A stretch of DNA of 54,015 nucleotides. It comes from Patescibacteria group bacterium (lineage in GTDB: Bacteria > Patescibacteriota > Minisyncoccia > Phycocordibacterales > UBA9973). The notes beneath the pieces are model-generated. The model searched no databases and was not told where the DNA came from. It was given only the letters and a program-made list of their open reading frames with translations. Both the position numbers and the translations under genes were made by a program. The DNA lies in NCBI GenBank assembly GCA_038061755.1, contig JBBTYN010000001.1, positions 1 through 54,015 of the forward strand, written 5' to 3'. Numbering within the stretch: the stretch's first letter is position 1; each line of letters starts with the position of its first letter. Positions 1-54,015 of the stretch are shown one piece after another.

Positions 1-1490
1 TACCGTGAGGGAAAGGTGAAAAGCAGCCCGATTAGGGCGGTGAAATAGACCTGAAACCGTATGTCTACAAGGAGTTGGAGTTCGTCTTCGGATGAACGAC
101 AGCGTGCCTATTGAAGAATGAGCCAACGAGTTTATGCATACTGCTAGGCTAAGCTGACTAAAACAGCGCAGCCATAGGGAAACCGAGTGTTAATAGCGCG
201 ACTGTATATTTATTTATACGGGTAGAATGCATAAGACCCGAAGCCAGGTGAGCTTGCCATGAGCAGGATGAAGTTCGTCGAAAGACGAATGGAGGTCCGA
301 ACGGGTAGATCGTACAACGTCTTCCGATGACTTGTGGTAAGGAGTGAAAAGCTAATCGAACCTGGTAATAGCTGGTTCTCTCCGAAATAGCTTTAGGGCT
401 AGCGTCAAGTGTTTTCTCTGGGGGTAGAGCACTGGAAGGTTTCGACAGGGAGCAATCTCGCGAAACCTATCAAACTCCGAATACCAGAGACCATAGCTTG
501 GCAGTTAGGCCATGGGGGCGAAGCTCCATTGGCCAAAAGGGAAACAGCCCGGATCTCAAAATAAGGTCCCTAAATATATACTAAGTGTAAGACAAGAAGG
601 TGAGATTTCTTTAACAATGAGGAGGTTGGCTTAGAAGCAGCCATCCTTTAAAGATAGCGTAACAGCTCACTCATCTAGAGATTTTGCGTCGAAAATAATT
701 GGGGCTAAGTATATTACCGAATTTGAGGATGTGGTCCGACCTCGGTCGGACCACGTGGTAGGAGAGTGTTCCAATCTGCTGTGAAGCAGGACTCGTGAGA
801 GCCTGTGGAGCGTTTGGAAGTAAGAATGTTGGCACAAGTAACCGCAATGGGGCTGAGAACGCCCCACGTCGAAAGATCAAGGTTTCCTTGGTAATGTCAA
901 TCAGCCAAGGGTTAGTCGGGCCTAAGGGAATGGTGAAAACCGTACTCGATGGACACAGGGTTAATATTCCCTGACTTTTGTATTTAGTGACGAGATGACG
1001 GAGTGTAGTATGTATCGCTCATTATTGGATTTGAAGTTTGTTTACTAAAGATGATGTGTAGGAAAATCCGCACGCTGCTTTTAATGGCGAATCTAAGGTA
1101 GATGAAAAGTTTTATTCTTCGGGATAGGACAATGATACAAAGCATGCTTCCAAGAAAAATTTCTAAACTTATAAATATAAAATCCGTACCGCAAACCGAC
1201 ACAGGTGATCAGGTCGAGTAGACCAAGACGAACGAGTGAGTGGTCCCCAAGGAACTCGGCAAAAAAGCAGCCGTAACTTCGGGATAAGGCTTGCCCTTTA
1301 TTAATTTAGAGGGTCGCAGCGAAAGTATTCCTGCCAACTGTTTACCAAAAACACAGCTCCCTGCGAACTCGTAAGAGGATGTATAGGGGGTGACACCTGA
1401 CCAATGCCAGAAGGTCAAATATCGACGTTGTTATGTAGCAATATGTGATGGTGATTGATATAAGCCCTGGTGAATGTCGGCCGTAACTAT

Positions 1491-2292
1491 AGACAAAACC
1501 GTTGTAGTTACGCAAATAAATCTTGCCAAATGCTGGAAACTCTGGGTCCAATTTACATTGGATAAAAAAGTGTTGATTAGTACGAGCACACGTCGATGTG
1601 TCGTGACAATCTAATCACGCAGACAATCAGCAGGAAAGACTTCTGATCTAATAAAACATAATGAAAAATATCCCGATCGATATAGGAAACTATATTGCAG
1701 GATTTACAGACGGCGAAGGAAGCTTCAATGTCTCAATCAAAAAGAGGTTAGATTATAAAGAAAGTTGGAAATTAACCGCATCGTTCAATATTTCCCAAAA
1801 AGATAGAGTAATTCTTGCTTGGATAAAACATATCTTGGGATGTGGAACATTACGGGAAAGAAAAGATGGTGTTGTGTATTATGAAGTAACTAATATTGCT
1901 TCATTACACGATGTCATTATTCCATTCTTTAAAGTATATGGTTTTCGTTCTGCGTATAAAAAAAATAATTTTAGAATTTTTTCTGAGATTGTTAAAATAA
2001 TGCATAAAGGAGAGCATAATACCAAAGAAGGATTTCTAAAAGTTTTAGAATTAAGAGAGAAACTTAATCCTGGAATTGGAAGAAAACGAAAATACACATT
2101 ATCAAATGTAGTAACTTCAGAAGAATCCTCAGAGACTATACGCAAGACATTTTCAAATCAATAATTGGAGTCGACGATTTGGAAACGATGATATAGTCCG
2201 ATCTCTATGGCAACATAGAGCTAACATGTTTTAGTTTTTATTTGGTAAATAGTTTTATTATATATGTTTATATCATTCAACCTTAAGAAAAG
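1491..2292 (+). mobile_element. Group I intron at 23S position L1917 (E. coli numbering) carrying a LAGLIDADG ORF
   Basis: The H69 sequence stops after ...GTAACTAT (T at 1490) and resumes with AACGGTCC at 2293. The 802-nt insert follows a U and ends in G. ATATAGTCC (P7-3'-like) lies at 2191-2199. Confidence 0.85.
1661..2164 (+). CDS. LAGLIDADG homing endonuclease, single-motif (homodimer-type), intron-encoded
   Basis: 167-aa ORF with an N-terminal YIAGFTDGEGSF motif, lying wholly inside the L1917 intron. Confidence 0.9.
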   Translation: MKNIPIDIGNYIAGFTDGEGSFNVSIKKRLDYKESWKLTASFNISQKDRVILAWIKHILGCGTLRERKDGVVYYEVTNIASLHDVIIPFFKVYGFRSAYKKNNFRIFSEIVKIMHKGEHNTKEGFLKVLELREKLNPGIGRKRKYTLSNVVTSEESSETIRKTFSNQ

Positions 2293-2969
2293 AACGGTCC
2301 TAAGGTAGCGAAATACCTTGTCGGGTAAGTTCCGACGCGCACGAATGGTGTAATGAGTGGGAAACTGTCTCGGGGACCAGCTCGGTGAAAATACAATACC
2401 GGTGAAGATGCCGGTTAAGTGCAGTTAGACGAAAAGACCCTAGAAGCTTTACTATAACTTTATATTGAGCATGTTTTTTGTCTGCGTAGCATAGATGGGA
2501 GAGGTCTGATGGATTCGATTTTGGTTGAATTCTACTCGTCAGTGAAATACCATTCTTACCGAAGGCATGTTCTAACCAATACGGTAAAAACGTATTGAGA
2601 CAGTATATGGTGGATAGTTTTACTGGGGCTGTACCCTCCTAAAGAGTAAAGGAGGGGTTTAAAGGTAATCTAGGCGCGAATGGAAACCGTGCCGATAGTG
2701 TAATGGCACAAGATTGCTTGACTGTAAGAGGTACATCTCGAGCAGGTACGAAAGTAGAACATAGTGAACCGACCACCCGTGTTAGACGCGGTGGAAGATT
2801 AACGGATAAAAGCTACTCTAGGGATAACAGGCTAGTTCCGCCCAAGAGTTCATATCGACGGCGGAGTTCGGCACCTCGATGTCGGCTCACCTTAGCGCGG
2901 CGGTGGAGAAGCTGCCAAGCGTTTGGCTGTTCGCCAATTAAAAAGGTACGCGAGCTGGGTTCAGACCGT

Positions 2970-3276
2970 ACTGAAGCGGAAATTTATTTCGGCTGAAGTA
3001 CAGTTTGAACCCTCAGAGGAATTTGAATTGTAAAAATTTGAACTGTTTTAATCGAAATTAACCAAGTACATTAAATTGTACACACGGCGGTGCTGTATAG
3101 AAATATATAGTAACAAGCTGACTTATATCGGTGGAATCCGAATCCAGAAATGGAAGGATAATACCGAGGGAAAAATTATTTGTAAAAATATTTTGCCCGT
3201 AGAGACTAAACGTCAGCAGTCCTAATTTTAGGATGAAGCTATAGTCCAATCCACACAGTAATGTGTGACGTAGATG
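2970..3276 (+). mobile_element. ORF-less group I intron at 23S position L2593 (the I-CreI-type homing site)
   Basis: GGTACGCGAGCTGGGTTCAGACCGT (ends 2969) is rejoined by CGTGAGACAGGTTGGTC at 3277. The 307-nt insert follows a U and ends in G. It has GTAGAGACTAAACG (3199-3212) and GCTATAGTCC (3238-3247), resembling P7 strands of known group I introns. It contains no credible ORF. Confidence 0.8.
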
Positions 3277-3328
3277 CGTGAGACAGGTTGGTCTCCTATC
3301 TACTGCACTCGTTGATTCTTGAGAAGAT

Positions 3329-3359
<31 letters not shown>

Positions 3360-3609
3360 TGACCTCTGGTGTACGAGCTGTCCTGCCAAGGGCACTGCTC
3401 GGTAGCTATGTCGGGAATGGATAACCTCTGAAAGCATCTAAGAGGGAAGCCAGCTTCAAGATTAGGAATCGTTAAGAACCGTGAGAGATGATCACGTTGA
3501 TAGGCTTTAAGTGTAAATGCAGTAATGCATTCAGCTGAGAAGTACTAATGTTTCGATTCCTGTTAAGAAATTTGAAAATCACAAAAAAATTATTGAGATC
3601 GAGTTTTCA

Positions 3610-3719
<110 letters not shown>

Positions 3720-3774
3720 CGAGTACTTGATTCTAAAATAGCCTTGATAAAAAATTAGGGCTATTTACTCTTGC

Positions 3775-3804
3775 TTGACATTTTCATATTGTGTGTGATA
3801 TAAT
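3775..3804 (+). promoter_or_regulatory. Sigma70-like promoter (TTGACA, 18 nt, TATAAT)
   Basis: TTGACA at 3775-3780 and TATAAT at 3799-3804, upstream of the 3865 ORF. Confidence 0.4.
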
Positions 3805-3864
3805 TATAAACAGAAAAGGGTTGGGAATTTTCCCTAAAAAAATTCTTTTAAAAGGAGAAATATT

Positions 3865-4053
3865 ATGCAAGAAAATCTCAAAGGTTTTCAGTTATTTTTT
3901 TCTATTTTTTTTCTTTTGTTGGCATTCGGAGTTTTGAGTGCCAGTGAAATGCCTCTGAGGACCATGTCTTCAGGGGAGGGAATTTTGTTTTTTGTTTTTT
4001 CTGGCCTAGCTTTTATTGCCATCTTTTGGAGTAAACCCAGTGGTAAGAATTAG
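3865..4053 (+). CDS. Small hydrophobic membrane protein, hypothetical
   Basis: AAAGGAGA Shine-Dalgarno sequence upstream of the ATG; two hydrophobic stretches. Confidence 0.5.
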   Translation: MQENLKGFQLFFSIFFLLLAFGVLSASEMPLRTMSSGEGILFFVFSGLAFIAIFWSKPSGKN

Positions 4054-4090
4054 GCAGATTATATAATATATTGTTTCATTAAACCCGGCT

Positions 4091-4957
4091 TTGTCTCTGA
4101 CGAAACTGGGTTTTCTCTTTTTAGACACGTTGCTAAAACTCGTTACCTGGTGTTATTATACCTTTATGACACTTTCGACTTGGGCTATAAAGCGACAAAT
4201 TTTTTATATAATTGTTCTCATTTTATTTTTTTCAATATTCGGATTTTTAATAATTTCTTCTAATTTTAATAAGGCGCCGAGTTGTTTTGATGGCAAGCAA
4301 AATGGAGACGAGACAGGTATAGACTGCGGAGGCTCATGTTTAAATTTTTGTTCCAATCAAGCAGACACAATTTCAATCCTCTGGGCTCGCGCTTTTAAAG
4401 TTGTACCAGGACGTTATAATGCTGTAGCTTATCTTGTAAATCATAATAAAAACGCTGCAGTTCTTAAAATAAATTATAAATTTCGTTTTGCTGATACGAA
4501 AAATGTTTACATCAGCAAAAGAGAGGGTAGCACTTTTATTCCTCCAGGAGGCAATTTTGCTGTTTTTGAACCTGGGATAGACATTTGGAATTCTATTCCT
4601 GTTCATGTTACTTTTGAATTTACGGAGATACCACAGTGGTTTCAAGTATCACAAGAAAAAATTGATCAATTAAAAATTCTAGTTTCAAATATACAACTTG
4701 TGAATGAAACAATATTTCCTAAACTCTCCGCCACTATAAAAAATAATTCACTTTTTACTATTCCTAATATGGATGTAATTGCGATTCTTTATGATATGAG
4801 TGGAAATGCTATTTCTGCCAGTCGCACTTTTTTAGATCAAATTAATCCGCTTCAAAGTGCTGATATTAATTTTACTTGGCCAGAGCCATTATCAAGGAAA
4901 GTGGTAGTTAAAGAGATTATTCCTATGTATAATATTTTCTCTGCGCAATTAAAATAA
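4091..4957 (+). CDS. Hypothetical membrane-anchored protein with a Cys-rich CFDGKQNGDETGIDCGGSCLNFC module
   Basis: Long ORF in the operon frame with an N-terminal TM segment. The TTG start is uncertain; an internal ATG is possible. Confidence 0.6.
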   Translation: MSLTKLGFLFLDTLLKLVTWCYYTFMTLSTWAIKRQIFYIIVLILFFSIFGFLIISSNFNKAPSCFDGKQNGDETGIDCGGSCLNFCSNQADTISILWARAFKVVPGRYNAVAYLVNHNKNAAVLKINYKFRFADTKNVYISKREGSTFIPPGGNFAVFEPGIDIWNSIPVHVTFEFTEIPQWFQVSQEKIDQLKILVSNIQLVNETIFPKLSATIKNNSLFTIPNMDVIAILYDMSGNAISASRTFLDQINPLQSADINFTWPEPLSRKVVVKEIIPMYNIFSAQLK

Positions 4958-4959
4958 TT

Positions 4960-6105
4960 TTGTACAGTAACAATATGGCAGAAAAAGTTTTTAAAAGAAT
5001 AGATTGGCTTCTCGTTATTTTTATCATTCCAATAATTGTTGCAGGCTTAGTGACAATGAAGTCTTTTGCTACGCTTGAAAACGGAGGTGATTTTTTTAGC
5101 AAACAAATTATTTGGGTATTTTTTTCTTTTGCTATTTTTTTTATTTTTTCTTTTATAGATTTTCGCTTTTTAAAACGCACTGATATATTAGTATTTTTAT
5201 TTTTATTTGTGTCTTTTCTTTTGTTAGTGCTTATGGTTTTAGGGAATATCTCACATGGCGCAAAGAGTTGGTTTAATTTAGGTTTATTTTTTTTTCAGCC
5301 TGTTGATATAATGAAGTTAGTGTTGGTTCTTGTTTTAGCAAAGTATTTTTCTCGTCGCCATGTGGAGATCAGAGATATTAAACATATTTTTATTTCTTTT
5401 TTTTATGCACTTATTCCTTTGATTTTAGTTTTGCTTCAACCAGATTTTGGTTCAGCTATGATTATATTTTTTATATGGCTGGGAATGGTGTTTGTTTCTG
5501 GAATTTCTAAAGTTCATTTGTTTGCGGTGTTTGCAACTGGTTTGTTGATTTTTGCAACGTTTTGGTTTTTTGTTTTTGCTCCATATCAAAAAGCCCGTAT
5601 TTATAATTTTATAAATCCTTTGACTGATATTCATAAAACTGGGTATAATGTGTTTCAATCAACTATTGCAGTAGGTTCAGGGCAACTTTTAGGCAAAGGA
5701 TTAGGTTTTGGAACACAATCTAGACTTAAGTTTTTACCAGTACCTCAGTCTGATTTTATTTTTGCCGCTTACGCTGAAGAATGGGGTTTTGTTGGTTCAG
5801 TCTTAATTCTATTATTTTATTCTTTGGTAATTTGGCGAATTCTTTATTTTGCATCTTTGGGTGCATCCAATTTTGAAATACTTTTCGGAATAGGTATTGC
5901 TATTTTTTTTATGAGTCATATACTCATAAATATTGGTATGAATCTTGGGCTTTTGCCGGTAACTGGTATTCCTCTTCCATTTATGAGTTATGGTGGCTCA
6001 CATTTTTTAACCGAATTTATAGGATTGGGTATTTTGATGGGTATGCATAAATATTCTCGGATTGCTCATAAGGACGATATGAGAAATGAATTTTTAGGAA
6101 TATAA
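4960..6105 (+). CDS. SEDS-family peptidoglycan polymerase (FtsW/RodA/SpoVE)
   Basis: Motifs PDFGSAMI, QSDFIFAAYAEEWGF and GLLPVTGIPLPFMSYGGS; multi-TM protein. Confidence 0.9.
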   Translation: MYSNNMAEKVFKRIDWLLVIFIIPIIVAGLVTMKSFATLENGGDFFSKQIIWVFFSFAIFFIFSFIDFRFLKRTDILVFLFLFVSFLLLVLMVLGNISHGAKSWFNLGLFFFQPVDIMKLVLVLVLAKYFSRRHVEIRDIKHIFISFFYALIPLILVLLQPDFGSAMIIFFIWLGMVFVSGISKVHLFAVFATGLLIFATFWFFVFAPYQKARIYNFINPLTDIHKTGYNVFQSTIAVGSGQLLGKGLGFGTQSRLKFLPVPQSDFIFAAYAEEWGFVGSVLILLFYSLVIWRILYFASLGASNFEILFGIGIAIFFMSHILINIGMNLGLLPVTGIPLPFMSYGGSHFLTEFIGLGILMGMHKYSRIAHKDDMRNEFLGI

Positions 6106-6109
6106 AATT

Positions 6110-6943
6110 ATGACTATTGTCGATGGAAAAAAAATACGAGACGAGATTTTAGCTAAGATAAAAAAGGAAGTTAGCATATTATCTTTTAAACCAGTTTTTT
6201 GTGATGTGCTGGTTGGTGATGACTCTGCCTCTGTACAATATGTGCAAATGAAAGGGCGTATGGCAGAGTCTGTTGGTATAAGTTTTTATAAAGCAAATTT
6301 TTCTATATCCATAACTACTGAAAAATTAATTAAAGAAATAGAAATCTTAAATAAAGTTCAAAATATGTGCGGAATAATTGTTCAACTTCCATTGCCTCCA
6401 CATTTAGATAAACAAGCTGTATTGGATGCTATTGATTCGCACCTTGATGTTGATTGTCTTGGTACTGTTGCGAGTGAAAGATTTTACAATGGTGGAAGTA
6501 TCGTGGGTTTTCCGACAGCTTTAGCTTGTATGACATTATTAGATTCTATAAATTTAACTTTAAAAGATAAAAAAATTGTTGTTTTAGGACAAGGATTATT
6601 AGTAGGGAAACCAGTTACAGCCTTGCTTAAATTTCGAGGTTTAAATCCTATTGTAATTAGAAGTAAAACGGAAAACAAAGAAGAACTTATTAAACAAGCA
6701 GATATTATAATTTCTGGTATGGGGAAGGGAAAATATCTTACTGGTGATATGATTAAATTAGGGACAGTACTTATTGACGCCGGAACTTCCGAATCTGAAG
6801 GGGGGATTGTGGGTGATGTTGATTTGGAAAGTGTTAAAGATGTTGCTGGATATGTTTCGCCTGTGCCCGGGGGTGTTGGTCCGGTAACTGTCGCAATGCT
6901 TTTGAGTAATGTATTACAAGTAGCAAAAACTTTAAATGAATGA
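6110..6943 (+). CDS. folD: Bifunctional methylenetetrahydrofolate dehydrogenase/cyclohydrolase
   Basis: IVQLPLPPHLD, DVDCLG and PVPGGVGPVTVAMLL motifs; ends in TGA, overlapping the next ATG. Confidence 0.9.
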   Translation: MTIVDGKKIRDEILAKIKKEVSILSFKPVFCDVLVGDDSASVQYVQMKGRMAESVGISFYKANFSISITTEKLIKEIEILNKVQNMCGIIVQLPLPPHLDKQAVLDAIDSHLDVDCLGTVASERFYNGGSIVGFPTALACMTLLDSINLTLKDKKIVVLGQGLLVGKPVTALLKFRGLNPIVIRSKTENKEELIKQADIIISGMGKGKYLTGDMIKLGTVLIDAGTSESEGGIVGDVDLESVKDVAGYVSPVPGGVGPVTVAMLLSNVLQVAKTLNE

Positions 6944-7430
6944 TACAATCTTTTTCTTTTTATATAATTTAGCTTATCAGTCAAAGATTTTTGATGGTAT
7001 CATTATTTTTTTTGCTGTATATTTTTTATATATTGTAATTGTTTTGGCTCTGTTATTTTTGTTTCGAGTTTTTAATTGGAAAGAATTTATTTTAATATGT
7101 GTGTCAGGAGGTTTTGCTTGGATTTTTGCAAAAATATTAAAAATTTTAATTCATACACCTAGACCTTTTGACATATTTTCACAAGTGCACTCTCTCTTTT
7201 TAGAAACTGGATATGCTTTTCCATCTGGACACACCGCTGTCGCGTCAGCAATTGCTTTTGCATTATTTTTTATTAATAAAAAAATTGGCTACATTTTCAT
7301 TTTCTTTACTTTAATAATAGGTATTGTGCGCATTATTGCTGGAGTGCATTTTCCAATTGATATTTTAGGTGGCTTTATTCTTGGTGGGATAGTTTCTTAT
7401 TTATTTGCATATTTTATAAAAAATGTATAG
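6936..7430 (+). CDS. PAP2-family phosphatase (undecaprenyl-diphosphatase-like)
   Basis: KxxxxxxRP, PSGH and HFPIDILGG motifs; multi-TM protein. Confidence 0.8.
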   Translation: MNDTIFFFLYNLAYQSKIFDGIIIFFAVYFLYIVIVLALLFLFRVFNWKEFILICVSGGFAWIFAKILKILIHTPRPFDIFSQVHSLFLETGYAFPSGHTAVASAIAFALFFINKKIGYIFIFFTLIIGIVRIIAGVHFPIDILGGFILGGIVSYLFAYFIKNV

Positions 7431-7445
7431 AATGGCTATGTATTT

Positions 7446-8819
7446 ATGATTAAGAAAATAATTTTATCTATATTTATACTTATCTTGGGTGCTGGTGTTG
7501 GCTTTTTTGTTTATAAATCAGAAGCTAATTATAGAAAATTACCAGTAGACACTAAGGCTACTGGTTTATCAAAATTTCCTTTTAAACTAGGGCTTGATCT
7601 TTCTGGAGGCAGTCATTTGATTTACAAAGCTGATACTTCTTTGGTTCTATCTGGTCAAGTGGGGGACTCTATGAATGCGCTTCGTGATGTAATAGAACGA
7701 CGTATAAATATCTTTGGAGTTTCTGAGCCAGTAGTGCAGGTACAGCATGGTGGATTTGTTTCCGGAGCAGGAGAACAACTGATAGTTGATCTTCCTGGTG
7801 TAACTGACGTTAAACAAGCGATAGACATGATTGGGTTAACTCCACTTCTTGAATTTAAAATAGAAGCACCTAAGGGTACTCCCCAAACAGTAACAGTAGG
7901 CAAAGATGGAAAAATAAATTTAGATAACATAAATTTAGGACAGCAATTTGTTTCTACAGAACTCACTGGAAGATATTTAAAGAAAGCAATTCTAGAATTT
8001 GACACAAATACTCGTGAGCCGAAAGTAAGTCTACAATTTGATGATACTGGTACAAAACTTTTCGCTCAAATTACAAAAGATAATATTGGGAAAATGGTAG
8101 CAATTTATTTAGATGGCGCTCCTATCTCTACGCCAGTTGTTCGAGAAGAAATTCCAAATGGTCAGGCTGTTATTTCTGGCAGTTTTACTCCGACTGAAGC
8201 AAAAATGCTTGTTGGTCGGCTTAATTCTGGAGCTCTTCCTGTGCCGATAACACTTCTTTCTACTCAAACTATCGGTGCTATTTTAGGAGATAGTGCAGTT
8301 AATGCTGGAGTTAAGGCTGCAATTATTGGATTCTTATTAGTGGCTCTATTCCTAATTATTTTATATCGTTTACCTGGCTTAATCGCGACGATTTCTCTTT
8401 GTATTTTTATAGTTATCATACTCGCCTTATTTAAATTAATGCCAGTTACTCTAACGGCAGCTGGTATAGCTGGGTTTATAATTTCTATTGGCATAGCTGT
8501 TGATGCAAATGTGCTTATTTTTGAACGTGTTAAAGAAGAATTGCGTTCTGGTAAAAGTATTGCTGATTCAATTTCTATTGGTTTTTCTAGAGCTTGGTTT
8601 TCTATTCGAGATTCAAACATTTCAAGTTTTATCACAGCTGTTATTCTTTTTTGGTTTGGTACATCTTTAATCAAAGGTTTTGCTTTGACACTTGGTATGG
8701 GAATTATTGTGTCAATGTTTAGCGCAATTATCATTACTAGAATTTTTCTTTCAACTATTGGTTTTATAGGTGAAGGGAAAATTGCTAGGTTTTTATTTTC
8801 AAGCGGATTTAGCAAATAA
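7446..8819 (+). CDS. secD: Protein translocase subunit SecD
   Basis: LGLDLSGGSHL and periplasmic domain, with a C-terminal 6-TM block IGIAVDANVLIFERVKEE. Confidence 0.9.
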   Translation: MIKKIILSIFILILGAGVGFFVYKSEANYRKLPVDTKATGLSKFPFKLGLDLSGGSHLIYKADTSLVLSGQVGDSMNALRDVIERRINIFGVSEPVVQVQHGGFVSGAGEQLIVDLPGVTDVKQAIDMIGLTPLLEFKIEAPKGTPQTVTVGKDGKINLDNINLGQQFVSTELTGRYLKKAILEFDTNTREPKVSLQFDDTGTKLFAQITKDNIGKMVAIYLDGAPISTPVVREEIPNGQAVISGSFTPTEAKMLVGRLNSGALPVPITLLSTQTIGAILGDSAVNAGVKAAIIGFLLVALFLIILYRLPGLIATISLCIFIVIILALFKLMPVTLTAAGIAGFIISIGIAVDANVLIFERVKEELRSGKSIADSISIGFSRAWFSIRDSNISSFITAVILFWFGTSLIKGFALTLGMGIIVSMFSAIIITRIFLSTIGFIGEGKIARFLFSSGFSK

Positions 8820-8822
8820 TAT

Positions 8823-9725
8823 ATGTTTATAATAAAACACAAAAAAATATTTATCAGTATATCAATAATCTTAGTTGTTCTTTCTTTTATTTTTTTATTT
8901 ATTTTTGGATTGAAAATTGGTATTGATTTTAAAGGTGGGGCGCTCACAGAAGTTGTTTATAAAGTAGAACGTCCAGTACAGTCTATTTTAGAAAAATCTT
9001 TTGCAAATCTTGGTTTTGGCTCCGTTCTTCTTCAGCCGGTAGGGGACCTTGGTTATATTGTAAAGACTCGTGATTTAAATGATTCCGAACATACCTTACT
9101 TTTGAAAACACTTTCGGAAGATAATAAGAGTACTCTCACTGAAATAAATTTTAATTCTATCGGACCTTCTGTTGGGCAGGAACTTACGAGAAAAGCAATT
9201 TTAGCGATTATTTTGATTTCGTTTGCAATTATTTGTTTTATTGCTTTTGCTTTTAGAAAAGTTTCTAAACCGATTTCTTCTTGGAAATATGGAATTATTG
9301 CAATTATTTCACTTTTACATGACGTAATTATTCCTATTGGATTATTTACAATTCTTTCTTATTATTTTGGGGCAGAAGTAGATACTCTTTTTGTAGTGGC
9401 AGTTCTTACTATCCTCGGTCTTTCTGTTTCCGACACAATAGTTATTTTTGATCGAATTAGGGAAAATTTGAGAAATCAAAATTCGATAGCTAAAGTGAAT
9501 TTTGGTGAAGTAGTTGGAAAAAGTTTAGAGCAGTCATATGTGAGATCTATTTGTACTTCTTCAACGGTTATTCTTGTGCTTCTGGCGTTATTCTTTTTTG
9601 GTCCTGTATCTACAAAGTATTTTGCCCTAATGCTTACAGCTGGAATGTTTTTTGGAACATATTCTTCAATTTTCCTAGCCTCACCGCTATTAGTATTAGT
9701 AGAAGAGTGGCAGAAGAAAAAATAA
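8823..9725 (+). CDS. secF: Protein translocase subunit SecF
   Basis: GIDFKGG and GLSVSDTIVIFDRIREN motifs; immediately follows secD. Confidence 0.9.
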   Translation: MFIIKHKKIFISISIILVVLSFIFLFIFGLKIGIDFKGGALTEVVYKVERPVQSILEKSFANLGFGSVLLQPVGDLGYIVKTRDLNDSEHTLLLKTLSEDNKSTLTEINFNSIGPSVGQELTRKAILAIILISFAIICFIAFAFRKVSKPISSWKYGIIAIISLLHDVIIPIGLFTILSYYFGAEVDTLFVVAVLTILGLSVSDTIVIFDRIRENLRNQNSIAKVNFGEVVGKSLEQSYVRSICTSSTVILVLLALFFFGPVSTKYFALMLTAGMFFGTYSSIFLASPLLVLVEEWQKKK

Positions 9726-9775
9726 GTGTTATACTCTAAATAATTTTAGATTATTAGTTAACAATATAATATATT

Positions 9776-10324
9776 ATGTATTTTTTAATAATTTTGTTAG
9801 TTGTAGTTTTATTTGCTGTTTTTCTTTTTAATCGTTTTGTTTCTTTGCGCAATAGAGCAAAAGAAGCTTGGGCGGATATTGAAGTGCAGTTGAAGCGTCG
9901 CTATGATTTGATTCCTAATTTAGTGAATACGGTAAAAGGTTATGCGACGCACGAGTCTTCAGCTTTTGAGAATGTTACCAAAGCAAGATCAATGGCTATG
10001 GGGGCGCAAGGACCAACCGCTGATCATGCGCAAGCTGAGAATATGTTGACTGGAGCATTAAAATCAATTTTTGCTATTGCAGAAGCATATCCAGATTTGA
10101 AAGCTAATCAAAATTTCTTAGCTTTGCAAAATGAACTTTCAGACACGGAAAATAAAATTCAAGCAGCACGCAGATTTTACAATACTAATGTTCGCGATCT
10201 AAATATTTCAGTGGAAAGTTTTCCAGGCAATCTTATTGCTTTTACATTTAATTTTACCAAAATGGAATTTTTTGATTTGAGCGACAATGATGTTGCGCAA
10301 AATCCAGTAGCAGTGAAATTTTAA
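9776..10324 (+). CDS. lemA: LemA family protein
   Basis: N-terminal TM segment, with the RRYDLIPNLV and AENRI-like (TENKIQAARRFYN) LemA signatures. Confidence 0.85.
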   Translation: MYFLIILLVVVLFAVFLFNRFVSLRNRAKEAWADIEVQLKRRYDLIPNLVNTVKGYATHESSAFENVTKARSMAMGAQGPTADHAQAENMLTGALKSIFAIAEAYPDLKANQNFLALQNELSDTENKIQAARRFYNTNVRDLNISVESFPGNLIAFTFNFTKMEFFDLSDNDVAQNPVAVKF

Positions 10325-10328
10325 TTTT

Positions 10329-11162
10329 ATGATTACACCAGAACTTTTAGAATATGTGCGAGCAGAAATTGCCAAAGGCAAAACACGTGAGGAAATCAAT
10401 AGAGCATTAATTTCTAGTGGCGGATGGAGCGAGGATGATTTAAGTGAAGTATTTAGAATTGTAATTCCAATGCAAAATGTTATTTTACCAACTTCTCCAA
10501 TAAAACCAGCTTTTTCTAAACTTCCATCTTCTTCACATTTGTTATTTTCTCTATTAAAATTCTTAATTATTTTAATTATTATTAGTGGACTTGGCTTTGG
10601 TGCTTGGTATTATCGTTCACAAATAATAAATTTATGGGATTCTTTAGTAAACAAATCTTCAGAATCATCTGTTCCTGCGGTTGACACAACTAAAAATATA
10701 GATTTGAACAATCAAGAAAACAATCAAGCAGTAGCACCTACACCAGATATTCCACCTGTTCCTGTTACGAATGTTCCACTAGTATCTACTCCAGTTTCTA
10801 TTCAAATTAACTCCAGCAATAATACAGGAATTTTTGGCAATAAAGACGACCTCATTTCCTTCTCTGTTTTACCTGGTCAGAAAGTTTTTGGTGTAATGAA
10901 TTTTATCGGTTCTATAAAAAATAGTTATTTTTTTGAAGGTAATATTAACATTAATATTTTAGATGTAAATCAAAAATTGCTTTTAAAAGGTAATGGTACA
11001 GCTACAACAAAGTGGACAACAGTAGGACCTGTATTTTTTACGACAACTATTGATTTTACTTTACTTCCAAAAGGTTTAGCATATATTCAAATTAAAAATG
11101 ACAATCCTTCCGGACTTCTTAAAAATGATAAAAATATTTTGATTCCTGTAGTGATAGAATAA
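10329..11162 (+). CDS. Hypothetical membrane-anchored protein with a C-terminal beta-rich (Ig-like) domain
   Basis: Long ORF between lemA and htpX with one central TM segment. I could not read a catalytic motif. Confidence 0.6.
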   Translation: MITPELLEYVRAEIAKGKTREEINRALISSGGWSEDDLSEVFRIVIPMQNVILPTSPIKPAFSKLPSSSHLLFSLLKFLIILIIISGLGFGAWYYRSQIINLWDSLVNKSSESSVPAVDTTKNIDLNNQENNQAVAPTPDIPPVPVTNVPLVSTPVSIQINSSNNTGIFGNKDDLISFSVLPGQKVFGVMNFIGSIKNSYFFEGNININILDVNQKLLLKGNGTATTKWTTVGPVFFTTTIDFTLLPKGLAYIQIKNDNPSGLLKNDKNILIPVVIE

Positions 11163-11167
11163 GGAGA

Positions 11168-12052
11168 ATGGCTACGCTTTATACAGAACAATCAAAGAAT
11201 GTCACAAAGACTTGGCTACTTATGTCAATATTTTTTGTTGTAGTTATTGGTTTCGGTTATTTTGTAAGTTTTTATTACAGCAATTCAAATATTCTATATT
11301 TTTTTGTTGTTTTTAGTATTTTGATGAATATTTTTTCCTATTGGTTTTCGGATAAAATTGTGCTTACTTTAGCAGGGGCGAAAGTTGCAAAAAGAGAAGA
11401 ATATTTTGACTTATATACAAGTGTTGAAAATTTATCAATTACAGCTGGACTTCCGATGCCGAAAGTATATGTAGTGCAAGATTCTGCGCCAAATGCATTT
11501 GCAACAGGCAGAGATAAAAACCATGCTGTTGTATGTGCAACTACCGGACTTTTGCAGATTTTGGATAAAACAGAATTAGAGGGTGTGGTCGCTCATGAAC
11601 TTTCTCATGTCGGTAATCGTGATATGTTGCTTTCTACTGTTGTCGTGGTACTTGTTGGTTTTATAACAATTTTAGCAGATTTTTTTACACGAAGTTTATT
11701 TTTTAGTAGGCGTAGTGATAACGATAATAAGGTGGGAGGAATTTTTATGATTATTGGAATTATTTTATCAATCCTAGCTCCACTTGTTGCAATTTTAATT
11801 CAACTGGCAATTTCTAGAAAACGTGAATTTCTAGCAGATGCTTCCGGCGCATTACTTACTCGTTATCCAGAAGGTTTGGCAAATGCATTGCGTAAAATTT
11901 TCCAATATAGCAAACCGATGACTCGTCAATCTAATGCTATCGCGCATCTTTATATTGCAGACCCTAAGGGTTCAAAACTAGGCAAAAAAATCAGTGGTTT
12001 TTTTGTTACTCATCCGCCAGTGGAAGAAAGAATTAAAGCTTTGGTGGGATAG
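11168..12052 (+). CDS. htpX: M48 zinc metalloprotease HtpX
   Basis: HELSHV zinc motif and EFLADA, with 4 TM segments; GGAG Shine-Dalgarno sequence upstream. Confidence 0.9.
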   Translation: MATLYTEQSKNVTKTWLLMSIFFVVVIGFGYFVSFYYSNSNILYFFVVFSILMNIFSYWFSDKIVLTLAGAKVAKREEYFDLYTSVENLSITAGLPMPKVYVVQDSAPNAFATGRDKNHAVVCATTGLLQILDKTELEGVVAHELSHVGNRDMLLSTVVVVLVGFITILADFFTRSLFFSRRSDNDNKVGGIFMIIGIILSILAPLVAILIQLAISRKREFLADASGALLTRYPEGLANALRKIFQYSKPMTRQSNAIAHLYIADPKGSKLGKKISGFFVTHPPVEERIKALVG

Positions 12053-12104
12053 AAAAATAAGTTTTTAAATTTCTTTTTGAGCCTAATTTTGCTATACTAT
12101 TTTT

Positions 12105-12380
12105 ATGGATATTAAAGACGTGGAAAATCTTGCAAATCTATCGAGAATTGAACTTGGAGAAAATGAAAAAAAAGACTTACTTTCCGACATGGAGAGTATT
12201 TTGGGGTATGTAAGGCAAGTTGACGTCCCCGTGCCTGATGTTGACGGGGGCGTTGAGCCAGAGGTACACAATGTTTGGCGAGAAGATGAAATAATACCAA
12301 GAGAATTTTCTAAAGAACTCATTACGGGGCAATTTCCGGACGCCAAAGATGGATTTTTGAAAGTAAAAAAGATTTTATGA
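12105..12380 (+). CDS. gatC: Asp/Glu-tRNA amidotransferase subunit C
   Basis: 91 aa with LSRIELGENEKK...LREDE-like pattern; ATGA overlap with gatA. Confidence 0.85.
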   Translation: MDIKDVENLANLSRIELGENEKKDLLSDMESILGYVRQVDVPVPDVDGGVEPEVHNVWREDEIIPREFSKELITGQFPDAKDGFLKVKKIL

Positions 12381-13801
12381 TTGATTTAAACACTCTCACT
12401 ATTTCTAAAGCCAGAATCTCTCTTGATGCCAAAGAATTTTCGGCGGTGGATTTAGCGTCAGCCTACTTGGCGGAAATTAAAAAGAAAAACAAAGAACTCA
12501 ATGCCTATTTGGAAGTTTTTGAGGATGTGTTGGAACAGGCAAAAATTGCGGATGAAATAATCGCAAAAGGGGAGTCGTATCCATTGCTTGGAATTCCTTT
12601 GGCTATTAAAGATGTTATTTTAATCAAAGGCAGGAAAGTTTCGGCAGCGTCAAAAATTTTAGAAAATTACATAGCTTCTTATGATGCTACTGTTATTTTT
12701 AAGTTAAAAAAACAGGGAGCGGTATTTTTAGGTAGAACAAATACAGACGAGTTTGCGATGGGGGGTTCTACTGAAAACTCGGCCTATGGAGTGACAAAAA
12801 ATCCTAATGATACATCACGAGTAGCAGGAGGATCTTCGGGGGGGTCGGTTGTGGCTGTAGCAGCTAACCTAGCTCTCGGTGCCTTGGGTTCTGATACGGG
12901 CGGGTCAGTACGAGAACCAGCCAGCTTTTGTGGAATAGTGGGAATGAAACCGACTTATGGTCGTGTTTCGCGTTTTGGGCTTATTGCTATGGGTTCATCG
13001 CTTGATTGTATTGGTTCTATCGCTAAAAATGTGAAGGATGCACAAATTATTTATGACGCTATTTATGGGCATGATGCTTTAGATAGCACTTCAATTGATT
13101 TTGACTCCAGACAAAAATCTTCCCATTCTTCTGTTTTAACTATTGGCGTACCGTGGGATGTGGCTCTTGGAGAAGGTGTTAGTCCAGAAGTAAGAGAAAA
13201 TTTCAAGCAGGGTGTTGAGAAATTAAAAAAACTTGGTTTTGAAATAAAAGATATTTCTATAAAAAATTTAAACACTGTATTGGCAGTTTATTACATAATC
13301 ATGCCGGCAGAAGCATCTACCAATCTAGCGCGTTTTGACGGAGTTCGATATGGTCTGCATAAAGATGGGGAAAATTTACTAGACGATTATAGGCAGAGCA
13401 AGGGTGCGGGTTTTGGTAAAGAAGTTCGTCGCCGTATATTAATTGGAACCTATGTTCTATCTGCTGGTTACTATGATGCGTACTATGGTAAAGCGCAATT
13501 AATCAGAAGTGCTCTTAAAAAAGAATTTGATAAAGCATTTAAAAATGTAGATTTAATCATCACTCCGACGACCCCAGACATAGCCTGGAAAATTGGTGAA
13601 AAAAGTGATCCGCTTTCTGCTTATTTGGCGGATATATTTACTGTTACAGCCAACATTTTAGGAATTCCGGCCATTTCTTTACCTTCAGGATTTGTGGAAA
13701 CAGAAGGTAAAAAACTGCCGTTAGGAATTCAGTTTATGGCATCACATGGGGGAGAGGATTTACTTTTTAAGGTTGGTAAGAAGTTTGAGGCAATGATATA
13801 A
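12377..13801 (+). CDS. gatA: Asp/Glu-tRNA amidotransferase subunit A
   Basis: Amidase signature GGSSGGS...GSDTGGSVREPA. Confidence 0.95.
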   Translation: MIDLNTLTISKARISLDAKEFSAVDLASAYLAEIKKKNKELNAYLEVFEDVLEQAKIADEIIAKGESYPLLGIPLAIKDVILIKGRKVSAASKILENYIASYDATVIFKLKKQGAVFLGRTNTDEFAMGGSTENSAYGVTKNPNDTSRVAGGSSGGSVVAVAANLALGALGSDTGGSVREPASFCGIVGMKPTYGRVSRFGLIAMGSSLDCIGSIAKNVKDAQIIYDAIYGHDALDSTSIDFDSRQKSSHSSVLTIGVPWDVALGEGVSPEVRENFKQGVEKLKKLGFEIKDISIKNLNTVLAVYYIIMPAEASTNLARFDGVRYGLHKDGENLLDDYRQSKGAGFGKEVRRRILIGTYVLSAGYYDAYYGKAQLIRSALKKEFDKAFKNVDLIITPTTPDIAWKIGEKSDPLSAYLADIFTVTANILGIPAISLPSGFVETEGKKLPLGIQFMASHGGEDLLFKVGKKFEAMI

Positions 13802-13808
13802 TCTGAAT

Positions 13809-14444
13809 ATGGAGACAGCCAACCAAAATACTTTTTTTCAAAACTCTTTTCTTGATTCAAAATATTTTGATCCGGTGTATTTATTTAATCAGGGAGTTTT
13901 GTATATCAAGCAATTTTTCATTTTTATAACTAGCGATCAAGTAACAAGTCTTGAAAAAACAATCCTTTTCTTTTTAGCAATGTTTTTTTTGGTGATAATT
14001 TGTTATGTCATTGTTCGGATGCTTGAAATTAGAGCTAAGGAGCATAAACATTTACATCATGAAATACAAGAATATGCGCACAATAAAGCTGAATATGAAA
14101 AACATTTACGTGAAGAAGTCGGAGGTTCCAAAAATGAACGTTGGAGCAAGACTCTCAGTTATCTTTTTTCTCAACATGCGAGTGATTGGAAATTGGCAAT
14201 TATAGAAGCGGATTCGATGCTTGAAAGTTTAATGGAGCAACTAGGCTTTAGGGGGGAAAATTTAGGCGATAGATTAAAAATGGCTAATCAAGAAAATTTT
14301 TCTAATCTTACTATTGCTTGGGAAGTTCATACTATTCGAAATAGAATAGCTCATGAAGGTTTAGCTTTTGAGCTTTCACAACATGAAGCAAAAAGAGTAA
14401 TTGCTTTATATGAGCAGATTTTTCATGAATATGGATTTATCTAA
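13809..14444 (+). CDS. Hypothetical membrane-anchored protein with a C-terminal Rx4H (HEPN-like) motif
   Basis: One TM segment (FFLAMFFLVIICYVIV) and a C-terminal helical domain with WEVHTIRNRIAHEG. Confidence 0.6.
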   Translation: METANQNTFFQNSFLDSKYFDPVYLFNQGVLYIKQFFIFITSDQVTSLEKTILFFLAMFFLVIICYVIVRMLEIRAKEHKHLHHEIQEYAHNKAEYEKHLREEVGGSKNERWSKTLSYLFSQHASDWKLAIIEADSMLESLMEQLGFRGENLGDRLKMANQENFSNLTIAWEVHTIRNRIAHEGLAFELSQHEAKRVIALYEQIFHEYGFI

Positions 14445-14576
14445 TTTTTGGTTTGCTTTTTAGAGAAATTAAGGTAAAATTAGCAAGTGCCTTAGAGAGG
14501 CATTTTTTAATATAGCGGGGTAGACCCGCCAGAGGACGGGCAGGGAATAGGTATCTTAGAGAAATTATTTTTTTAT

Positions 14577-14647
14577 AGCGGGGTAGAGAAGAGGCATCTC
14601 GTAAGGCTCATAACCTTAAGACCCACGTTCGATTCGTGGCCCCGCAA
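14577..14647 (+). tRNA. tRNA-Met(CAU), initiator-like (1:72 mismatch)
   Basis: Manual cloverleaf: AGCGGGG/TA/GAGA-AGAGGCA-TCTC/G/TAAGG-CTCATAA-CCTTA/AGAC/CCACG-TTCGATT-CGTGG/CCCCGCA/A. A1 opposes A72. No CCA is encoded. Confidence 0.8.
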
Positions 14648-14702
14648 CAAGTCGGCAAGTGACATGCCAAAATGTCTTATTGTCGAGTATAATGTATATT
14701 AT

Positions 14703-14775
14703 GTCGGCGTAGCTCAGTTAGTAGAGCGGAGGACTCATAAGCCTCAGGTCGCAGGCGCACTCCCTGCCGCCGACA
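14703..14775 (+). tRNA. tRNA with CAU anticodon (elongator Met or Ile2) and a non-canonical T-loop
   Basis: Cloverleaf: GTCGGCG/TA/GCTC-AGTTAGTA-GAGC/G/GAGGA-CTCATAA-GCCTC/AGGTC/GCAGG-CGCACTC-CCTGC/CGCCGAC/A. The T-loop lacks the TTC-purine-A pattern. Confidence 0.6.
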
Positions 14776-14790
14776 CAAAATAAAGTAAAC

Positions 14791-14816
14791 ACTGGTTAGT
14801 ATATTATCCTGTCACG
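14791..14816 (+). pseudogene. Decayed intron-less tRNA-Asp-like relic (D-loop and anticodon-loop blocks)
   Basis: ACTGGTTAG (14791-14799) and CTGTCACG (14809-14816) match the tRNA-Asp exons (15338-15346; 15356-15359 plus 15575-15578) with the same 9-nt spacing. Confidence 0.5.
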
Positions 14817-14853
14817 TGGTATAATTTACAGGTGCCGATATATAGAAAAATAA

Positions 14854-15333
14854 ATAAGAATTTTTTTAAAAAATGGACAAGAGAGATGGCATAAACAATC
14901 ATATCGTTTACAAATTGGAAGTAAGGATATGTGTGAAGATTTAATGTGTCTTGGTTTAACAGAAAGAAAAAGTAAAATAATTTTATTGCCAGCAATACCA
15001 AAAAAGTATTTTTCTCATTTTTTACGAGGTTATTTTGATGGTGATGGTGGAGTATGGGTTGGATTAAAAAATAAAAAACAAAGTGGAAGAATTCATACAA
15101 TTAATACATGTTTTACATCTGGGAGTAGAGATTTTTTAATATCCTTAAAAAAGGTTTTATCTAATAATGGTCTTTCGGGTGGATCTTTAGTGAAAAAGGA
15201 AAGAGGTTTTGATTTAAAATATAGTGTTAAAAATTCTTTGATTTTATATAAAATTATGTATAATGATGAGTGTACCTTATTTCTTAAGAGAAAGAAGGAT
15301 AAGTTTGAAAGTTATATAAAAATGCGGTCGTAG
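14854..15333 (+). pseudogene. LAGLIDADG homing endonuclease remnant (C-terminal domain only)
   Basis: The open frame starts right after a TAA at 14851. It reads ...SYRLQIGSKDMCEDLMCLGL...FLRGYFDGDGGV, which is the end of domain 1 plus domain 2 of a two-domain enzyme. The N-terminal domain is missing. The stop codon lies inside the tRNA-Asp 5' end. Confidence 0.6.
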
Positions 15334-15612
15334 CTCAACTGGTTAGAGCGCCTCCCTGTAGGTTATACTGCAGCTTCCTCGTTAAAGCGGGGTTGAAACT
15401 CTTTGGGATATCGGTGAAGGCTAAACTCTGACTTAATTGTCATAGCATGCGAATACCGAGGGAACCTTAACACTTTGTTGAGGGCGCCGTAGAGACTAGA
15501 TACCGAAGCACCTAAAAGTTAAAAACTTATGGTGAAGATATAGTCCACGCCTTTATGAAAATATTGGATAAGTGCACGGAGGAGGTTGCCGGTTCAAGTC
15601 CGGTCGATCGCG
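15324..15612 (+). tRNA. tRNA-Asp(GUC) interrupted by a group I intron in the anticodon loop
   Basis: Exons: GCGGTCG/TA/GCTC-AACTGGTTA-GAGC/G/CCTCC-CTGT | CAC-GGAGG/AGGTT/GCCGG-TTCAAGT-CCGGT/CGATCGC/G. The spliced loop CTGTCAC and G73 fit tRNA-Asp. Confidence 0.75.
15360..15574 (+). mobile_element. Group I intron (215 nt, ORF-less) between anticodon positions 35 and 36
   Basis: P1: CTGT|AG pairs with CTGCAG, giving the U.G wobble at the splice site. The intron ends in G. GTAGAGACTAGA (15489-15500) and GATATAGTCC (15537-15546) resemble the tRNA-intron (Azoarcus/Anabaena-type) core. Confidence 0.75.
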
Positions 15613-15706
15613 CATCATTTTGAGCCTTAATTAACAAAGGTAATTTTGTGCTGACTGATTAGACGGAGAACTGTTATTAGTAAAATTCAATTTATTAATT
15701 ATCAAC

Positions 15707-15736
15707 TTGACATTGAATACCCCTTGGGGGTATCAT
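15707..15736 (+). promoter_or_regulatory. Promoter with an embedded CsoR-type operator ATACCCCTTGGGGGTAT
   Basis: TTGACA at 15707-15712, palindrome at 15717-15733, TATCAT at 15731-15736. The reverse complement of the palindrome differs at one base from the box upstream of csoR (41149-41165). Confidence 0.65.
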
Positions 15737-15798
15737 AAAGAGGTAAGAAGATTTTGTTAGTCTGCAGAATCTTTATTTAAAAGTTAATTTTTAATTAT

Positions 15799-16047
15799 AT
15801 GATGTATGGAATATTTAATGGTTATGGAGGTTGGGGTGCTGGTAGTATGATGGGTTGGTTTGGTGGTGGAATTATGATGCTTTTGTTTTGGGGAGCAGTT
15901 ATTTATTTTATTGTTTGGATTGTTCGTAATAATAAAACAAATGGGACAGAGAGCGGTAAGAAAGCTTTAGATATTTTGAAAGAACGATATGCTAAAGGTG
16001 AAATAGAAAAAAAGGAATTTGAAGAAAAAAAGAAAGATTTAATCTAA
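15799..16047 (+). CDS. SHOCT-domain small membrane protein
   Basis: Gly-rich TM N-terminus and a C-terminal [23 protein letters not shown] (SHOCT-like) segment. Confidence 0.75.
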
Positions 16048-16056
16048 ATAAATATT

Positions 16057-16590
16057 ATGAAAACGGAACATAAAGTCGTTGGAGGAGTAATATTACTAAC
16101 CTTGGTTATTGTAGTTGGTGGTACTTGGTTGTCTAATAGAAGTGGAACTGTTGTAAATAATCAGAATTCAGGTAAACCTTTAATGGGTGAAAAAATTTCT
16201 GATTTAGGTGGCGCCCATATTGCTAAGGGAGAATCACATCCAGCTTACAATTCTAATCCCCCAACTTCTGGTTGGCACTGGGTAAGTGTGGCAGGGGCTG
16301 GAATTAAAGATGAACCAGTTCCCGATGAGCTTGTGCTTCACAGTATGGAACACGGAGCAGTTGTTGTTTGGTATAGAGAAGGATTAGAACAAAGTGAGAT
16401 AGAAAAAATTAAAGAGGTATTTAATAGTGCTTCGGGAAAAAAGATAATGTTGCCACGTAAAGATCTTGACGTTCCAGTTGCATTGACATCGTGGAGTTAC
16501 TTACTTAAATTAAAGAATATTGATCAATCGACAATAAAGGAATTTATAGAAACAAACAACAATAGAGCCCCAGAGGATGAAGCAATATAA
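16057..16590 (+). CDS. Exported DUF3105-like protein (His/Trp-rich motifs)
   Basis: N-terminal TM/signal anchor, with PTSGWHW and HSMEHGAVVVWY motifs. The family name is recalled from memory. Confidence 0.6.
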   Translation: MKTEHKVVGGVILLTLVIVVGGTWLSNRSGTVVNNQNSGKPLMGEKISDLGGAHIAKGESHPAYNSNPPTSGWHWVSVAGAGIKDEPVPDELVLHSMEHGAVVVWYREGLEQSEIEKIKEVFNSASGKKIMLPRKDLDVPVALTSWSYLLKLKNIDQSTIKEFIETNNNRAPEDEAI

Positions 16591-16603
16591 ATAAAGTTTT
16601 GAG

Positions 16604-16641
16604 AAAAGCCGTTAACCATTAATAATTAACGGCTTTTCTTG
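16604..16641 (+). terminator. Rho-independent terminator hairpin
   Basis: AAAAGCCGTTAA ... TTAACGGCTTTT 12-bp stem followed by a T-rich tail (CTTTTCTT). Confidence 0.7.
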
Positions 16642-16784
16642 TAAATTTGGTATATAAATATACCCCTTATGCTCTCGTATCGTAGTTCCCACTTCGTTCA
16701 CTAGTCCGCGCATGCGAAAAAGAGCCTTAGAAATATGATTCTTTTTTTCTTGACAATAATTTCTCTTTCGTATATTATTCAAAT

Positions 16785-17057
16785 ATGCGTTTGAATGAAT
16801 TAGCAAAGCTAATGAGAACAGCAGGGGATGAAAACAGGCTTAAAATCCTGTGTGTAATTTTTAATGAGAATAAAGTTTGCGTATCTGACATAGCAAGAAA
16901 CCTTAATTTAAGCGTGGCTATTGTGTCTCATCATCTTCAGGTTATGTCCAATGAGGGCTTAGTGGTTCCAAACAGGGAAGGTAAAAGAATCTGTTATCAA
17001 TTACCTAAAAAACCTTTTATTAAAGATTTGAAGAAATTTATTTGTAAATATAAGTAA
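16785..17057 (+). CDS. ArsR/SmtB-family transcriptional regulator
   Basis: 90 aa with an HTH pattern LKILCVIF...VCVSDIARNLNLSVAIVSHHLQVM. Confidence 0.85.
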   Translation: MRLNELAKLMRTAGDENRLKILCVIFNENKVCVSDIARNLNLSVAIVSHHLQVMSNEGLVVPNREGKRICYQLPKKPFIKDLKKFICKYK

Positions 17058-17058
17058 G

Positions 17059-17292
17059 ATGATTTTAATTGACGTAAGGACAAAATCTGAATATGATGCA
17101 GAACATATAAATGATGCAATACTTCACGACATTAGAGATATAATGCAAGGAATTTTCCCTAATGTTGATAAAAATGAAGAAATCACTTTGTATTGTGAAT
17201 CTGGGAATAGGTCAATGATGGCTAAACATATAATGGAAAAGGCTGGATTTACGAAAATTACAGATGCTGGTGGTATTGATAATTTAAGATAA
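17059..17292 (+). CDS. Single-domain rhodanese-like sulfurtransferase
   Basis: IDVRTKSEYDAEHI and the active-site loop YCESGNRS. Confidence 0.8.
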   Translation: MILIDVRTKSEYDAEHINDAILHDIRDIMQGIFPNVDKNEEITLYCESGNRSMMAKHIMEKAGFTKITDAGGIDNLR

Positions 17293-17343
17293 ATACTCAA
17301 TATTTTTTGCAAAATAGATTAAAATCAACTAATATGATTGGAT

Positions 17344-17416
17344 GCCGTTGTAGCTCAGTTGGTAGAGCACGTCATTGGTAATGACGAGGTCCGCAGTTCA
17401 ATCCTGCGCAACGGCT
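17344..17416 (+). tRNA. tRNA-Thr(GGU)
   Basis: Cloverleaf: GCCGTTG/TA/GCTC-AGTTGGTA-GAGC/A/CGTCA-TTGGTAA-TGACG/AGGTC/CGCAG-TTCAATC-CTGCG/CAACGGC/T. Confidence 0.9.
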
Positions 17417-17585
17417 CTAGGTAAAATTAAATACAAAACAGCCTATTCTTTTTTTCTCCGGGCTAGTATTGACATTATATCATATTTATGGTGTGACTTG
17501 TGAAGATTACTATTAATTACTTGCTTTTTTTTGTACATATGTATAATTGTATTATTATTATATTTTTTTTATCTAAACTAATTAC

Positions 17586-17981
17586 ATGAATGAATTAAAA
17601 AAAGAACCTTTTGGGTTTTTGATGACATTAGATCTTTATGGATGTAAAGAGGGTGTTTGTGATGACTTGAATTTGTGTTTTAATTTTCTTGAAGATCTTG
17701 TGGTGAAACTTAAAATGAAAAAACAATCACCGCCTTATATTTTCAGAAGTGATGCTGCTTTGTATCCTGACAAAGCTGGTCTTTCAGGGTGGGTTCCTCT
17801 TATAGAAAGTGGAATTCAGATTCATACTTTAGTTCCTAAAAATTTTATATCTATTGATGTATACTCATGCAAGAATTTTACAGCAGAAAATATTGAAAAA
17901 TATGTTCAAGATTATTTTGAGTGTAAAGAAGTTGAAATGAATTACATAGAAAGAGGAGTGAAGTACAATAATATACAGTAA
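17586..17981 (+). CDS. Pyruvoyl-type S-adenosylmethionine decarboxylase-like proenzyme (SpeH-like)
   Basis: LTLDLYGC, an ES self-cleavage-like site in VPLIESGIQIHTLVP, and IDVYSC, parallel to the SpeH pattern recalled from memory. Confidence 0.6.
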   Translation: MNELKKEPFGFLMTLDLYGCKEGVCDDLNLCFNFLEDLVVKLKMKKQSPPYIFRSDAALYPDKAGLSGWVPLIESGIQIHTLVPKNFISIDVYSCKNFTAENIEKYVQDYFECKEVEMNYIERGVKYNNIQ

Positions 17982-18152
17982 TTATTTAGCATTATTAAAT
18001 ATAGAGTTTCTTTGATTTATAAAAAGTAAGGAGTATACTTTGGTTATATGACTTGGTTTTTTATAGCATTAGGTGCTCCATTTTTATGGGCTTTGGTAAA
18101 TATAGTTGATAAATATCTAGTCACTATTCTTTATGGAATTACCAGCACTTTT

Positions 18153-18225
18153 GCCATCCTAGCTCAGTTGGTAGAGCACGTCTTTCGTAAAGACGGGGTC
18201 CCGAGTTCGATCCTCGGGGATGGCT
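18153..18225 (+). tRNA. tRNA-Thr(CGU)
   Basis: Cloverleaf: GCCATCC/TA/GCTC-AGTTGGTA-GAGC/A/CGTCT-TTCGTAA-AGACG/GGGTC/CCGAG-TTCGATC-CTCGG/GGATGGC/T. No CCA is encoded. Confidence 0.9.
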
Positions 18226-18226
18226 C

Positions 18227-19132
18227 ATGGAAAAAGATACAAATGAAATCATAAGAGAAATAGAAAAACTGGAAGCAGAAATGCAGGCTTTTGATTTTTG
18301 GAATGACAAAAATAAAGCGCAGGCGATTTTAAAAAAATTAGCCGAACTAAAGGAAAAAAAAGAAGGAGTAAATAAATACGATAAAGGTGATGCTGTGGTC
18401 ACAATAATTTCCGGCGCTGGCGGAGATGATGCAGAGGACTTCTCATCCATGCTTTTGTCTATGTATTTGAAGTATACCGACAAGCGTGATTGGAAAATTT
18501 TTTTTATTCACGAAAATAAAAATGAACACAATGGATATAGAAATGTTTCTTTTGAAATTTGCCAAAGCAAGGCTTTGGCAGGTGGGCATGGACCATATGG
18601 AATACTGAAAAATGAAAGTGGAGTTCATCGTCTTGTGCGAATTTCACCTTTTGATGCAAAAAAATTACGTCACACTTCTTTTTCCATGGTGGAAGTTTTG
18701 CCAAAATTTTCCAGACTTGAAGAAAAAGACTTTGTTATACCGGCAGTTGATTTAAAGATTGAATACTCTCGATCTGGTGGTCCGGGAGGGCAGAATGTGA
18801 ACAAGAGAGAGACAGCAGTTCGTTTGGTGCATATTCCTACGGGGATTGCTGTGCATGCCTCAAATGAGCGTTCTCAAGAGCAAAATCGAGAGCGGGCGAT
18901 GGCTATTCTTTTAGCAAAAATTTTCAAAAAAGCGCAAGAGGAGAAGAAAACCATAGAAGATAGTATGAAATTGAAAAATACAGAAATAGAGTGGGGAAAT
19001 CAGATTCGTTCGTATGTGCTTCATCCTTATAAAATGGTTAAGGATCATAGAACTGGAGTGGAAACATCAAATGTTGATGCAGTTTTGGCGGGTGACTTGG
19101 GTATTTTCATTGAGGCAGAGAAGAATTTGTGA
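18227..19132 (+). CDS. prfB: Peptide chain release factor 2, shortened domain 1, no programmed frameshift site
   Basis: SPF tripeptide (RISPFD) and GGQ ([24 protein letters not shown]); 301 aa. Confidence 0.9.
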
Positions 19133-19144
19133 TAGAATAAAATA

Positions 19145-19813
19145 GTGATTTACTTCAATAATGTTTCAAAAATTTACGATGATTTAGCCGCGCTTGATGA
19201 TGTTACTTTCACTGTTGAAACTGGAGAATTTCTTTCTGTTGTTGGACATTCTGGCGCTGGTAAGACCACTTTAACAAAAATGATTTTAGCAGAAGAAATG
19301 CCTTCTTTAGGCACAGTCTTTTTTGAGTCAATTAATGTAAATAAAATAAAAAATAAAGATTTAACTAAACTTCGTCGTCGCATCGGGGTGGTGTTTCAGG
19401 ACTACAAACTGCTTTCAAATAAGACTGCTTATGAAAATATCGCTTTTGCCATGGAAGCTGTTGGAAAAACTGAGGAAGAAATAGCTAGTGATGTTCCACA
19501 TGTTTTAGAACTTGTTGATTTGAGTCATAGAACAATGCATTTCCCAAATCAGATGTCTGGAGGTGAACAACAACGCTTGGCCATAGCGCGGGCAATCATA
19601 AATCAACCTGAACTCCTCATTGCGGATGAGCCGACTGGGAATTTGGATCCAGTGAACACTCATGAAATAGTGCAAATTTTGAAAAAAATAAATGATCTTG
19701 GTACGACCGTAATTTTAACTACCCATAATTATGGAATTATTGAATCTATTGGAAAAAGGGTGATTACAATGGAAAATGGAAAAATTATAAGAGACACTAA
19801 GGATAGTAAGTGA
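19145..19813 (+). CDS. ftsE: Cell-division ABC ATPase FtsE
   Basis: Walker A GHSGAGKTT, signature MSGGEQQR and Walker B LLIADEPTGNLD; GTG start. Confidence 0.9.
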   Translation: MIYFNNVSKIYDDLAALDDVTFTVETGEFLSVVGHSGAGKTTLTKMILAEEMPSLGTVFFESINVNKIKNKDLTKLRRRIGVVFQDYKLLSNKTAYENIAFAMEAVGKTEEEIASDVPHVLELVDLSHRTMHFPNQMSGGEQQRLAIARAIINQPELLIADEPTGNLDPVNTHEIVQILKKINDLGTTVILTTHNYGIIESIGKRVITMENGKIIRDTKDSK

Positions 19814-19835
19814 GTATGATATACTTGAATTAATT

Positions 19836-20759
19836 ATGGAAATAATCGCATTCAAAAGAATTATAAAAGGTGGATTCTTAAACTTTAAAAGAAGCGGGAT
19901 TGTGTCTTGGGCATCAGTTCTTGTAGTTACAATTACCCTTTCGGTTATTATCCTTATCATTTTTTTGCAGGCAGTTTTGCATTTTTCTCTTAATCAAATC
20001 AAAGACAAAGTGGATGTCACCATTTATTTTACTAGTAGTGCACCTGAGAACGATATTATGCTTTTGAAATCCTCATTAGAAAAATTATCCGAAGTATCGC
20101 AAGTTTTTTATACAAGTGCTGAAGATAATTTGAAGGACTTTCGTTTTCGTCATTCCAACGACTATCCGACAATCCAAGCTTTGGATGAAATAGGCAGTAA
20201 CCCACTTTTAGCGACTCTTGGCATAAAAGCAAAAGAAATTTCTCAATACGAAGCTATAGCAAATTTTTTAAAATCAGACAATGCGCTAGTTTCAGGATCA
20301 GTATCTATAATAGATCATACAAATTATTATAACAACAAAGAGGTTATATCTAAATTAGGCAACATAATCTCTGGCGCGCAAAAGTTAGGTTTTCTTTTAA
20401 CATTGCTTTTTGTGATTATTTCTATCATTATTACTTTTAACACAATTCGATTGACTATTTTTATTTCTAAAGAAGAAATCGGCGTGATGCGTCTTGTCGG
20501 TGCTTCAAAGATGCACGTGCGTGGACCTTTTATGATTGAAGGCGCGATTTATGGTATTATTGCTACCTTATTTACTCTTATTATTTTTTGGCCAATCTCG
20601 GCTTGGCTTGGACGCAATATGACTGATTTTCTTGGAATTAATATGTATGATTATTATATTTCAAATTTCTTTCAAATTTTTATAATACTTTTATTATCCG
20701 GTGTAGGTTTAGGTATTATTTCTAGCTTTTTAGCAGTTAGAAAATATTTAAATAAATAA
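19836..20759 (+). CDS. ftsX: Cell-division permease-like protein FtsX
   Basis: Follows ftsE, with 4-TM FtsX topology and EIGVMRLVGASKMHVRGPF. Confidence 0.85.
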   Translation: MEIIAFKRIIKGGFLNFKRSGIVSWASVLVVTITLSVIILIIFLQAVLHFSLNQIKDKVDVTIYFTSSAPENDIMLLKSSLEKLSEVSQVFYTSAEDNLKDFRFRHSNDYPTIQALDEIGSNPLLATLGIKAKEISQYEAIANFLKSDNALVSGSVSIIDHTNYYNNKEVISKLGNIISGAQKLGFLLTLLFVIISIIITFNTIRLTIFISKEEIGVMRLVGASKMHVRGPFMIEGAIYGIIATLFTLIIFWPISAWLGRNMTDFLGINMYDYYISNFFQIFIILLLSGVGLGIISSFLAVRKYLNK

Positions 20760-20762
20760 GTT

Positions 20763-22400
20763 ATGCAAAAAAAAGAAACAAAATATATTTTCGTAGTGGG
20801 TGGTGTTATGTCTTCTGTGGGTAAAGGAATTGCCGCTTCTTCTATTGGAAAAATATTGCAGTCTCGTGGTTACAATGTTGCTAATATGAAAGCAGATATG
20901 TATGTCAACATAGATGCGGGTACTATTCGTCCTGCTGAGCATGGGGAAGTTTTTGTCGGTGAAGATGGCATAGAAGCTGATCAGGATCTTGGTAATTATG
21001 AACGTTTTACAAATCAAATTAGTACGCGTGAAAATTACATCACTACCGGACAAATATATGCAGAAGTTATAAAACGAGAGCGAAATTTAGAATACGGAGG
21101 TGAAGATGTCGAAGTTTATCCAGATATACCAAAAGAAATAATTAGGCGCATAGAAGCTTGTCAGGAAAAAAATAAGTCAGAAATTACAATAATAGAGTAT
21201 GGCGGTACGGTGGGGGAATATCAACTCCTTCCTTTTCTTGAGGCTACAAGAATGATGAAATCAAAAAATCCCTCTGATGTTTTCGTTGTTTTAATAAGTT
21301 ATTTACCAACACCAACACTCTTGGGCGAACAAAAATCAAAACCTACCCAGCATGCCATCACAGATCTTTACTCAATGGGGTTAAATCCAGATTTTGTGAT
21401 TTGTCGAGCCGACCAACCTGCTACACCAGATATTAAACAAACAATTAGCAATGTGTGCAGTTTACCTATTGAAAGGATAATTTCTGCACCAGATGTTTAT
21501 TCTATTTATGATGTGCCAATTAATTTTGAAAAAGAAAATTTTGGTTCTATCCTGCTTAAAACTATAGGTTTATCACCACGTCAAAAAGATCTATCTGACT
21601 GGATGGCGTTGGCAGATAAAATAAAAAAAATAAAAAAAGAAATTCGTATTGGAATTGTTGGCAAATATTTTAATTTTAAATCGTGTAAAGATACTTACAT
21701 TTCTGTAATTGAATCCATTAATCATGCCACCTGGGCGCTTGATTTTAAGCCTAATATTGTATGGCTTGATTCAGAAAAATATGAAAATAATGTCAATTTG
21801 TTAGGTGAACTTGATAAGTTGGATGGAATCGTCATTCCAGGAGGGTTTGGTAATAGGGGGGTGGAAGGTATGATTTTAGCAGCAGATTATGCTCGTAGGA
21901 AAAAGATTCCATATTTTGGTTTGTGTTTAGGGATGCAAATTTTAATAATTTCTTATGCTCGAAATGTTTTGAAATTTAATGATGCAAATTCCACTGAAAT
22001 GAATCCGAATACCATGTATCCAGTTATTGCCACTATGACTGATCAAGTTGAAAAAATAAAAAATAAAAATTATGGAGGCAGTATGCGTTTGGGTGCTTAT
22101 GATTGTGTTTTAACTAAAGACACTATTGCTTTTGGATCTTACAAAGCTTATAAAATTTCTGAACGTCATCGTCATCGATACGAAGTAAATATAAAATATA
22201 TTGCAGAATTAGAAAAAGCTGGTTTGGTATTTTCTGGTAAATCCCCAGATGGAGTTTTGATGGAAATAGCAGAGCTTCCTAAAAAGATACATCCATTTTA
22301 TTTAGGAACTCAGTTTCATCCTGAATTCAAATCCCGTCCGCTTGCTCCGCATCCTCTTTTTTCAGCTTTCATTAAGGCTTGTATAAATAAGAGGAAATAA
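20763..22400 (+). CDS. pyrG: CTP synthase
   Basis: KYIFVVGGVMSSVGKG N-terminus and the GATase domain GLCLGMQ...HRHRYEVN. Confidence 0.95.
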   Translation: MQKKETKYIFVVGGVMSSVGKGIAASSIGKILQSRGYNVANMKADMYVNIDAGTIRPAEHGEVFVGEDGIEADQDLGNYERFTNQISTRENYITTGQIYAEVIKRERNLEYGGEDVEVYPDIPKEIIRRIEACQEKNKSEITIIEYGGTVGEYQLLPFLEATRMMKSKNPSDVFVVLISYLPTPTLLGEQKSKPTQHAITDLYSMGLNPDFVICRADQPATPDIKQTISNVCSLPIERIISAPDVYSIYDVPINFEKENFGSILLKTIGLSPRQKDLSDWMALADKIKKIKKEIRIGIVGKYFNFKSCKDTYISVIESINHATWALDFKPNIVWLDSEKYENNVNLLGELDKLDGIVIPGGFGNRGVEGMILAADYARRKKIPYFGLCLGMQILIISYARNVLKFNDANSTEMNPNTMYPVIATMTDQVEKIKNKNYGGSMRLGAYDCVLTKDTIAFGSYKAYKISERHRHRYEVNIKYIAELEKAGLVFSGKSPDGVLMEIAELPKKIHPFYLGTQFHPEFKSRPLAPHPLFSAFIKACINKRK

Positions 22401-22451
22401 AATCTTTGAGCAAGATAGGTATATAGGCGACACTTCCACTATTAACTGTTT

Positions 22452-22970
22452 TTAAAATTGTCCCTTAATCGAATTTACAAAATTTACGATTGGTTTTGTT
22501 GTTTTTAAACGAGTATAAATCTCTTTGATATCCATAACTTTTGTATCATAATTTATGCTTTTACCAGCAACTTTAAACATTTTCCCGTCCTGTTTAATGA
22601 TAAGAGCATGAAAATATCTTGAAATTTTATCTGGTCTACCGATCTTTACTTTATATCCTTTCCTGTTTGCTAATAAGCAAATGAGTATAGCAAGCGTAAG
22701 ACAATCAAAACCATATAGGGAACTTCCTTTTGTGATATTTTTTATATTTTCTCTATCTTTCCCAATATATAATTTAATTAATCTAAGGATCTTCAATTCA
22801 GGATCTTTAATGTTTTCCGTTTCCTTTGTAGATTCCTCCTCTTGTAAAAAAGAGTTAAAGTTTTTTTCTAATGTATTTATGATTTCAGATACACCCAATG
22901 TTTTTTCCAGTTCGTCTGGATATGCTAATATTTCTATTTTTTTAAGCTGAAAATTATTGATTGATTCCAT
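22452..22970 (-). CDS. Hypothetical protein, possible transglutaminase-like Cys-His fold
   Basis: GFDCLTLAI...YFHALIIKQDG spacing resembles a Cys/His papain-like core. This is a weak call. Confidence 0.45.
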   Translation of the reverse strand: MESINNFQLKKIEILAYPDELEKTLGVSEIINTLEKNFNSFLQEEESTKETENIKDPELKILRLIKLYIGKDRENIKNITKGSSLYGFDCLTLAILICLLANRKGYKVKIGRPDKISRYFHALIIKQDGKMFKVAGKSINYDTKVMDIKEIYTRLKTTKPIVNFVNSIKGQF

Positions 22971-23011
22971 GAGTTTGATTATATCAAATTATTGAATAGT
23001 AGTAATTAAAA

Positions 23012-23032
23012 AATCGAGGGGAGTCCTCGATT
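23012..23032 (+). repeat. REP-like hairpin AATCGAGGGGAGTCCTCGATT (copy 1)
   Basis: Identical to 23742-23762. The 8-bp stem ATCGAGG(G)/(T)CCTCGAT flanks the Y1 transposase gene. Confidence 0.8.
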
Positions 23033-23038
23033 AGATTT

Positions 23039-23728
23039 CTAAATTATCTTATTTTTATTAAATATTTGTTCTTGGTGACTAAAGTCTAATTTTTCATCTC
23101 TAATATATTTCGGAACAAAAGAAAAATCTATAATTACTGATTCTTGTCGATTATTTTTCTTAAAATCTAAATAACTTGAGTATTGATATTTTTCTACAAA
23201 TTTTTCTGCTTCTTTCTTATTACTTACCCCACTTTCTTTCCACTTTTTATCAATAATTGAAATTGGGTTAAGGTGTAGATAAGAAAATATATACATAAAT
23301 TGTGACTCATTATTTATATGTTCAGATCTAAAAGGTCTTGTAAGTAGGGGGCCACTTCGTTCATATTTTGTATTAAAATACATTGAGTAAGCAGTTAAAA
23401 GTTTACCCATGAATTTACTTATGCCTCCTTCTGTGTGTTCATAAAGTATTAAATGGAAATGATTTGGCATAAGGCAATAACCCAAAATTGATACGAGAGT
23501 TTTCTCTCTTTTTTCTTTAAAAACATCTTTTAATGTCTTTGATTTGTTTTGTAAAAAATTCCCAATTATAAATTGATCATTTTGATTCATAATATATAAA
23601 AGAGCAATAAAACGATCATAATCTTTTGTGTTCATAAATATTTTACGTTTTTCTACCCCCCTAGAATAGATGTGATATTGTTCACCAATAGCAAATGATA
23701 TTTTTCTATACATACCTATATTATACAC
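23039..23728 (-). CDS. REP-associated tyrosine (Y1, IS200-like HUH) transposase, RAYT-type
   Basis: YHIYSRGVEKRKIF, the HUH motif MPNHFHLIL, and C-terminal YQYSSY. Confidence 0.8.
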   Translation of the reverse strand: MYNIGMYRKISFAIGEQYHIYSRGVEKRKIFMNTKDYDRFIALLYIMNQNDQFIIGNFLQNKSKTLKDVFKEKREKTLVSILGYCLMPNHFHLILYEHTEGGISKFMGKLLTAYSMYFNTKYERSGPLLTRPFRSEHINNESQFMYIFSYLHLNPISIIDKKWKESGVSNKKEAEKFVEKYQYSSYLDFKKNNRQESVIIDFSFVPKYIRDEKLDFSHQEQIFNKNKII

Positions 23729-23741
23729 AAATTAAAAATTT

Positions 23742-23762
23742 AATCGAGGGGAGTCCTCGATT
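23742..23762 (+). repeat. REP-like hairpin AATCGAGGGGAGTCCTCGATT (copy 2)
   Basis: Same 21-mer in the same orientation, with extended similarity ATTAAAAA..AATCGAGG... Confidence 0.8.
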
Positions 23763-24156
23763 ATTTATTTAGAAATAGAATAGTTAATTGCAAAATAGTT
23801 GCAAAGGATACCCAAAGGAGGTATGGAATTTGGATATACGTAATCCATTTCATATGTGGATATATGGCAACTATTGCCCAGATAAGTGTAATAAGAATAA
23901 GTAGAATATCAATTCCTGCCAAAAGGTTATTTTTTAATCCAAATTGTAAAGGAGTAAAAGAAAAATTAAAAATTAAATTTAAAATAAAAGGCAGAACAAC
24001 GATAAGGGGAATTTGTTTTTGTCATGCCATTAAAAATACTTTACCGAACGATATTGCGATCAAGACATAAAGAAAAGTCCAAACTGGTCCAAAAAGATAA
24101 CTTGGTGGAGCCCATGTTGGTTTATTTAATTGTGAATACCAATTATATGTGTCCAC
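23761..24156 (-). pseudogene. TspO/MBR-family gene remnant: N-terminally truncated, with an in-frame TGA
   Basis: My own minus-strand translation reads (V)[46 protein letters not shown]...FTPLQFGLK...IPYLLWVSFATILQLTILFLNK*. The TGA is at 24024-24022 and TM1 is absent. Confidence 0.6.
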
Positions 24157-24217
24157 AGATTTATTATATCAAATAAAACCTTTATATTGTAGGGGAAATG
24201 TGTTAAGTTTAAAATAT

Positions 24218-24288
24218 TACGGGATCGTCTAATGGTAGGACCCATCCCTCTGGAGGATGTGATCTTGGTTCGAGTCCAAGTCCCGTAG
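24218..24288 (+). tRNA. tRNA-Gln(CUG)
   Basis: Cloverleaf: TACGGGA/TC/GTCT-AATGGTA-GGAC/C/CATCC-CTCTGGA-GGATG/TGAT/CTTGG-TTCGAGT-CCAAG/TCCCGTA/G. It has U1:A72 and G73. Confidence 0.85.
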
Positions 24289-24331
24289 CCTTTTATTTTT
24301 TGATAAAAAGTGATAATTATTAAATTTTTAG

Positions 24332-25072
24332 TTGTATAATGCATTAATGAATATAGAATTTAAAAAATCAATGAATAATATAGAATTAAAAACAACGACT
24401 ATAGTAGAGGATGCGGCAAATTTTGTTGCTTCTTCTATTTTGAATCAATTAAAACTAGGTAAACATGTTTTGTTTTTTGTTACAGGAGGTTCTTCTATTT
24501 CTGTCGGGGTAAAAATCGTAGAGCTTTTGAGAAATGAGCTCCAGCAAGATTTAATAAAAAATATAACTATTATGATTACCGATGAAAGATATGGACCACT
24601 TAACCACAAAGATTCAAATTGGTATCAGTTGATACAAAAAGGTTTTAGTTTGCCACAGGCTAAATTTATACCTATTTTAAACGGAGAACATCGTATTGAT
24701 ACAACTGAAAAATTTAACACTCATCTTCATCAAGAATTAATTGAAAGCAAAGATACTAAGTATAAAATTGGTTTGTTTGGTATAGGTGCAGATGGACATA
24801 TAGCGGGTATATTGCCAGAGTCTAAAGCAATAAATTTCAAAGACTTGGCTTATGATTATGATACTCCCACATTTTCTCGCATCACCATAACTCCTAAAGT
24901 GGTAGAAAAATTAGATGAGGCTGTGGTTTGGGTGCAGGGTAAAGAAAAATGGAACGTGGTGAAAGATTTATTAGAAAAGGATATTGATATTATCAAACAA
25001 CCGGCGCAAATCTTAAAAAGAGTTCCTTTATTAACAATATTTTCTGATTTTAAAATAAATGGAAAACAATAA
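24332..25072 (+). CDS. pgl: 6-phosphogluconolactonase
   Basis: FFVTGGSS and GIGADGHIAGILP motifs; overlaps zwf. Confidence 0.8.
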   Translation: MYNALMNIEFKKSMNNIELKTTTIVEDAANFVASSILNQLKLGKHVLFFVTGGSSISVGVKIVELLRNELQQDLIKNITIMITDERYGPLNHKDSNWYQLIQKGFSLPQAKFIPILNGEHRIDTTEKFNTHLHQELIESKDTKYKIGLFGIGADGHIAGILPESKAINFKDLAYDYDTPTFSRITITPKVVEKLDEAVVWVQGKEKWNVVKDLLEKDIDIIKQPAQILKRVPLLTIFSDFKINGKQ

Positions 25073-26084
25073 AGTAACCTATATAATTTTTGGCGCCTCT
25101 GGAGACCTATCAAAGCGTTATTTAATGCCAGCGCTTAAGAATCTGAATTATGTGGATATTGTCGTTCCAATTTCTCGTAAAGATTATGGTAATTTGAGAA
25201 ATTTAATTAAAGGTAGCAGAGAGAAAATATTTCATCTGGCAATTCCCCCTGAGGCTGTATCGGACGCTATTGAAATAATTAGCAATAATTTTGGTAAAGA
25301 TAATATAAAAATAATGCTTGAAAAACCTTTCGGTAATGATTTAAAATCCGCGCAAAACTTGGTACAGCACATTGACAAATATTTTTCCGAGAATCAAATT
25401 TATCGAGTTGATCATTATTTAGCGAAAAAGTCTTTACAAAAGGTGATTACAGAAAAATGGAATAGAAACAATATCACTAGTATTGAAATAATTGCTAGCG
25501 AAAAAATAGACATAGAGGGACGAGTTAATTTTTATGAACAAACTGGAGCGTTAAAAGATTTTGTGCAAAGTCATCTTATTGAAATGGCGGCAGTAGTCCT
25601 TGCTGGAAGTTTTGATGTCGTTCGTCGGGAAGTTGTATTAAAGAACTTAGAAATTGTCTGTGATGTTAGGAAAACTGAGTGTGTAAAGAGAGGACAATAT
25701 GAGGGCTATCGAGAAGAAGTAAATAATCCAAATAGCATGACAGAAACATTTGTATCAGTTAATTTGGTATCAAATGAGCCAGAATGGCGCGGAGTATCAA
25801 TAGTTCTTTCTACGGGCAAAGCTTTTCATGAAAAGTTGACGCAAATAAAAATTAAATATAAGGATAATAGTGAAAAAATTTTTAATATTAAACATGAACC
25901 AGAAGCATATGAACGAATTATAAGGGCTACTATATTAGGTAATCATAATTTATTTATTTCAAGTGATGAAGTATTGGAAAGTTGGAGGATTTTAGATGAG
26001 ATACAAAAAACTTGGGAAAAATCCATAGATGATTTAATAATTTATAAAAAGGAAAGTACTTTAGAGGAGGTTTTGAATCTGTAA
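25059..26084 (+). CDS. zwf: Glucose-6-phosphate dehydrogenase, unusually short
   Basis: IFGASGDLSKRYLMPAL, EKPFGNDL and YRVDHYLAKK motifs; 341 aa. Confidence 0.8.
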   Translation: MENNKVTYIIFGASGDLSKRYLMPALKNLNYVDIVVPISRKDYGNLRNLIKGSREKIFHLAIPPEAVSDAIEIISNNFGKDNIKIMLEKPFGNDLKSAQNLVQHIDKYFSENQIYRVDHYLAKKSLQKVITEKWNRNNITSIEIIASEKIDIEGRVNFYEQTGALKDFVQSHLIEMAAVVLAGSFDVVRREVVLKNLEIVCDVRKTECVKRGQYEGYREEVNNPNSMTETFVSVNLVSNEPEWRGVSIVLSTGKAFHEKLTQIKIKYKDNSEKIFNIKHEPEAYERIIRATILGNHNLFISSDEVLESWRILDEIQKTWEKSIDDLIIYKKESTLEEVLNL

Positions 26085-26129
26085 TAATAAATTGCAATAA
26101 CTCTTTTTTTCCATTATACTTAAGCCCTA

Positions 26130-27266
26130 ATGAGCAGAAAATCTTGGATTTTTTTAATAGTTGCAATATTTTTATTTATACTTTTTTTTGTATTTTCAGA
26201 ATTTTTTAGCAGTACAGTATCTTATAGTAAAACTGAACAGGAGATAATTACAGATATTAAAAAAAGTATACTATTTATTCAGCCACTTGATACTGTGGCT
26301 TATGATAAGAAATTAAATGAAATAGCGAATAATCCTCCTGATCCTATTGTTTACGACACAGTTAAAATTACTGAAAAAGACGAGAATGGAAAGTTAATAA
26401 TTAAAACTATCAAAGTCCCTGTTTCGCCTCAGCCGATTCAAACTCATCTTTGGCCGGTGGAAACCGTTTATCCCAATGCTGGCGCTCTTTTACCATTCAA
26501 TCGCATTGTCGCTTATTATGGAAATTTACTTTCGAAGGGTATGGGAGTTTTAGGACAATACCCAGAGGAAGAAATGCTTGGAAAATTAAAAGTAGAAGTT
26601 GAAAAATGGAATATAGCTGACCCAATCACTCCGGTTGTTCCTGCTCTTCACTATATTGCTGTGGTGGCGCAAGAGAGTGCCGGGAATAGTGGCAAGTATC
26701 GATTGAGAATGCCGGATACCGAAATAGACAAAGTATTGGCCATGGCGGCAAAAATAAATGCTATTGTTTTTTTAGATATTCAGGTTGGTTTTTCTATTGT
26801 GGAGGAAGAGATTCCATTGTTGGAAAAATATTTGAAAATGCCCCAAGTGCATTTAGGTATTGATCCGGAATTTTCCATGAAAGGCACTATAAGACCGGGG
26901 AAAGTTGTAGGAATTTTAGATGCGGCTGATATAAATTTTGCATCAAATTATTTAGCTAATCTTGTGCGAGAAAATAACCTCACTCCAAAAATTCTAATTA
27001 TTCATCGTTATACACAAAAAATGGTTACTAATTACAAACAAATTAAGACTTTACCAGAAGTGCAGATTGTGATGCATATGGATGGTTGGGGAGTGCAAGC
27101 GAAGAAAATAAATACCTATCAGCAATTTATCTACAAAGAACCTGTGCAGTTTACCGGATTTAAATTATTCTACAAAAATGACACCTTAAATCCGGGTACA
27201 GTGCTAATGACACCAGCTAGTCTTTTGAAATTAAATCCCCAGCCAATATATATACAATATCAGTAG
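26130..27266 (+). CDS. Hypothetical membrane-anchored extracytoplasmic protein
   Basis: N-terminal TM segment and a long conserved-looking C-terminal domain. I recognised no motif. Confidence 0.6.
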   Translation: MSRKSWIFLIVAIFLFILFFVFSEFFSSTVSYSKTEQEIITDIKKSILFIQPLDTVAYDKKLNEIANNPPDPIVYDTVKITEKDENGKLIIKTIKVPVSPQPIQTHLWPVETVYPNAGALLPFNRIVAYYGNLLSKGMGVLGQYPEEEMLGKLKVEVEKWNIADPITPVVPALHYIAVVAQESAGNSGKYRLRMPDTEIDKVLAMAAKINAIVFLDIQVGFSIVEEEIPLLEKYLKMPQVHLGIDPEFSMKGTIRPGKVVGILDAADINFASNYLANLVRENNLTPKILIIHRYTQKMVTNYKQIKTLPEVQIVMHMDGWGVQAKKINTYQQFIYKEPVQFTGFKLFYKNDTLNPGTVLMTPASLLKLNPQPIYIQYQ

Positions 27267-27287
27267 GGTATATGATATAATATAAAT

Positions 27288-27530
27288 ATGAGAATAGGTA
27301 AAGAACCAGCACCACAAAAAGGGCAACAAGAACGTTTTGATTTTGAGGATGATTTAAAAGATATTGAAAAAGCTTATTTTGATTATACCCCGAAAGAAAG
27401 AATGACATTAATAGAAAGGATTCGCGATAAACTAAAAAAAGACAAGCCACTTACAAAGAGACAAAAAAAGTTTTTAGAGAAAGATGCAGCTTTTTTTGGA
27501 CAAGATGATCAAGATCGACACAGATACTAA
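27288..27530 (+). CDS. Small charged hypothetical protein
   Basis: 80-aa ORF in the operon frame, 2 nt from dgkA. No motif recognised. Confidence 0.45.
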   Translation: MRIGKEPAPQKGQQERFDFEDDLKDIEKAYFDYTPKERMTLIERIRDKLKKDKPLTKRQKKFLEKDAAFFGQDDQDRHRY

Positions 27531-27532
27531 AT

Positions 27533-27919
27533 ATGGATTCTCAAAAAGAACAAAATACTTGGAAAGAAGTTAGACATAAACAAAGATTTTTAAATGCTTT
27601 TCGAGGGATGCATGTTTTTTGGATGACGACAAATAATTTATTTAGATATGTATCTTCCATCGCAATTTTGCTAGTGGTAATTTTAGGATTTTATTTTTAT
27701 ATTTCTAATATCGAATGGATTGCATTAGTGTTTGCTATAGGTTTTGTCTTAGTTTCGGAGGCATTTAATACAGCGATTGAAATAGATATTGATTTAACTT
27801 CTCCAGAGTATCATCCTTATGCGAGAGATACAAAAGACGTAGCAGCTGCAGCAGTATTATTATCTATATTCGTTTCTATTATTATTGGGCTTATAATCTT
27901 CTTGCCTAAAATTTTTTAA
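27533..27919 (+). CDS. dgkA: Prokaryotic diacylglycerol/undecaprenol kinase family protein
   Basis: SEAFNTAIE and AKD-like TKDVAAAAVLL motifs; 3 TM segments. Confidence 0.8.
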   Translation: MDSQKEQNTWKEVRHKQRFLNAFRGMHVFWMTTNNLFRYVSSIAILLVVILGFYFYISNIEWIALVFAIGFVLVSEAFNTAIEIDIDLTSPEYHPYARDTKDVAAAAVLLSIFVSIIIGLIIFLPKIF

Positions 27920-27937
27920 ATTGGTAAAATTTAACCT

Positions 27938-28327
27938 ATGAATAATAATGTAAAAATTTTTATTTTAATAATTGGTTTTTTAATTTTAGGAACAGTGGGC
28001 ACTGTTTTACTTCAATCAAACAGTGTTTCTTCAGGTCCTGGTAAATATGATGGTTTTGCAACTTGTTTAAAAGACAAAGGCGCAGTTTTTTACGGAGCTT
28101 TCTGGTGTACTCATTGTCAATCACAAAAGAAACTTTTTGGTTCGTCTCAAAAATTATTGCCATATGTTGAATGTTCTAGTCTTGATGGACAAAGTCAATT
28201 ACAAATATGTAAAGATAAGAAAATAACAGGTTATCCAACTTGGACATTTGCCGATGGGACAAGTCTTAATGGAGAGATTCCACTACAACAATTAGCCGAT
28301 AAAACTTCTTGTGTGTTGCCTCAATAG
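27938..28327 (+). CDS. Exported thioredoxin-fold thiol-disulfide oxidoreductase (VKOR-partner-like)
   Basis: Signal anchor, FYGAFWCTHCQSQKKLFG (CxxC) and GYPTW. Confidence 0.7.
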   Translation: MNNNVKIFILIIGFLILGTVGTVLLQSNSVSSGPGKYDGFATCLKDKGAVFYGAFWCTHCQSQKKLFGSSQKLLPYVECSSLDGQSQLQICKDKKITGYPTWTFADGTSLNGEIPLQQLADKTSCVLPQ

Positions 28328-28432
28328 TTATATTATTAGTTAACTAATTAATTTTATGGGAAAAGGAAATAATGCATACCGAAAAGATGTGAAAAAACCT
28401 AAAAAGGACAAAAAGAAATAATCGAAACAGAA

Positions 28433-29041
28433 ATGTTACGATTTACAAAAAAAGAACTTTCTTTAATGCGGAAATTAAACACCCCAACCAAGGTACAGGA
28501 TTTTGTTAATAGGCTTTCTTTTAATTTTGAAAAAGGTGGGGAAACGTTAAAATCTCCAATTTTAACATTAAGAGCGCGAAAGGCGCATTGTTTTGAGGGA
28601 GCAATGCTCGGCGCTTATATTTTGTCTTTACATGGTTTTACGCCTTATTTGATGTATTTGAAAGCAATAAAAGGAGATTATGATCACGTTATTGTTCCAT
28701 TTAAAGTTAATGGATTTTGGGGTGCATTATCAAAAACCAATCATGCAGTTTTGCGTTATCGTGAGCCGGTGTATAAAAGTATTCGCGAGCTTGCGTTGTC
28801 CTATTTTCATGAATATTTTTTAAACAACGGGCAGAAGACCTTGCGACAATATTCTGCGCTTTTAAATTTAAATACTTTTAAAAAAGATTGGGTGGCGATG
28901 GACGGTAATCTTTGGTATATAGATAAAAAGTTGGATAAAGTAAAACATTACGACATTATCCCTAAGTCATATATCAAAAAACTTCGTAAAGCAGATAAGG
29001 TGGAAATCAAGGCGGGGAAGATAGTGGAACAGAGAAGATGA
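28433..29041 (+). CDS. Hypothetical protein, possible Cys-His (transglutaminase-like) fold
   Basis: KAHCFEGAMLGAYIL...YDHVIVPF pattern. This is a weak call. Confidence 0.5.
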   Translation: MLRFTKKELSLMRKLNTPTKVQDFVNRLSFNFEKGGETLKSPILTLRARKAHCFEGAMLGAYILSLHGFTPYLMYLKAIKGDYDHVIVPFKVNGFWGALSKTNHAVLRYREPVYKSIRELALSYFHEYFLNNGQKTLRQYSALLNLNTFKKDWVAMDGNLWYIDKKLDKVKHYDIIPKSYIKKLRKADKVEIKAGKIVEQRR

Positions 29042-29112
29042 TAATATTTGTTTAAAAATCCAAAAATATATTCTAACAATTTTACGATCCAGCCCTTTTT
29101 GGAGTTTCTGTT

Positions 29113-30393
29113 TTATGCCCAATTTTTATTTATTGTTTTCTCTACGAGGATCCTTGGGGACCCATAATATAGTTTATTGAATGTTTCTATGGCTTCTTTT
29201 GTGGCAATTGGAAATTTTGATGTTTTTGGAGGAATACCCATACCAGAAAATGCATTGCTGGTCTTACCATCTATCATTAACTTTATATAGAAACTAAACT
29301 TCGGTAAATTAATAAAGTCTTCAACTACCATTGGTATAAATTCTTTTGACAATATCTCCGCATCTTCTGCACCGACTTCAAAAGAAAGAATTGTACCAAC
29401 ATTACCCAAAACTGCATCTTTAATATTCTCTGGCAACTGAGCTAAATATTGGTTGGTTATATGTACGCCTAATCCATATTTACGTGATTCGCTCAACATA
29501 CTGATGAATGTATCTGTTGTGAAATTCTGAAACTCGTCTACATATAGATAAAATGGCTTGCGATCACTTGATTCTTTATGAGCTCTTTTTAGTATTCCAG
29601 CTTGCAGTTTTGAAAGTATTATAAGCCCGAGCATGTGAGCGTTTATATCGCCAATTTTACCTTTTGAAAGATTAACTAGTAATATCTTTTTGTTATCCAT
29701 TAGGCTTTCAAAATCGAAACTGCTTTTATGCTGTCCTATTATATTACGCATTAGCGTATTATTCATAAATTGTCCAAATTTTGACATAAAATAATTAAGC
29801 ATTTCGCTTTTATGAAAATCTGATGTTTTAGACATTTGTTTTGTCCAGAATTCTATAACCAGAGGATCTGTTAAGTGTTTTCTCTTTTCTATTTCAAAAT
29901 TATGGTCAATAAATAGTTTTGGAATCTCCACAAGACTTCCGCCATCTGGTCCAGCCATGATAGTAAGTGCCGCATTTCTAAGCCAGTGCTCAAACTGGGG
30001 ACCTATAATACCTGTTCTTTGTGGATCAAATAGTTTATAAAATATTTGTATACATTCATTAACCAAAAAATCTTTTTCTATTTCAGAATGAGCTTCCAAT
30101 ATATTAAGTCCGAAGGGGAAATTAATATCGCTTGGATCAAACAAGACCACATCCTCAAGCCTATCTTTGGGAATATTTTCAAGCAACCAATCTATGGATT
30201 CCCCATGTGGATCAATAAAACAAACTCCGTTTTTGTTCTCAATATCTTGCAAGCACATATTCTGGAATATAGTTGATTTACCTACTCCTGTTTTACCTAC
30301 CATGTACATATGTCGTAATCTGTCTTTTTCACCATATTTGATAATGGTTGTTTTGCCGTGATATTTATTTACTCCGATAGTTATATTATTCAT
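29113..30393 (-). CDS. Soluble TraD/VirD4/HerA-FtsK-type P-loop NTPase (DUF87-like)
   Basis: Walker A GKTGVGKST, FIDPHGES, Walker B FYLYVDEFQNF and SESRKYGLGVHITNQ. No TM segment. Confidence 0.8.
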   Translation of the reverse strand: MNNITIGVNKYHGKTTIIKYGEKDRLRHMYMVGKTGVGKSTIFQNMCLQDIENKNGVCFIDPHGESIDWLLENIPKDRLEDVVLFDPSDINFPFGLNILEAHSEIEKDFLVNECIQIFYKLFDPQRTGIIGPQFEHWLRNAALTIMAGPDGGSLVEIPKLFIDHNFEIEKRKHLTDPLVIEFWTKQMSKTSDFHKSEMLNYFMSKFGQFMNNTLMRNIIGQHKSSFDFESLMDNKKILLVNLSKGKIGDINAHMLGLIILSKLQAGILKRAHKESSDRKPFYLYVDEFQNFTTDTFISMLSESRKYGLGVHITNQYLAQLPENIKDAVLGNVGTILSFEVGAEDAEILSKEFIPMVVEDFINLPKFSFYIKLMIDGKTSNAFSGMGIPPKTSKFPIATKEAIETFNKLYYGSPRILVEKTINKNWA

Positions 30394-30398
30394 AGGAT

Positions 30399-30719
30399 TT
30401 ATATATTATTAATGTTTAAAGGTTTCTTATTAAAGTAGTTATCATCTATCACAGGCTTTGCTTCATTGTTAATTTTTTCCTGAATTCGTAATTCATTATT
30501 AGCAACTCCAAGAAGAATTTTATTCTGCTCACTTATCTTATCTATGATAATATCTTTTATTTCCGGGCTTATATAATTAGCTATAGATAAAAGCATTTCG
30601 TTTTCTAATAGAAATATATTATTAACCTGTTTAAGTGAAAGGGAATTACTTGTGCCTTTTTGTTCTTCTCCGCTACTGAAAGAAGTTTCTGTATTTTTTA
30701 GTTTTTCGTCATCGTTCAT
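30399..30719 (-). CDS. Small hypothetical protein (106 aa) of the two-ATPase operon
   Basis: Sits 5 nt and 9 nt from its neighbours on the same strand. No motif recognised. Confidence 0.55.
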   Translation of the reverse strand: MNDDEKLKNTETSFSSGEEQKGTSNSLSLKQVNNIFLLENEMLLSIANYISPEIKDIIIDKISEQNKILLGVANNELRIQEKINNEAKPVIDDNYFNKKPLNINNI

Positions 30720-30728
30720 AAGATTTTA

Positions 30729-32390
30729 TTATTTATTTAATAATGTGTTGACTAATAAAGATTCACAAGTTTCTTCAATAAATCTTTTCACGGGGCGTGC
30801 TCCAAATCTTTCGTCAAGTAGTGGTTTAATTTTTTCTTCTAGTTCTTCTGCGTTTATCTCAAAAGAAACGTTATGCTTAATCAGTCTTTTTTCTACCTTC
30901 TTTATTTCAAGTTTAGCTATGTCTATTAGATTTGGCAGAGTAAGTGGATTAAAAATTAGAATGCTATCAAAACGATTAATGAACTCTAGTCTAAATATTT
31001 TTGCTAACTCAGGAATCATTTTTTCTTGTATAAACTTTGTATCCATAATATCTTCTCTTTTATTAAATGCTTCCAAAATTACACTTACTCCAATATTAGA
31101 AGTTGCCATTATGATGGAATTGCACGCATCCACTGTTTCATTTTGTCCTGATGTTAGTCTGCCATCATCTAGGACCTGCAAAAAGATATCAAAGATCTTT
31201 GGATGTGCTTTTTCTATTTCATCTAATAGTATTAAACAATGGGGTTCTTTCTGTAATGCATTTGTAAGAGCTCCACCACTTTCGTAGCCACTATACCCAG
31301 CAGGAGCTCCTATTAATCTCTGCACAGTATGATCTTGCCCGAATTCTGACATATCAAATCTTATAAAGCTTTCTTTTCTCCCAAACATAATTTCAGAAAT
31401 TAATTTGGCAGTTTCAGTCTTTCCAACCCCAGATGGTCCTAATATTAAAAAAGATCCCAATGGCTTGTTTGGATTTCTTACTCCTAATTTTGCTCTTTGC
31501 AGTGTTTGTATTATTTTATTGACTGGTTTAGTTTGATTAATAATTTTAGAGTTCAATGTTTGATTTAAATTTTTTAATATTTCTATTTCGTTTCCGCTAA
31601 GTTGCATTTTTGGTATGCCTATTTTACTAGAAATGATATTAGAGATTATTTCATCCGTTAAAATTTTTTCATTCATAGATTTGGTAAGCACAATTCCTTC
31701 ATCCATAAGGCTAATAGCCGCCTGTGGTAGTTGCCCCAAACTTGGAAATTTCTCTACATAAGAAATAATATCTTGCATTACCACTGAAGAAACAATAATT
31801 TTATGATCTTTGTTTAGTTGTGCTAATTTACTTTCCAATATTTGAATTTGTTCAAAATTATTCTGCTTTTTCAATCTAACTGTTTCAAACACTTTTATGA
31901 ATGCCGGATACTCACGTTCTATAAAGTTATATTCTTTTGGTTCCATAGTAAGAATTACCTTAACTTCAGGATTTTTAAGAACGTCATAATATAACCTGGC
32001 TATATTTTGTAATAGGCTTGGATTTCCATATACGCTTCTGCCAAAGTTATCAATGAATAAAATACAAGAAGGTAATTCGCTCATTACGTTTTTAAAATAA
32101 ATTCCTTCTTCACTTCCACTATCAAACCTAAATAAATGTTCATTACCTAACTGAACAAAGCTTAATTGCTTATATTTATCTTGCTTAATCATCCTTTCAA
32201 CCCATCCATATATAAGATTTGTTTTACCTGTACCACTTAAGCCAACTATAACTATGTTGTTATTAATGCTTCGATTCGCAATTCTAGTTAATCGATCCAT
32301 CTCTTCCATTCTTCCCACAACTTTCGGAAATTTACCCAAAGAAATTTCTTCTCGTAAGTCGTGATATTCAGTTTTTTTGAAAGTTTTCAT
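30729..32390 (-). CDS. Minimal double-AAA+ Clp/Hsp100-like ATPase (no N-domain, no M-domain)
   Basis: D1: GLSGTGKT with ILFIDNF. D2: GPSGVGKTETAK, LILLDEIEKAHPKIFDIFLQVLDDGRLT and IIMATSN. Only 553 aa. Confidence 0.85.
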   Translation of the reverse strand: MKTFKKTEYHDLREEISLGKFPKVVGRMEEMDRLTRIANRSINNNIVIVGLSGTGKTNLIYGWVERMIKQDKYKQLSFVQLGNEHLFRFDSGSEEGIYFKNVMSELPSCILFIDNFGRSVYGNPSLLQNIARLYYDVLKNPEVKVILTMEPKEYNFIEREYPAFIKVFETVRLKKQNNFEQIQILESKLAQLNKDHKIIVSSVVMQDIISYVEKFPSLGQLPQAAISLMDEGIVLTKSMNEKILTDEIISNIISSKIGIPKMQLSGNEIEILKNLNQTLNSKIINQTKPVNKIIQTLQRAKLGVRNPNKPLGSFLILGPSGVGKTETAKLISEIMFGRKESFIRFDMSEFGQDHTVQRLIGAPAGYSGYESGGALTNALQKEPHCLILLDEIEKAHPKIFDIFLQVLDDGRLTSGQNETVDACNSIIMATSNIGVSVILEAFNKREDIMDTKFIQEKMIPELAKIFRLEFINRFDSILIFNPLTLPNLIDIAKLEIKKVEKRLIKHNVSFEINAEELEEKIKPLLDERFGARPVKRFIEETCESLLVNTLLNK

Positions 32391-32399
32391 TTATTTATT

Positions 32400-33875
32400 T
32401 TAGGCTACTATTTTTAATGTTATTCCATTTAAATTCCTTTGTTGGTATATACTAGGAATTGATTTTATTGATTTAGTTTCTTGTTCTTCTTGGTTTATAT
32501 TTGGAACTGATCGAGAGTTTGCTGGTTCAGCGTTTCTTAACTCTGTTGTATTTTGAGATATTCCGAGAATCTGTAATAAAATCTCATGACCGTTGAGAAG
32601 TTTAGCTTTTAAGTTTTCCTCTGTAATTAGTTTTTCCTCTATTAGTTTTTCTAAAGATATTGGAGCTTCATTTCTTATAATATTATTAACTTCGTTTCTG
32701 TTTATACTTAATACGATAGCTTCCACCTTATCCCCTTTGGGTTTTTCTACTGCTATAGTTTTTGCTATTATTGGTGCTGTTTTAACTTCTGTCGCTTTTG
32801 CTTCAATTACTACCACCGGGGTTTCTGTTGTAGCAATTGGTATTTCCACTTTAGTGGTCACCACTTTTTCGCTTGGAACTTCTTCTGCAACAGGAGCTGT
32901 TATTTCTTTCTCTCTTGCTTCCTCCACCACTGCTGGTATTTCTGCTGTTTCATTTGTTATTGTCTCAACTGTTACAGCAGCAATTGGTATTTCTATATTC
33001 AGAATAGATTGTGCCAACGGCTCCTCAGTTATTTGTATTTGCTCTGCTGTCGTAACAGTTTGTTCTGGCTCTTTATTTTCCGGCTCATCTCTTAATAATT
33101 CAATAATTCTGTCTTCCAGTGTCGTTGCTTGGTGCTCTCTATTATCTATCGTTCTATCTACTGCTATTTGTGCCGTATCTAAATGGTTAATTTCAGTTTG
33201 TATCACAATATTTTCTGTATCCTGAATAGTTAAAGTTTCAGTTCTTTCAGCACTTTGTTCGCTGACTGCTTCTAGTCCTGTCAATAAAGATTCTACTATC
33301 ACTGCTTCTTTATCTACTTCTTCTTGTTTGTCTATATCTATACTTAGTTCCAAATTCAAAGTTGCTTCTTCCAGTTTTGACCCCTCTACTTTATCGATTG
33401 GTTTTTCTTCTTCCCCTTCTTCCTTTTCCGTATATGATCTAATTTCATATTTTAGATTTCCCTCGCTGTCCATTCTTGCAGCTGTGAAATATGTGGTTTT
33501 TCCTTCTACGTGATCTAGCAACATCATGGACTGTTCTGGATTAGCAATAAGAGTGGTAAGCAGATCCACCTGTGCAGTCTTTTGTTCTTCAGTTAGTGTG
33601 GAAAGCACAAAAGTTCCTTCATATTCAAGTTTAAACTCTTCACTGCCTCCACGATTGGCTGTAATAAACTGGCTCAAAGTTTCTTCTTTTTCTTCTATCT
33701 TTTCGTCTTCAATGCTTTTTTCTTCTTTTTTTTCACCTATTACAGCTTCTTGTTCGTTGTTATTTTCATGTTCTTGATTATTAGTATCATATTCAAAATT
33801 TTCACCAAAATCTACTTCAGTTTCTTCAACATCTATCTCACTCATTACTTCTTCATTTGTATCAAATGTATCCAT
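32400..33875 (-). CDS. Hyper-acidic Glu/Thr/Ile-rich low-complexity protein (491 aa)
   Basis: First gene of the operon, with no signal peptide or TM segment. The N-terminal block FKLEYEGTFVLSTL...KYEIRSY is followed by an E-rich region. Confidence 0.7.
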   Translation of the reverse strand: MDTFDTNEEVMSEIDVEETEVDFGENFEYDTNNQEHENNNEQEAVIGEKKEEKSIEDEKIEEKEETLSQFITANRGGSEEFKLEYEGTFVLSTLTEEQKTAQVDLLTTLIANPEQSMMLLDHVEGKTTYFTAARMDSEGNLKYEIRSYTEKEEGEEEKPIDKVEGSKLEEATLNLELSIDIDKQEEVDKEAVIVESLLTGLEAVSEQSAERTETLTIQDTENIVIQTEINHLDTAQIAVDRTIDNREHQATTLEDRIIELLRDEPENKEPEQTVTTAEQIQITEEPLAQSILNIEIPIAAVTVETITNETAEIPAVVEEAREKEITAPVAEEVPSEKVVTTKVEIPIATTETPVVVIEAKATEVKTAPIIAKTIAVEKPKGDKVEAIVLSINRNEVNNIIRNEAPISLEKLIEEKLITEENLKAKLLNGHEILLQILGISQNTTELRNAEPANSRSVPNINQEEQETKSIKSIPSIYQQRNLNGITLKIVA

Positions 33876-33904
33876 AGAAACAATTAATAAATAAAAACAA
33901 AAAA

Positions 33905-34129
33905 AATCCTGCTCAGGCAGAATTTTGGATCCTTCAAATAAATATATAAATAAAGGTTATCCTGCTCGGGACACGTAAAATGATTGGTAGTCGGACTTGT
34001 TCCTTACACCTATTGGTGTTTAGGACTTACCGTAGCGGCACTGTACTGGAATCTAACCAGTTTCCCCAATCATTTATTTTAATTTTCAAGCGAACTTCTT
34101 TAGTATATACTTACTTTATATTATGTCAA
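33905..34129 (-). promoter_or_regulatory. Candidate promoter plus structured 5' leader (attenuator/riboswitch-like) of the four-gene operon
   Basis: On the minus strand: TTGACA (34129-34124), 16 nt, TATACT (34107-34102). A relatively GC-rich core is closed by a 10-bp helix, 34075-34066 with 33987-33978. Duplicated GAGCAGGAT boxes sit around a hairpin plus U-tract. Confidence 0.3.
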
Positions 34130-34581
34130 AGAAGAATGTGGATATTAAAAAAACAACAGGAAAGAGGCGAACAAGGATAATGATATTTGGAACTTTTGAT
34201 GGTTTGCATCCTGGTCATATTGATTTTTTTAAACAGGCAAAAAATTTCATCAAAAATTCATTTTTAATTGTTTCAATAGCTAGAGATAAAAATGTTAAAA
34301 GAATAAAGGGGGAATATCCCATTAGAAATGAACGAGAAAGAATGATTTTAGTAAAAAAAAGCAAGCTAGCAGATAAAGTGGTTTTGGCAGGCAAGGTAAA
34401 ATATTTACCCCATATATTGAAAGAAAAAATAGATATTATCGCTCTTGGTTACGATCAAAAAGCTTATGTACAAGAACTTAAAAAAGATTTGAAAAATAAA
34501 GGTATTTTTGTAAAAATTGTGCGTTTAAAATCTCATAAAGAGAAAATTTATAAGAATCACTTGCTAAAAATTAAAAGATAA
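34123..34581 (+). CDS. Cytidylyltransferase-fold nucleotidyltransferase (TagD/RibL-like)
   Basis: GTFDGLHPGHIDFF (HxGH) motif. The true start may be the ATG at 34180 (MIFGTFD...). Confidence 0.75.
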   Translation: MSKKNVDIKKTTGKRRTRIMIFGTFDGLHPGHIDFFKQAKNFIKNSFLIVSIARDKNVKRIKGEYPIRNERERMILVKKSKLADKVVLAGKVKYLPHILKEKIDIIALGYDQKAYVQELKKDLKNKGIFVKIVRLKSHKEKIYKNHLLKIKR

Positions 34582-34594
34582 ATATAATAGAAAT

Positions 34595-35896
34595 ATGCAA
34601 GAAATAAATATTATAAAATATATTAAAAAAGTTTTTGGAAATAAAGATTTTGCTCCTATATTTTTTACAAGTCTGTTGTCTTTATTATTTATTGTTTTGA
34701 TTGGAGTTGGCATAATCTGGCGTTATAGAGCAAATGTCTTTGGATATTTTGCTAAAGAATATTTACAAGAAGCGCAAGATAGTAACAATAAAGACACAAC
34801 ATCTGCCACAGAAAAAATTATTGAAAAGCAGTTAATTTTTTCACAAGATTCTTTTGTTATTGATGCAGTTAAAAAAACCAATCCGGCTGTTGTATCTATA
34901 ATTATCTCTCAGCAGGTTCCAAAATATGAAACTTATATTGACCCTAATCAACAAACAAATCCGTTTGGCGATTTATTTCCCGGTTTTAATTTTAATATTC
35001 CGCAATATCGTCAAAATGGCACAGAAAAGAAAGATATCGGTGGAGGTTCTGGATTTTTTGTTTCAAGCGACGGTTTAATTGTTACCAATAAGCATGTCGT
35101 TGACCAAAAAAATGTGGAATATACCGTGTTTACTAATGATGGCAAGAAACACAATGCCAAAGTTATTGCTCGTGATCCAGTATTAGATATTGCTCTTATT
35201 AAAATTGAGGGTACTAATTTCCCGTATCTTTTATTAGGTAACTCCGATTCTCTCCAGGTTGGACAAAGTGTCATTGCTATAGGTAATGCTCTTACTGAAT
35301 ATAGAAATACTGTTTCTGTGGGTGTAGTTTCAGGACTTTCACGATCCATAACTGCAGGGGATAACTTTGGTAATACAGAAGTTTTGGATCATGTAATTCA
35401 AACCGATGCAGCAATTAATCCGGGAAATTCCGGAGGACCCTTACTTAATTTGAGTGGGGAAGTTATTGGTGTAAATGTTGCTATTGCGCAGGGGTCTCAA
35501 AATATCGGTTTTGCTTTGCCTATCAATAGTGTAAAGGGAGTGATTGAATCAGTGAAATCAACCGGCAAAATTGTTCGTCCATATTTGGGTGTACGTTATG
35601 TGGTCATAGATGCAGTGATGAAAGATAAAAATAATTTAACTGTGGATTATGGCGTACTTGTCAAAATGGGGGCAACTACCAGTGATCTTGCAGTTATTCC
35701 CGGAAGTCCTGCAGATAAAGCTGGGATTGTGGAAAATGATATAATTCTTGAAATTGACGGGATAAAGCTAGACGACAAAACTAGTCTTTCTTCTATTATT
35801 CGCGGGAAAACAGTCGGACAAGTAATTAATCTAAAAATTCTTCACAAGGGCGTTGAGAAAAATGTCCAAGCAACTCTTGAAGTAGCGAAAGATTAA
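34595..35896 (+). CDS. HtrA/DegP-family serine protease with a PDZ domain
   Basis: TNKHVV, DIALIK and GNSGGPL catalytic triad contexts; N-terminal TM segment; C-terminal PDZ domain. Confidence 0.9.
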   Translation: MQEINIIKYIKKVFGNKDFAPIFFTSLLSLLFIVLIGVGIIWRYRANVFGYFAKEYLQEAQDSNNKDTTSATEKIIEKQLIFSQDSFVIDAVKKTNPAVVSIIISQQVPKYETYIDPNQQTNPFGDLFPGFNFNIPQYRQNGTEKKDIGGGSGFFVSSDGLIVTNKHVVDQKNVEYTVFTNDGKKHNAKVIARDPVLDIALIKIEGTNFPYLLLGNSDSLQVGQSVIAIGNALTEYRNTVSVGVVSGLSRSITAGDNFGNTEVLDHVIQTDAAINPGNSGGPLLNLSGEVIGVNVAIAQGSQNIGFALPINSVKGVIESVKSTGKIVRPYLGVRYVVIDAVMKDKNNLTVDYGVLVKMGATTSDLAVIPGSPADKAGIVENDIILEIDGIKLDDKTSLSSIIRGKTVGQVINLKILHKGVEKNVQATLEVAKD

Positions 35897-37057
35897 TTAA
35901 ATATCGCTCCTTTTTATGGTTGAAGATAAATAAACTCCATAGAGCATTAAGGCTCCTAAGATTAGAAAAATAAAGTTAAAAGATGGTATAAAGTTAAAGG
36001 CAATGAAAGCGACAAGTGGGGCTAAAACATAAGATACGGGGGTAGTATTGCGGTAAATTGCGATAAATTCGTCGTTTTCTCTATTGATATGTTTGAAAAA
36101 ATAAATATCACTCATCACTTCTATAATAGCGGCGCCAACTCTTGTACTAAAGAGAGCGATGGCCCAAATCCAAACTTCATGTCTCTTGATAAAGAAAAGC
36201 GACAAAGTAGCAATGGAAGCGACTAAAAATCCACCGATTAGCATTTTTCTTTCACCGATTTTGTCCGAATACTTACCCAAAGGGAATTGAATTAATACAA
36301 ATGGTAAAAGCATCACAGTGAATATCGTGGCTATTTCTTCCCAATTAAAACTTAAATGCGCATATAAATATATTGGAGTATAGATGACCATCCACACATA
36401 GAAAAATTGTAGAAGAAAATTTATTTTATAAGCCCGGGTGAGATTTTTATTTGCAAAAAAGTTCTTGAAAGACTGCCACGCTAAAACCTTATCATATTTT
36501 GGGTCACTCAAATTTTTTAATCCCCAGAATGTTGCTAAAAAGAAGATAGCCATTATTACAAAAGCTATAAAATAAAGAGTCGAAAAAGAAAATCCCGACA
36601 ATGTTTTTCCGGAAATAATTTGCGCTATTACCCAAGCCAAATTAATAATGGTTAAATATAGCCCACGCATACTTCCCATAGAAGAATTTTTGGAAAATAT
36701 TTGCAATAATTCATCCAGAGCAAAAATTATTAGAAAATTTAGAGTGAAATAAAAAATAAAAATTGGAATAATTTGAAGTGAGTTTTTAAAGATAGACAGC
36801 AAAAGAAGAGAAAATGCATTTAGACTGGATGCCCAAAGTAAAAATTTATACTCTCCTATTTTTTGAAGCATTCCAGGTATAAAAAAAAGTACAAATAAGG
36901 AAGTGATAGAACCTAAAACGTATATAAAACTGACATTCTTTTCTCCTGAAAAGATAGAGAGAAAACTAGAATTAATATAAGCAGTGAAGGCTAAATGTAA
37001 AGAGAATAAAAAACCCAATAAGAAAATATTTTTTAATTTTGGATTTCTTTTAAACAT
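35897..37057 (-). CDS. MFS-type transporter
   Basis: About 12 hydrophobic segments and a GKYSDKIGERK loop (MFS motif-A-like). Confidence 0.75.
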   Translation of the reverse strand: MFKRNPKLKNIFLLGFLFSLHLAFTAYINSSFLSIFSGEKNVSFIYVLGSITSLFVLFFIPGMLQKIGEYKFLLWASSLNAFSLLLLSIFKNSLQIIPIFIFYFTLNFLIIFALDELLQIFSKNSSMGSMRGLYLTIINLAWVIAQIISGKTLSGFSFSTLYFIAFVIMAIFFLATFWGLKNLSDPKYDKVLAWQSFKNFFANKNLTRAYKINFLLQFFYVWMVIYTPIYLYAHLSFNWEEIATIFTVMLLPFVLIQFPLGKYSDKIGERKMLIGGFLVASIATLSLFFIKRHEVWIWAIALFSTRVGAAIIEVMSDIYFFKHINRENDEFIAIYRNTTPVSYVLAPLVAFIAFNFIPSFNFIFLILGALMLYGVYLSSTIKRSDI

Positions 37058-37068
37058 ATTTCACATTT

Positions 37069-39012
37069 TTATACACTCAATATCACAGGTATAACTAAGG
37101 GTCTTTTGGCTGTTTTTTGATATAAGAATTTTGAAACACTTTCTCCTAAATTTGCTTTAATTATATCAAAATTTACCATATTGTTTCCATCTGGCAATGA
37201 TGCCATAGGCATTTTTGCTGTTATGGTTTCTATGCCATTTTTAATAATTATTCTTACTTGACGTAAAAGCTCCTGATTTTCTTTTAAATAGACAAAACCG
37301 CGTGAAATCAAATCTGGAGATTTCTTTAATTTCCCAGTTTTTTGGTCAAGAAGCGCAATAATGACAAACATTCCATCTTGCGCAAGCATGACTCTATCTC
37401 GGATGACTATGTCCTGTGTGTCACTTATAGAAGTACCATCTACTAGCATTGCGCCACTTGGTGCTTTTTCTTTTCGCATTATCATTTTTTGTCCATCAGC
37501 CGATATTTCAATGATTGAACCGTTGTCTGGGACAATAATATTTTCTTCCGACATTCCAAGATCCATAGCGAGTTCTTTGTGTAGCACTAGACGATAATGA
37601 TTGCCATGAATTGGAATAAAGAATTTTGGATGAGTTTTTCGATGGAGCCATTTTACGTCTTCTTGATTGCCGTGTCCAGTAGCGTGGACGAAGTCTTCAC
37701 CCGCGGTGCGATAACTAATAACTCGCACGCCTTGTCTAGATAACCCGTCTCTCATTTTTACTACTGCCAATTCATTGCCTGGAACAATAGAAGCTGAAAG
37801 TATTATCGTGTCTCCTTTATGTAAAGAAAATTTCGCATTAGATTTATTAGCGGCGCGATTGAGTGCGGCAAATTCTTCACCCTGCGCGCCTGTCATTAGA
37901 ACAACAATTTTATTTGGTGGATAATTATTTGCTTCTTCCAGTGGTATAATGGTGCCTTTTTTAGGGGCAAAGAATCCGGCCTCGATGGCTACTTCAATGT
38001 TTGTTTTCATTGAACGTCCATCAATTGCTATTTTTTTTCCCAAGGATTCAGCCACTTTAACAATATGCGCCAAACGAGTAATGTGAGAAGAAAAAGCTGC
38101 GATAATTATTCGTCCTTGGATCTTTTTAATTAAATTTTCTAATCCTTGATGTACTTTTATTTCTGGTAAAGAAAATCCCTCATTTTCAATATTGGTAGAA
38201 TCTGTCATCAATAGAAGAACTTTCGCTTTATCAAAAATAGAATATTCTTTTTCTTCTTCTTTGGAAACAATTCCGTCTATTTGGTCAAGTTTATAATCTC
38301 CCGGAGTTACTATCCAGCCATGTTCAGTTTCTATTATTATTCCCATTGAATCAGGAATTGTGTGTGTAACACCAAAGAACCTAATTTTTATTTTTCCGCA
38401 TGTAATAACAGAATCTTTTTCAACAACATTTTCTTTAAGTGCTGGCAAGTGAGGGAATTCTGCTTGTCGCTTTTTCATCATTAACATAGAAAGGTTTCTA
38501 GAATACAAAGGAGGATTCCCGATACGGGAAAGTACTAGTGGTACCCCTCCAATATGATCTAAGTGTCCATGAGTAATTATCAATGCTCGTATTTTATTTT
38601 TGCGTTCTTCTAAATAAGTTGTATTTGGAATAACATAATCAACTCCAGGGGTTAATTCATTTGAAAAATGCATACCAGCATCTATTACGATGATGTCGTC
38701 ATTTATTTCTATTGCTGTCATGTTTTTACCGATTTCTTCCACTCCACCAAGAGGAATAATACGAATTACATTTTTTTCTACTGGTGGAATTTTTCCATTT
38801 ACGATTTTATATTGATTTTTTATTCCAAACGGGCGTTGTCTAGAATTTTTCCCAAATTTTTTTTGAGTGTATTGATAAGTAGAATTTTTTATTGTTTTTT
38901 TTCCATGTTCCTCATTCGCATAGTTATGCGTAGTTTTTTGATTATGTATTTTATTTTCTTTTTTATCTTCAATTTTAAGTGAAGAAAAAGAAAGTCTTGT
39001 TTTTTTTATCAT
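37069..39012 (-). CDS. rnj: Ribonuclease J with a Lys-rich N-terminal extension
   Basis: Metallo-beta-lactamase HGHLDHIGG, a beta-CASP region and ATGHG. Confidence 0.9.
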   Translation of the reverse strand: MIKKTRLSFSSLKIEDKKENKIHNQKTTHNYANEEHGKKTIKNSTYQYTQKKFGKNSRQRPFGIKNQYKIVNGKIPPVEKNVIRIIPLGGVEEIGKNMTAIEINDDIIVIDAGMHFSNELTPGVDYVIPNTTYLEERKNKIRALIITHGHLDHIGGVPLVLSRIGNPPLYSRNLSMLMMKKRQAEFPHLPALKENVVEKDSVITCGKIKIRFFGVTHTIPDSMGIIIETEHGWIVTPGDYKLDQIDGIVSKEEEKEYSIFDKAKVLLLMTDSTNIENEGFSLPEIKVHQGLENLIKKIQGRIIIAAFSSHITRLAHIVKVAESLGKKIAIDGRSMKTNIEVAIEAGFFAPKKGTIIPLEEANNYPPNKIVVLMTGAQGEEFAALNRAANKSNAKFSLHKGDTIILSASIVPGNELAVVKMRDGLSRQGVRVISYRTAGEDFVHATGHGNQEDVKWLHRKTHPKFFIPIHGNHYRLVLHKELAMDLGMSEENIIVPDNGSIIEISADGQKMIMRKEKAPSGAMLVDGTSISDTQDIVIRDRVMLAQDGMFVIIALLDQKTGKLKKSPDLISRGFVYLKENQELLRQVRIIIKNGIETITAKMPMASLPDGNNMVNFDIIKANLGESVSKFLYQKTAKRPLVIPVILSV

Positions 39013-39042
39013 AATTATTTTTTTTAGATAGAGCCTTAAAAT

Positions 39043-40809
39043 CTATTTGGTAAATATTCTCCAAACATTTTCTGTTTCAGTGTACCATGAATATATACTT
39101 AAAAAACGATCAGCTGGGGAGATAATGTGATTAATAGAAAGGCCTTTTAAATTTTTTGATACTATGTAAATAAAATTAGGGCTATATAGAAAAACTGCTG
39201 GCATGTTTTTTTTGATTTGATCTTCAAATTGCGCGTATTTTTTGATTCTAGCTTGTTCATTAATTGTAATAGATGCATCTTCTAAAATTTTATCTGCTTT
39301 TGCATTAGTATATATAGCGACGTTAAGACCAGGGTCTTTTCTTTGTGATGAGTGCCAAAAAGCAAATAAATCAGATTCATGGTTTATAATTTGTCCAAAT
39401 AATAGCGCATCATAATCACGCGGACGAATTACACTTTGATTTAAATTACCAATTTCAAAAGTTTTTATATTAACTTTTATTCCAATTTTAGATAAATTTT
39501 CTTTAATTATTTCGGCAGTTTTTATGAGCTCTTCTGCATTACCTGTCGAGATAGAAAATTCTAAAATAGTGGTAGTTTTCTTTTTATTTTTATCAATTGT
39601 TATTTTTTGTAAAAATCCATCTGGACCTTTCGACCAGCCATCTTTTGCTAAATTGTTTTGTATATTTTGCAAGGTAAGCTCACGAGAAGAATTATTTTCC
39701 GCAGATAATTTTTGATAGGCAATCATATTTGGTGGGATGGGATCATCTATGGCATTTCCATAATTAAAAAGAATTTTCTGAACTATCTTGTCTTTGTCTA
39801 TAGCTTGGTCAATGGCTTTAGTGATTACTTTATTAGCAAAAAGAAGATTTTTATTTTGATTAAAGAAAAGTCCGAATATCCTTGGAAGCACATAAGACTC
39901 TATTTGATAATTTCTTTCTTTTAAAATATCCGCATTTAAAGGAGTGATAGAGCTTATTTGGTCTACGTCTCCATTTTCAAGCGCGTGGATAAGGTCGTCT
40001 TCATTTGAATAAAAATACAAACTTACTTTTTTAATATATGGTTCACCTAATATAAATTTATTATATGATTCTAATTCATAAGAATTTATAACTCCGGATG
40101 ATTCTTTGGCGACATTTTTTATTAAATAAGGTCCAGAACCGATCGGGGAAGTGTTTGCGTTATTTAGTTCTATGGAAGAATTATTCCATATATGTTGAGG
40201 CATTATCCCGAGTGTTAAATTTTCTAAAAATGATGGATAAGGTTTTTTAAGAGAAAATTCTATCGTTTTAGCATCTATTTTTACTGCATTTACACCATCA
40301 AAGTCTACTTTACGCAGGCTTTTTATGACGGGATCTTTTATTTCATTTATAGTAAAGATTACATCGTCCACGGTAACAGGTTTTCCATCTTGAAAATACA
40401 TTTTGTCTTTTAATGTAAATTTATAAGTTAAACCATCTCCTGACATCTCGTATTTTTCTGCCAAGTCTGGGAATATGGTACCGTCAGGATTTTTTCTCAT
40501 TAGTCCTGAATAAATAAGTGAGACTAGGTCAAGGTCAGCAGGAGAATTCGCTAATACTGGATTTATAAAACGTGGAGTACCGATAATGCCTTCAGAAATA
40601 GAACCTCCATGGAGTGGTATACTGACCATAAGAGATTTATTTATGCTTTCAAGTATTATTACTGTGCTTATTAAAAACGTTAACAATAAGAAAACAAAAA
40701 CAACTCGTTCTTTTTTTGAGAACGTGCTGAAAATTGAATTAATTTCGTCTTTTTTAGGTAATTTACCAGTAATTTTAAACTGGCGAATACGACTATATAA
40801 ATTTTGCAT
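39043..40809 (-). CDS. ABC transporter substrate-binding protein, family 5 (peptide/nickel type)
   Basis: N-terminal anchor. Size and PDGTIFPDLAEKYEMSGDGLTYKFTLKD-type motifs fit SBP family 5. Confidence 0.8.
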   Translation of the reverse strand: MQNLYSRIRQFKITGKLPKKDEINSIFSTFSKKERVVFVFLLLTFLISTVIILESINKSLMVSIPLHGGSISEGIIGTPRFINPVLANSPADLDLVSLIYSGLMRKNPDGTIFPDLAEKYEMSGDGLTYKFTLKDKMYFQDGKPVTVDDVIFTINEIKDPVIKSLRKVDFDGVNAVKIDAKTIEFSLKKPYPSFLENLTLGIMPQHIWNNSSIELNNANTSPIGSGPYLIKNVAKESSGVINSYELESYNKFILGEPYIKKVSLYFYSNEDDLIHALENGDVDQISSITPLNADILKERNYQIESYVLPRIFGLFFNQNKNLLFANKVITKAIDQAIDKDKIVQKILFNYGNAIDDPIPPNMIAYQKLSAENNSSRELTLQNIQNNLAKDGWSKGPDGFLQKITIDKNKKKTTTILEFSISTGNAEELIKTAEIIKENLSKIGIKVNIKTFEIGNLNQSVIRPRDYDALLFGQIINHESDLFAFWHSSQRKDPGLNVAIYTNAKADKILEDASITINEQARIKKYAQFEDQIKKNMPAVFLYSPNFIYIVSKNLKGLSINHIISPADRFLSIYSWYTETENVWRIFTK

Positions 40810-40853
40810 ATATTATATGAAACAAAGATAAAACAAAGTTAAATTAACTCAAA

Positions 40854-41096
40854 TTAACTATTGGCTTTTATTATTATACTGAGTAAGGCAAATAAAGCAA
40901 AGAGAATTCCACAAATAAGTGACAAGTAAAAAAGAAACTTTTCAAAGCCTCGGCGAGTATGATGAAAAGATTGTGTATCTCCTCCACCCAAAGCGCCTCC
41001 TAAACCAGCAGCAGATTGCTGTAGTAAAATTGCGGTTACTAGTATTACTGAAAGGATAATCTGCGCATAAGGCAGAATCTTAGCTACTAAATTCAT
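40854..41096 (-). CDS. secG: Preprotein translocase subunit SecG
   Basis: 80 aa, two TM segments and LLQQSAAGLGGALGGG. Confidence 0.8.
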   Translation of the reverse strand: MNLVAKILPYAQIILSVILVTAILLQQSAAGLGGALGGGDTQSFHHTRRGFEKFLFYLSLICGILFALFALLSIIIKANS

Positions 41097-41141
41097 AGAG
41101 TGATTATTGCATATAAGAACACAGAAAGCAAATTATTTTCC

Positions 41142-41170
41142 TTGACATATACCCCCAATGGGTATATGCT
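41142..41170 (+). promoter_or_regulatory. csoR-copA promoter with CsoR operator ATACCCCCAATGGGTAT
   Basis: TTGACA at 41142-41147, palindrome at 41149-41165, TATGCT at 41165-41170. The ATG follows 6 nt later, so the transcript is likely leaderless. Confidence 0.65.
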
Positions 41171-41176
41171 TTAGGT

Positions 41177-41440
41177 ATGCAAAAAAGCAAACAAAAGTTG
41201 ATAAATCGGCTTAAGATAATCGAAGGACAGGTGCGCGGATTGCAGAATATGATTGAAAAAGACATCTATTGTATTGATGTTATTACTCAGACGTCGGCTG
41301 TAAAGCAGGCTTTGTCTTCTGTAGAAGATGTTTTGATGGAAAACCATTTAGGTTCTTGTTTAGTCCACCAAATCAAAAAAGGAGAAACAGCTAAAGCAAC
41401 GAAAGAAATGCTAAAAGTTTATCAACTTAAAAGAAAATAG
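41177..41440 (+). CDS. csoR: Copper-sensing repressor CsoR
   Basis: RLKRIEGQVRG-like ([16 protein letters not shown]), C...H...C ligand pattern (YCIDV...HLGSC). Confidence 0.85.
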
Positions 41441-41441
41441 A

Positions 41442-43781
41442 ATGAAAAAAGAAACATATCAAATAAAAGGAATGCACTGTGCTTCATGCGCCAGTATTAT
41501 AGAAAGGACTGTCAAAAAAATTGATGGTGTAGAAGATATTTCAGTGAATAATGGCACTGAAAATGCAAAAATTTCTTTTGATAATACAAAAACTAATATT
41601 GAACATTTCAATAAAAAATTAGAACCACTTGGTTATTCTTTGGTTGGCGCAGAATCTCACAGCATGAGTGCAGGAGAGATGGGAATGAGTGAAAATAAGC
41701 ATGCTGAACATTTAGGATTTAATCAATCAAAAAAGGAAAAACTTGCAGAAGTTGCAGATATGCGTTCAAAAGTAATATCAGCAATTCCTTTGGCTATTAT
41801 AAGTGTTTTTATTATGGCTTGGGATATTTTATCAATATATAAAATAGTTCCTGAAATGAGCTTTACAGTTAAAGAATTTTTCCATCATTTATTACCCATA
41901 ATGGCTACTTATATTCTTTTTGTTGTAGGTAAACCTTATTTGCTTGGATTTTATCGTTTCCTTCGTTATGGAAAAGCAAATATGGATAGTTTGATTGGTA
42001 TTGGAACAGTTACTGCTTTTAGTTATAGTTTTATTGTCACAGCATTTGAAGATGTGCTTAAACCATTTTTAAATGTTAGTGTAACTTATTTTGATGTCAC
42101 AATTATTGTTATTACTTTTATTGCTCTCGGAAAATATCTTGAAGCTCGTTCAAAAATAAAGACAGGAGATGCAATAGAAAAACTTCTTAATCTTCAAGCA
42201 AAAACTGCTTTAGTTATTCGAGATGGCAAAGAAATAGAAATTCCTGTTAATCAAGTTGTGCATGGCGATTTAATTATTGTAAAGCCTGGAACAAAAATTC
42301 CTGTTGATGGTGTAATCACAGAAGGCTCGTCTTTTGTTGATGAGTCTATGGTGACTGGTGAACCTATGCCTGCGCAGAAAAAAGCTGGTGATTCTGTCGT
42401 GTCTGGAACCATAAATACTAATGGTTCATTTACTTTTAAAGCCACTAAAGTTGGCTCTGAAACTTTGCTCGCGCAAATAATAAAAATGGTAGAAGACGCG
42501 CAAGGAAGCAAAGCGCCGATTCAAGCCTTAGCGGATAAAATCTCTTCTATTTTTGTTCCTGTTGTTCTTGTAATTGCTTTCGTGACACTTTTTGTATGGT
42601 TTGTAGTTGGGACAAGATATTTAGGTTTTTCTCAAGCCCTTTCTTTTGGTTTAGTTTCTTTTGTTGGTATTCTCGTTATTGCTTGTCCTTGCGCATTGGG
42701 ACTCGCTACACCAACAGCGATTATTGTAGGTGTTGGTAAAGGCGCTAGAGAAGGAATTTTAATTAAAGATGCCTCAACATTAGAGAAACTTCATAAAGTA
42801 GATACTGTGATTGTAGATAAAACTGGTACGATTACTATTGGTAAACCGACTCTTGTTGATATAGAAAATTTCTCTTCTTTTAAACAAGAAGAATTTATAT
42901 CTATTCTTGCTTCGCTTGAAAAAAAATCAGAACATCCGATAGCGCATGCAATTATTAATTATGCGCAAGACCCCGAAGGAAAGAGTACTTCCTACGGGGC
43001 AAGAAAAAATACACAATTTTTTGATGTACAGAATTTTGAAATAATACAAGGTAAAGGTTTAAAAGGTTCGATTAAAGATATTCTATATTATGCAGGTAAT
43101 GTAAAACTGATAAAAGATCTTGGTATTGTTTTTGATGTTTCAAAAATTGAACAATATACAGCACAAGGCAAAACACCGGTTATTCTAGCCACATCTGAAA
43201 AAGTTTTGGGTTTTGTAATGGTGGCTGATGAAATAAAAAATGAATCAAAACAAGCAGTTGCTGATTTGCATAAACTTGGTATAAAAGTTGTGATGTTGAC
43301 TGGTGACGATGAAAAAGCAGCGAAATATATGGCATCACTAGTTGGTATTGATGAAGTTGTCGCCCATGTATTACCAGCAGATAAATTGGCAAAAATAAAA
43401 GAATTGCAAGAAAATGGAAAGGTGGTGGCTATGGCAGGAGACGGTGTGAATGATGCTCCAGCTCTTGCTCAGGCGGATGTAGGTATAGCTATGGGTACAG
43501 GTACAGACGTTGCCATAGAGTCTGCTGGTATCACACTTTTGGGTGGAGATATTTCAAAACTTGTAAAAGCAATTAAATTGTCTAAAATAACAATGAGAGG
43601 AATTAAACAAAATCTTTTCTGGGCATTCTTTTATAATATTGTGGGTATACCGCTTGCTGCAGGATTATTTTATCCAATTTTTGGATGGTTGCTTTCTCCA
43701 GTATTTGCAGGGTTTGCTATGGCAATGTCGAGCGTGTCAGTAGTCGGAAATTCCTTACGTATTAAAAGTAAAAAATTGTAA
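41442..43781 (+). CDS. copA: Copper-translocating P1B-type ATPase
   Basis: N-terminal HMA GMHCASC, with CPC, DKTGTIT and GDGVNDAP motifs. Confidence 0.95.
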
Positions 43782-43799
43782 TTGTAATAAAATAAATTT

Positions 43800-44810
43800 A
43801 TGAAAAAATATACTTTTCATGTTTCTGGCACACATTGCACATCTTGCAAAATCTTAATAGAAGATATTTTGAAAGAGCAGGATTTTATAAAAAGTGTGCG
43901 AGTTGATTTAAAAAAAGAAATTGTGGAGATAGAAACTGATAGCGATAAAAGCTCCGAAGAGTTAGCTCAAATTTTAACAAGTAAAACAAAAGTAAATGGT
44001 TATACGCTTTCAATTGAAAAAACGATAGAAGAAAAGAAAAATGATGATGTAATTTGGAAAGCCATACCTCTCGGGCTTGTTTTTGTAGTGTTGTTTTTCT
44101 TGTTACAAAAGTCTGGTATCCTTAATTTGAGCTTTGGTAGCACCATAACACCAATGACTAGTTTTATAATTGGAATTGTTGCTTCACTTTCTAGTTGTTT
44201 GGCAGTGGTGGGTGGTTTGATATTGTCATTATCAGCAAAAATAGCAGAAGACGATAGTGGAAAAAATAAAAAGCCTTTAGTGTTATTTCATACTGGAAGA
44301 TTATTTGGTTTTGCTGTACTTGGTGGAATACTCGGACTTCTCGGAAAAGAAATAGGTATCAGTTTTATTTTTTCTACGATACTTGGACTTTTTGCTTCAG
44401 TCGTAATGTTTTTACTTGGCATCAATTTACTCGGTATTTTAAAGAAAAATATATTTACATTACCGAGTAATATATTTTCTTTTTTTAGAAAAGTAGAACA
44501 TACAACCTTAGCGCCTATTATAGTAGGCATAGGGACATTTTTTTTACCTTGTGGTTTTACCCAAGCAATACAAATTACGGCGCTTTCAAGCGGATCATTT
44601 ATGTCAGGGTTGTTAATTATGTTCTCATTTGCGCTTGGCACATTGCCTGTCTTGGCATTATTATCATTTAGTTCAGTTTCATTTGCTCATTCTAAATATG
44701 CCCCACTTTTTTTTAAAGTAGCTGGTGTTGTGGTAATTGTTCTTGCTTTGTTTAATTTTATTAATAGTCTGGTGGTCATAGGTCTTATTCCACCAATTTT
44801 TAACTTTTAG
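43800..44810 (+). CDS. HMA domain fused to a DsbD_2/TauE-like multi-TM protein
   Basis: SGTHCTSC metal-binding motif, followed by a 6-7 TM region with FFLPCGFTQA. Confidence 0.7.
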   Translation: MKKYTFHVSGTHCTSCKILIEDILKEQDFIKSVRVDLKKEIVEIETDSDKSSEELAQILTSKTKVNGYTLSIEKTIEEKKNDDVIWKAIPLGLVFVVLFFLLQKSGILNLSFGSTITPMTSFIIGIVASLSSCLAVVGGLILSLSAKIAEDDSGKNKKPLVLFHTGRLFGFAVLGGILGLLGKEIGISFIFSTILGLFASVVMFLLGINLLGILKKNIFTLPSNIFSFFRKVEHTTLAPIIVGIGTFFLPCGFTQAIQITALSSGSFMSGLLIMFSFALGTLPVLALLSFSSVSFAHSKYAPLFFKVAGVVVIVLALFNFINSLVVIGLIPPIFNF

Positions 44811-44868
44811 TTTAAAATATATTATGACCCATTCGACCAACTTAGGGTCATGGTGATAAAATAGAACC

Positions 44869-45255
44869 ATGAAAAATATAGCAATATCAATTTTAATAGC
44901 ATTAGTACTTATTGTCGTAGCTTTTATGATTGCAAAAGGTAGAGTTTCTACAACGCCTTCTAACGTAAATAATATTTCTGTGATAGACGGGAAACAAATT
45001 ATAGATCTCACCGCGAAGGGAGGTTATTCTCCTGGAAAAAGTATTGCCAAAGCTGGCATTCCTACTATCTTGCGATTTACCACAAATGGAACATTTGATT
45101 GTTCTTCGTCTATACGAATTCCATCTATGAATGTGAGTAAAAATCTGGCATTAGCAGGAATTACCGATATTGATTTAGGAAGTCCTAAAGTAGGAATCCT
45201 GAGAGGCAGTTGCGGTATGGGTATGTATCCATTTGAAATTGATTTCCAAAATTGA
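44869..45255 (+). CDS. Exported cupredoxin-like domain protein
   Basis: Signal anchor and a C-terminal SCGMGMYPFEIDF motif typical of small cupredoxin-like partners of metal-transport genes (from memory). Confidence 0.6.
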   Translation: MKNIAISILIALVLIVVAFMIAKGRVSTTPSNVNNISVIDGKQIIDLTAKGGYSPGKSIAKAGIPTILRFTTNGTFDCSSSIRIPSMNVSKNLALAGITDIDLGSPKVGILRGSCGMGMYPFEIDFQN

Positions 45256-45286
45256 TTTAAAGTTTAAAAAAATATTATTAAAGATA

Positions 45287-45850
45287 TTAAGGTAACACTT
45301 TATCAGTAAATACTACGAGTCTTTCGTTATGACTTTGAGATAGTTCATTCCAAAGTCCAGAGCAAGTTATTAAGTTAAGGTGCGCTTTTCCGTCATTTAA
45401 ATTAAACACCAATGAAGCATCTGCCTTCGGATTATAACTTTGAATATCATGCACTAAGAAAGTGGTTGTTTTTCCATTGTCATTTTCAACATATATTTTG
45501 TCTCCCTTTTGCAACTTAGATAAATTATCAAAAACTGCAGGTCTATTATTTTTCCATCCAGAATGACCATCAACAACAGAACTTCCTGATTCTCCAGGAC
45601 GTGGTCCTAGATTAAACCAAGCTACATTGTCCGGTTGTTTGGGTACATCCATTGCTCCATCTGACGTAATGCCCACTTGTTCAATACTGGTGTCAACATT
45701 AAGTTTTGGAATTTTGAGACGAACAGGAAACCCTAAATCAGTCTGATTAATAACAGGTAGTTTGAGTTCGACAGCAGGTTTTGTAATTTGTGAAGTTAAA
45801 ACAAATGCTAAAAGAAGAACGAATATAATTTTTGGATAATATTTTGCCAT
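45287..45850 (-). CDS. Sortase (transpeptidase)
   Basis: N-terminal anchor, VVDGHSG (His), LITCSG (TLxTC-type Cys) and ERLVVF (Arg). Confidence 0.85.
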   Translation of the reverse strand: MAKYYPKIIFVLLLAFVLTSQITKPAVELKLPVINQTDLGFPVRLKIPKLNVDTSIEQVGITSDGAMDVPKQPDNVAWFNLGPRPGESGSSVVDGHSGWKNNRPAVFDNLSKLQKGDKIYVENDNGKTTTFLVHDIQSYNPKADASLVFNLNDGKAHLNLITCSGLWNELSQSHNERLVVFTDKVLP

Positions 45851-46674
45851 AGATTATTTTGTTCTGAAGGATAACCAGTTTTAGGCAATTTAGGAGTTAC
45901 TGTTGGAATTACAGCAGGGGCTGTTACTGTTGGAACTACAGCAGGAGGTGTTATTGTCGGTGCAGGGGCTGTTACTGTTGGAACTACAGCAGGAGTTCCA
46001 CATGATGGTACGCTAATTGTGTCTGCATTGGTCGTTACAGTTCCGCCAAAAGCTAGAGCTCTTCCGTTCCAAGTTACAGTACTACCTACAGTAATACCTG
46101 AAGTATCTATATCAGTTCCTATAAAACTAGAATTGGCGCCAAGAGTGGTAGCTTGAGTTGGGGTCCAAAAAACATTACAAGATGATGCACCACCAGAAAG
46201 AGTTACATTAGAGTTAGCAACTGTTGTCAATGCGCCATCAATTCTAAAGATATATGTTCCAGAACCATTTAAAGTAATTCCACCTGTACCAATAGATGCA
46301 GCGGCCGTAATACAATAAACTCCGGGTGTTAGGGGTTGAGGTAAAAGACTTAAGTCAGTTGCAGAATTGAAATTAAAATCACACGACTGTGAGTTTAAAG
46401 TACCTAATGCACTACCTTGATCTGTGCCTGCTTGATTGTAAGAACTGTCTGCAACATGTGTTGTGCCATTTATTGTAGGCATAACTGCAGGTGGAGTAGT
46501 ATAGCCAACATCACCAGTAATAGTTGTTCCAGTTGTGTTGGTATAAGTACTACTAAGGACTCCATATGTACTTGCTTCTCCGAGAGATGGAGTTGTTGCT
46601 GCAAGTAGAGTGATTGGTAAAATGAAGCCGAACGAAAACAGAGAAGCAAAAAGAATTACTTTTAACTTATTTAT
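45808..46674 (-). CDS. Secreted DUF3494/ice-binding-like beta-solenoid protein with a Pro/Thr stalk and LPKTG motif; start codon unresolved
   Basis: The frame is open from 46701. It has a signal-peptide-like KINKLKVILFASLFSFGFILPITLLAA, a GVLSSTYTNTTGTTITGDVG N-terminus, NVFW...GRALAFGGTVT, and LPKTG at 45888-45874. The only in-frame ATG (46482) lies after the signal peptide. Confidence 0.7.
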   Translation of the reverse strand: MNKLKVILFASLFSFGFILPITLLAATTPSLGEASTYGVLSSTYTNTTGTTITGDVGYTTPPAVMPTINGTTHVADSSYNQAGTDQGSALGTLNSQSCDFNFNSATDLSLLPQPLTPGVYCITAAASIGTGGITLNGSGTYIFRIDGALTTVANSNVTLSGGASSCNVFWTPTQATTLGANSSFIGTDIDTSGITVGSTVTWNGRALAFGGTVTTNADTISVPSCGTPAVVPTVTAPAPTITPPAVVPTVTAPAVIPTVTPKLPKTGYPSEQNNLWQNIIQKLYSFFF

Positions 46675-46859
46675 TTTTTGTATTTTTATAGATTTTTTTA
46701 TTTAAACAGTTGATAATTATTGATTAATTTTGTCGACCTTATCACAAAGTAGAGAAAAAATGCTAGGACCTTTTTATGATATAATAATTATATCATAGCA
46801 ATAGTACGTTTGTCATTATAAATTTTAATAAAGTGTAATTATGGTACTATGGGTAAATT

Positions 46860-49100
46860 ATGAGATATATCTTTGTTATAATTAGCAGTGTTGTTATAGT
46901 TGTAAGTTTAGTTGCGCTTGGTTTTAATTTTAAACAAGTCAACGAAGAACGAGTAACACTAACGACTAATTTAGAACAACGAGCTTCTTTACTTTCTGAT
47001 TCTTTAAAAGAATCTGTTGAACCTTATTATGCCAATTCTTCACAGTCTTCATTTCAAACTTCTCTTCAAAAAGTTGTAAATAAATTTGCTAATCGCGAAC
47101 GCTTGGCAGGGATTGCTCTCTATGACAATAAAGGAACGCTCTTGGCCACTTCTTCTGGATTGCCTAAAACTATAATTGAAAATGTAAAAATTGTTACTGA
47201 TGCAATGGATAGCAATACATCAAACAATGATTTTTTTAATGCTGATGGAGAAAGACGTTATGTGCATGTTGATCCATTACATAATGATGAAAGTATTGTG
47301 GGAGCGCTTATGGTTGTGCAAAACGCTGGATATATAAATACAAGTATTGGTGAAATTTGGAAAGGAAATTTATTAAGATTAGGAATTCAAATAATCATCT
47401 TTTCAATCACAATTTTTATAATTTTAAGATTTTTTGTTTTTCGTCAAGTAATTCGTTTAGTTGAATCTGTAAAAAAGATTCGAATGGGAGAAGGAAAAGA
47501 ATCTTTTAAAGACGAAGGTAAATATTCTTTTTTTACACCTTTAGCTAAAGAAATTAACTATATTACTAAAAGTCTTTCACAGGCGCGTTTGTCAGCTAGT
47601 GAAGAGGCTCGAATGAGACTTGAAAAAATTGATAGCCCGTGGACCGCTGAGCGTTTGTCTGAATTCGCCAAAGCGCATCTCAAGAATAGACCTATTTTTG
47701 TTGTATCTAACCGTGAGCCATATGAACATTTTAATTCAAAAGGAAAAATAAATTATAAAGTACCAGCTAGTGGAATGATCACTGCTATTGAAAAAGTTGT
47801 AGAAGCTTGTGGTGGCACATGGATTGCTTGGGGTAGCGGAGAGGCAGACAAACAAACCGTAGACAAAGATAATAAAATTAAAGTACCTATCCAAGAACCT
47901 AAATATACCCTTAAAAGAGTCTGGCTTTCTGAAGAGGAAATTAATGGATATTATAAAGGATTTTCAAATGAAGCTTTATGGCCACTTTGTTTAATGGCTC
48001 ACACTCGTCCTCTATTTAGGAAAGAAGATTGGTATGAATATAAAAAAGTTAATAGGATATTTGCAAAAAGTGTGCTTGAAGAGATAAATAATGTTTTAAA
48101 TCCATTGATTTTAATTCAAGATTATCATTTAGCACTTTTGCCACAGATGATAAAAGAAAGTCGACCTGATGCTCAGGTGGGTATATTTTGGCATATACCA
48201 TGGCCAAGCCCTGAAGCATTTAGTGTTTGCCCTTGGCGTAAAGAAATATTGCAAGGAATGCTCGGTGCTGATATAGTTGGTTTTCATATTCAACAATTTT
48301 GTAATAATTTTATAGATACTGTTGGAAAAGAATTAGAATCTTTATGTGATATTGAACAGTTTGCCGTAACTTATCAAAATCACACCAGCTATATTAAATC
48401 ATTTCCTATTAGTATTGCTTTTACGGGTAGTGGTAATGACATTTTATACGATGCAAATATTGGAAAAACATTTTTAGAGAAATTAGGCATACATACTAAA
48501 TATGTTGGTTTAGGAGTTGATCGAATGGACTATACAAAAGGACTTCTCGAAAGATTTAAGGCTATAGAATTTTTCCTTGATGCTTATCCAACATATAAAG
48601 AGAACTTTACATTTTTACAAATAGCTTCGCCAAGCCGTGAGAGTGTTCCAAAGTATAAACAGTTTAGTGAAGATGTAACAAAAGAAGCCAAACGCATAAA
48701 CGATAAATTTAAAACAAAGTCATGGCAACCCATTGTTCTTGTAAAGAAACACCATTCGCACGAAGAGTTAGGTCCTCTTTTTAAAATTGCTGATGTCTGT
48801 ATGATAACTTCTTTGCATGATGGTATGAATTTAGTGGCTAAAGAATATGTCGCCGCTCGGGATGACGAGAATGGTGTTTTGATACTAAGTAAATTTACTG
48901 GTGCTGTTCGAGATCTCAAAGGTGCCATAATTGTAAATCCATATAGCGCCGAAGAAACATCTGAAGCTATAAATACTGCGTTAAATATGCCATTACCAGA
49001 AAAAGAAAAAAGGATGAAAAAGATGCGAGAATCTGTTAAAAATTACAATATTTACCGTTGGTCTGCGGAATTTATTAGAGCAATAACAAGCTTAAGTTAG
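46860..49100 (+). CDS. otsA: Trehalose-6-phosphate synthase (GT20) fused to an N-terminal two-TM sensor/HAMP-like module
   Basis: C-terminal part has VSNREPY, LIQDYHL and GMNLVAKEY. The N-terminal 270 aa or so has 2 TM segments flanking an extracytoplasmic domain. Confidence 0.85.
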   Translation: MRYIFVIISSVVIVVSLVALGFNFKQVNEERVTLTTNLEQRASLLSDSLKESVEPYYANSSQSSFQTSLQKVVNKFANRERLAGIALYDNKGTLLATSSGLPKTIIENVKIVTDAMDSNTSNNDFFNADGERRYVHVDPLHNDESIVGALMVVQNAGYINTSIGEIWKGNLLRLGIQIIIFSITIFIILRFFVFRQVIRLVESVKKIRMGEGKESFKDEGKYSFFTPLAKEINYITKSLSQARLSASEEARMRLEKIDSPWTAERLSEFAKAHLKNRPIFVVSNREPYEHFNSKGKINYKVPASGMITAIEKVVEACGGTWIAWGSGEADKQTVDKDNKIKVPIQEPKYTLKRVWLSEEEINGYYKGFSNEALWPLCLMAHTRPLFRKEDWYEYKKVNRIFAKSVLEEINNVLNPLILIQDYHLALLPQMIKESRPDAQVGIFWHIPWPSPEAFSVCPWRKEILQGMLGADIVGFHIQQFCNNFIDTVGKELESLCDIEQFAVTYQNHTSYIKSFPISIAFTGSGNDILYDANIGKTFLEKLGIHTKYVGLGVDRMDYTKGLLERFKAIEFFLDAYPTYKENFTFLQIASPSRESVPKYKQFSEDVTKEAKRINDKFKTKSWQPIVLVKKHHSHEELGPLFKIADVCMITSLHDGMNLVAKEYVAARDDENGVLILSKFTGAVRDLKGAIIVNPYSAEETSEAINTALNMPLPEKEKRMKKMRESVKNYNIYRWSAEFIRAITSLS

Positions 49101-49103
49101 CAT

Positions 49104-49892
49104 ATGAAATATGTATTTAAAGACTTTTTTGAGATTAAAAGATTGATAGAAAAAAAAGATGGATTTATTTTACTTTTAGATTTTGACGGAGTACTTTCAG
49201 CCATTGCACCAACCCCAGACGAAGCATTTATTTCAGATGAAAATCTAATGCTTTTTAAAAAATGTGCCAAACTTTTTCCTGTCGCCATTATCACTGGTCG
49301 GGAATTTACTGACATTAAGAAAAAAATAAACATAAATAAATTTTTATATATTGCGAGCCACGGTCTTGAGTGTAATGAGAATGGTAAATATCACGTTAAA
49401 ATAATTCCTAAAAAGATAATCGGGTCCATAAATTTAGCGAAGCAAAAAATTAAAATGCTTATGCAACGTTATCCGGGAATGATCTTTGAAGATAAGAATT
49501 TTATGTTTGCTGTTCATTATCGTGTAATGAATCCAAGGTTGGTAAAAGGTTTTATTCAAGAAGTAATATCTATTTTAAAACCGATTATTAAACAAAATAA
49601 ATTGCGTCTTGATCATAATTTAAAAACTTTTGAATTACGACCTGAAATTGGTTGGGATAAAGGAGACAGTGTACTCTTTGCTGAGAAATATTTTAATAAA
49701 AAAACAGGAAAAAAACTTGTACCGATTTATATTGGTGATAGCCAAACAGACGAGGATGCTTTTGTTGTATTAAAAAAAGATGGAATTACTATTCGTGTTG
49801 GTAAAAATAATAAAAGTTCAGCGAAATGGTATTTAAAAAATCAAAAAGAAGTTAGCCTTTTTCTAAAATGGTTATTGTCTTTTGTGAATTAG
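49104..49892 (+). CDS. otsB: Trehalose-6-phosphate phosphatase (HAD)
   Basis: LLLDFDGVL (DxD) and IGDSQTDEDAF motifs; follows otsA. Confidence 0.85.
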   Translation: MKYVFKDFFEIKRLIEKKDGFILLLDFDGVLSAIAPTPDEAFISDENLMLFKKCAKLFPVAIITGREFTDIKKKININKFLYIASHGLECNENGKYHVKIIPKKIIGSINLAKQKIKMLMQRYPGMIFEDKNFMFAVHYRVMNPRLVKGFIQEVISILKPIIKQNKLRLDHNLKTFELRPEIGWDKGDSVLFAEKYFNKKTGKKLVPIYIGDSQTDEDAFVVLKKDGITIRVGKNNKSSAKWYLKNQKEVSLFLKWLLSFVN

Positions 49893-49934
49893 AAAAACAA
49901 GCCAATTTTTTAGCTATCAGCTATAATAATTACC

Positions 49935-52607
49935 ATGGATACGAAATGGTATTTATTGTCGCAGGAACAAATATTTAAAAAACTTAATACGTCATTGCGC
50001 GGGCTTTCTCTTGACGAGGTTCAGAATCGAATTAAACAGTATGGTTTTAATGTTTTGCCAGAGAAAAAACCTACTTCTTTAGTACGTCTTTTTTTTAATC
50101 AATTCAATAGTCCTCTCATTTTTATATTAATAATAGCGAGTTTTATTACTTATATAATCGGAGAAACAACAGATGCGTGTATTATCTTAGCAGTGCTCAT
50201 CTTTAATGCAATTGTTGGAACAATTCAAGAAGGTAAAGCCCAAAATACTCTCAATGCTCTTAAAAAGTTTGTTGAAACAAAAGCAACTGTGTTACGTAAT
50301 GGTACGGAATTTATTATTTCAGATAATGAAGTAGTTCCCGGAGATATAATTGATTTACAAGAAGGAGAAAAAATACCTGCTGATGCGCGAGTTATTCTGT
50401 CACAAAATCTTAAAGTAGACGAAGCTTCACTTACGGGAGAATCAGAATCAGTTTACAAAATATTTGATGTGCTTACACAAGATACAGTTTCTGTTGCCGA
50501 TCAAAGAAATATGTTATTTAAAGGAACGAACATTGTTTCTGGGAGCGGAAGGGCTGTGGTTGTAGCAACAGGATCCAATACAGCTATTGGCAGTATTGCC
50601 AAAGAAATTTCTTCAATTGATACAGAAATTCCCTTGAAAGCGAATATTCGATATTTATCCCGAGCAATTATTATTACTGTTGGAATAATTTGCACCTTAT
50701 TATTTGGTATTGGTATTGCTACTGGTGAATCAATACGAACTATGTTTACCATTGTCGTATCGCTTTCTGTTTCTATCATTCCAGAAGGATTACCTATTGT
50801 TATAACTTTAGTGCTTGCAACAGGCGTTTGGCGAATGTCTAAACGTAATGCATTAGTAAAAAAACTGCAAGCAGTTGAAGCGCTTGGTCAAGCACAAATT
50901 ATTGCAGTTGATAAAACTGGCACTATTACAAAAAATGAATTAGTTGTGCGACAAGTATGGACGGTAGATAAATTATTTGATATTGGTGGTATTGGCTATG
51001 AACCTGTTGGAGATGTGACATTAAGAAATAATGTTATTGATGCGGTCAATCACCCTGAATTACTTATGGTTGGTAAAGTTGTCGCCTTGTGTGCCAGTGC
51101 TAGGCTTTTATTTTCTGATACCAAAAAACGTTGGTTTATTGCAGGCGACCCAACAGAAGCGGCCATGGTAGTTTTTGCAAAGAAAATTGGGTTTAACAAA
51201 GAAGACTTGCTTATTGAATTACCACTTTTACAAGAAATGCCATTTGATTATAAACTCAAATATCGGGCAGTGGTTAATTCTGTTGAAGGTAAAAATTTAC
51301 TGACAGTAATTGGCGCCCCAGAAATTATTATTGAGCTTTCAAAAAATATAATAAGTGTGGAAGGTTCTCGTTTGATAAGAGAAGAAGATAGAAAAAAATT
51401 AGAAGAAGTATTAACAGCAATGTCTCTCTTGGGACAACGTGTTGTTGCTATTGGTATTAATAATAATGTTCAAAATATCAATAGTCCACAATTAGTTTCA
51501 GACTTAACTTTTGTCGGTTTTTTAGCAATGAAAGATATTTTACGTCCTGAAGTAAAAGATGCAATGGATCGGGCTCAAGAAGCAGGCATTAAGGTTGTGA
51601 TGATTACAGGTGACCACAAGATTACCGCTATGGCAATTGCTCGTGAAGCAGACATATATCATGATGGTGATGAAATACTTACTGGAAGTGAAATTGATAC
51701 AATGAACGACTCTGAACTTTCGGATAAATTGTCTCGAACGACAGTATTCGCCAGAGTAACACCTGAACATAAATTAAAAATTATTACTGCGTTCAAAAAA
51801 CGTGGTGAAATTATTGCAATGACGGGTGATGGAGTCAACGATGCACCATCACTTGTGGCCGCGGATCTTGGGGTGGCTATGGGTAATATTGGCACAGAAG
51901 TGGCAAAAGAAGCGGCTGATATTATACTTCTTGACGATAATTTCGGCAGTATTGTGTCTGCCGTTGAAGAGGGAAGAAGTATTTATAAAACGATAAAGAA
52001 AGTGATTTTATATCTTTTCTCAACCAGTATCGGTGAAGTATTAACAATAATTGGAGCTTTGCTTTTGGGTATGCCCCTACCAATTTTAGCGGCTCAAATT
52101 ATTTGGCTTAATTTTGTGACAGACGGTTTTCTTGATGTATCGCTTGCCATGGAACCAAAAGAAAAAGGACTTTTGTTGGGCAAGTTTCAAAAACCAAAGA
52201 AATATCTTATTGATAAATTAATGTTACAGAGAATGATTTTTATGGCTATTCCTATGATGGTAGGCACACTTTTTTTATTTCAAAGATATGTAGATATAAA
52301 TATTGAGAAGGCATGGACTGTCTCGCTCACGACACTTGCAGTGTTTCAATGGTTTAATGCGTGGAATTGCAGATCTGATTCAAAATCAATTTTTCAATTA
52401 AATCCTCTTTCAAATAAATTTTTAGTTGGTGCGACAATGATTGTTATTTCTCTTCAATTATTTGCAATATATACGCCAATACTACAAAAAATATTACATA
52501 CAGTTCCACTTGAGCTTTTTGATTGGTTTATAATTATTCCAGTTGCATTATCTATCGTATTTGTTGAAGAAATACGTAAATTATTTTATAGAAGAAAAAT
52601 AATTTAA
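49935..52607 (+). CDS. P2-type cation-transporting ATPase (Ca2+/Mg2+-like)
   Basis: [26 protein letters not shown] and [11 protein letters not shown] motifs; 10-TM layout. Confidence 0.9.
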   Translation: MDTKWYLLSQEQIFKKLNTSLRGLSLDEVQNRIKQYGFNVLPEKKPTSLVRLFFNQFNSPLIFILIIASFITYIIGETTDACIILAVLIFNAIVGTIQEGKAQNTLNALKKFVETKATVLRNGTEFIISDNEVVPGDIIDLQEGEKIPADARVILSQNLKVDEASLTGESESVYKIFDVLTQDTVSVADQRNMLFKGTNIVSGSGRAVVVATGSNTAIGSIAKEISSIDTEIPLKANIRYLSRAIIITVGIICTLLFGIGIATGESIRTMFTIVVSLSVSIIPEGLPIVITLVLATGVWRMSKRNALVKKLQAVEALGQAQIIAVDKTGTITKNELVVRQVWTVDKLFDIGGIGYEPVGDVTLRNNVIDAVNHPELLMVGKVVALCASARLLFSDTKKRWFIAGDPTEAAMVVFAKKIGFNKEDLLIELPLLQEMPFDYKLKYRAVVNSVEGKNLLTVIGAPEIIIELSKNIISVEGSRLIREEDRKKLEEVLTAMSLLGQRVVAIGINNNVQNINSPQLVSDLTFVGFLAMKDILRPEVKDAMDRAQEAGIKVVMITGDHKITAMAIAREADIYHDGDEILTGSEIDTMNDSELSDKLSRTTVFARVTPEHKLKIITAFKKRGEIIAMTGDGVNDAPSLVAADLGVAMGNIGTEVAKEAADIILLDDNFGSIVSAVEEGRSIYKTIKKVILYLFSTSIGEVLTIIGALLLGMPLPILAAQIIWLNFVTDGFLDVSLAMEPKEKGLLLGKFQKPKKYLIDKLMLQRMIFMAIPMMVGTLFLFQRYVDINIEKAWTVSLTTLAVFQWFNAWNCRSDSKSIFQLNPLSNKFLVGATMIVISLQLFAIYTPILQKILHTVPLELFDWFIIIPVALSIVFVEEIRKLFYRRKII

Positions 52608-52656
52608 GTTTCTTTTTCTCTTTATTTTTCACCTATAATCTGTTAGAGTTTTTAAT

Positions 52657-53475
52657 ATGTCACTAAGTATTGGAATAGTCGGTCTGCCGAATGTGGGTAA
52701 GTCCACGCTTTTTAATGCGCTTACCAAGAAAAGTGTGCCGGCAGAAAATTATCCTTTTTGTACGATTGATCCATCAGTTGGTATTGTGTCGGTGCCAGAT
52801 GAACGCTTGACTAAGCTTTCAGAGATTAGTAAATCAAAAAAAACTATTCCAGCTGTAGTGGAATTTGTTGATATTGCAGGATTAGTTAAAGGTGCTTCAG
52901 AAGGCGCAGGACTTGGTAATAAATTTCTGTCACATATTCGTGAAGTGGATGCCATTATTGAAGTAGTACGAATTTTTGAGGATAAAGATATGATTCATGT
53001 TCACGATAAGATTGACCCGCTTTTTGATATAGAGGTTATAAATTTTGAACTTGAACAAGCCGGAATTAAAAAACCAACACTTTATGTTTTGAATACTTCC
53101 GAGGTAGCAGAAAATATTAAAAAAGATTTTGTTTCCAAGCTTCCGGGCCCATATATTGAAGTTGACCCAATTTTCGGTACAGGTTTAGATAATTTAATAA
53201 AAGCTAGTTACGATTTATTAAATTTAATTACTTTTTTTACCACTGGAGAAGATGAGTCTCGGGCATGGACTACTCTCCGTGGAGCAATTGCTCCTTTCGC
53301 TGGTCGCTCTATTCATACAGATTTTCAACAGAAATTTATTCGTGCGGAAGTGGTATCTTATGATCAACTCATTGAAGCTGGAAGTTTTGCTAAAGCTCGT
53401 GAGCATGGTTGGGTCCGCACTGAAGGGAAAACATATGTAGTTCAGGATGGGGATGTGATAGAATTTTTAATATGA
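52657..53475 (+). CDS. ychF: Ribosome-binding ATPase YchF, lacking most of the helical insertion domain
   Basis: [41 protein letters not shown] and [11 protein letters not shown] motifs; 272 aa. Confidence 0.85.
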
Positions 53476-54015
53476 TAAAAACTTTTTATGTAAAGGATTG
53501 GCCCTTTGACTCTGCTCAGGATAAAACTAATTATGAACTTCTAGATACAGGGGAGGGGGAGAAGTTGGAGAGATTCGGTAAATATATTTTTGTGCGACCT
53601 TATGAGGACGCAGTTTGGCCAAAGACTTTGAGTAGTAAAGAATGGATAAAAGTTGATGGAAAATTTTGGAGTTCTAAAGTTGGCGCCAAGGCTGGATGGA
53701 AAATGTCAAAGGGCATCTTTGACATGAAAGCAAAATGGGAGATGGAATATAAAGGAATAAAATTTTTAGCTAATCCGACTCCTTTTAGGCATTTAGGATT
53801 TTTTCCAGAGCAGGCAAGTCATTGGGATTTTATAGAAGAAAAAATTAAAGAAGCAATAAGGGAGAATTCTGGAAAGAATTTTTTTGAAACTGCGCCCTCG
53901 GAGACAAAAGGACAGGGGACCCACACGTTTCTTAAAAATTCTTTCCAGAATTCTCCCGTGAAATTCTTAAACTTATTTGGCTACACAGGAGTGGCGAGTT
54001 TATTTGCGCTGCGTG
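53472..54015 (+). CDS. Class I SAM-dependent (RlmI/PF10672-like) methyltransferase, 3'-truncated by the window edge
   Basis: ATGA overlap with ychF. My own translation reads ...FRHLGFFPEQASHWDF...VKFLNLFGYTGVASLFA. It is absent from the ORF track because no stop lies in the window. Confidence 0.65.
   Translation, partial: MIKTFYVKDWPFDSAQDKTNYELLDTGEGEKLERFGKYIFVRPYEDAVWPKTLSSKEWIKVDGKFWSSKVGAKAGWKMSKGIFDMKAKWEMEYKGIKFLANPTPFRHLGFFPEQASHWDFIEEKIKEAIRENSGKNFFETAPSETKGQGTHTFLKNSFQNSPVKFLNLFGYTGVASLFALR
53860..53957. repeat. 98-nt palindromic element inside the methyltransferase CDS
   Basis: GGGAGAATTCTGGAAAGAATTTTT (53860-53883) is the perfect reverse complement of 53934-53957. GAAAC/GTTTC extends the stem, and the 36-nt loop is GC-richer. 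Confidence 0.8.

Follow-up and report, generated by a model that had tools for sequence, protein, structure and literature searches.

The classical IC3 introns of bacterial tRNA genes, namely those of Azoarcus tRNA-Ile(CAU), Anabaena/cyanobacterial tRNA-Leu(UAA), tRNA-fMet, and Agrobacterium tRNA-Arg(CCU), are about 200 to 250 nt long, lack an ORF, and interrupt the anticodon loop, as does the intron described here. The original prediction for this locus named no group I intron as described in tRNA-Asp; such introns are, however, not a new kind, having already been catalogued in 2020 as class Asp.4Ug of the group-I-split bacterial tRNA genes, with the seed Wba81.Asp.4Ug (Williams 2020, bioRxiv, doi 10.1101/2020.01.27.920355). 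In the parts of that preprint available to us, the class is listed without a splicing test, and the main text mentions no flanking endonuclease gene. No splicing experiment on the Asp.4Ug class was found in the literature searched. Group I introns with LAGLIDADG genes reportedly occur in 16S and 23S rRNA genes of CPR bacteria, as described by Brown et al. in 2015. Such introns in CPR rRNA genes are also credited to Tsurumaki et al. 2024, as cited in the accessible part of PMC11809585, and CPR tRNAs with group I introns have been noted (Lui et al. 2021, PMC8172020). Collaborative, or trans, homing and intronless homing have been described for the S-PM2 psbA intron with F-CphI and for T4 mobE with the I-TevIII intron (Hausner, Hafez & Edgell 2014, PMC3984707).

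Here, we describe a locus in a small-genome groundwater bacterium of the Patescibacteria (CPR, Paceibacteria-type), located in a window of 54,015 nt (the whole stretch of DNA that was analyzed). At the level of sequence, this feature was confirmed as a tRNA-Asp(GUC) gene interrupted between U35 and C36 by a group I intron of 215 nt (Table 1). We consider it highly likely that the whole is best explained as a tRNA-Asp split by an ORF-less group I ribozyme intron, one that was probably spread by endonuclease co-conversion.

Table 1. Features of the split tRNA-Asp locus, in window coordinates; the arrow marks the 5′ splice site.
Feature	Coordinates	Strand	Basis or remarks
tRNA-Met(CAU) and second CAU tRNA	14577–14775	+	14577–14648 and 14703–14775; conserved upstream neighbors of tRNA-Asp in relatives
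Pseudogene of free-standing double-motif LAGLIDADG homing endonuclease	14826–15333	+	Pfam; family HMM; full-length homologues at same place
tRNA-Asp 5′ exon, positions 1–35	15324–15359	+	ARAGORN -i; stem covariation, 19 homologues; colinear with uninterrupted tRNA-Asp genes
5′ exon, acceptor	15324–15330		
5′ exon, D stem	15333–15336/15346–15349		
5′ exon, anticodon-stem 5′ strand	15351–15355		
5′ exon, anticodon-loop part C32 U33 G34 U35	15356–15359		
ORF-less group I intron, 215 nt, inserted after U35	15360–15574	+	Rfam RF00028; covariation; family HMM
P1, CUGU↓AG with internal guide CUGCAG	15356–15361/15368–15373	+	L1 15362–15367
P2 hairpin, CCUCGU/GCGGGG	15377–15392	+	6/6 pairs compensatory
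P3 5′ strand, CUUUGG	15401–15406	+	Partner 15503–15508; 5/6 pairs compensatory, 100% paired
P4-P5-P5a-P6-P6a domain	15411–15488	+	Covariation of helices
P4	15411–15416/15454–15459		
P5	15420–15421/15449–15450		
P5a	15426–15430/15441–15445		
P6	15461–15462/15487–15488		
P6a	15465–15471/15477–15484		
J6/7 GUAGA, P7 5′ strand GACUA, J7/3 GAUA, P3 3′ strand CCGAAG	15489–15508	+	P7 5′ strand 15494–15498; P3 3′ strand 15503–15508
P8 hairpin	15509–15534	+	5/6 pairs compensatory
J8/7 AAGAUA, P7 3′ strand UAGUC, J7/9 CACG	15535–15549	+	P7 3′ strand 15541–15545
P9.0	A15547 + C15548/U15573 + G15572		
P9 hairpin	15550–15567	+	GAAA tetraloop 15557–15560
3′ tail AUAAGUG	15568–15574	+	Last nucleotide ωG, G15574
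tRNA-Asp 3′ exon	15575–15612	+	ARAGORN -i; covariation; comparison with intact relatives
3′ exon, C36 A37 C38	15575–15577		
3′ exon, anticodon-stem 3′ strand	15578–15582		
3′ exon, T arm	15588–15604		
3′ exon, acceptor 3′ strand	15605–15611		
3′ exon, discriminator G73	15612		

In its intron mode, ARAGORN called tRNA-Asp(gtc) with a 215-nt intron, and the complete tRNA halves around a 215-nt insert that had been proposed originally were confirmed at the coordinates shown in Table 1. The 5′ half ends in CCTCC-CTGT and the 3′ half opens with CAC-GGAGG; CCA is not encoded. The spliced anticodon loop reads CUGUCAC, with anticodon GUC, and the tRNA body carries G10, G73, and G3:C70; in E. coli, the tRNA-Asp identity set is G73, C38, and G10. 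In an alignment of 19 sequences, comprising the window and homologous split tRNA-Asp genes from GTDB CPR genomes (at least 18), the acceptor, D, and anticodon stems of the tRNA all covary. The acceptor and anticodon stems do so across the insert, and 4 of the 5 anticodon-stem pairs show compensatory changes. Empty sites in relatives L207, L210, and L215 provided a further test: the spliced window tRNA matches 72 of the 74 nt of their uninterrupted tRNA-Asp, the two mismatches being one compensated stem pair. The ARAGORN call and this match bear out the identity first read from the loop, C38, and G73. At least 50 further uninterrupted CPR tRNA-Asp genes, from a metagenome sample selected by the endonuclease, are colinear with the window tRNA-Asp.

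The junction CUGU/CAC is fixed because the invariant U·G of P1, the covarying P9.0 before an invariant ωG, and the intact tRNA-Asp of relatives all agree on it, as they do with the placement between positions 35 and 36 predicted earlier. The predicted P1, with U15359·G15370 as the wobble pair at the 5′ splice site, was borne out, this pair being U·G in 19/19 homologues; the P1 pairs C·G, U·A, G·C, U·G, and A·U are likewise invariant in 19/19, and P1 is without covariation because the anticodon loop, which forms its exon side, is fixed. The P9.0 pair C15548–G15572 occurs as CG (13), UA (4), or UG (1). The G in which the insert was predicted to end is an invariant ωG in all 19 homologues and in at least 11 further metagenomic copies, and the position two nucleotides upstream varies. 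That varying position matters for a junction shifted two nucleotides upstream on both sides (CU/GUAG...AAG/UGCAC), which would yield tRNA-Ala(UGC) and which the original prediction had named as the alternative (CT/TGCAC). In its favor, the 5′ exon has a terminal U and the intron a terminal G under either junction, the Ala product passes ARAGORN, and the homologues L168 and L169 were called Ala. At this junction, however, the partner of U33 in P1 would be A, not G, and ωG would have to lie at 15572, the covarying P9.0 partner, where 4 homologues have A and one has U; moreover, tRNA-Ala is identified by G3:U70 and A73, whereas this tRNA carries G3:C70 and G73, and intron-less orthologues read CTGTCAC. 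The Ala(UGC) junction is thus excluded by the comparative data, and we regard it as vanishingly improbable. A junction giving Ala(GGC) was also rejected.

Comparison of the homologues supports the assignment of the insert as a group I intron with P1–P9 and a P3/P7 pseudoknot. Across the 19 homologues, 96.7% of cells are standard pairs, compared with 37–44% when partners are slid, and compensatory changes were found in 46 of 79 pairs, with the observed values reached in 0/500 shuffles. Compensatory support extends to P2, P3, P4, P5/P5a, P6/P6a, P8, P9.0, and P9; P1 and P7 always pair and never vary. Segment 15489–15508 is reported as invariant in 19/19 and agrees with the Rfam consensus aAGACUA, P7 is paired in 19/19, and the P2 loop is GAAA in most homologues. 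The two core motifs predicted in the insert were located as GTAGAGACTAGA at 15489–15500 and GATATAGTCC at 15537–15546; the motif pair AGAGACTA...GATATAGTC appeared in 0/100 shuffles. A family HMM matched 15365–15574 (E = 1e-49); the insert thus lies well outside what chance would produce. More than 100 alignment columns do not vary among the 19 pre-tRNAs, and the window sequence retains every one of them, as well as all helices. Single-sequence folding recovered P1, P2, P5a, P6a, P8, and P9, scoring weakly better than shuffles (z = −1.67). Inspection by eye of the window and the homologues revealed no P10 pairing of the 3′ exon CAC with nucleotides 5′ of the guide G.

The group I model search proposed earlier as a check gave a divided result. 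When a 551-nt region was searched alone, Rfam Intron_gpI (RF00028) matched 15272–15567 with 42.1 bits and E = 2e-9, but this score lies below the curated gathering score of 50, a cut-off that is an annotation criterion and not a biological one, and a search of the whole window, in gathering and E-value modes, gave no match at the intron. None of the Rfam group I seeds is bacterial, according to the accessible part of Williams (2020, doi 10.1101/2020.01.27.920355). ARAGORN in default mode called no tRNA at the split locus. Routine annotation, meaning ARAGORN without the intron option and a blank whole-window Rfam search, misses the split gene; therefore, such a CPR genome would be reported without tRNA-Asp, distorting completeness and codon-usage inferences.

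Based on the established group I mechanism, we infer splicing, and self-splicing, of the window intron. The precursor would fold to P1–P9 with the P3/P7 pseudoknot, and the internal guide 5′-GCAG would pair with C32-U33-G34-U35, the U35·G wobble marking the 5′ splice site, which would be attacked by an external guanosine bound in P7. P9.0 would set ωG15574 in the same pocket, the freed 3′-OH of U35 would attack C15575, and exon joining would yield the loop CUGUCAC. The 3′ exon is presumably kept in position by the anticodon stem, which directly flanks P1.

The split gene lies at the syntenic tRNA-Asp position, where 10/10 sampled relatives also carry tRNA-Asp, so that splicing of the intron is probably required for decoding Asp codons. 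No second tRNA-Asp was found elsewhere in the 54 kb by ARAGORN or the Rfam search of the window, and, should the genome contain no other copy, Asp decoding in a minimal-genome bacterium would depend on a ribozyme. Alternatively, the insertion could be dead and the tRNA a pseudogene, with Asp decoding provided by another copy elsewhere in the genome, given that the tRNA-Asp search covered 54 kb of the genome, that the neighboring endonuclease is a pseudogene, and that P9 contains two U·U mismatches. We consider this very unlikely, since every invariant column and all helices are kept, the exons differ from intact orthologues by one compensated pair only, the U·U variant of P9 is common to L023, L080, and L091, the site is syntenic, and closed CPR genomes need intron-containing tRNAs for complete tRNA sets (Lui et al. 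2021, PMC8172020). A scan for promoters and terminators yielded a number of sites no higher than in shuffles.

By sequence identity, the intron is a member of a CPR-wide family placed after CUGU in GUN-anticodon tRNAs (Asp, Asn, and Tyr), whose introns are 60–67% identical among themselves and 52% identical to Arg(UCU) introns. CUGU is common to these tRNAs, and the family is a compact example of intron targeting defined by a guide sequence. The intron-bearing tRNA-Asp loci span Saccharibacteria and Nomura-, Zambryski-, Vogel-, Harrison-, and Daviesbacteria. Metagenomes added further split tRNA-Asp homologues, at least 11 in number; counts from the genome and metagenome scans are lower bounds and carry a bias from the pattern searched, whose CTGT anchor enriches for GUN-anticodon tRNAs. 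The 23S gene of the same window contains two group I introns.

The decayed, free-standing endonuclease gene that adjoins tRNA-Asp on its 5′ side looks like a new element of the locus. We classify it as a pseudogene because its first motif is missing and its frame is broken: the N-terminal 23 codons (14829–14891) lie in a frame that differs from the main ORF and are followed by a stop, and the remaining ORF (14929–15333) holds the second motif (FLRGYFDGDGG) only. The window copy matches Pfam LAGLIDADG_3 (E = 4e-5) and positions 65–224 of the family HMM (E = 4e-68), with positions 1–25 in another frame. Full-length homologues of about 220 aa occupy the corresponding position in other genomes; they match Pfam LAGLIDADG_3 (E = 7e-13) and PDB 2DCH (E = 3e-9), and both catalytic Asp residues, D30 and D126, are invariant among them (set A2, 10 sequences). 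Across loci, the gene forms a decay series from full length through truncated copies down to a 30-codon remnant; a sister group occurs at tRNA-Cys. The ORF stop, TAG at 15331–15333, coincides with U8-A9-G10 of tRNA-Asp; among the matches listed, the ORF terminates within the tRNA at 54 of about 75 loci. One speculative consequence is that RNase P processing of the tRNA could deprive the endonuclease mRNA of its stop codon and thereby limit expression. In L215 and L218, ORFs of 230 aa precede tRNA-Met, but Pfam does not identify them as LAGLIDADG.

Of the 18 other intron-bearing tRNA-Asp loci among the matches listed, 17 have an endonuclease homologue or its remnant immediately upstream, and 10 intron-less close relatives have short spacers with no full endonuclease and one remnant (Fisher p = 1e-5); this background consists of 10 loci chosen via a neighboring gene in one phylogenetically narrow clade, so the association statistic is weak. 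No unsplit tRNA-Asp genes were found among loci L001–L119. The endonuclease-selected metagenome sample contains at least 50 unsplit tRNA-Asp loci versus at least 11–13 split ones, the intron is absent at about 80% of the endonuclease-bearing loci among the matches listed, and the endonuclease tree does not follow intron state. Therefore, the endonuclease has no need of the intron, and a strict model in which the intron gives immunity is unlikely. The intron as required protection of an endonuclease-bearing genome was rejected as the sole model on the basis of the 50 or more endonuclease loci with unsplit tRNA-Asp, and a maturase role of the LAGLIDADG protein was rejected on the basis of the same loci and the pseudogene state of the window copy.

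The adjacent endonuclease may have helped the intron spread. We infer from the sequences that the ORF-less intron would hitch-hike on endonuclease-driven gene conversion: homing of the endonuclease into empty tRNA-Met/tRNA-Asp spacers would carry the intron along by co-conversion, and the intron would outlive the endonuclease, persisting after its decay because imprecise loss would destroy an essential tRNA. More specifically, the intron could have been mobilized in trans by a previously undescribed free-standing LAGLIDADG family that inserts exactly at the tRNA 5′ boundary (tRNA-Asp, and tRNA-Cys in the sister group) and takes its stop from U8-A9-G10 of the tRNA, a tentative proposal in which our confidence is somewhat below even. 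If true, the "collaborative homing" of phages would have a chromosomal equivalent that extends across the CPR.

The proportion of endonuclease loci without an intron and the incongruent endonuclease tree would also fit two independent tenants, the intron moving by reverse splicing into CUGU anticodon loops and the co-occurrence reflecting ancestry or sampling. Related introns in tRNA-Asn and tRNA-Tyr have no homologue of the window endonuclease upstream, which fits targeting by a 4-nt guide and not by a protein, and the background loci are few and drawn from a single clade. We see independent tenancy as a real but lesser possibility, considering that the endonuclease or its C-terminal remnant is found at 17 of the 18 other intron-bearing loci, which are spread over several CPR classes, and that the spacers of the 10 intron-less close relatives are short and, one remnant apart, free of endonuclease. 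In addition, only 36 bp separate the intron site from the point at which the endonuclease gene is inserted (tRNA position −1/+1), a distance that co-conversion tracts usually cover with ease (Hausner et al. 2014, PMC3984707).

Classic collaborative homing, with an endonuclease cut in the anticodon loop, would explain why the introns are nearly confined to loci with a present or past endonuclease, and the linkage of a free-standing endonuclease gene to an ORF-less intron resembles cyanophage S-PM2 psbA/F-CphI and T4-type phages. Yet at least 50 full-length endonuclease genes lie beside uninterrupted tRNA-Asp with CUGUCAC, the intron being unneeded for self-protection unless other substitutions protect, and the distance of 36 bp is beyond the reach of a typical LAGLIDADG site, which is about 22 bp; we consider a cut in the loop improbable. 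The intact-to-remnant series of endonuclease genes offers natural material on the spread and persistence of ORF-less introns in cellular genomes.

Compared with known tRNA introns, the window intron shares with Asp.4Ug, in the accessible part of the Williams preprint, the host tRNA-Asp, insertion after the fourth anticodon-loop nucleotide (CUGU/CAC), U at −1, G at ω, a P1 exon CUGU with ..GCAG, and the core motifs GUAGAGACUA and GAUAGUCC; by eye, it is nearer to the Mba143.Tyr.4Ug seed than to Wba81.Asp.4Ug in that material (P4 AUCGGUGAA, P6 GG/CC). By inspection, its architecture is IC3-like, resembling the classical set as represented by the Azoarcus row of the alignment in the same source in having P2 but no P2.1, a simple P5 without extended P5abc, P9.0, a GNRA (GAAA) loop in L9, J6/7-P7 GUAGAGACUAGA, and J8/7-P7 AAG.NAUAGUCC. 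It differs in the host tRNA and in the loop position after 35, and its J3/4-P4 and P6 sequences are unlike the classical AAAUUCGGGGAAA / GCC-AAG...AA-GGU pattern. Self-splicing has been demonstrated for the classical introns and is predicted for the window intron.

The CPR rRNA-gene introns, in the material available, come from the same phylum-level host and also combine a group I ribozyme with a LAGLIDADG enzyme, but their endonuclease ORF lies inside the insertion, whereas that of the window precedes the exon and is not part of the intron. The decay series at the CPR loci is as the homing cycle predicts. In contrast to phage collaborative homing, the window locus is on a cellular CPR chromosome with a tRNA as host gene, its enzyme is a LAGLIDADG and not an HNH, GIY-YIG, or EndoVII-like endonuclease, the reading frame of the endonuclease extends into the tRNA so that its stop is formed by tRNA nucleotides 8–10, and most endonuclease-bearing CPR loci among the matches listed carry no intron.

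Re-reading of the sequence recovered the anatomy that the original prediction had described, with two tRNA-Asp halves around an insert at 15324–15612, a P1 helix in which CUGUAG pairs with CUGCAG and places a wobble pair (U15359·G15370) at the junction, and two core motifs. The coordinates are collected in the table below. ARAGORN called no tRNA at the split locus in default mode and tRNA-Asp(gtc) with a 215-nt intron when introns were allowed; according to the tRNAscan-SE 2.0 paper, that program was not designed for detecting such split tRNA genes. When this region alone was searched, the Rfam family Intron_gpI scored 42.1 bits (E = 2e-9), short of the gathering score of 50, and no Intron_gpI match to the tRNA-Asp intron appeared in either of the two whole-window Rfam searches. 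The predicted tRNA-Asp(GUC) with a group I intron is supported by covariation, junction evidence, and comparison with empty sites.

Features of the split tRNA-Asp gene and its surroundings
Feature	Position	Strand	Remarks
23S rRNA gene	1–3569	+	two Rfam-scored group I introns
23S group I intron	2028–2220	+	50.8 bits, over Rfam threshold
23S group I intron	3062–3268	+	64 bits, over Rfam threshold
Upstream copy of ATAGCGGGGTAGA	14511–14524	+	~63 nt upstream of tRNA-Met gene
ATAGCGGGGTAGA	14574–14587	+	13 nt opening the tRNA-Met region
Second tRNA with CAU anticodon	14703–14775	+	Rfam 55 bits; not called by ARAGORN
Endonuclease copy (pseudogene)	14826–15333	+	first motif gone
Remnant of first 23 codons	14829–14891		in another frame, then stop
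Endonuclease ORF	14929–15333	+	matches Pfam LAGLIDADG_3
tRNA-Asp 5' half	15324–15359	+	ends ...CCUCC-CUGU
P1, 5' strand	15356–15361		CUGUAG
Insert	15360–15574	+	215 nt, terminal G
P1, 3' strand	15368–15373		CUGCAG
Core motif	15489–15500
Core motif	15537–15546
tRNA-Asp 3' half	15575–15612	+	starts CAC-GGAGG; discriminator G at 15612; CCA not encoded
Cobalamin riboswitch, borderline match	33965–34113	-	32.5 bits vs gathering score 31.5

Homologues were sought in one genome per GTDB species with the pattern CTGT, gap, AGAGACTA, gap, GATATAGTC, which gave at least 119 loci. At 70 of these, ARAGORN -i found intron-split tRNAs, 20 of them called tRNA-Asp, and the anatomy CCUGU/AG...UGCAGC ... (R)UG/CACG (slashes mark junctions) was present in 18 of the 20 among the matches listed. 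The hosts are nearly all MAGs of Patescibacteria (CPR) from several classes. An alignment of 18 homologues and the window has more than 100 invariant columns, every one of which the window keeps. Pairs were counted on an explicit structure comprising the tRNA stems, P1–P9 with P7 as a pseudoknot, and P9.0. Standard pairs fill 96.7% of cells, compared with 37–44% when partners are slid by 1–3 columns, and compensatory double changes occur at 46 of 79 pairs; none of 500 shuffles reached the observed pairing values. Compensation is seen at four of five pairs of the anticodon stem, the strands of which lie on either side of the insert, and at four of seven acceptor-stem pairs, and covariation is strong in P2, P3, P5a, P6a, P8, and P9. 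P1 and P7 are invariant and thus uninformative for covariation, either way.

An alternative junction, CU/...AAG/UGCAC, which would give tRNA-Ala(UGC), is formally possible, as had been pointed out originally, and is excluded by four independent lines of evidence. First, the wobble G of P1 is paired with U35, not U33, in all 19 sequences. Second, A15547 and C15548 of J7/9 pair with U15573 and G15572, and this P9.0 pairing places the terminal omega-G at 15574; the second pair covaries (CG in 13, UA in 4, UG in 1), and the alternative omega position is the covarying P9.0 nucleotide, being A or U in five homologues. Third, G3:C70 and G73, the identity pattern of tRNA-Asp and not of tRNA-Ala, occur throughout the family. 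Fourth, in close relatives obtained via the neighboring gene orf211, the tRNA-Asp gene at this position is uninterrupted. The window tRNA, spliced in silico, equals the tRNA-Asp of three such relatives (L207, L210, and L215) at 72 of 74 positions; the two differences make up a single compensated pair in the anticodon stem (U-A to C-G). A further 50 unsplit tRNA-Asp genes from CPR align with no loop gap.

A two-nucleotide ambiguity like that of Asp and Ala in the window also exists between Asn and Thr. At L017, L022, L027, L029, L033, L042, L057, L059, L064, L081, and L100, ARAGORN placed the intron 3' of U33 and called a split tRNA-Thr(UGU). The bodies of these tRNAs (U1...A72, G73) fit tRNA-Asn, real CPR tRNA-Thr(UGU) having GCC... 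and U73, and with the junction CUGU/...UG/UAA the loci are, judging from sequence, tRNA-Asn(GUU). The "Thr.2Ug" seed (Pgr210, P1 cuguc/GGCAG) of Williams (bioRxiv 2020, doi 10.1101/2020.01.27.920355) may be the same misassignment.

The anatomy of the split gene is conserved, and splicing would follow the steps established for group I introns. First, an external guanosine would attack 3' of U35, at the site marked by the U·G pair of P1; omega-G15574, helped by P9.0, would take the place of this guanosine in the P7 pocket; and U35 would attack C36 to yield the joined loop CUGUCAC. A P10 pairing was sought for this intron and not found. The 3' exon is presumably positioned by the anticodon stem, because P1 is directly continuous with that stem. 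Since the guide sequence pairs only with C32-U33-G34-U35, and related introns (60–67% identity) interrupt tRNA-Asn(GUU) and tRNA-Tyr(GUA) genes at this same site, the CUGU of tRNAs with GUN anticodons appears to be the target of the family. Introns of tRNA-Arg(UCU) show 52% identity to this family. Group I-split tRNA-Arg(UCU) genes (CCUU/...G/CUAA) were observed outside CPR at L004, L009, L028, L031, L034, L041, L052, L065, L067, L096, and L116, with hosts including the isolate Alkalicoccobacillus gibsonii KCCM 41407 as well as MAGs of Acidobacteriota and Arenicellales/Gammaproteobacteria; at the Acidobacteriota loci, tRNA-His follows. The kinship of the tRNA-Asp intron family with the two 23S introns is weak (nhmmer E = 2e-11 and 1e-3).

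No second tRNA-Asp was found within the 54-kb window, and a tRNA-Asp is present at the syntenic site in all 10 sampled relatives. According to Lui et al. (PMC8172020), the tRNA sets of closed CPR genomes were complete only if tRNAs carrying group I introns were included. As judged within the window and at the syntenic site, splicing of this tRNA-Asp is likely essential.

The surrounding DNA is bacterial and low in GC (~33%); it also encodes 5S rRNA, several tRNAs, and the housekeeping proteins GatCA, SecD, a release factor, and CTP synthase. The closest kin of the window genes and the intron are MAGs of Paceibacterota, Nomurabacteria, and Zambryskibacteria, and identical contigs occur in Hainich groundwater metagenomes. 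The match to 23S rRNA is ~1.1 kb longer than the stretch of model positions covered. The conserved gene order at the split site is GatA, orf211, tRNA-Met, tRNA(CAU), and tRNA-Asp. The tRNA(CAU) has a noncanonical T loop, CGCACUC; at the same place, the T loop is UUCAAUC or UUCGAUC in L222 and L207 and a deviating UGCAACU in L217 and L218. The repeated ATAGCGGGGTAGA upstream of tRNA-Met may be a remnant of a partial duplication. In two relatives, the tRNA-Met/tRNA-Asp pair is separated from orf211 by ORFs of ~230 aa that fall into no clear Pfam family (L215:3444-4136 and L218:4024-4719); these may be another mobile tenant of the array.

The LAGLIDADG ORF runs into the tRNA, ending in K-M-R-S-stop (aATG-CGG-TCG-TAG); tRNA position 1 is the G of this ATG, and the TAG corresponds to U8-A9-G10. 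Of the 18 other intron-bearing loci, 17 have a homologue in the same position. Nine of these homologues are full length (~220 aa, two motifs, both catalytic Asp residues invariant); the others are truncated, frame-shifted, incomplete at the edge of a contig, or preserved only in their last 26–35 codons. The window copy is a pseudogene. The nearest solved structure is PDB 2DCH (E = 3e-9), which was deposited under the label "putative homing endonuclease".

Free-standing, double-motif members of the family (L003, L015, L023, L039, L053, L062, L080, L087, L099, and the metagenome loci L120–L199) lie directly upstream of split as well as unsplit tRNA-Asp genes. The stop codon lies inside the tRNA at 54 of ~75 loci, most commonly as UAG at positions 8–10 and otherwise at 13–15 or 21–22. 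A sister group from metagenomes (L181, L187, L190–L193, L195, L197, and L198) lies upstream of tRNA-Cys(GCA), mostly followed by tRNA-Leu(UAA), again with the stop inside the tRNA at most loci, which suggests that, as it diversified, the family acquired the 5' ends of various tRNA genes as targets.

The association of endonuclease and intron was assessed in three samples, of which the intron-selected and the endonuclease-selected one come from pattern-biased scans with counts that are lower bounds. In the intron-selected sample, an endonuclease or its remnant is present at 18 of 19 loci, window included. The close relatives selected through orf211 comprise 10 distinct loci, all unsplit (spacers of 20–176 nt), with a full endonuclease gene at none and a remnant at one. 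By these counts, introns are nearly confined to loci that have or once had the endonuclease (Fisher p = 1e-5, seriously limited by a small background of n = 10 from one clade), which speaks against the main rival explanation, namely that intron and endonuclease are independent tenants and the intron moves by reverse splicing. Such independence would, however, agree with the endonuclease not needing the intron: in the endonuclease-selected metagenome sample (the best 80 of at least 482 relatives, ~10 of them the tRNA-Cys sister group), tRNA-Asp is unsplit at 50 loci versus split at 11–13, and the endonuclease tree does not follow intron state. A mobility model fits all three samples, and we put its chances at slightly below even. 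The endonuclease would home into the spacer between tRNA-Met and tRNA-Asp; co-conversion would sometimes carry along the intron, which lies at a distance of 36 bp; and the endonuclease gene would then decay while selection on the tRNA holds the intron. A strict immunity model was considered unlikely.

The tRNA-Asp intron itself is ordinary for CPR, and what is worth following is the fusion of endonuclease and tRNA and how it is connected with the intron. We found no paper on free-standing LAGLIDADG genes that directly border tRNA genes in CPR, which is weak evidence of novelty because literature coverage was incomplete. The original prediction named no tRNA-Asp case among the known bacterial tRNA group I introns; the kind was already catalogued, since the preprint of Williams, which extends the four classical bacterial classes (Leu.3Ug, Arg.5Ug, fMet.2Ug, and Ile2.5Ug) to 21, includes Wba81.Asp.4Ug in its seed alignment, as a catalogue entry without a splicing experiment. 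The window intron adds a new member to this kind, sharing with Wba81.Asp.4Ug the host tRNA, the insertion site, a U at -1, and a G at omega.

Follow-up and report, generated by a model that had tools for sequence, protein, structure and literature searches.

The window, that is the whole stretch of 54,015 nucleotides that was analysed, contains four consecutive minus-strand open reading frames: ORF1 (32400-33875), ORF2 (30729-32390), ORF3 (30399-30719) and ORF4 (29113-30393). They encode 491, 553, 106 and 426 amino acids respectively, all four start with ATG, and the spacing between them is only 9, 9 and 5 nucleotides. The block lies between plus-strand genes at 28433-29041 and 34123-34581. 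This layout, and the motifs that an earlier note on this DNA had read in ORF2 (GLSGTGKT, ILFIDNF, GPSGVGKT, LILLDEIEKAH and IIMATSN) and ORF4 (GKTGVGKST, DPHGES, FYLYVDEFQNF and SESRKYGLG), agree with the ORF list for the window and with the translations.

The operon is not the orphan it had been taken for. The complete four-gene module is present in 42 of 80 retrieved species-level genomes, among Nomura-, Kaiser-, Doudna- and Magasanikbacteria, while the flanks vary. At 42 independent genome loci ORF4 is accompanied in synteny by ORF2, ORF3 and an acidic gene resembling ORF1, and the operon is a conserved patescibacterial module, found mainly in Paceibacteria/Parcubacteria lineages. This synteny and the more than 8000 homologues of ORF4 show that the ORFs are real genes and not chance. 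The ORF4 homologues are 65-97% identical across patescibacterial lineages and the housekeeping surroundings have a lineage-specific synteny, which indicates vertical inheritance. The earlier note had allowed that the genes might not be syntenic in related genomes, or might belong to an ICE or T4SS locus; they are syntenic across lineages and lie outside any such locus. Its statement that T4SS, relaxase, ClpP, nuclease and methylase genes are missing nearby was confirmed in the neighbourhoods of the loci examined. A crude Kyte-Doolittle scan (19 residues) of homologues of the four proteins gave no transmembrane segments for any of the four families.

The leader and the B12 regulon

Directly upstream of ORF1 there are a promoter-like site, a putative riboswitch and a terminator, features absent from the earlier note. 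The sigma-70-like promoter predicted for the transcript of leader and operon (34102-34129, minus strand; TTGACA-16-TATACT, 11 of 12 matches), a consensus match only, is the top score in a 6.4-kb scan and abuts the aptamer on its 5' side. The candidate cobalamin riboswitch aptamer (Rfam clan CL00101; 33965-34113, minus strand) scores 32.5 bits with RF00174, exceeding the gathering score of 31.5 by only 1 bit, and the gathering score for RF01689 or RF00174 is reached in ten orthologous operon leaders (L021/31/32/37, L015/17/22/23 and L146/L176). With R1, a covariance model built from operon leaders, the window leader scores 111.8 bits. R1 scores 61-118 bits in the window and in 28 loci and has five weaker matches besides; there is a single match per locus, invariably just 5' of the ORF1-like gene and on the same strand, and none in 37 loci without the operon (1.26 Mb searched). 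In a test of the structure, 95.1% of cells were paired, compared with 24-51% in slid controls; covariation scored 0.42 versus 0.14, and none of 500 shuffles was as high as 0.42.

The expression platform contains the motif CCCGAGCAGGA (33960-33970, minus strand), the putative anti-terminator strand and a possible L13 kissing-loop partner of L5. It is near-identical throughout 26 aligned leaders: 23 carry it exactly, and L008, L009 and L010 have CCUCGAG(C/U)A(A/AA)GGGA-type variants. In most loci the motif shows complementarity to the terminator that follows, in the 5' arm and loop of the latter (CUGCUCGGG or CUCGGG), and its 3-bp pairing with L5 is retained in all 26 leaders, with one double change from G-C to A-U. 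The predicted intrinsic terminator (minus strand, annotated as 33893-33926 and as 33903-33926; 10-bp stem, 4-nt loop and T-run) follows the aptamer and precedes the start codon of ORF1. Folding of orthologous leaders gave a comparable hairpin with a U-run in most of them, and the terminator/anti-terminator architecture is conserved.

Judged from its sequence, the leader is a cobalamin-class riboswitch with a terminator platform. It has the aptamer core, the covarying helices, a B12-box-like segment and the terminator-type platform in common with the cobalamin riboswitches of RF00174/RF01689, but differs from them in the near-invariant platform motif and in scoring near the Rfam gathering thresholds. 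We infer that the ligand is cobalamin and that it turns the switch OFF, by analogy with cobalamin riboswitches and with the co-controlled B12-uptake genes. The proteins of the operon would then probably be produced in B12 shortage.

Of 80 transcobalamin-like loci, which encode surface B12 binders with Cobalamin_bind and with DUF4430, the C-terminal domain of transcobalamins (PMC4350170), 66 are preceded by the same riboswitch in the R1 search. In a pattern scan it precedes surface proteins with DUF4430 and Cobalamin_bind/toroid domains in 57 loci. Some binder operons include a DUF6580 membrane protein, and the genome MFLP01 has the operon (L020) as well as a binder locus (L245), with the riboswitch at each. 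At one further locus, L104, the pattern lies 5' of the gene for the large subunit of class I ribonucleotide reductase (RNR). Since this riboswitch type is common to the operon, the surface B12 binders and class I RNR, the operon appears to be a member of a patescibacterial B12 regulon, in which, as in other bacterial B12 regulons, the riboswitch class also controls B12-binder/uptake genes and a B12-independent RNR. Shared control thus ties an operon for a Clp-type protein and a coupling-protein-like ATPase to transcobalamin-like surface B12 binders. To our knowledge, the operon genes are unlike the biosynthesis, transport and isozyme genes of classic B12 regulons, and no counter-example to that gene content was found in the literature searched. 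Nor did the literature searched link a B12 riboswitch to an unfoldase, a secretion-type ATPase and an acidic protein.

The encoded proteins

ORF2 is a minimal Clp/Hsp100 double AAA+ protein with a degenerate D1 and a canonical D2 with a D2-small domain. Its Pfam matches are AAA_2 (9e-55), ClpB_D2-small and AAA_lid_9, and against ClpB in the PDB its D2 scores 262 bits and its D1 33 bits. The two AAA+ modules are shared with the class I Clp/Hsp100 proteins (ClpB, ClpA, ClpC and ClpV), and the D2, a canonical AAA_2 with its small domain, is like that of ClpB. Unlike those proteins, ORF2 is only 553 amino acids long and is without Clp_N, the M-domain coiled coil and the IGL/IGF ClpP loop, as previously claimed and as upheld by the domain and PDB comparisons. 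In addition, D1 is without the KYR pore loop and the catalytic Glu in all orthologues. It keeps the Walker A lysine, and the position of the catalytic Glu in Walker B is N, D, S or G in 42 of 42 orthologues, which agrees with the proposal made from the Asp-Asn in this protein that D1 binds ATP and does not hydrolyse it. The conserved features of D2 are the GAPxGYxGY pore loop, Walker A, Walker B, sensor-1, the Arg finger and sensor-2; D1 is predicted to be hydrolysis-dead and D2 to be the sole active ring. Ordinary ClpB, ClpA and ClpV (ORF2) and TraD (ORF4) were rejected as candidates with scores far under the NCBIfam cut-offs, at most about one third of them for ORF2 in the Clp families.

ORF4 resembles a soluble type IV coupling protein (T4CP) of the TrwB/VirD4 kind, with a P-loop NTPase core. 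Its matches to TrwB_AAD_bind, DUF87 and TraG-D_C in Pfam are all above the cut-offs. The AF2 model (pLDDT 83.6, pTM 0.87) has TrwBdeltaN70 as the best Foldseek match (E 4.5e-9, TM 0.54), followed by Cagbeta, DotL, HerA and VirB4. According to this model ORF4 folds like soluble TrwB, in line with the earlier description of a T4CP/HerA-type NTPase without a membrane anchor. The nucleotide-binding and all-alpha-domain fold and the near-equal size (426 amino acids) are shared with T4CPs such as TrwB of R388, VirD4, Cagbeta and DotL, although sequence identity to the solved T4CPs is only 12-16%. Unlike them, ORF4 is unlinked to relaxase, virB4 and other T4SS genes, is paired with a Clp-type unfoldase under a putative B12 riboswitch, and is far more conserved within these patescibacterial lineages than T4CPs of mobile elements. 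The HerA/FtsK-type ATPases (HerA-NurA, SIR2-HerA, DUF4297-HerA and MADS mad8) share the P-loop core with ORF4 (Foldseek E 1e-8 to 1e-5) and account for PADLOC matches to mad8 and HerA. However, T4CPs rank higher in the structural comparison, no HerA barrel or HAS domain was found in ORF4, and a nuclease, SIR2 or DUF4297 partner is missing from the operon.

The small acidic ORF3 lies between ORF2 and ORF4 in 42 of 42 loci, with a length of 75-141 amino acids, and the motif VLDxxYFxQKxLD is conserved in its C-terminal part. Pfam, PADLOC and NCBIfam gave no match for it; it is a conserved small partner, helical as far as can be read from its residues.

ORF1 is rich in acidic residues (D+E 22.6%, K+R 9%) and has many Thr, Ile and Val, a pI of 4.3 and a net charge of about -65; the acidity seen earlier is real but "hyper-acidic" overstates its degree. 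Only residues 63-153 reach a pLDDT of 70-88 in the AF2 model, which suggests a small folded domain about there in a mostly disordered protein. No structural match to this domain was found in a structure search. An ORF1-like acidic gene of 237-910 amino acids is present wherever the sequence 5' of ORF2 is available, but only 21 sequence homologues are found, as the body diverges too fast for detection beyond close relatives. The C-terminus, ...NGITLKIVA, belongs to a family tail with the consensus ...[LM]x[RK][RI]AA. The family ends in AA in 27 of 43 members and in A in 35 of 43, compared with 0.7% (13/1790) and 6% of background ORFs, and ORF1 is the only one of 76 ORFs in the window with a tail of this type. 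The conserved tail is compatible with the suggestion that ORF1 is a cargo, while the alternative suggestion of a DNA mimic has no direct support.

Possible functions of the operon

The reading we prefer, and put forward tentatively, is that the four genes would form a cytoplasmic two-motor machine for protein handling together with its own client, ORF1. The operon would be OFF through the cobalamin riboswitch when B12 is present and expressed under B12 scarcity. The ORF1 tail, [LM]-x-[RK]-[RI]-A-A-COOH, would be recognised by the ClpB-like unfoldase ORF2, which has no protease-docking loop and would thread ORF1 through D2, its only active ring. A hexamer of ORF4 would serve as a coupling-protein-type receptor and hand-over motor, with ORF3 as an adaptor or regulator. 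The likeliest fate of ORF1 would be export or delivery in a B12-starvation response, for example via the type IV secretion system that Patescibacteria encode on the chromosome. We infer every protein-protein interaction here, as well as the threading and the fate of ORF1; it is just as possible that the ...AA tail is an ssrA-like degron by which housekeeping ClpXP does no more than keep ORF1 short-lived.

The combination of a large and variable client whose C-terminal tail is conserved with a small acidic partner and an ATPase has the logic of the T4CP systems VirE1/VirE2, CagZ/CagF/CagA and IcmSW/effectors, where small partners accompany C-terminally tagged substrates. T4SS occur in most classes of Patescibacteria, Paceibacteria included, and only 148 of 5,713 VirD4-like T4CPs across 2,918 Patescibacteria genomes are near virB4 (PMC12102498). 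On the other hand, no T4SS genes lie within about 9 kb at any locus examined, and canonical T4CPs dock on the channel with an N-terminal membrane domain that ORF4 does not have; both count against export. The folded domain of ORF1 has no link to B12 chemistry, which also counts against the preferred reading.

At L009 and at L039/L040, the latter also with NrdR, the operon lies beside a B12-dependent class II RNR, and this points to nucleotide metabolism and not to export. Scarcity of B12 would disable the AdoCbl-dependent enzyme, and the operon might then be induced as a module for nucleic-acid translocation and processing by which deoxynucleotides are obtained from imported DNA. ORF4 would be a DNA motor like TrwB, FtsK, HerA or CedD, and ORF2 would remodel or remove ORF1, a DNA-mimicking polyanion gating ORF4. 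B12 riboswitches classically govern B12-independent substitutes for B12-dependent steps, and the class I RNR gene of L104 fits this pattern. The fold family of ORF4 is one of DNA translocases (TrwB, HerA), with a weak NCBIfam match to the DNA-import ATPase CedD (4e-7), and ORF1 is polyanionic. We nevertheless consider such a bypass unlikely: an adjacent RNR was seen in just two independent lineages among some 40 loci; the operon encodes neither a nuclease nor a ComEC-like channel, a nucleotide kinase or a domain for DNA binding; the composition of ORF1 (D+E 23%, K+R 9%, with abundant Thr, Ile and Val) resembles DNA less than that of known mimics does; and neither the conserved tail of ORF1 nor the need for a protein unfoldase is explained.

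Membership in the B12 regulon would also suit a role in cofactor maintenance, in which ORF2 and ORF4 act as an ATP-driven chaperone or reactivase and ORF1 and ORF3 as co-chaperones or scaffolds. They would strip or recycle the scarce corrinoid of damaged B12 enzymes or of very tight binders, or load it onto apo-enzymes. ATP-dependent reactivases for AdoCbl enzymes exist, other B12 regulons include AAA+ chelatase-like genes, and the missing protease partner of ORF2 suits remodelling better than degradation. This is improbable, since no B12-binding domain was detected in ORF1-ORF4 by domain searches or by a structural search with the ORF1 folded domain, the reactivases known to us are Hsp70-like or G-proteins and thus differ in type from Clp and T4CP, a fast-evolving protein of such variable length is unlike a conserved co-chaperone, and the need for a T4CP-type hexamer is not accounted for.

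An anti-phage defence island or a conjugative or mobile-element remnant, including an ordinary ClpB/ClpC with a conjugative coupling protein, is very improbable: the PADLOC matches of ORF2 (PDC-M37B, 2e-32; DolB, 6e-30) and ORF4 (mad8, 3e-14; HerA) are domain-level and span generic AAA+ or P-loop cores only, the ORF4 relatives on plasmids and in Bacillus phages have at most 34% identity and lack a Clp neighbour at both plasmid loci examined (n=2), effector nuclease, methylase, relaxase and T4SS genes were not found nearby, inheritance appears vertical, the scores of ORF2 and ORF4 are those of neither ClpB, ClpA, ClpV nor TraD, and we know of no defence system under B12-riboswitch control. The data indicate neither protection against phages or plasmids nor an integrated element bounded by att sites.

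For the proposed machine that hands on its own client, a parallel exists. In four other lineages the riboswitch lies 5' of genes for a large protein, a small protein and a membrane-anchored T4CP-like ATPase, which repeats the pattern of substrate, small partner and coupling protein. The large protein in these lineages also has a C-terminal tail, which is conserved among three cluster-8 members.

Organisation of the operon and its leader

The operon lies on the minus strand of the window and consists of ORF1 (32400-33875, 491 amino acids), ORF2 (30729-32390, 553 amino acids), ORF3 (30399-30719, 106 amino acids) and ORF4 (29113-30393, 426 amino acids). The ORF listing agrees exactly with the coordinates reported in the earlier note, with gaps of 9, 9 and 5 nt between the genes and with plus-strand genes on both sides of the block (28433-29041 and 34123-34581), and all motifs quoted there are found in the translations. 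The window, from a Nomurabacteria-like patescibacterium, has a GC content of about 33%, and a search for a terminator 3' of ORF4 in the window found none.

The operon had been described as an orphan, which does not hold because the same four-gene module is present in 42 of 80 retrieved loci. More than 8000 homologues of ORF4 are detectable. The best 120 of these are all of soluble size (about 396-452 amino acids) with 68-97% identity, and their source names are Nomura-, Kaiser-, Wolfe-, Colwell- and Magasanikbacteria. Identity between ORF4 of the window and that of Nomurabacteria/Paceibacterota MAGs is 93-96%. A scan with one genome per species gave 376 ORF4 loci, and 80 loci were retrieved. 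In the 42 operon loci (L001-L041 and L043) an ORF2 orthologue (39-95% identity) precedes ORF4 (58-96%) with an ORF3-like gene of 75-141 amino acids between them, and the first gene encodes an acidic ORF1-like protein of 237-910 amino acids with a D+E fraction of 0.13-0.28. The gene neighbourhood proposed as a check in the earlier note is thus conserved for the pair of ORF2 and ORF4. The flanking genes vary from lineage to lineage, which marks the four genes as a self-contained unit.

Upstream of ORF1 there are several leader elements that the earlier note did not mention. Read 5' to 3' on the minus strand, they are a promoter-like site (TTGACA-16-TATACT, 34129-34102), which is the best-scoring site of the region, a match to the cobalamin riboswitch RF00174 in Rfam (34113-33965), an intrinsic terminator with a 10-bp stem and a T-run (33926-33893) between the aptamer and ORF1, and the ORF1 start codon (33875). 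The riboswitch score in the window is by itself marginal (32.5 bits compared with a gathering score of 31.5). Leaders of the orthologous operons score 36.2-48.9 bits for RF01689 (AdoCbl-II) or RF00174, and the gathering score of one of these families is reached in L021, L031, L032, L037, L015, L017, L022, L023, L146 and L176.

An alignment of 26 operon leaders has an invariant core and covarying helices. Double changes are found in 8 of the 15 pairs of the riboswitch structure, and 95.1% of the cells in the alignment pair in the named structure compared with 24-51% in controls with slid partners. The score for covariation, 0.42 compared with 0.14, is not attained by any of 500 shuffles. A covariance model built from this alignment was used to search 1.26 Mb of locus sequence. 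It finds exactly one match per locus, on the same strand and just 5' of the ORF1-like gene, in the window and 28 loci (61-118 bits, three of them outside the model), with five further weaker matches in a sequence variant. Upstream sequence is long enough in 35 operon loci, of which the model thereby matches 33; in the other two (L016 and L024) a variant core is visible by eye. The same search gave no match in the loci without the operon.

A near-invariant CCCGAGCAGGA element is found 3' of the aptamer. In most loci it could pair with the terminator sequence CUGCUCGGG or CUCGGG, which covers the 5' arm and the loop, and this complementarity gives the leader the layout of a transcription-termination switch. 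The folding z-score of the complete window leader is -2.96. A three-base-pair contact between the CCCGAGCAGGA element and the aptamer loop L5 is possible in every aligned leader, with one double change from G-C to A-U, and hints at a kissing-loop OFF state.

Genes sharing the riboswitch

A genome collection was scanned for the core pattern GTGCCGCWACNGTRA-N(43-73)-CCCGAGCAGGA, which is present in at least 119 loci. Most of the pattern matches listed are labelled Patescibacteria or uncultured MAGs. In at least 57 of the pattern loci the riboswitch is followed by a gene for a small DUF4430 protein (PF14478, 4e-13) and then by a gene for a secreted or anchored protein of 530-780 amino acids. One of the large proteins, checked with Pfam, combines an alpha/alpha-toroid repeat with a Cobalamin_bind domain (PF01122, 27.9 bits for a cut-off of 25). 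Vertebrate transcobalamins have DUF4430 as their C-terminal domain (PMC4350170), and the matches to both domains suggest that these are transcobalamin-like surface binders of B12. In Patescibacteria, two separate polypeptides appear to correspond to the alpha and beta halves of transcobalamin. The B12-capture operon (L085, L103, L108, L160, L196 and about 50 others; L200-L279) combines a TM-anchored DUF4430 protein with a secreted or C-terminally anchored toroid protein. A DUF6580 membrane protein (7e-49) is often encoded 3' of the binder genes, and thioredoxin-like and DsbB-like genes come next in some binder loci.

The association is also found in the reverse direction. The transcobalamin-like toroid domain was used to retrieve 80 loci, and 66 of these have the riboswitch upstream on the same strand according to the covariance model, which is built from operon leaders only (59-120 bits). 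In the assembly MFLP01 the operon (L020) and a binder locus (L245) are both present with a riboswitch copy of their own, so the two are co-regulated and not alternatives.

Other genes are found behind the same riboswitch. A 4.3-kb contig labelled 'uncultured archaeon' (L104) has the riboswitch (RF00174, 36.3 bits) before the large subunit of a class I ribonucleotide reductase (RNR) with an ATP-cone and Ribonuc_red_lgN/lgC domains, and a probable small subunit is also present; we take this to be the classic arrangement for a B12-independent back-up enzyme. Among the pattern matches listed, 11 loci are flagged by matches to ORF2 or ORF4. Seven of these contain the four-gene operon, although three re-sample L002, L005 and L036. 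The other four (L083:4569-8000, L156 on the reverse strand, L165:2316-7005 and L179:914-5826) have a protein of 386-671 amino acids of no known family, a protein of 137-170 amino acids and a membrane-anchored ATPase similar to type IV coupling proteins (T4CPs), which is 782 amino acids where complete; in L165 a gene with a pre-ATP-grasp domain comes after it. Loci of Saccharimonadales type (L187, L193, L194, L098, L124, L192, L134 and L117) have first genes of no known family encoding 440-640 amino acids. The proteins inspected have C-terminal Zn-ribbon-like CxxC motifs, and two end in ...LVLAA or ...VALAA, resembling the ssrA tag.

The exact riboswitch pattern including CCCGAGCAGGA is also found in three MAGs with Bacteriovoracaceae, Deltaproteobacteria or Oligoflexia labels (L136, L145 and L097). 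In L136 and L145 it is located upstream of putative TonB-dependent outer-membrane receptors, judged by the look of the sequence, and in L136 a class II B12-dependent RNR is found further downstream. The presence of the pattern outside Patescibacteria suggests that the CCCGAGCAGGA motif is a feature of the riboswitch subclass and is not specific to CPR.

The leader of the operon qualifies as a cobalamin riboswitch by its score, by its covarying structure and by the position of the same RNA class upstream of B12 genes in the same organisms. This RNA class controls both B12-capture genes and a B12-independent RNR, and it therefore probably senses a corrinoid and represses on binding, by analogy with other cobalamin riboswitches. 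The operon very probably belongs to the B12 regulon. This regulon in Patescibacteria is thereby outlined as surface binders, DUF6580, class I RNR, T4CP operons and Zn-ribbon proteins, of which two end in LAA.

The four proteins and their possible role

The second AAA+ module (D2) of ORF2 is a textbook D2 of ClpB/ClpC type (Pfam AAA_2 9e-55, ClpB_D2-small 6e-10) with conserved pore loop (GAPAGYSGY), Walker A and B, sensor-1, Arg finger and sensor-2. The first module (D1) is found by AAA_16, AAA_lid_9 and related Pfam models. The alignments to ClpB in PDB score 262 bits for D2 and 33.6 bits for D1, in agreement with the Clp assignment made from sequence in the earlier note. ORF2 shares two tandem AAA+ modules and an AAA_2-type D2 with D2-small with class I Clp/Hsp100 proteins and appears to work like a Clp unfoldase, but it differs in the N-domain, the M-domain, the ClpP loop and D1 activity. 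These peculiarities had been suspected and are borne out by the comparisons. There is no Clp_N match in Pfam, and the ClpB alignment begins at ClpB residue 166 and ORF2 residue 10. The D1 alignment ends at ClpB residue 402 and that of D2 starts at 505, leaving the M-domain (about 402-505) unmatched. In ClpA, ClpC and ClpX the ClpP loop (IGL/IGF/VGF) follows sensor-1 and precedes the Arg finger in the last AAA+ module. The corresponding ORF2 segment, ...TSNIGVSVILEAFNKREDIMDTKFIQEKMIPELAKIFRLEFINRFD..., lacks [IVL]G[FL], and its alignment to ClpB shows no insertion. In D1, the orthologues retain Walker A (GxGK[TS]). The pore-loop region of D1 varies among them and has no KYR loop, and the catalytic position of Walker B is N, D, S or G in 42 of 42 orthologues, which makes D1 probably non-hydrolysing. 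A D1 without the catalytic residue and a D2 without the ClpP loop suggest that ORF2 is a protease-independent unfoldase with a single active ring. NCBIfam scores are about one third or less of the cut-offs for ClpB, ClpA and ClpV (360 bits compared with 1232 for the ClpB equivalog). A search with the D1 region for the distribution of the family gave three fragments only.

ORF4 scores just above the Pfam cut-offs of three families, namely TrwB_AAD_bind (26.2 bits compared with 20.5), TraG-D_C (23.8 compared with 22) and DUF87. It does not reach the NCBIfam cut-offs for TraD/VirD4 families (SXT_TraD 47.6 bits compared with 366; conju_CD1115 35 compared with 250). A sequence search of PDB gave nothing significant, the best match being HerA with E 0.014, and ORF4 was therefore placed by fold comparison. 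The AF2 model (pLDDT 83.6, pTM 0.87) gives TrwBdeltaN70 as the first Foldseek match (E 4.5e-9, TM 0.54), followed by Cagbeta, DotL, HerA and VirB4, with TM of about 0.54-0.65 for the top matches. The model thus predicts a P-loop nucleotide-binding domain and an all-alpha domain with a TrwB-like fold, as in T4CPs, and 30 homologues show no change in the Walker A and B residues. Database labels are 'hypothetical', 'TraM recognition domain-containing' and 'ATP-binding'. ORF4 appears to work like a T4CP but differs from the curated families in score and in lacking both a TM anchor and linkage to type IV secretion system (T4SS) or relaxase genes. Both of these absences had been pointed out earlier and stand: the protein starts 25 residues before Walker A, most soluble orthologues have no TM segment by a crude Kyte-Doolittle analysis, and no T4SS or relaxase genes are found around ORF4 in 19 listed loci (about 7.5 kb on the upstream and 3.5 kb on the downstream side) or in the Pfam-scanned flanks of the window.

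In the other loci (Berkelbacteria, Saccharimonadales and others) ORF4 matches, with 52-58% identity, the C-terminal half of a larger protein (about 800 amino acids). This protein also has a TM helix at the N-terminus and an uncharacterised domain (about 350 amino acids). A second paralogue of about 900-1000 amino acids usually comes after it, as in L054 (7861-10257 and 10257-13172), and has the same N-terminal TM and 350-amino-acid domain in the non-operon loci inspected within L044-L080. No Clp gene was found in the non-operon loci with the 800-amino-acid paralogue, and the covariance model found no riboswitch in them. ORF4 looks like a soluble derivative of this phylum-wide membrane-anchored T4CP-like ATPase, a direction of change that we infer. 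In several of the tandem-paralogue loci, a gene with a putative tgt-like N-terminus and also a small acidic ORF are located upstream of the paralogues.

The closest relatives of ORF4 outside CPR are TM-less 'T4SS DNA-binding domain' proteins with at most 34% identity. Most are carried by plasmids of non-mobilizable type (463 of 644 records), with many from Bacillus. The best of these matches is found on the Sulfitobacter plasmid NZ_CP081110.1 (L280, 99994-101181), alone among transposases. A plasmid or phage kinship of ORF4 was considered and rejected on account of the low identity, the unrelated contexts and the lack of a Clp neighbour at two plasmid matches examined.

ORF3 is acidic (pI 4.7), is conserved in every operon locus and has the conserved C-terminal motif VLDxxYFxQKxLD. 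Searches in Pfam, PADLOC and NCBIfam gave no family for ORF3 or ORF1, and hhalign comparisons of ORF3 with the small proteins adjoining the membrane-anchored T4CP paralogues were negative.

ORF1 had been called a polyanion, and it is acidic (D+E 22.6%, pI 4.3, net charge about -65) but not extremely so. The 21 close homologues found are all unnamed or labelled hypothetical. In the AF2 model only residues of about 63-153 are folded (pLDDT 70-88) and the remainder is predicted to be disordered; Foldseek against PDB gave nothing below E 0.08. Comparisons by hhalign with proteins of no known family behind the same riboswitch (clusters 4, 6, 8 and 9) were negative, with probabilities of at most 0.3%. 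The C-terminus [LMI]-x-[RKE]-[RIM]-A-A-COOH is kept across lineages in which the bodies of the protein are unalignable. The family ends with AA in 27 of 43 sequences and with A in 35 of 43, compared with 13 and 108 of 1790 ORFs taken from these loci as background. The relatedness of the counted sequences makes the Fisher P overstate their independence, so the argument rests on the retention of the tail against a diverging body. ORF1 is the only one of 76 ORFs in the window with such a tail.

Of the readings considered, the best supported, which we adopt tentatively, is that the operon is a protein-handling module induced by B12 starvation, with ORF1 as its client, the interactions and the fate of ORF1 being the conjectural part. 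B12 starvation would induce the operon. The disordered body and the ssrA-like C-terminal tail of ORF1 are what the pore of an AAA+ protein would be expected to engage, and ORF2 might thread ORF1 with no protease to feed. ORF4 is built like the receptor and motor by which type IV substrates are recognised through their C-terminal signals. Small partner proteins are typical of T4CPs, and CagZ-Cagbeta is among the Foldseek matches of ORF4. The observed features that bear on a triad of T4SS substrate, small acidic chaperone and T4CP are the conserved tail of ORF1 and the small acidic ORF3. The order of a large protein, a small protein and a T4CP-like ATPase recurs elsewhere behind the same riboswitch, and three related first-gene products (L156, L165 and L109) share a C-terminal tail (...LPxxG[VI]I[FY]...).

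Export is the most economical fate for an ORF1 that is threaded but not degraded. T4SS genes are found in most patescibacterial classes including Paceibacteria, and the T4CP genes are nearly always encoded elsewhere (PMC12102498). The operon could then be the cytoplasmic feeding module of an export triggered by B12 starvation, in which the soluble coupling-protein hexamer of ORF4 and its dedicated Clp-type unfoldase would thread ORF1, C-terminus first, into a chromosomal T4SS or other envelope conduit. The exported ORF1 would act on the host cell or at the cell surface to obtain corrinoids. This extended form of the proposal is unlikely.

The ancestry of ORF4 among DNA motors would also suit DNA translocation combined with deoxynucleotide salvage, which would bypass a B12-dependent class II RNR. 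A class II RNR adjoins the operon in L009 and L039/L040 only, which lends this explanation support short of proof. We consider it rather improbable. Maintenance of corrinoids or of an enzyme by a chaperone is a quite unlikely role. PADLOC gave only core-domain matches for ORF2 (PDC-M37B and DolB), mad8 and HerA for ORF4 and none for ORF1 and ORF3, and no partner genes of these systems are found near the operon; a remnant of a defence system or mobile element is very improbable, with conservation, context and regulation all against it.

Patescibacteria (CPR) constitute a large share of bacterial diversity, are host-dependent and mostly uncultured, and the T4SS is essential for their episymbiotic growth. 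A survey from 2025 found 5,713 VirD4-like coupling-protein genes in 2,918 patescibacterial genomes, of which only 148 are near virB4, and the authors could only suggest exaptation (PMC12102498). One large and highly conserved subset of these T4CPs now gains fixed partners, namely a minimal Clp unfoldase, a small protein and an acidic putative client with a conserved tail, and also a regulatory input in the B12 riboswitch common to the transcobalamin-like binders. Corrinoid limitation is the condition in which the machine should be expressed, which defines a condition for testing it. The searched literature describes neither the operon nor any Clp or T4CP genes controlled by a B12 riboswitch, and has nothing relevant joining cobalamin riboswitch with Patescibacteria, CPR riboswitch with B12, or Parcubacteria cobalamin with ribonucleotide reductase. 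Protein export or DNA movement on B12 starvation would, if true, be a new kind of vitamin-regulon member. If the operon does feed a T4SS, it would provide the first candidate substrate, the recruiting machinery and the physiological trigger for the patescibacterial T4SS, and account for some of the thousands of 'orphan' T4CP genes, at least those that are soluble and operon-linked.

Other features of the window

A DUF553/transglutaminase-like gene encoding 202-219 amino acids runs convergently towards the 3' end of the operon, both in the window (28433-29041, plus strand) and in three related genomes (L001:10288-10896, L005:6166-6819 and L021:10346-11005). About 0.8 kb past the 3' end of the operon there is a gene for a thioredoxin-like secreted protein with the motif AVFYGAFWCxHC (27938-28327, plus strand). 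A similar protein is found together with a DsbB-like membrane protein inside some binder operons (genes 3-4 in L085, L108 and L196), which may be coincidental synteny.

The first part of the window (1-3569) is a 23S rRNA gene with two group I introns (Rfam RF00028) at 2028-2220 and 3062-3268. An ORF for a LAGLIDADG homing endonuclease of 167 amino acids (1661-2164, plus strand; PF00961, 2e-20) is located within this gene and overlaps the first intron match.
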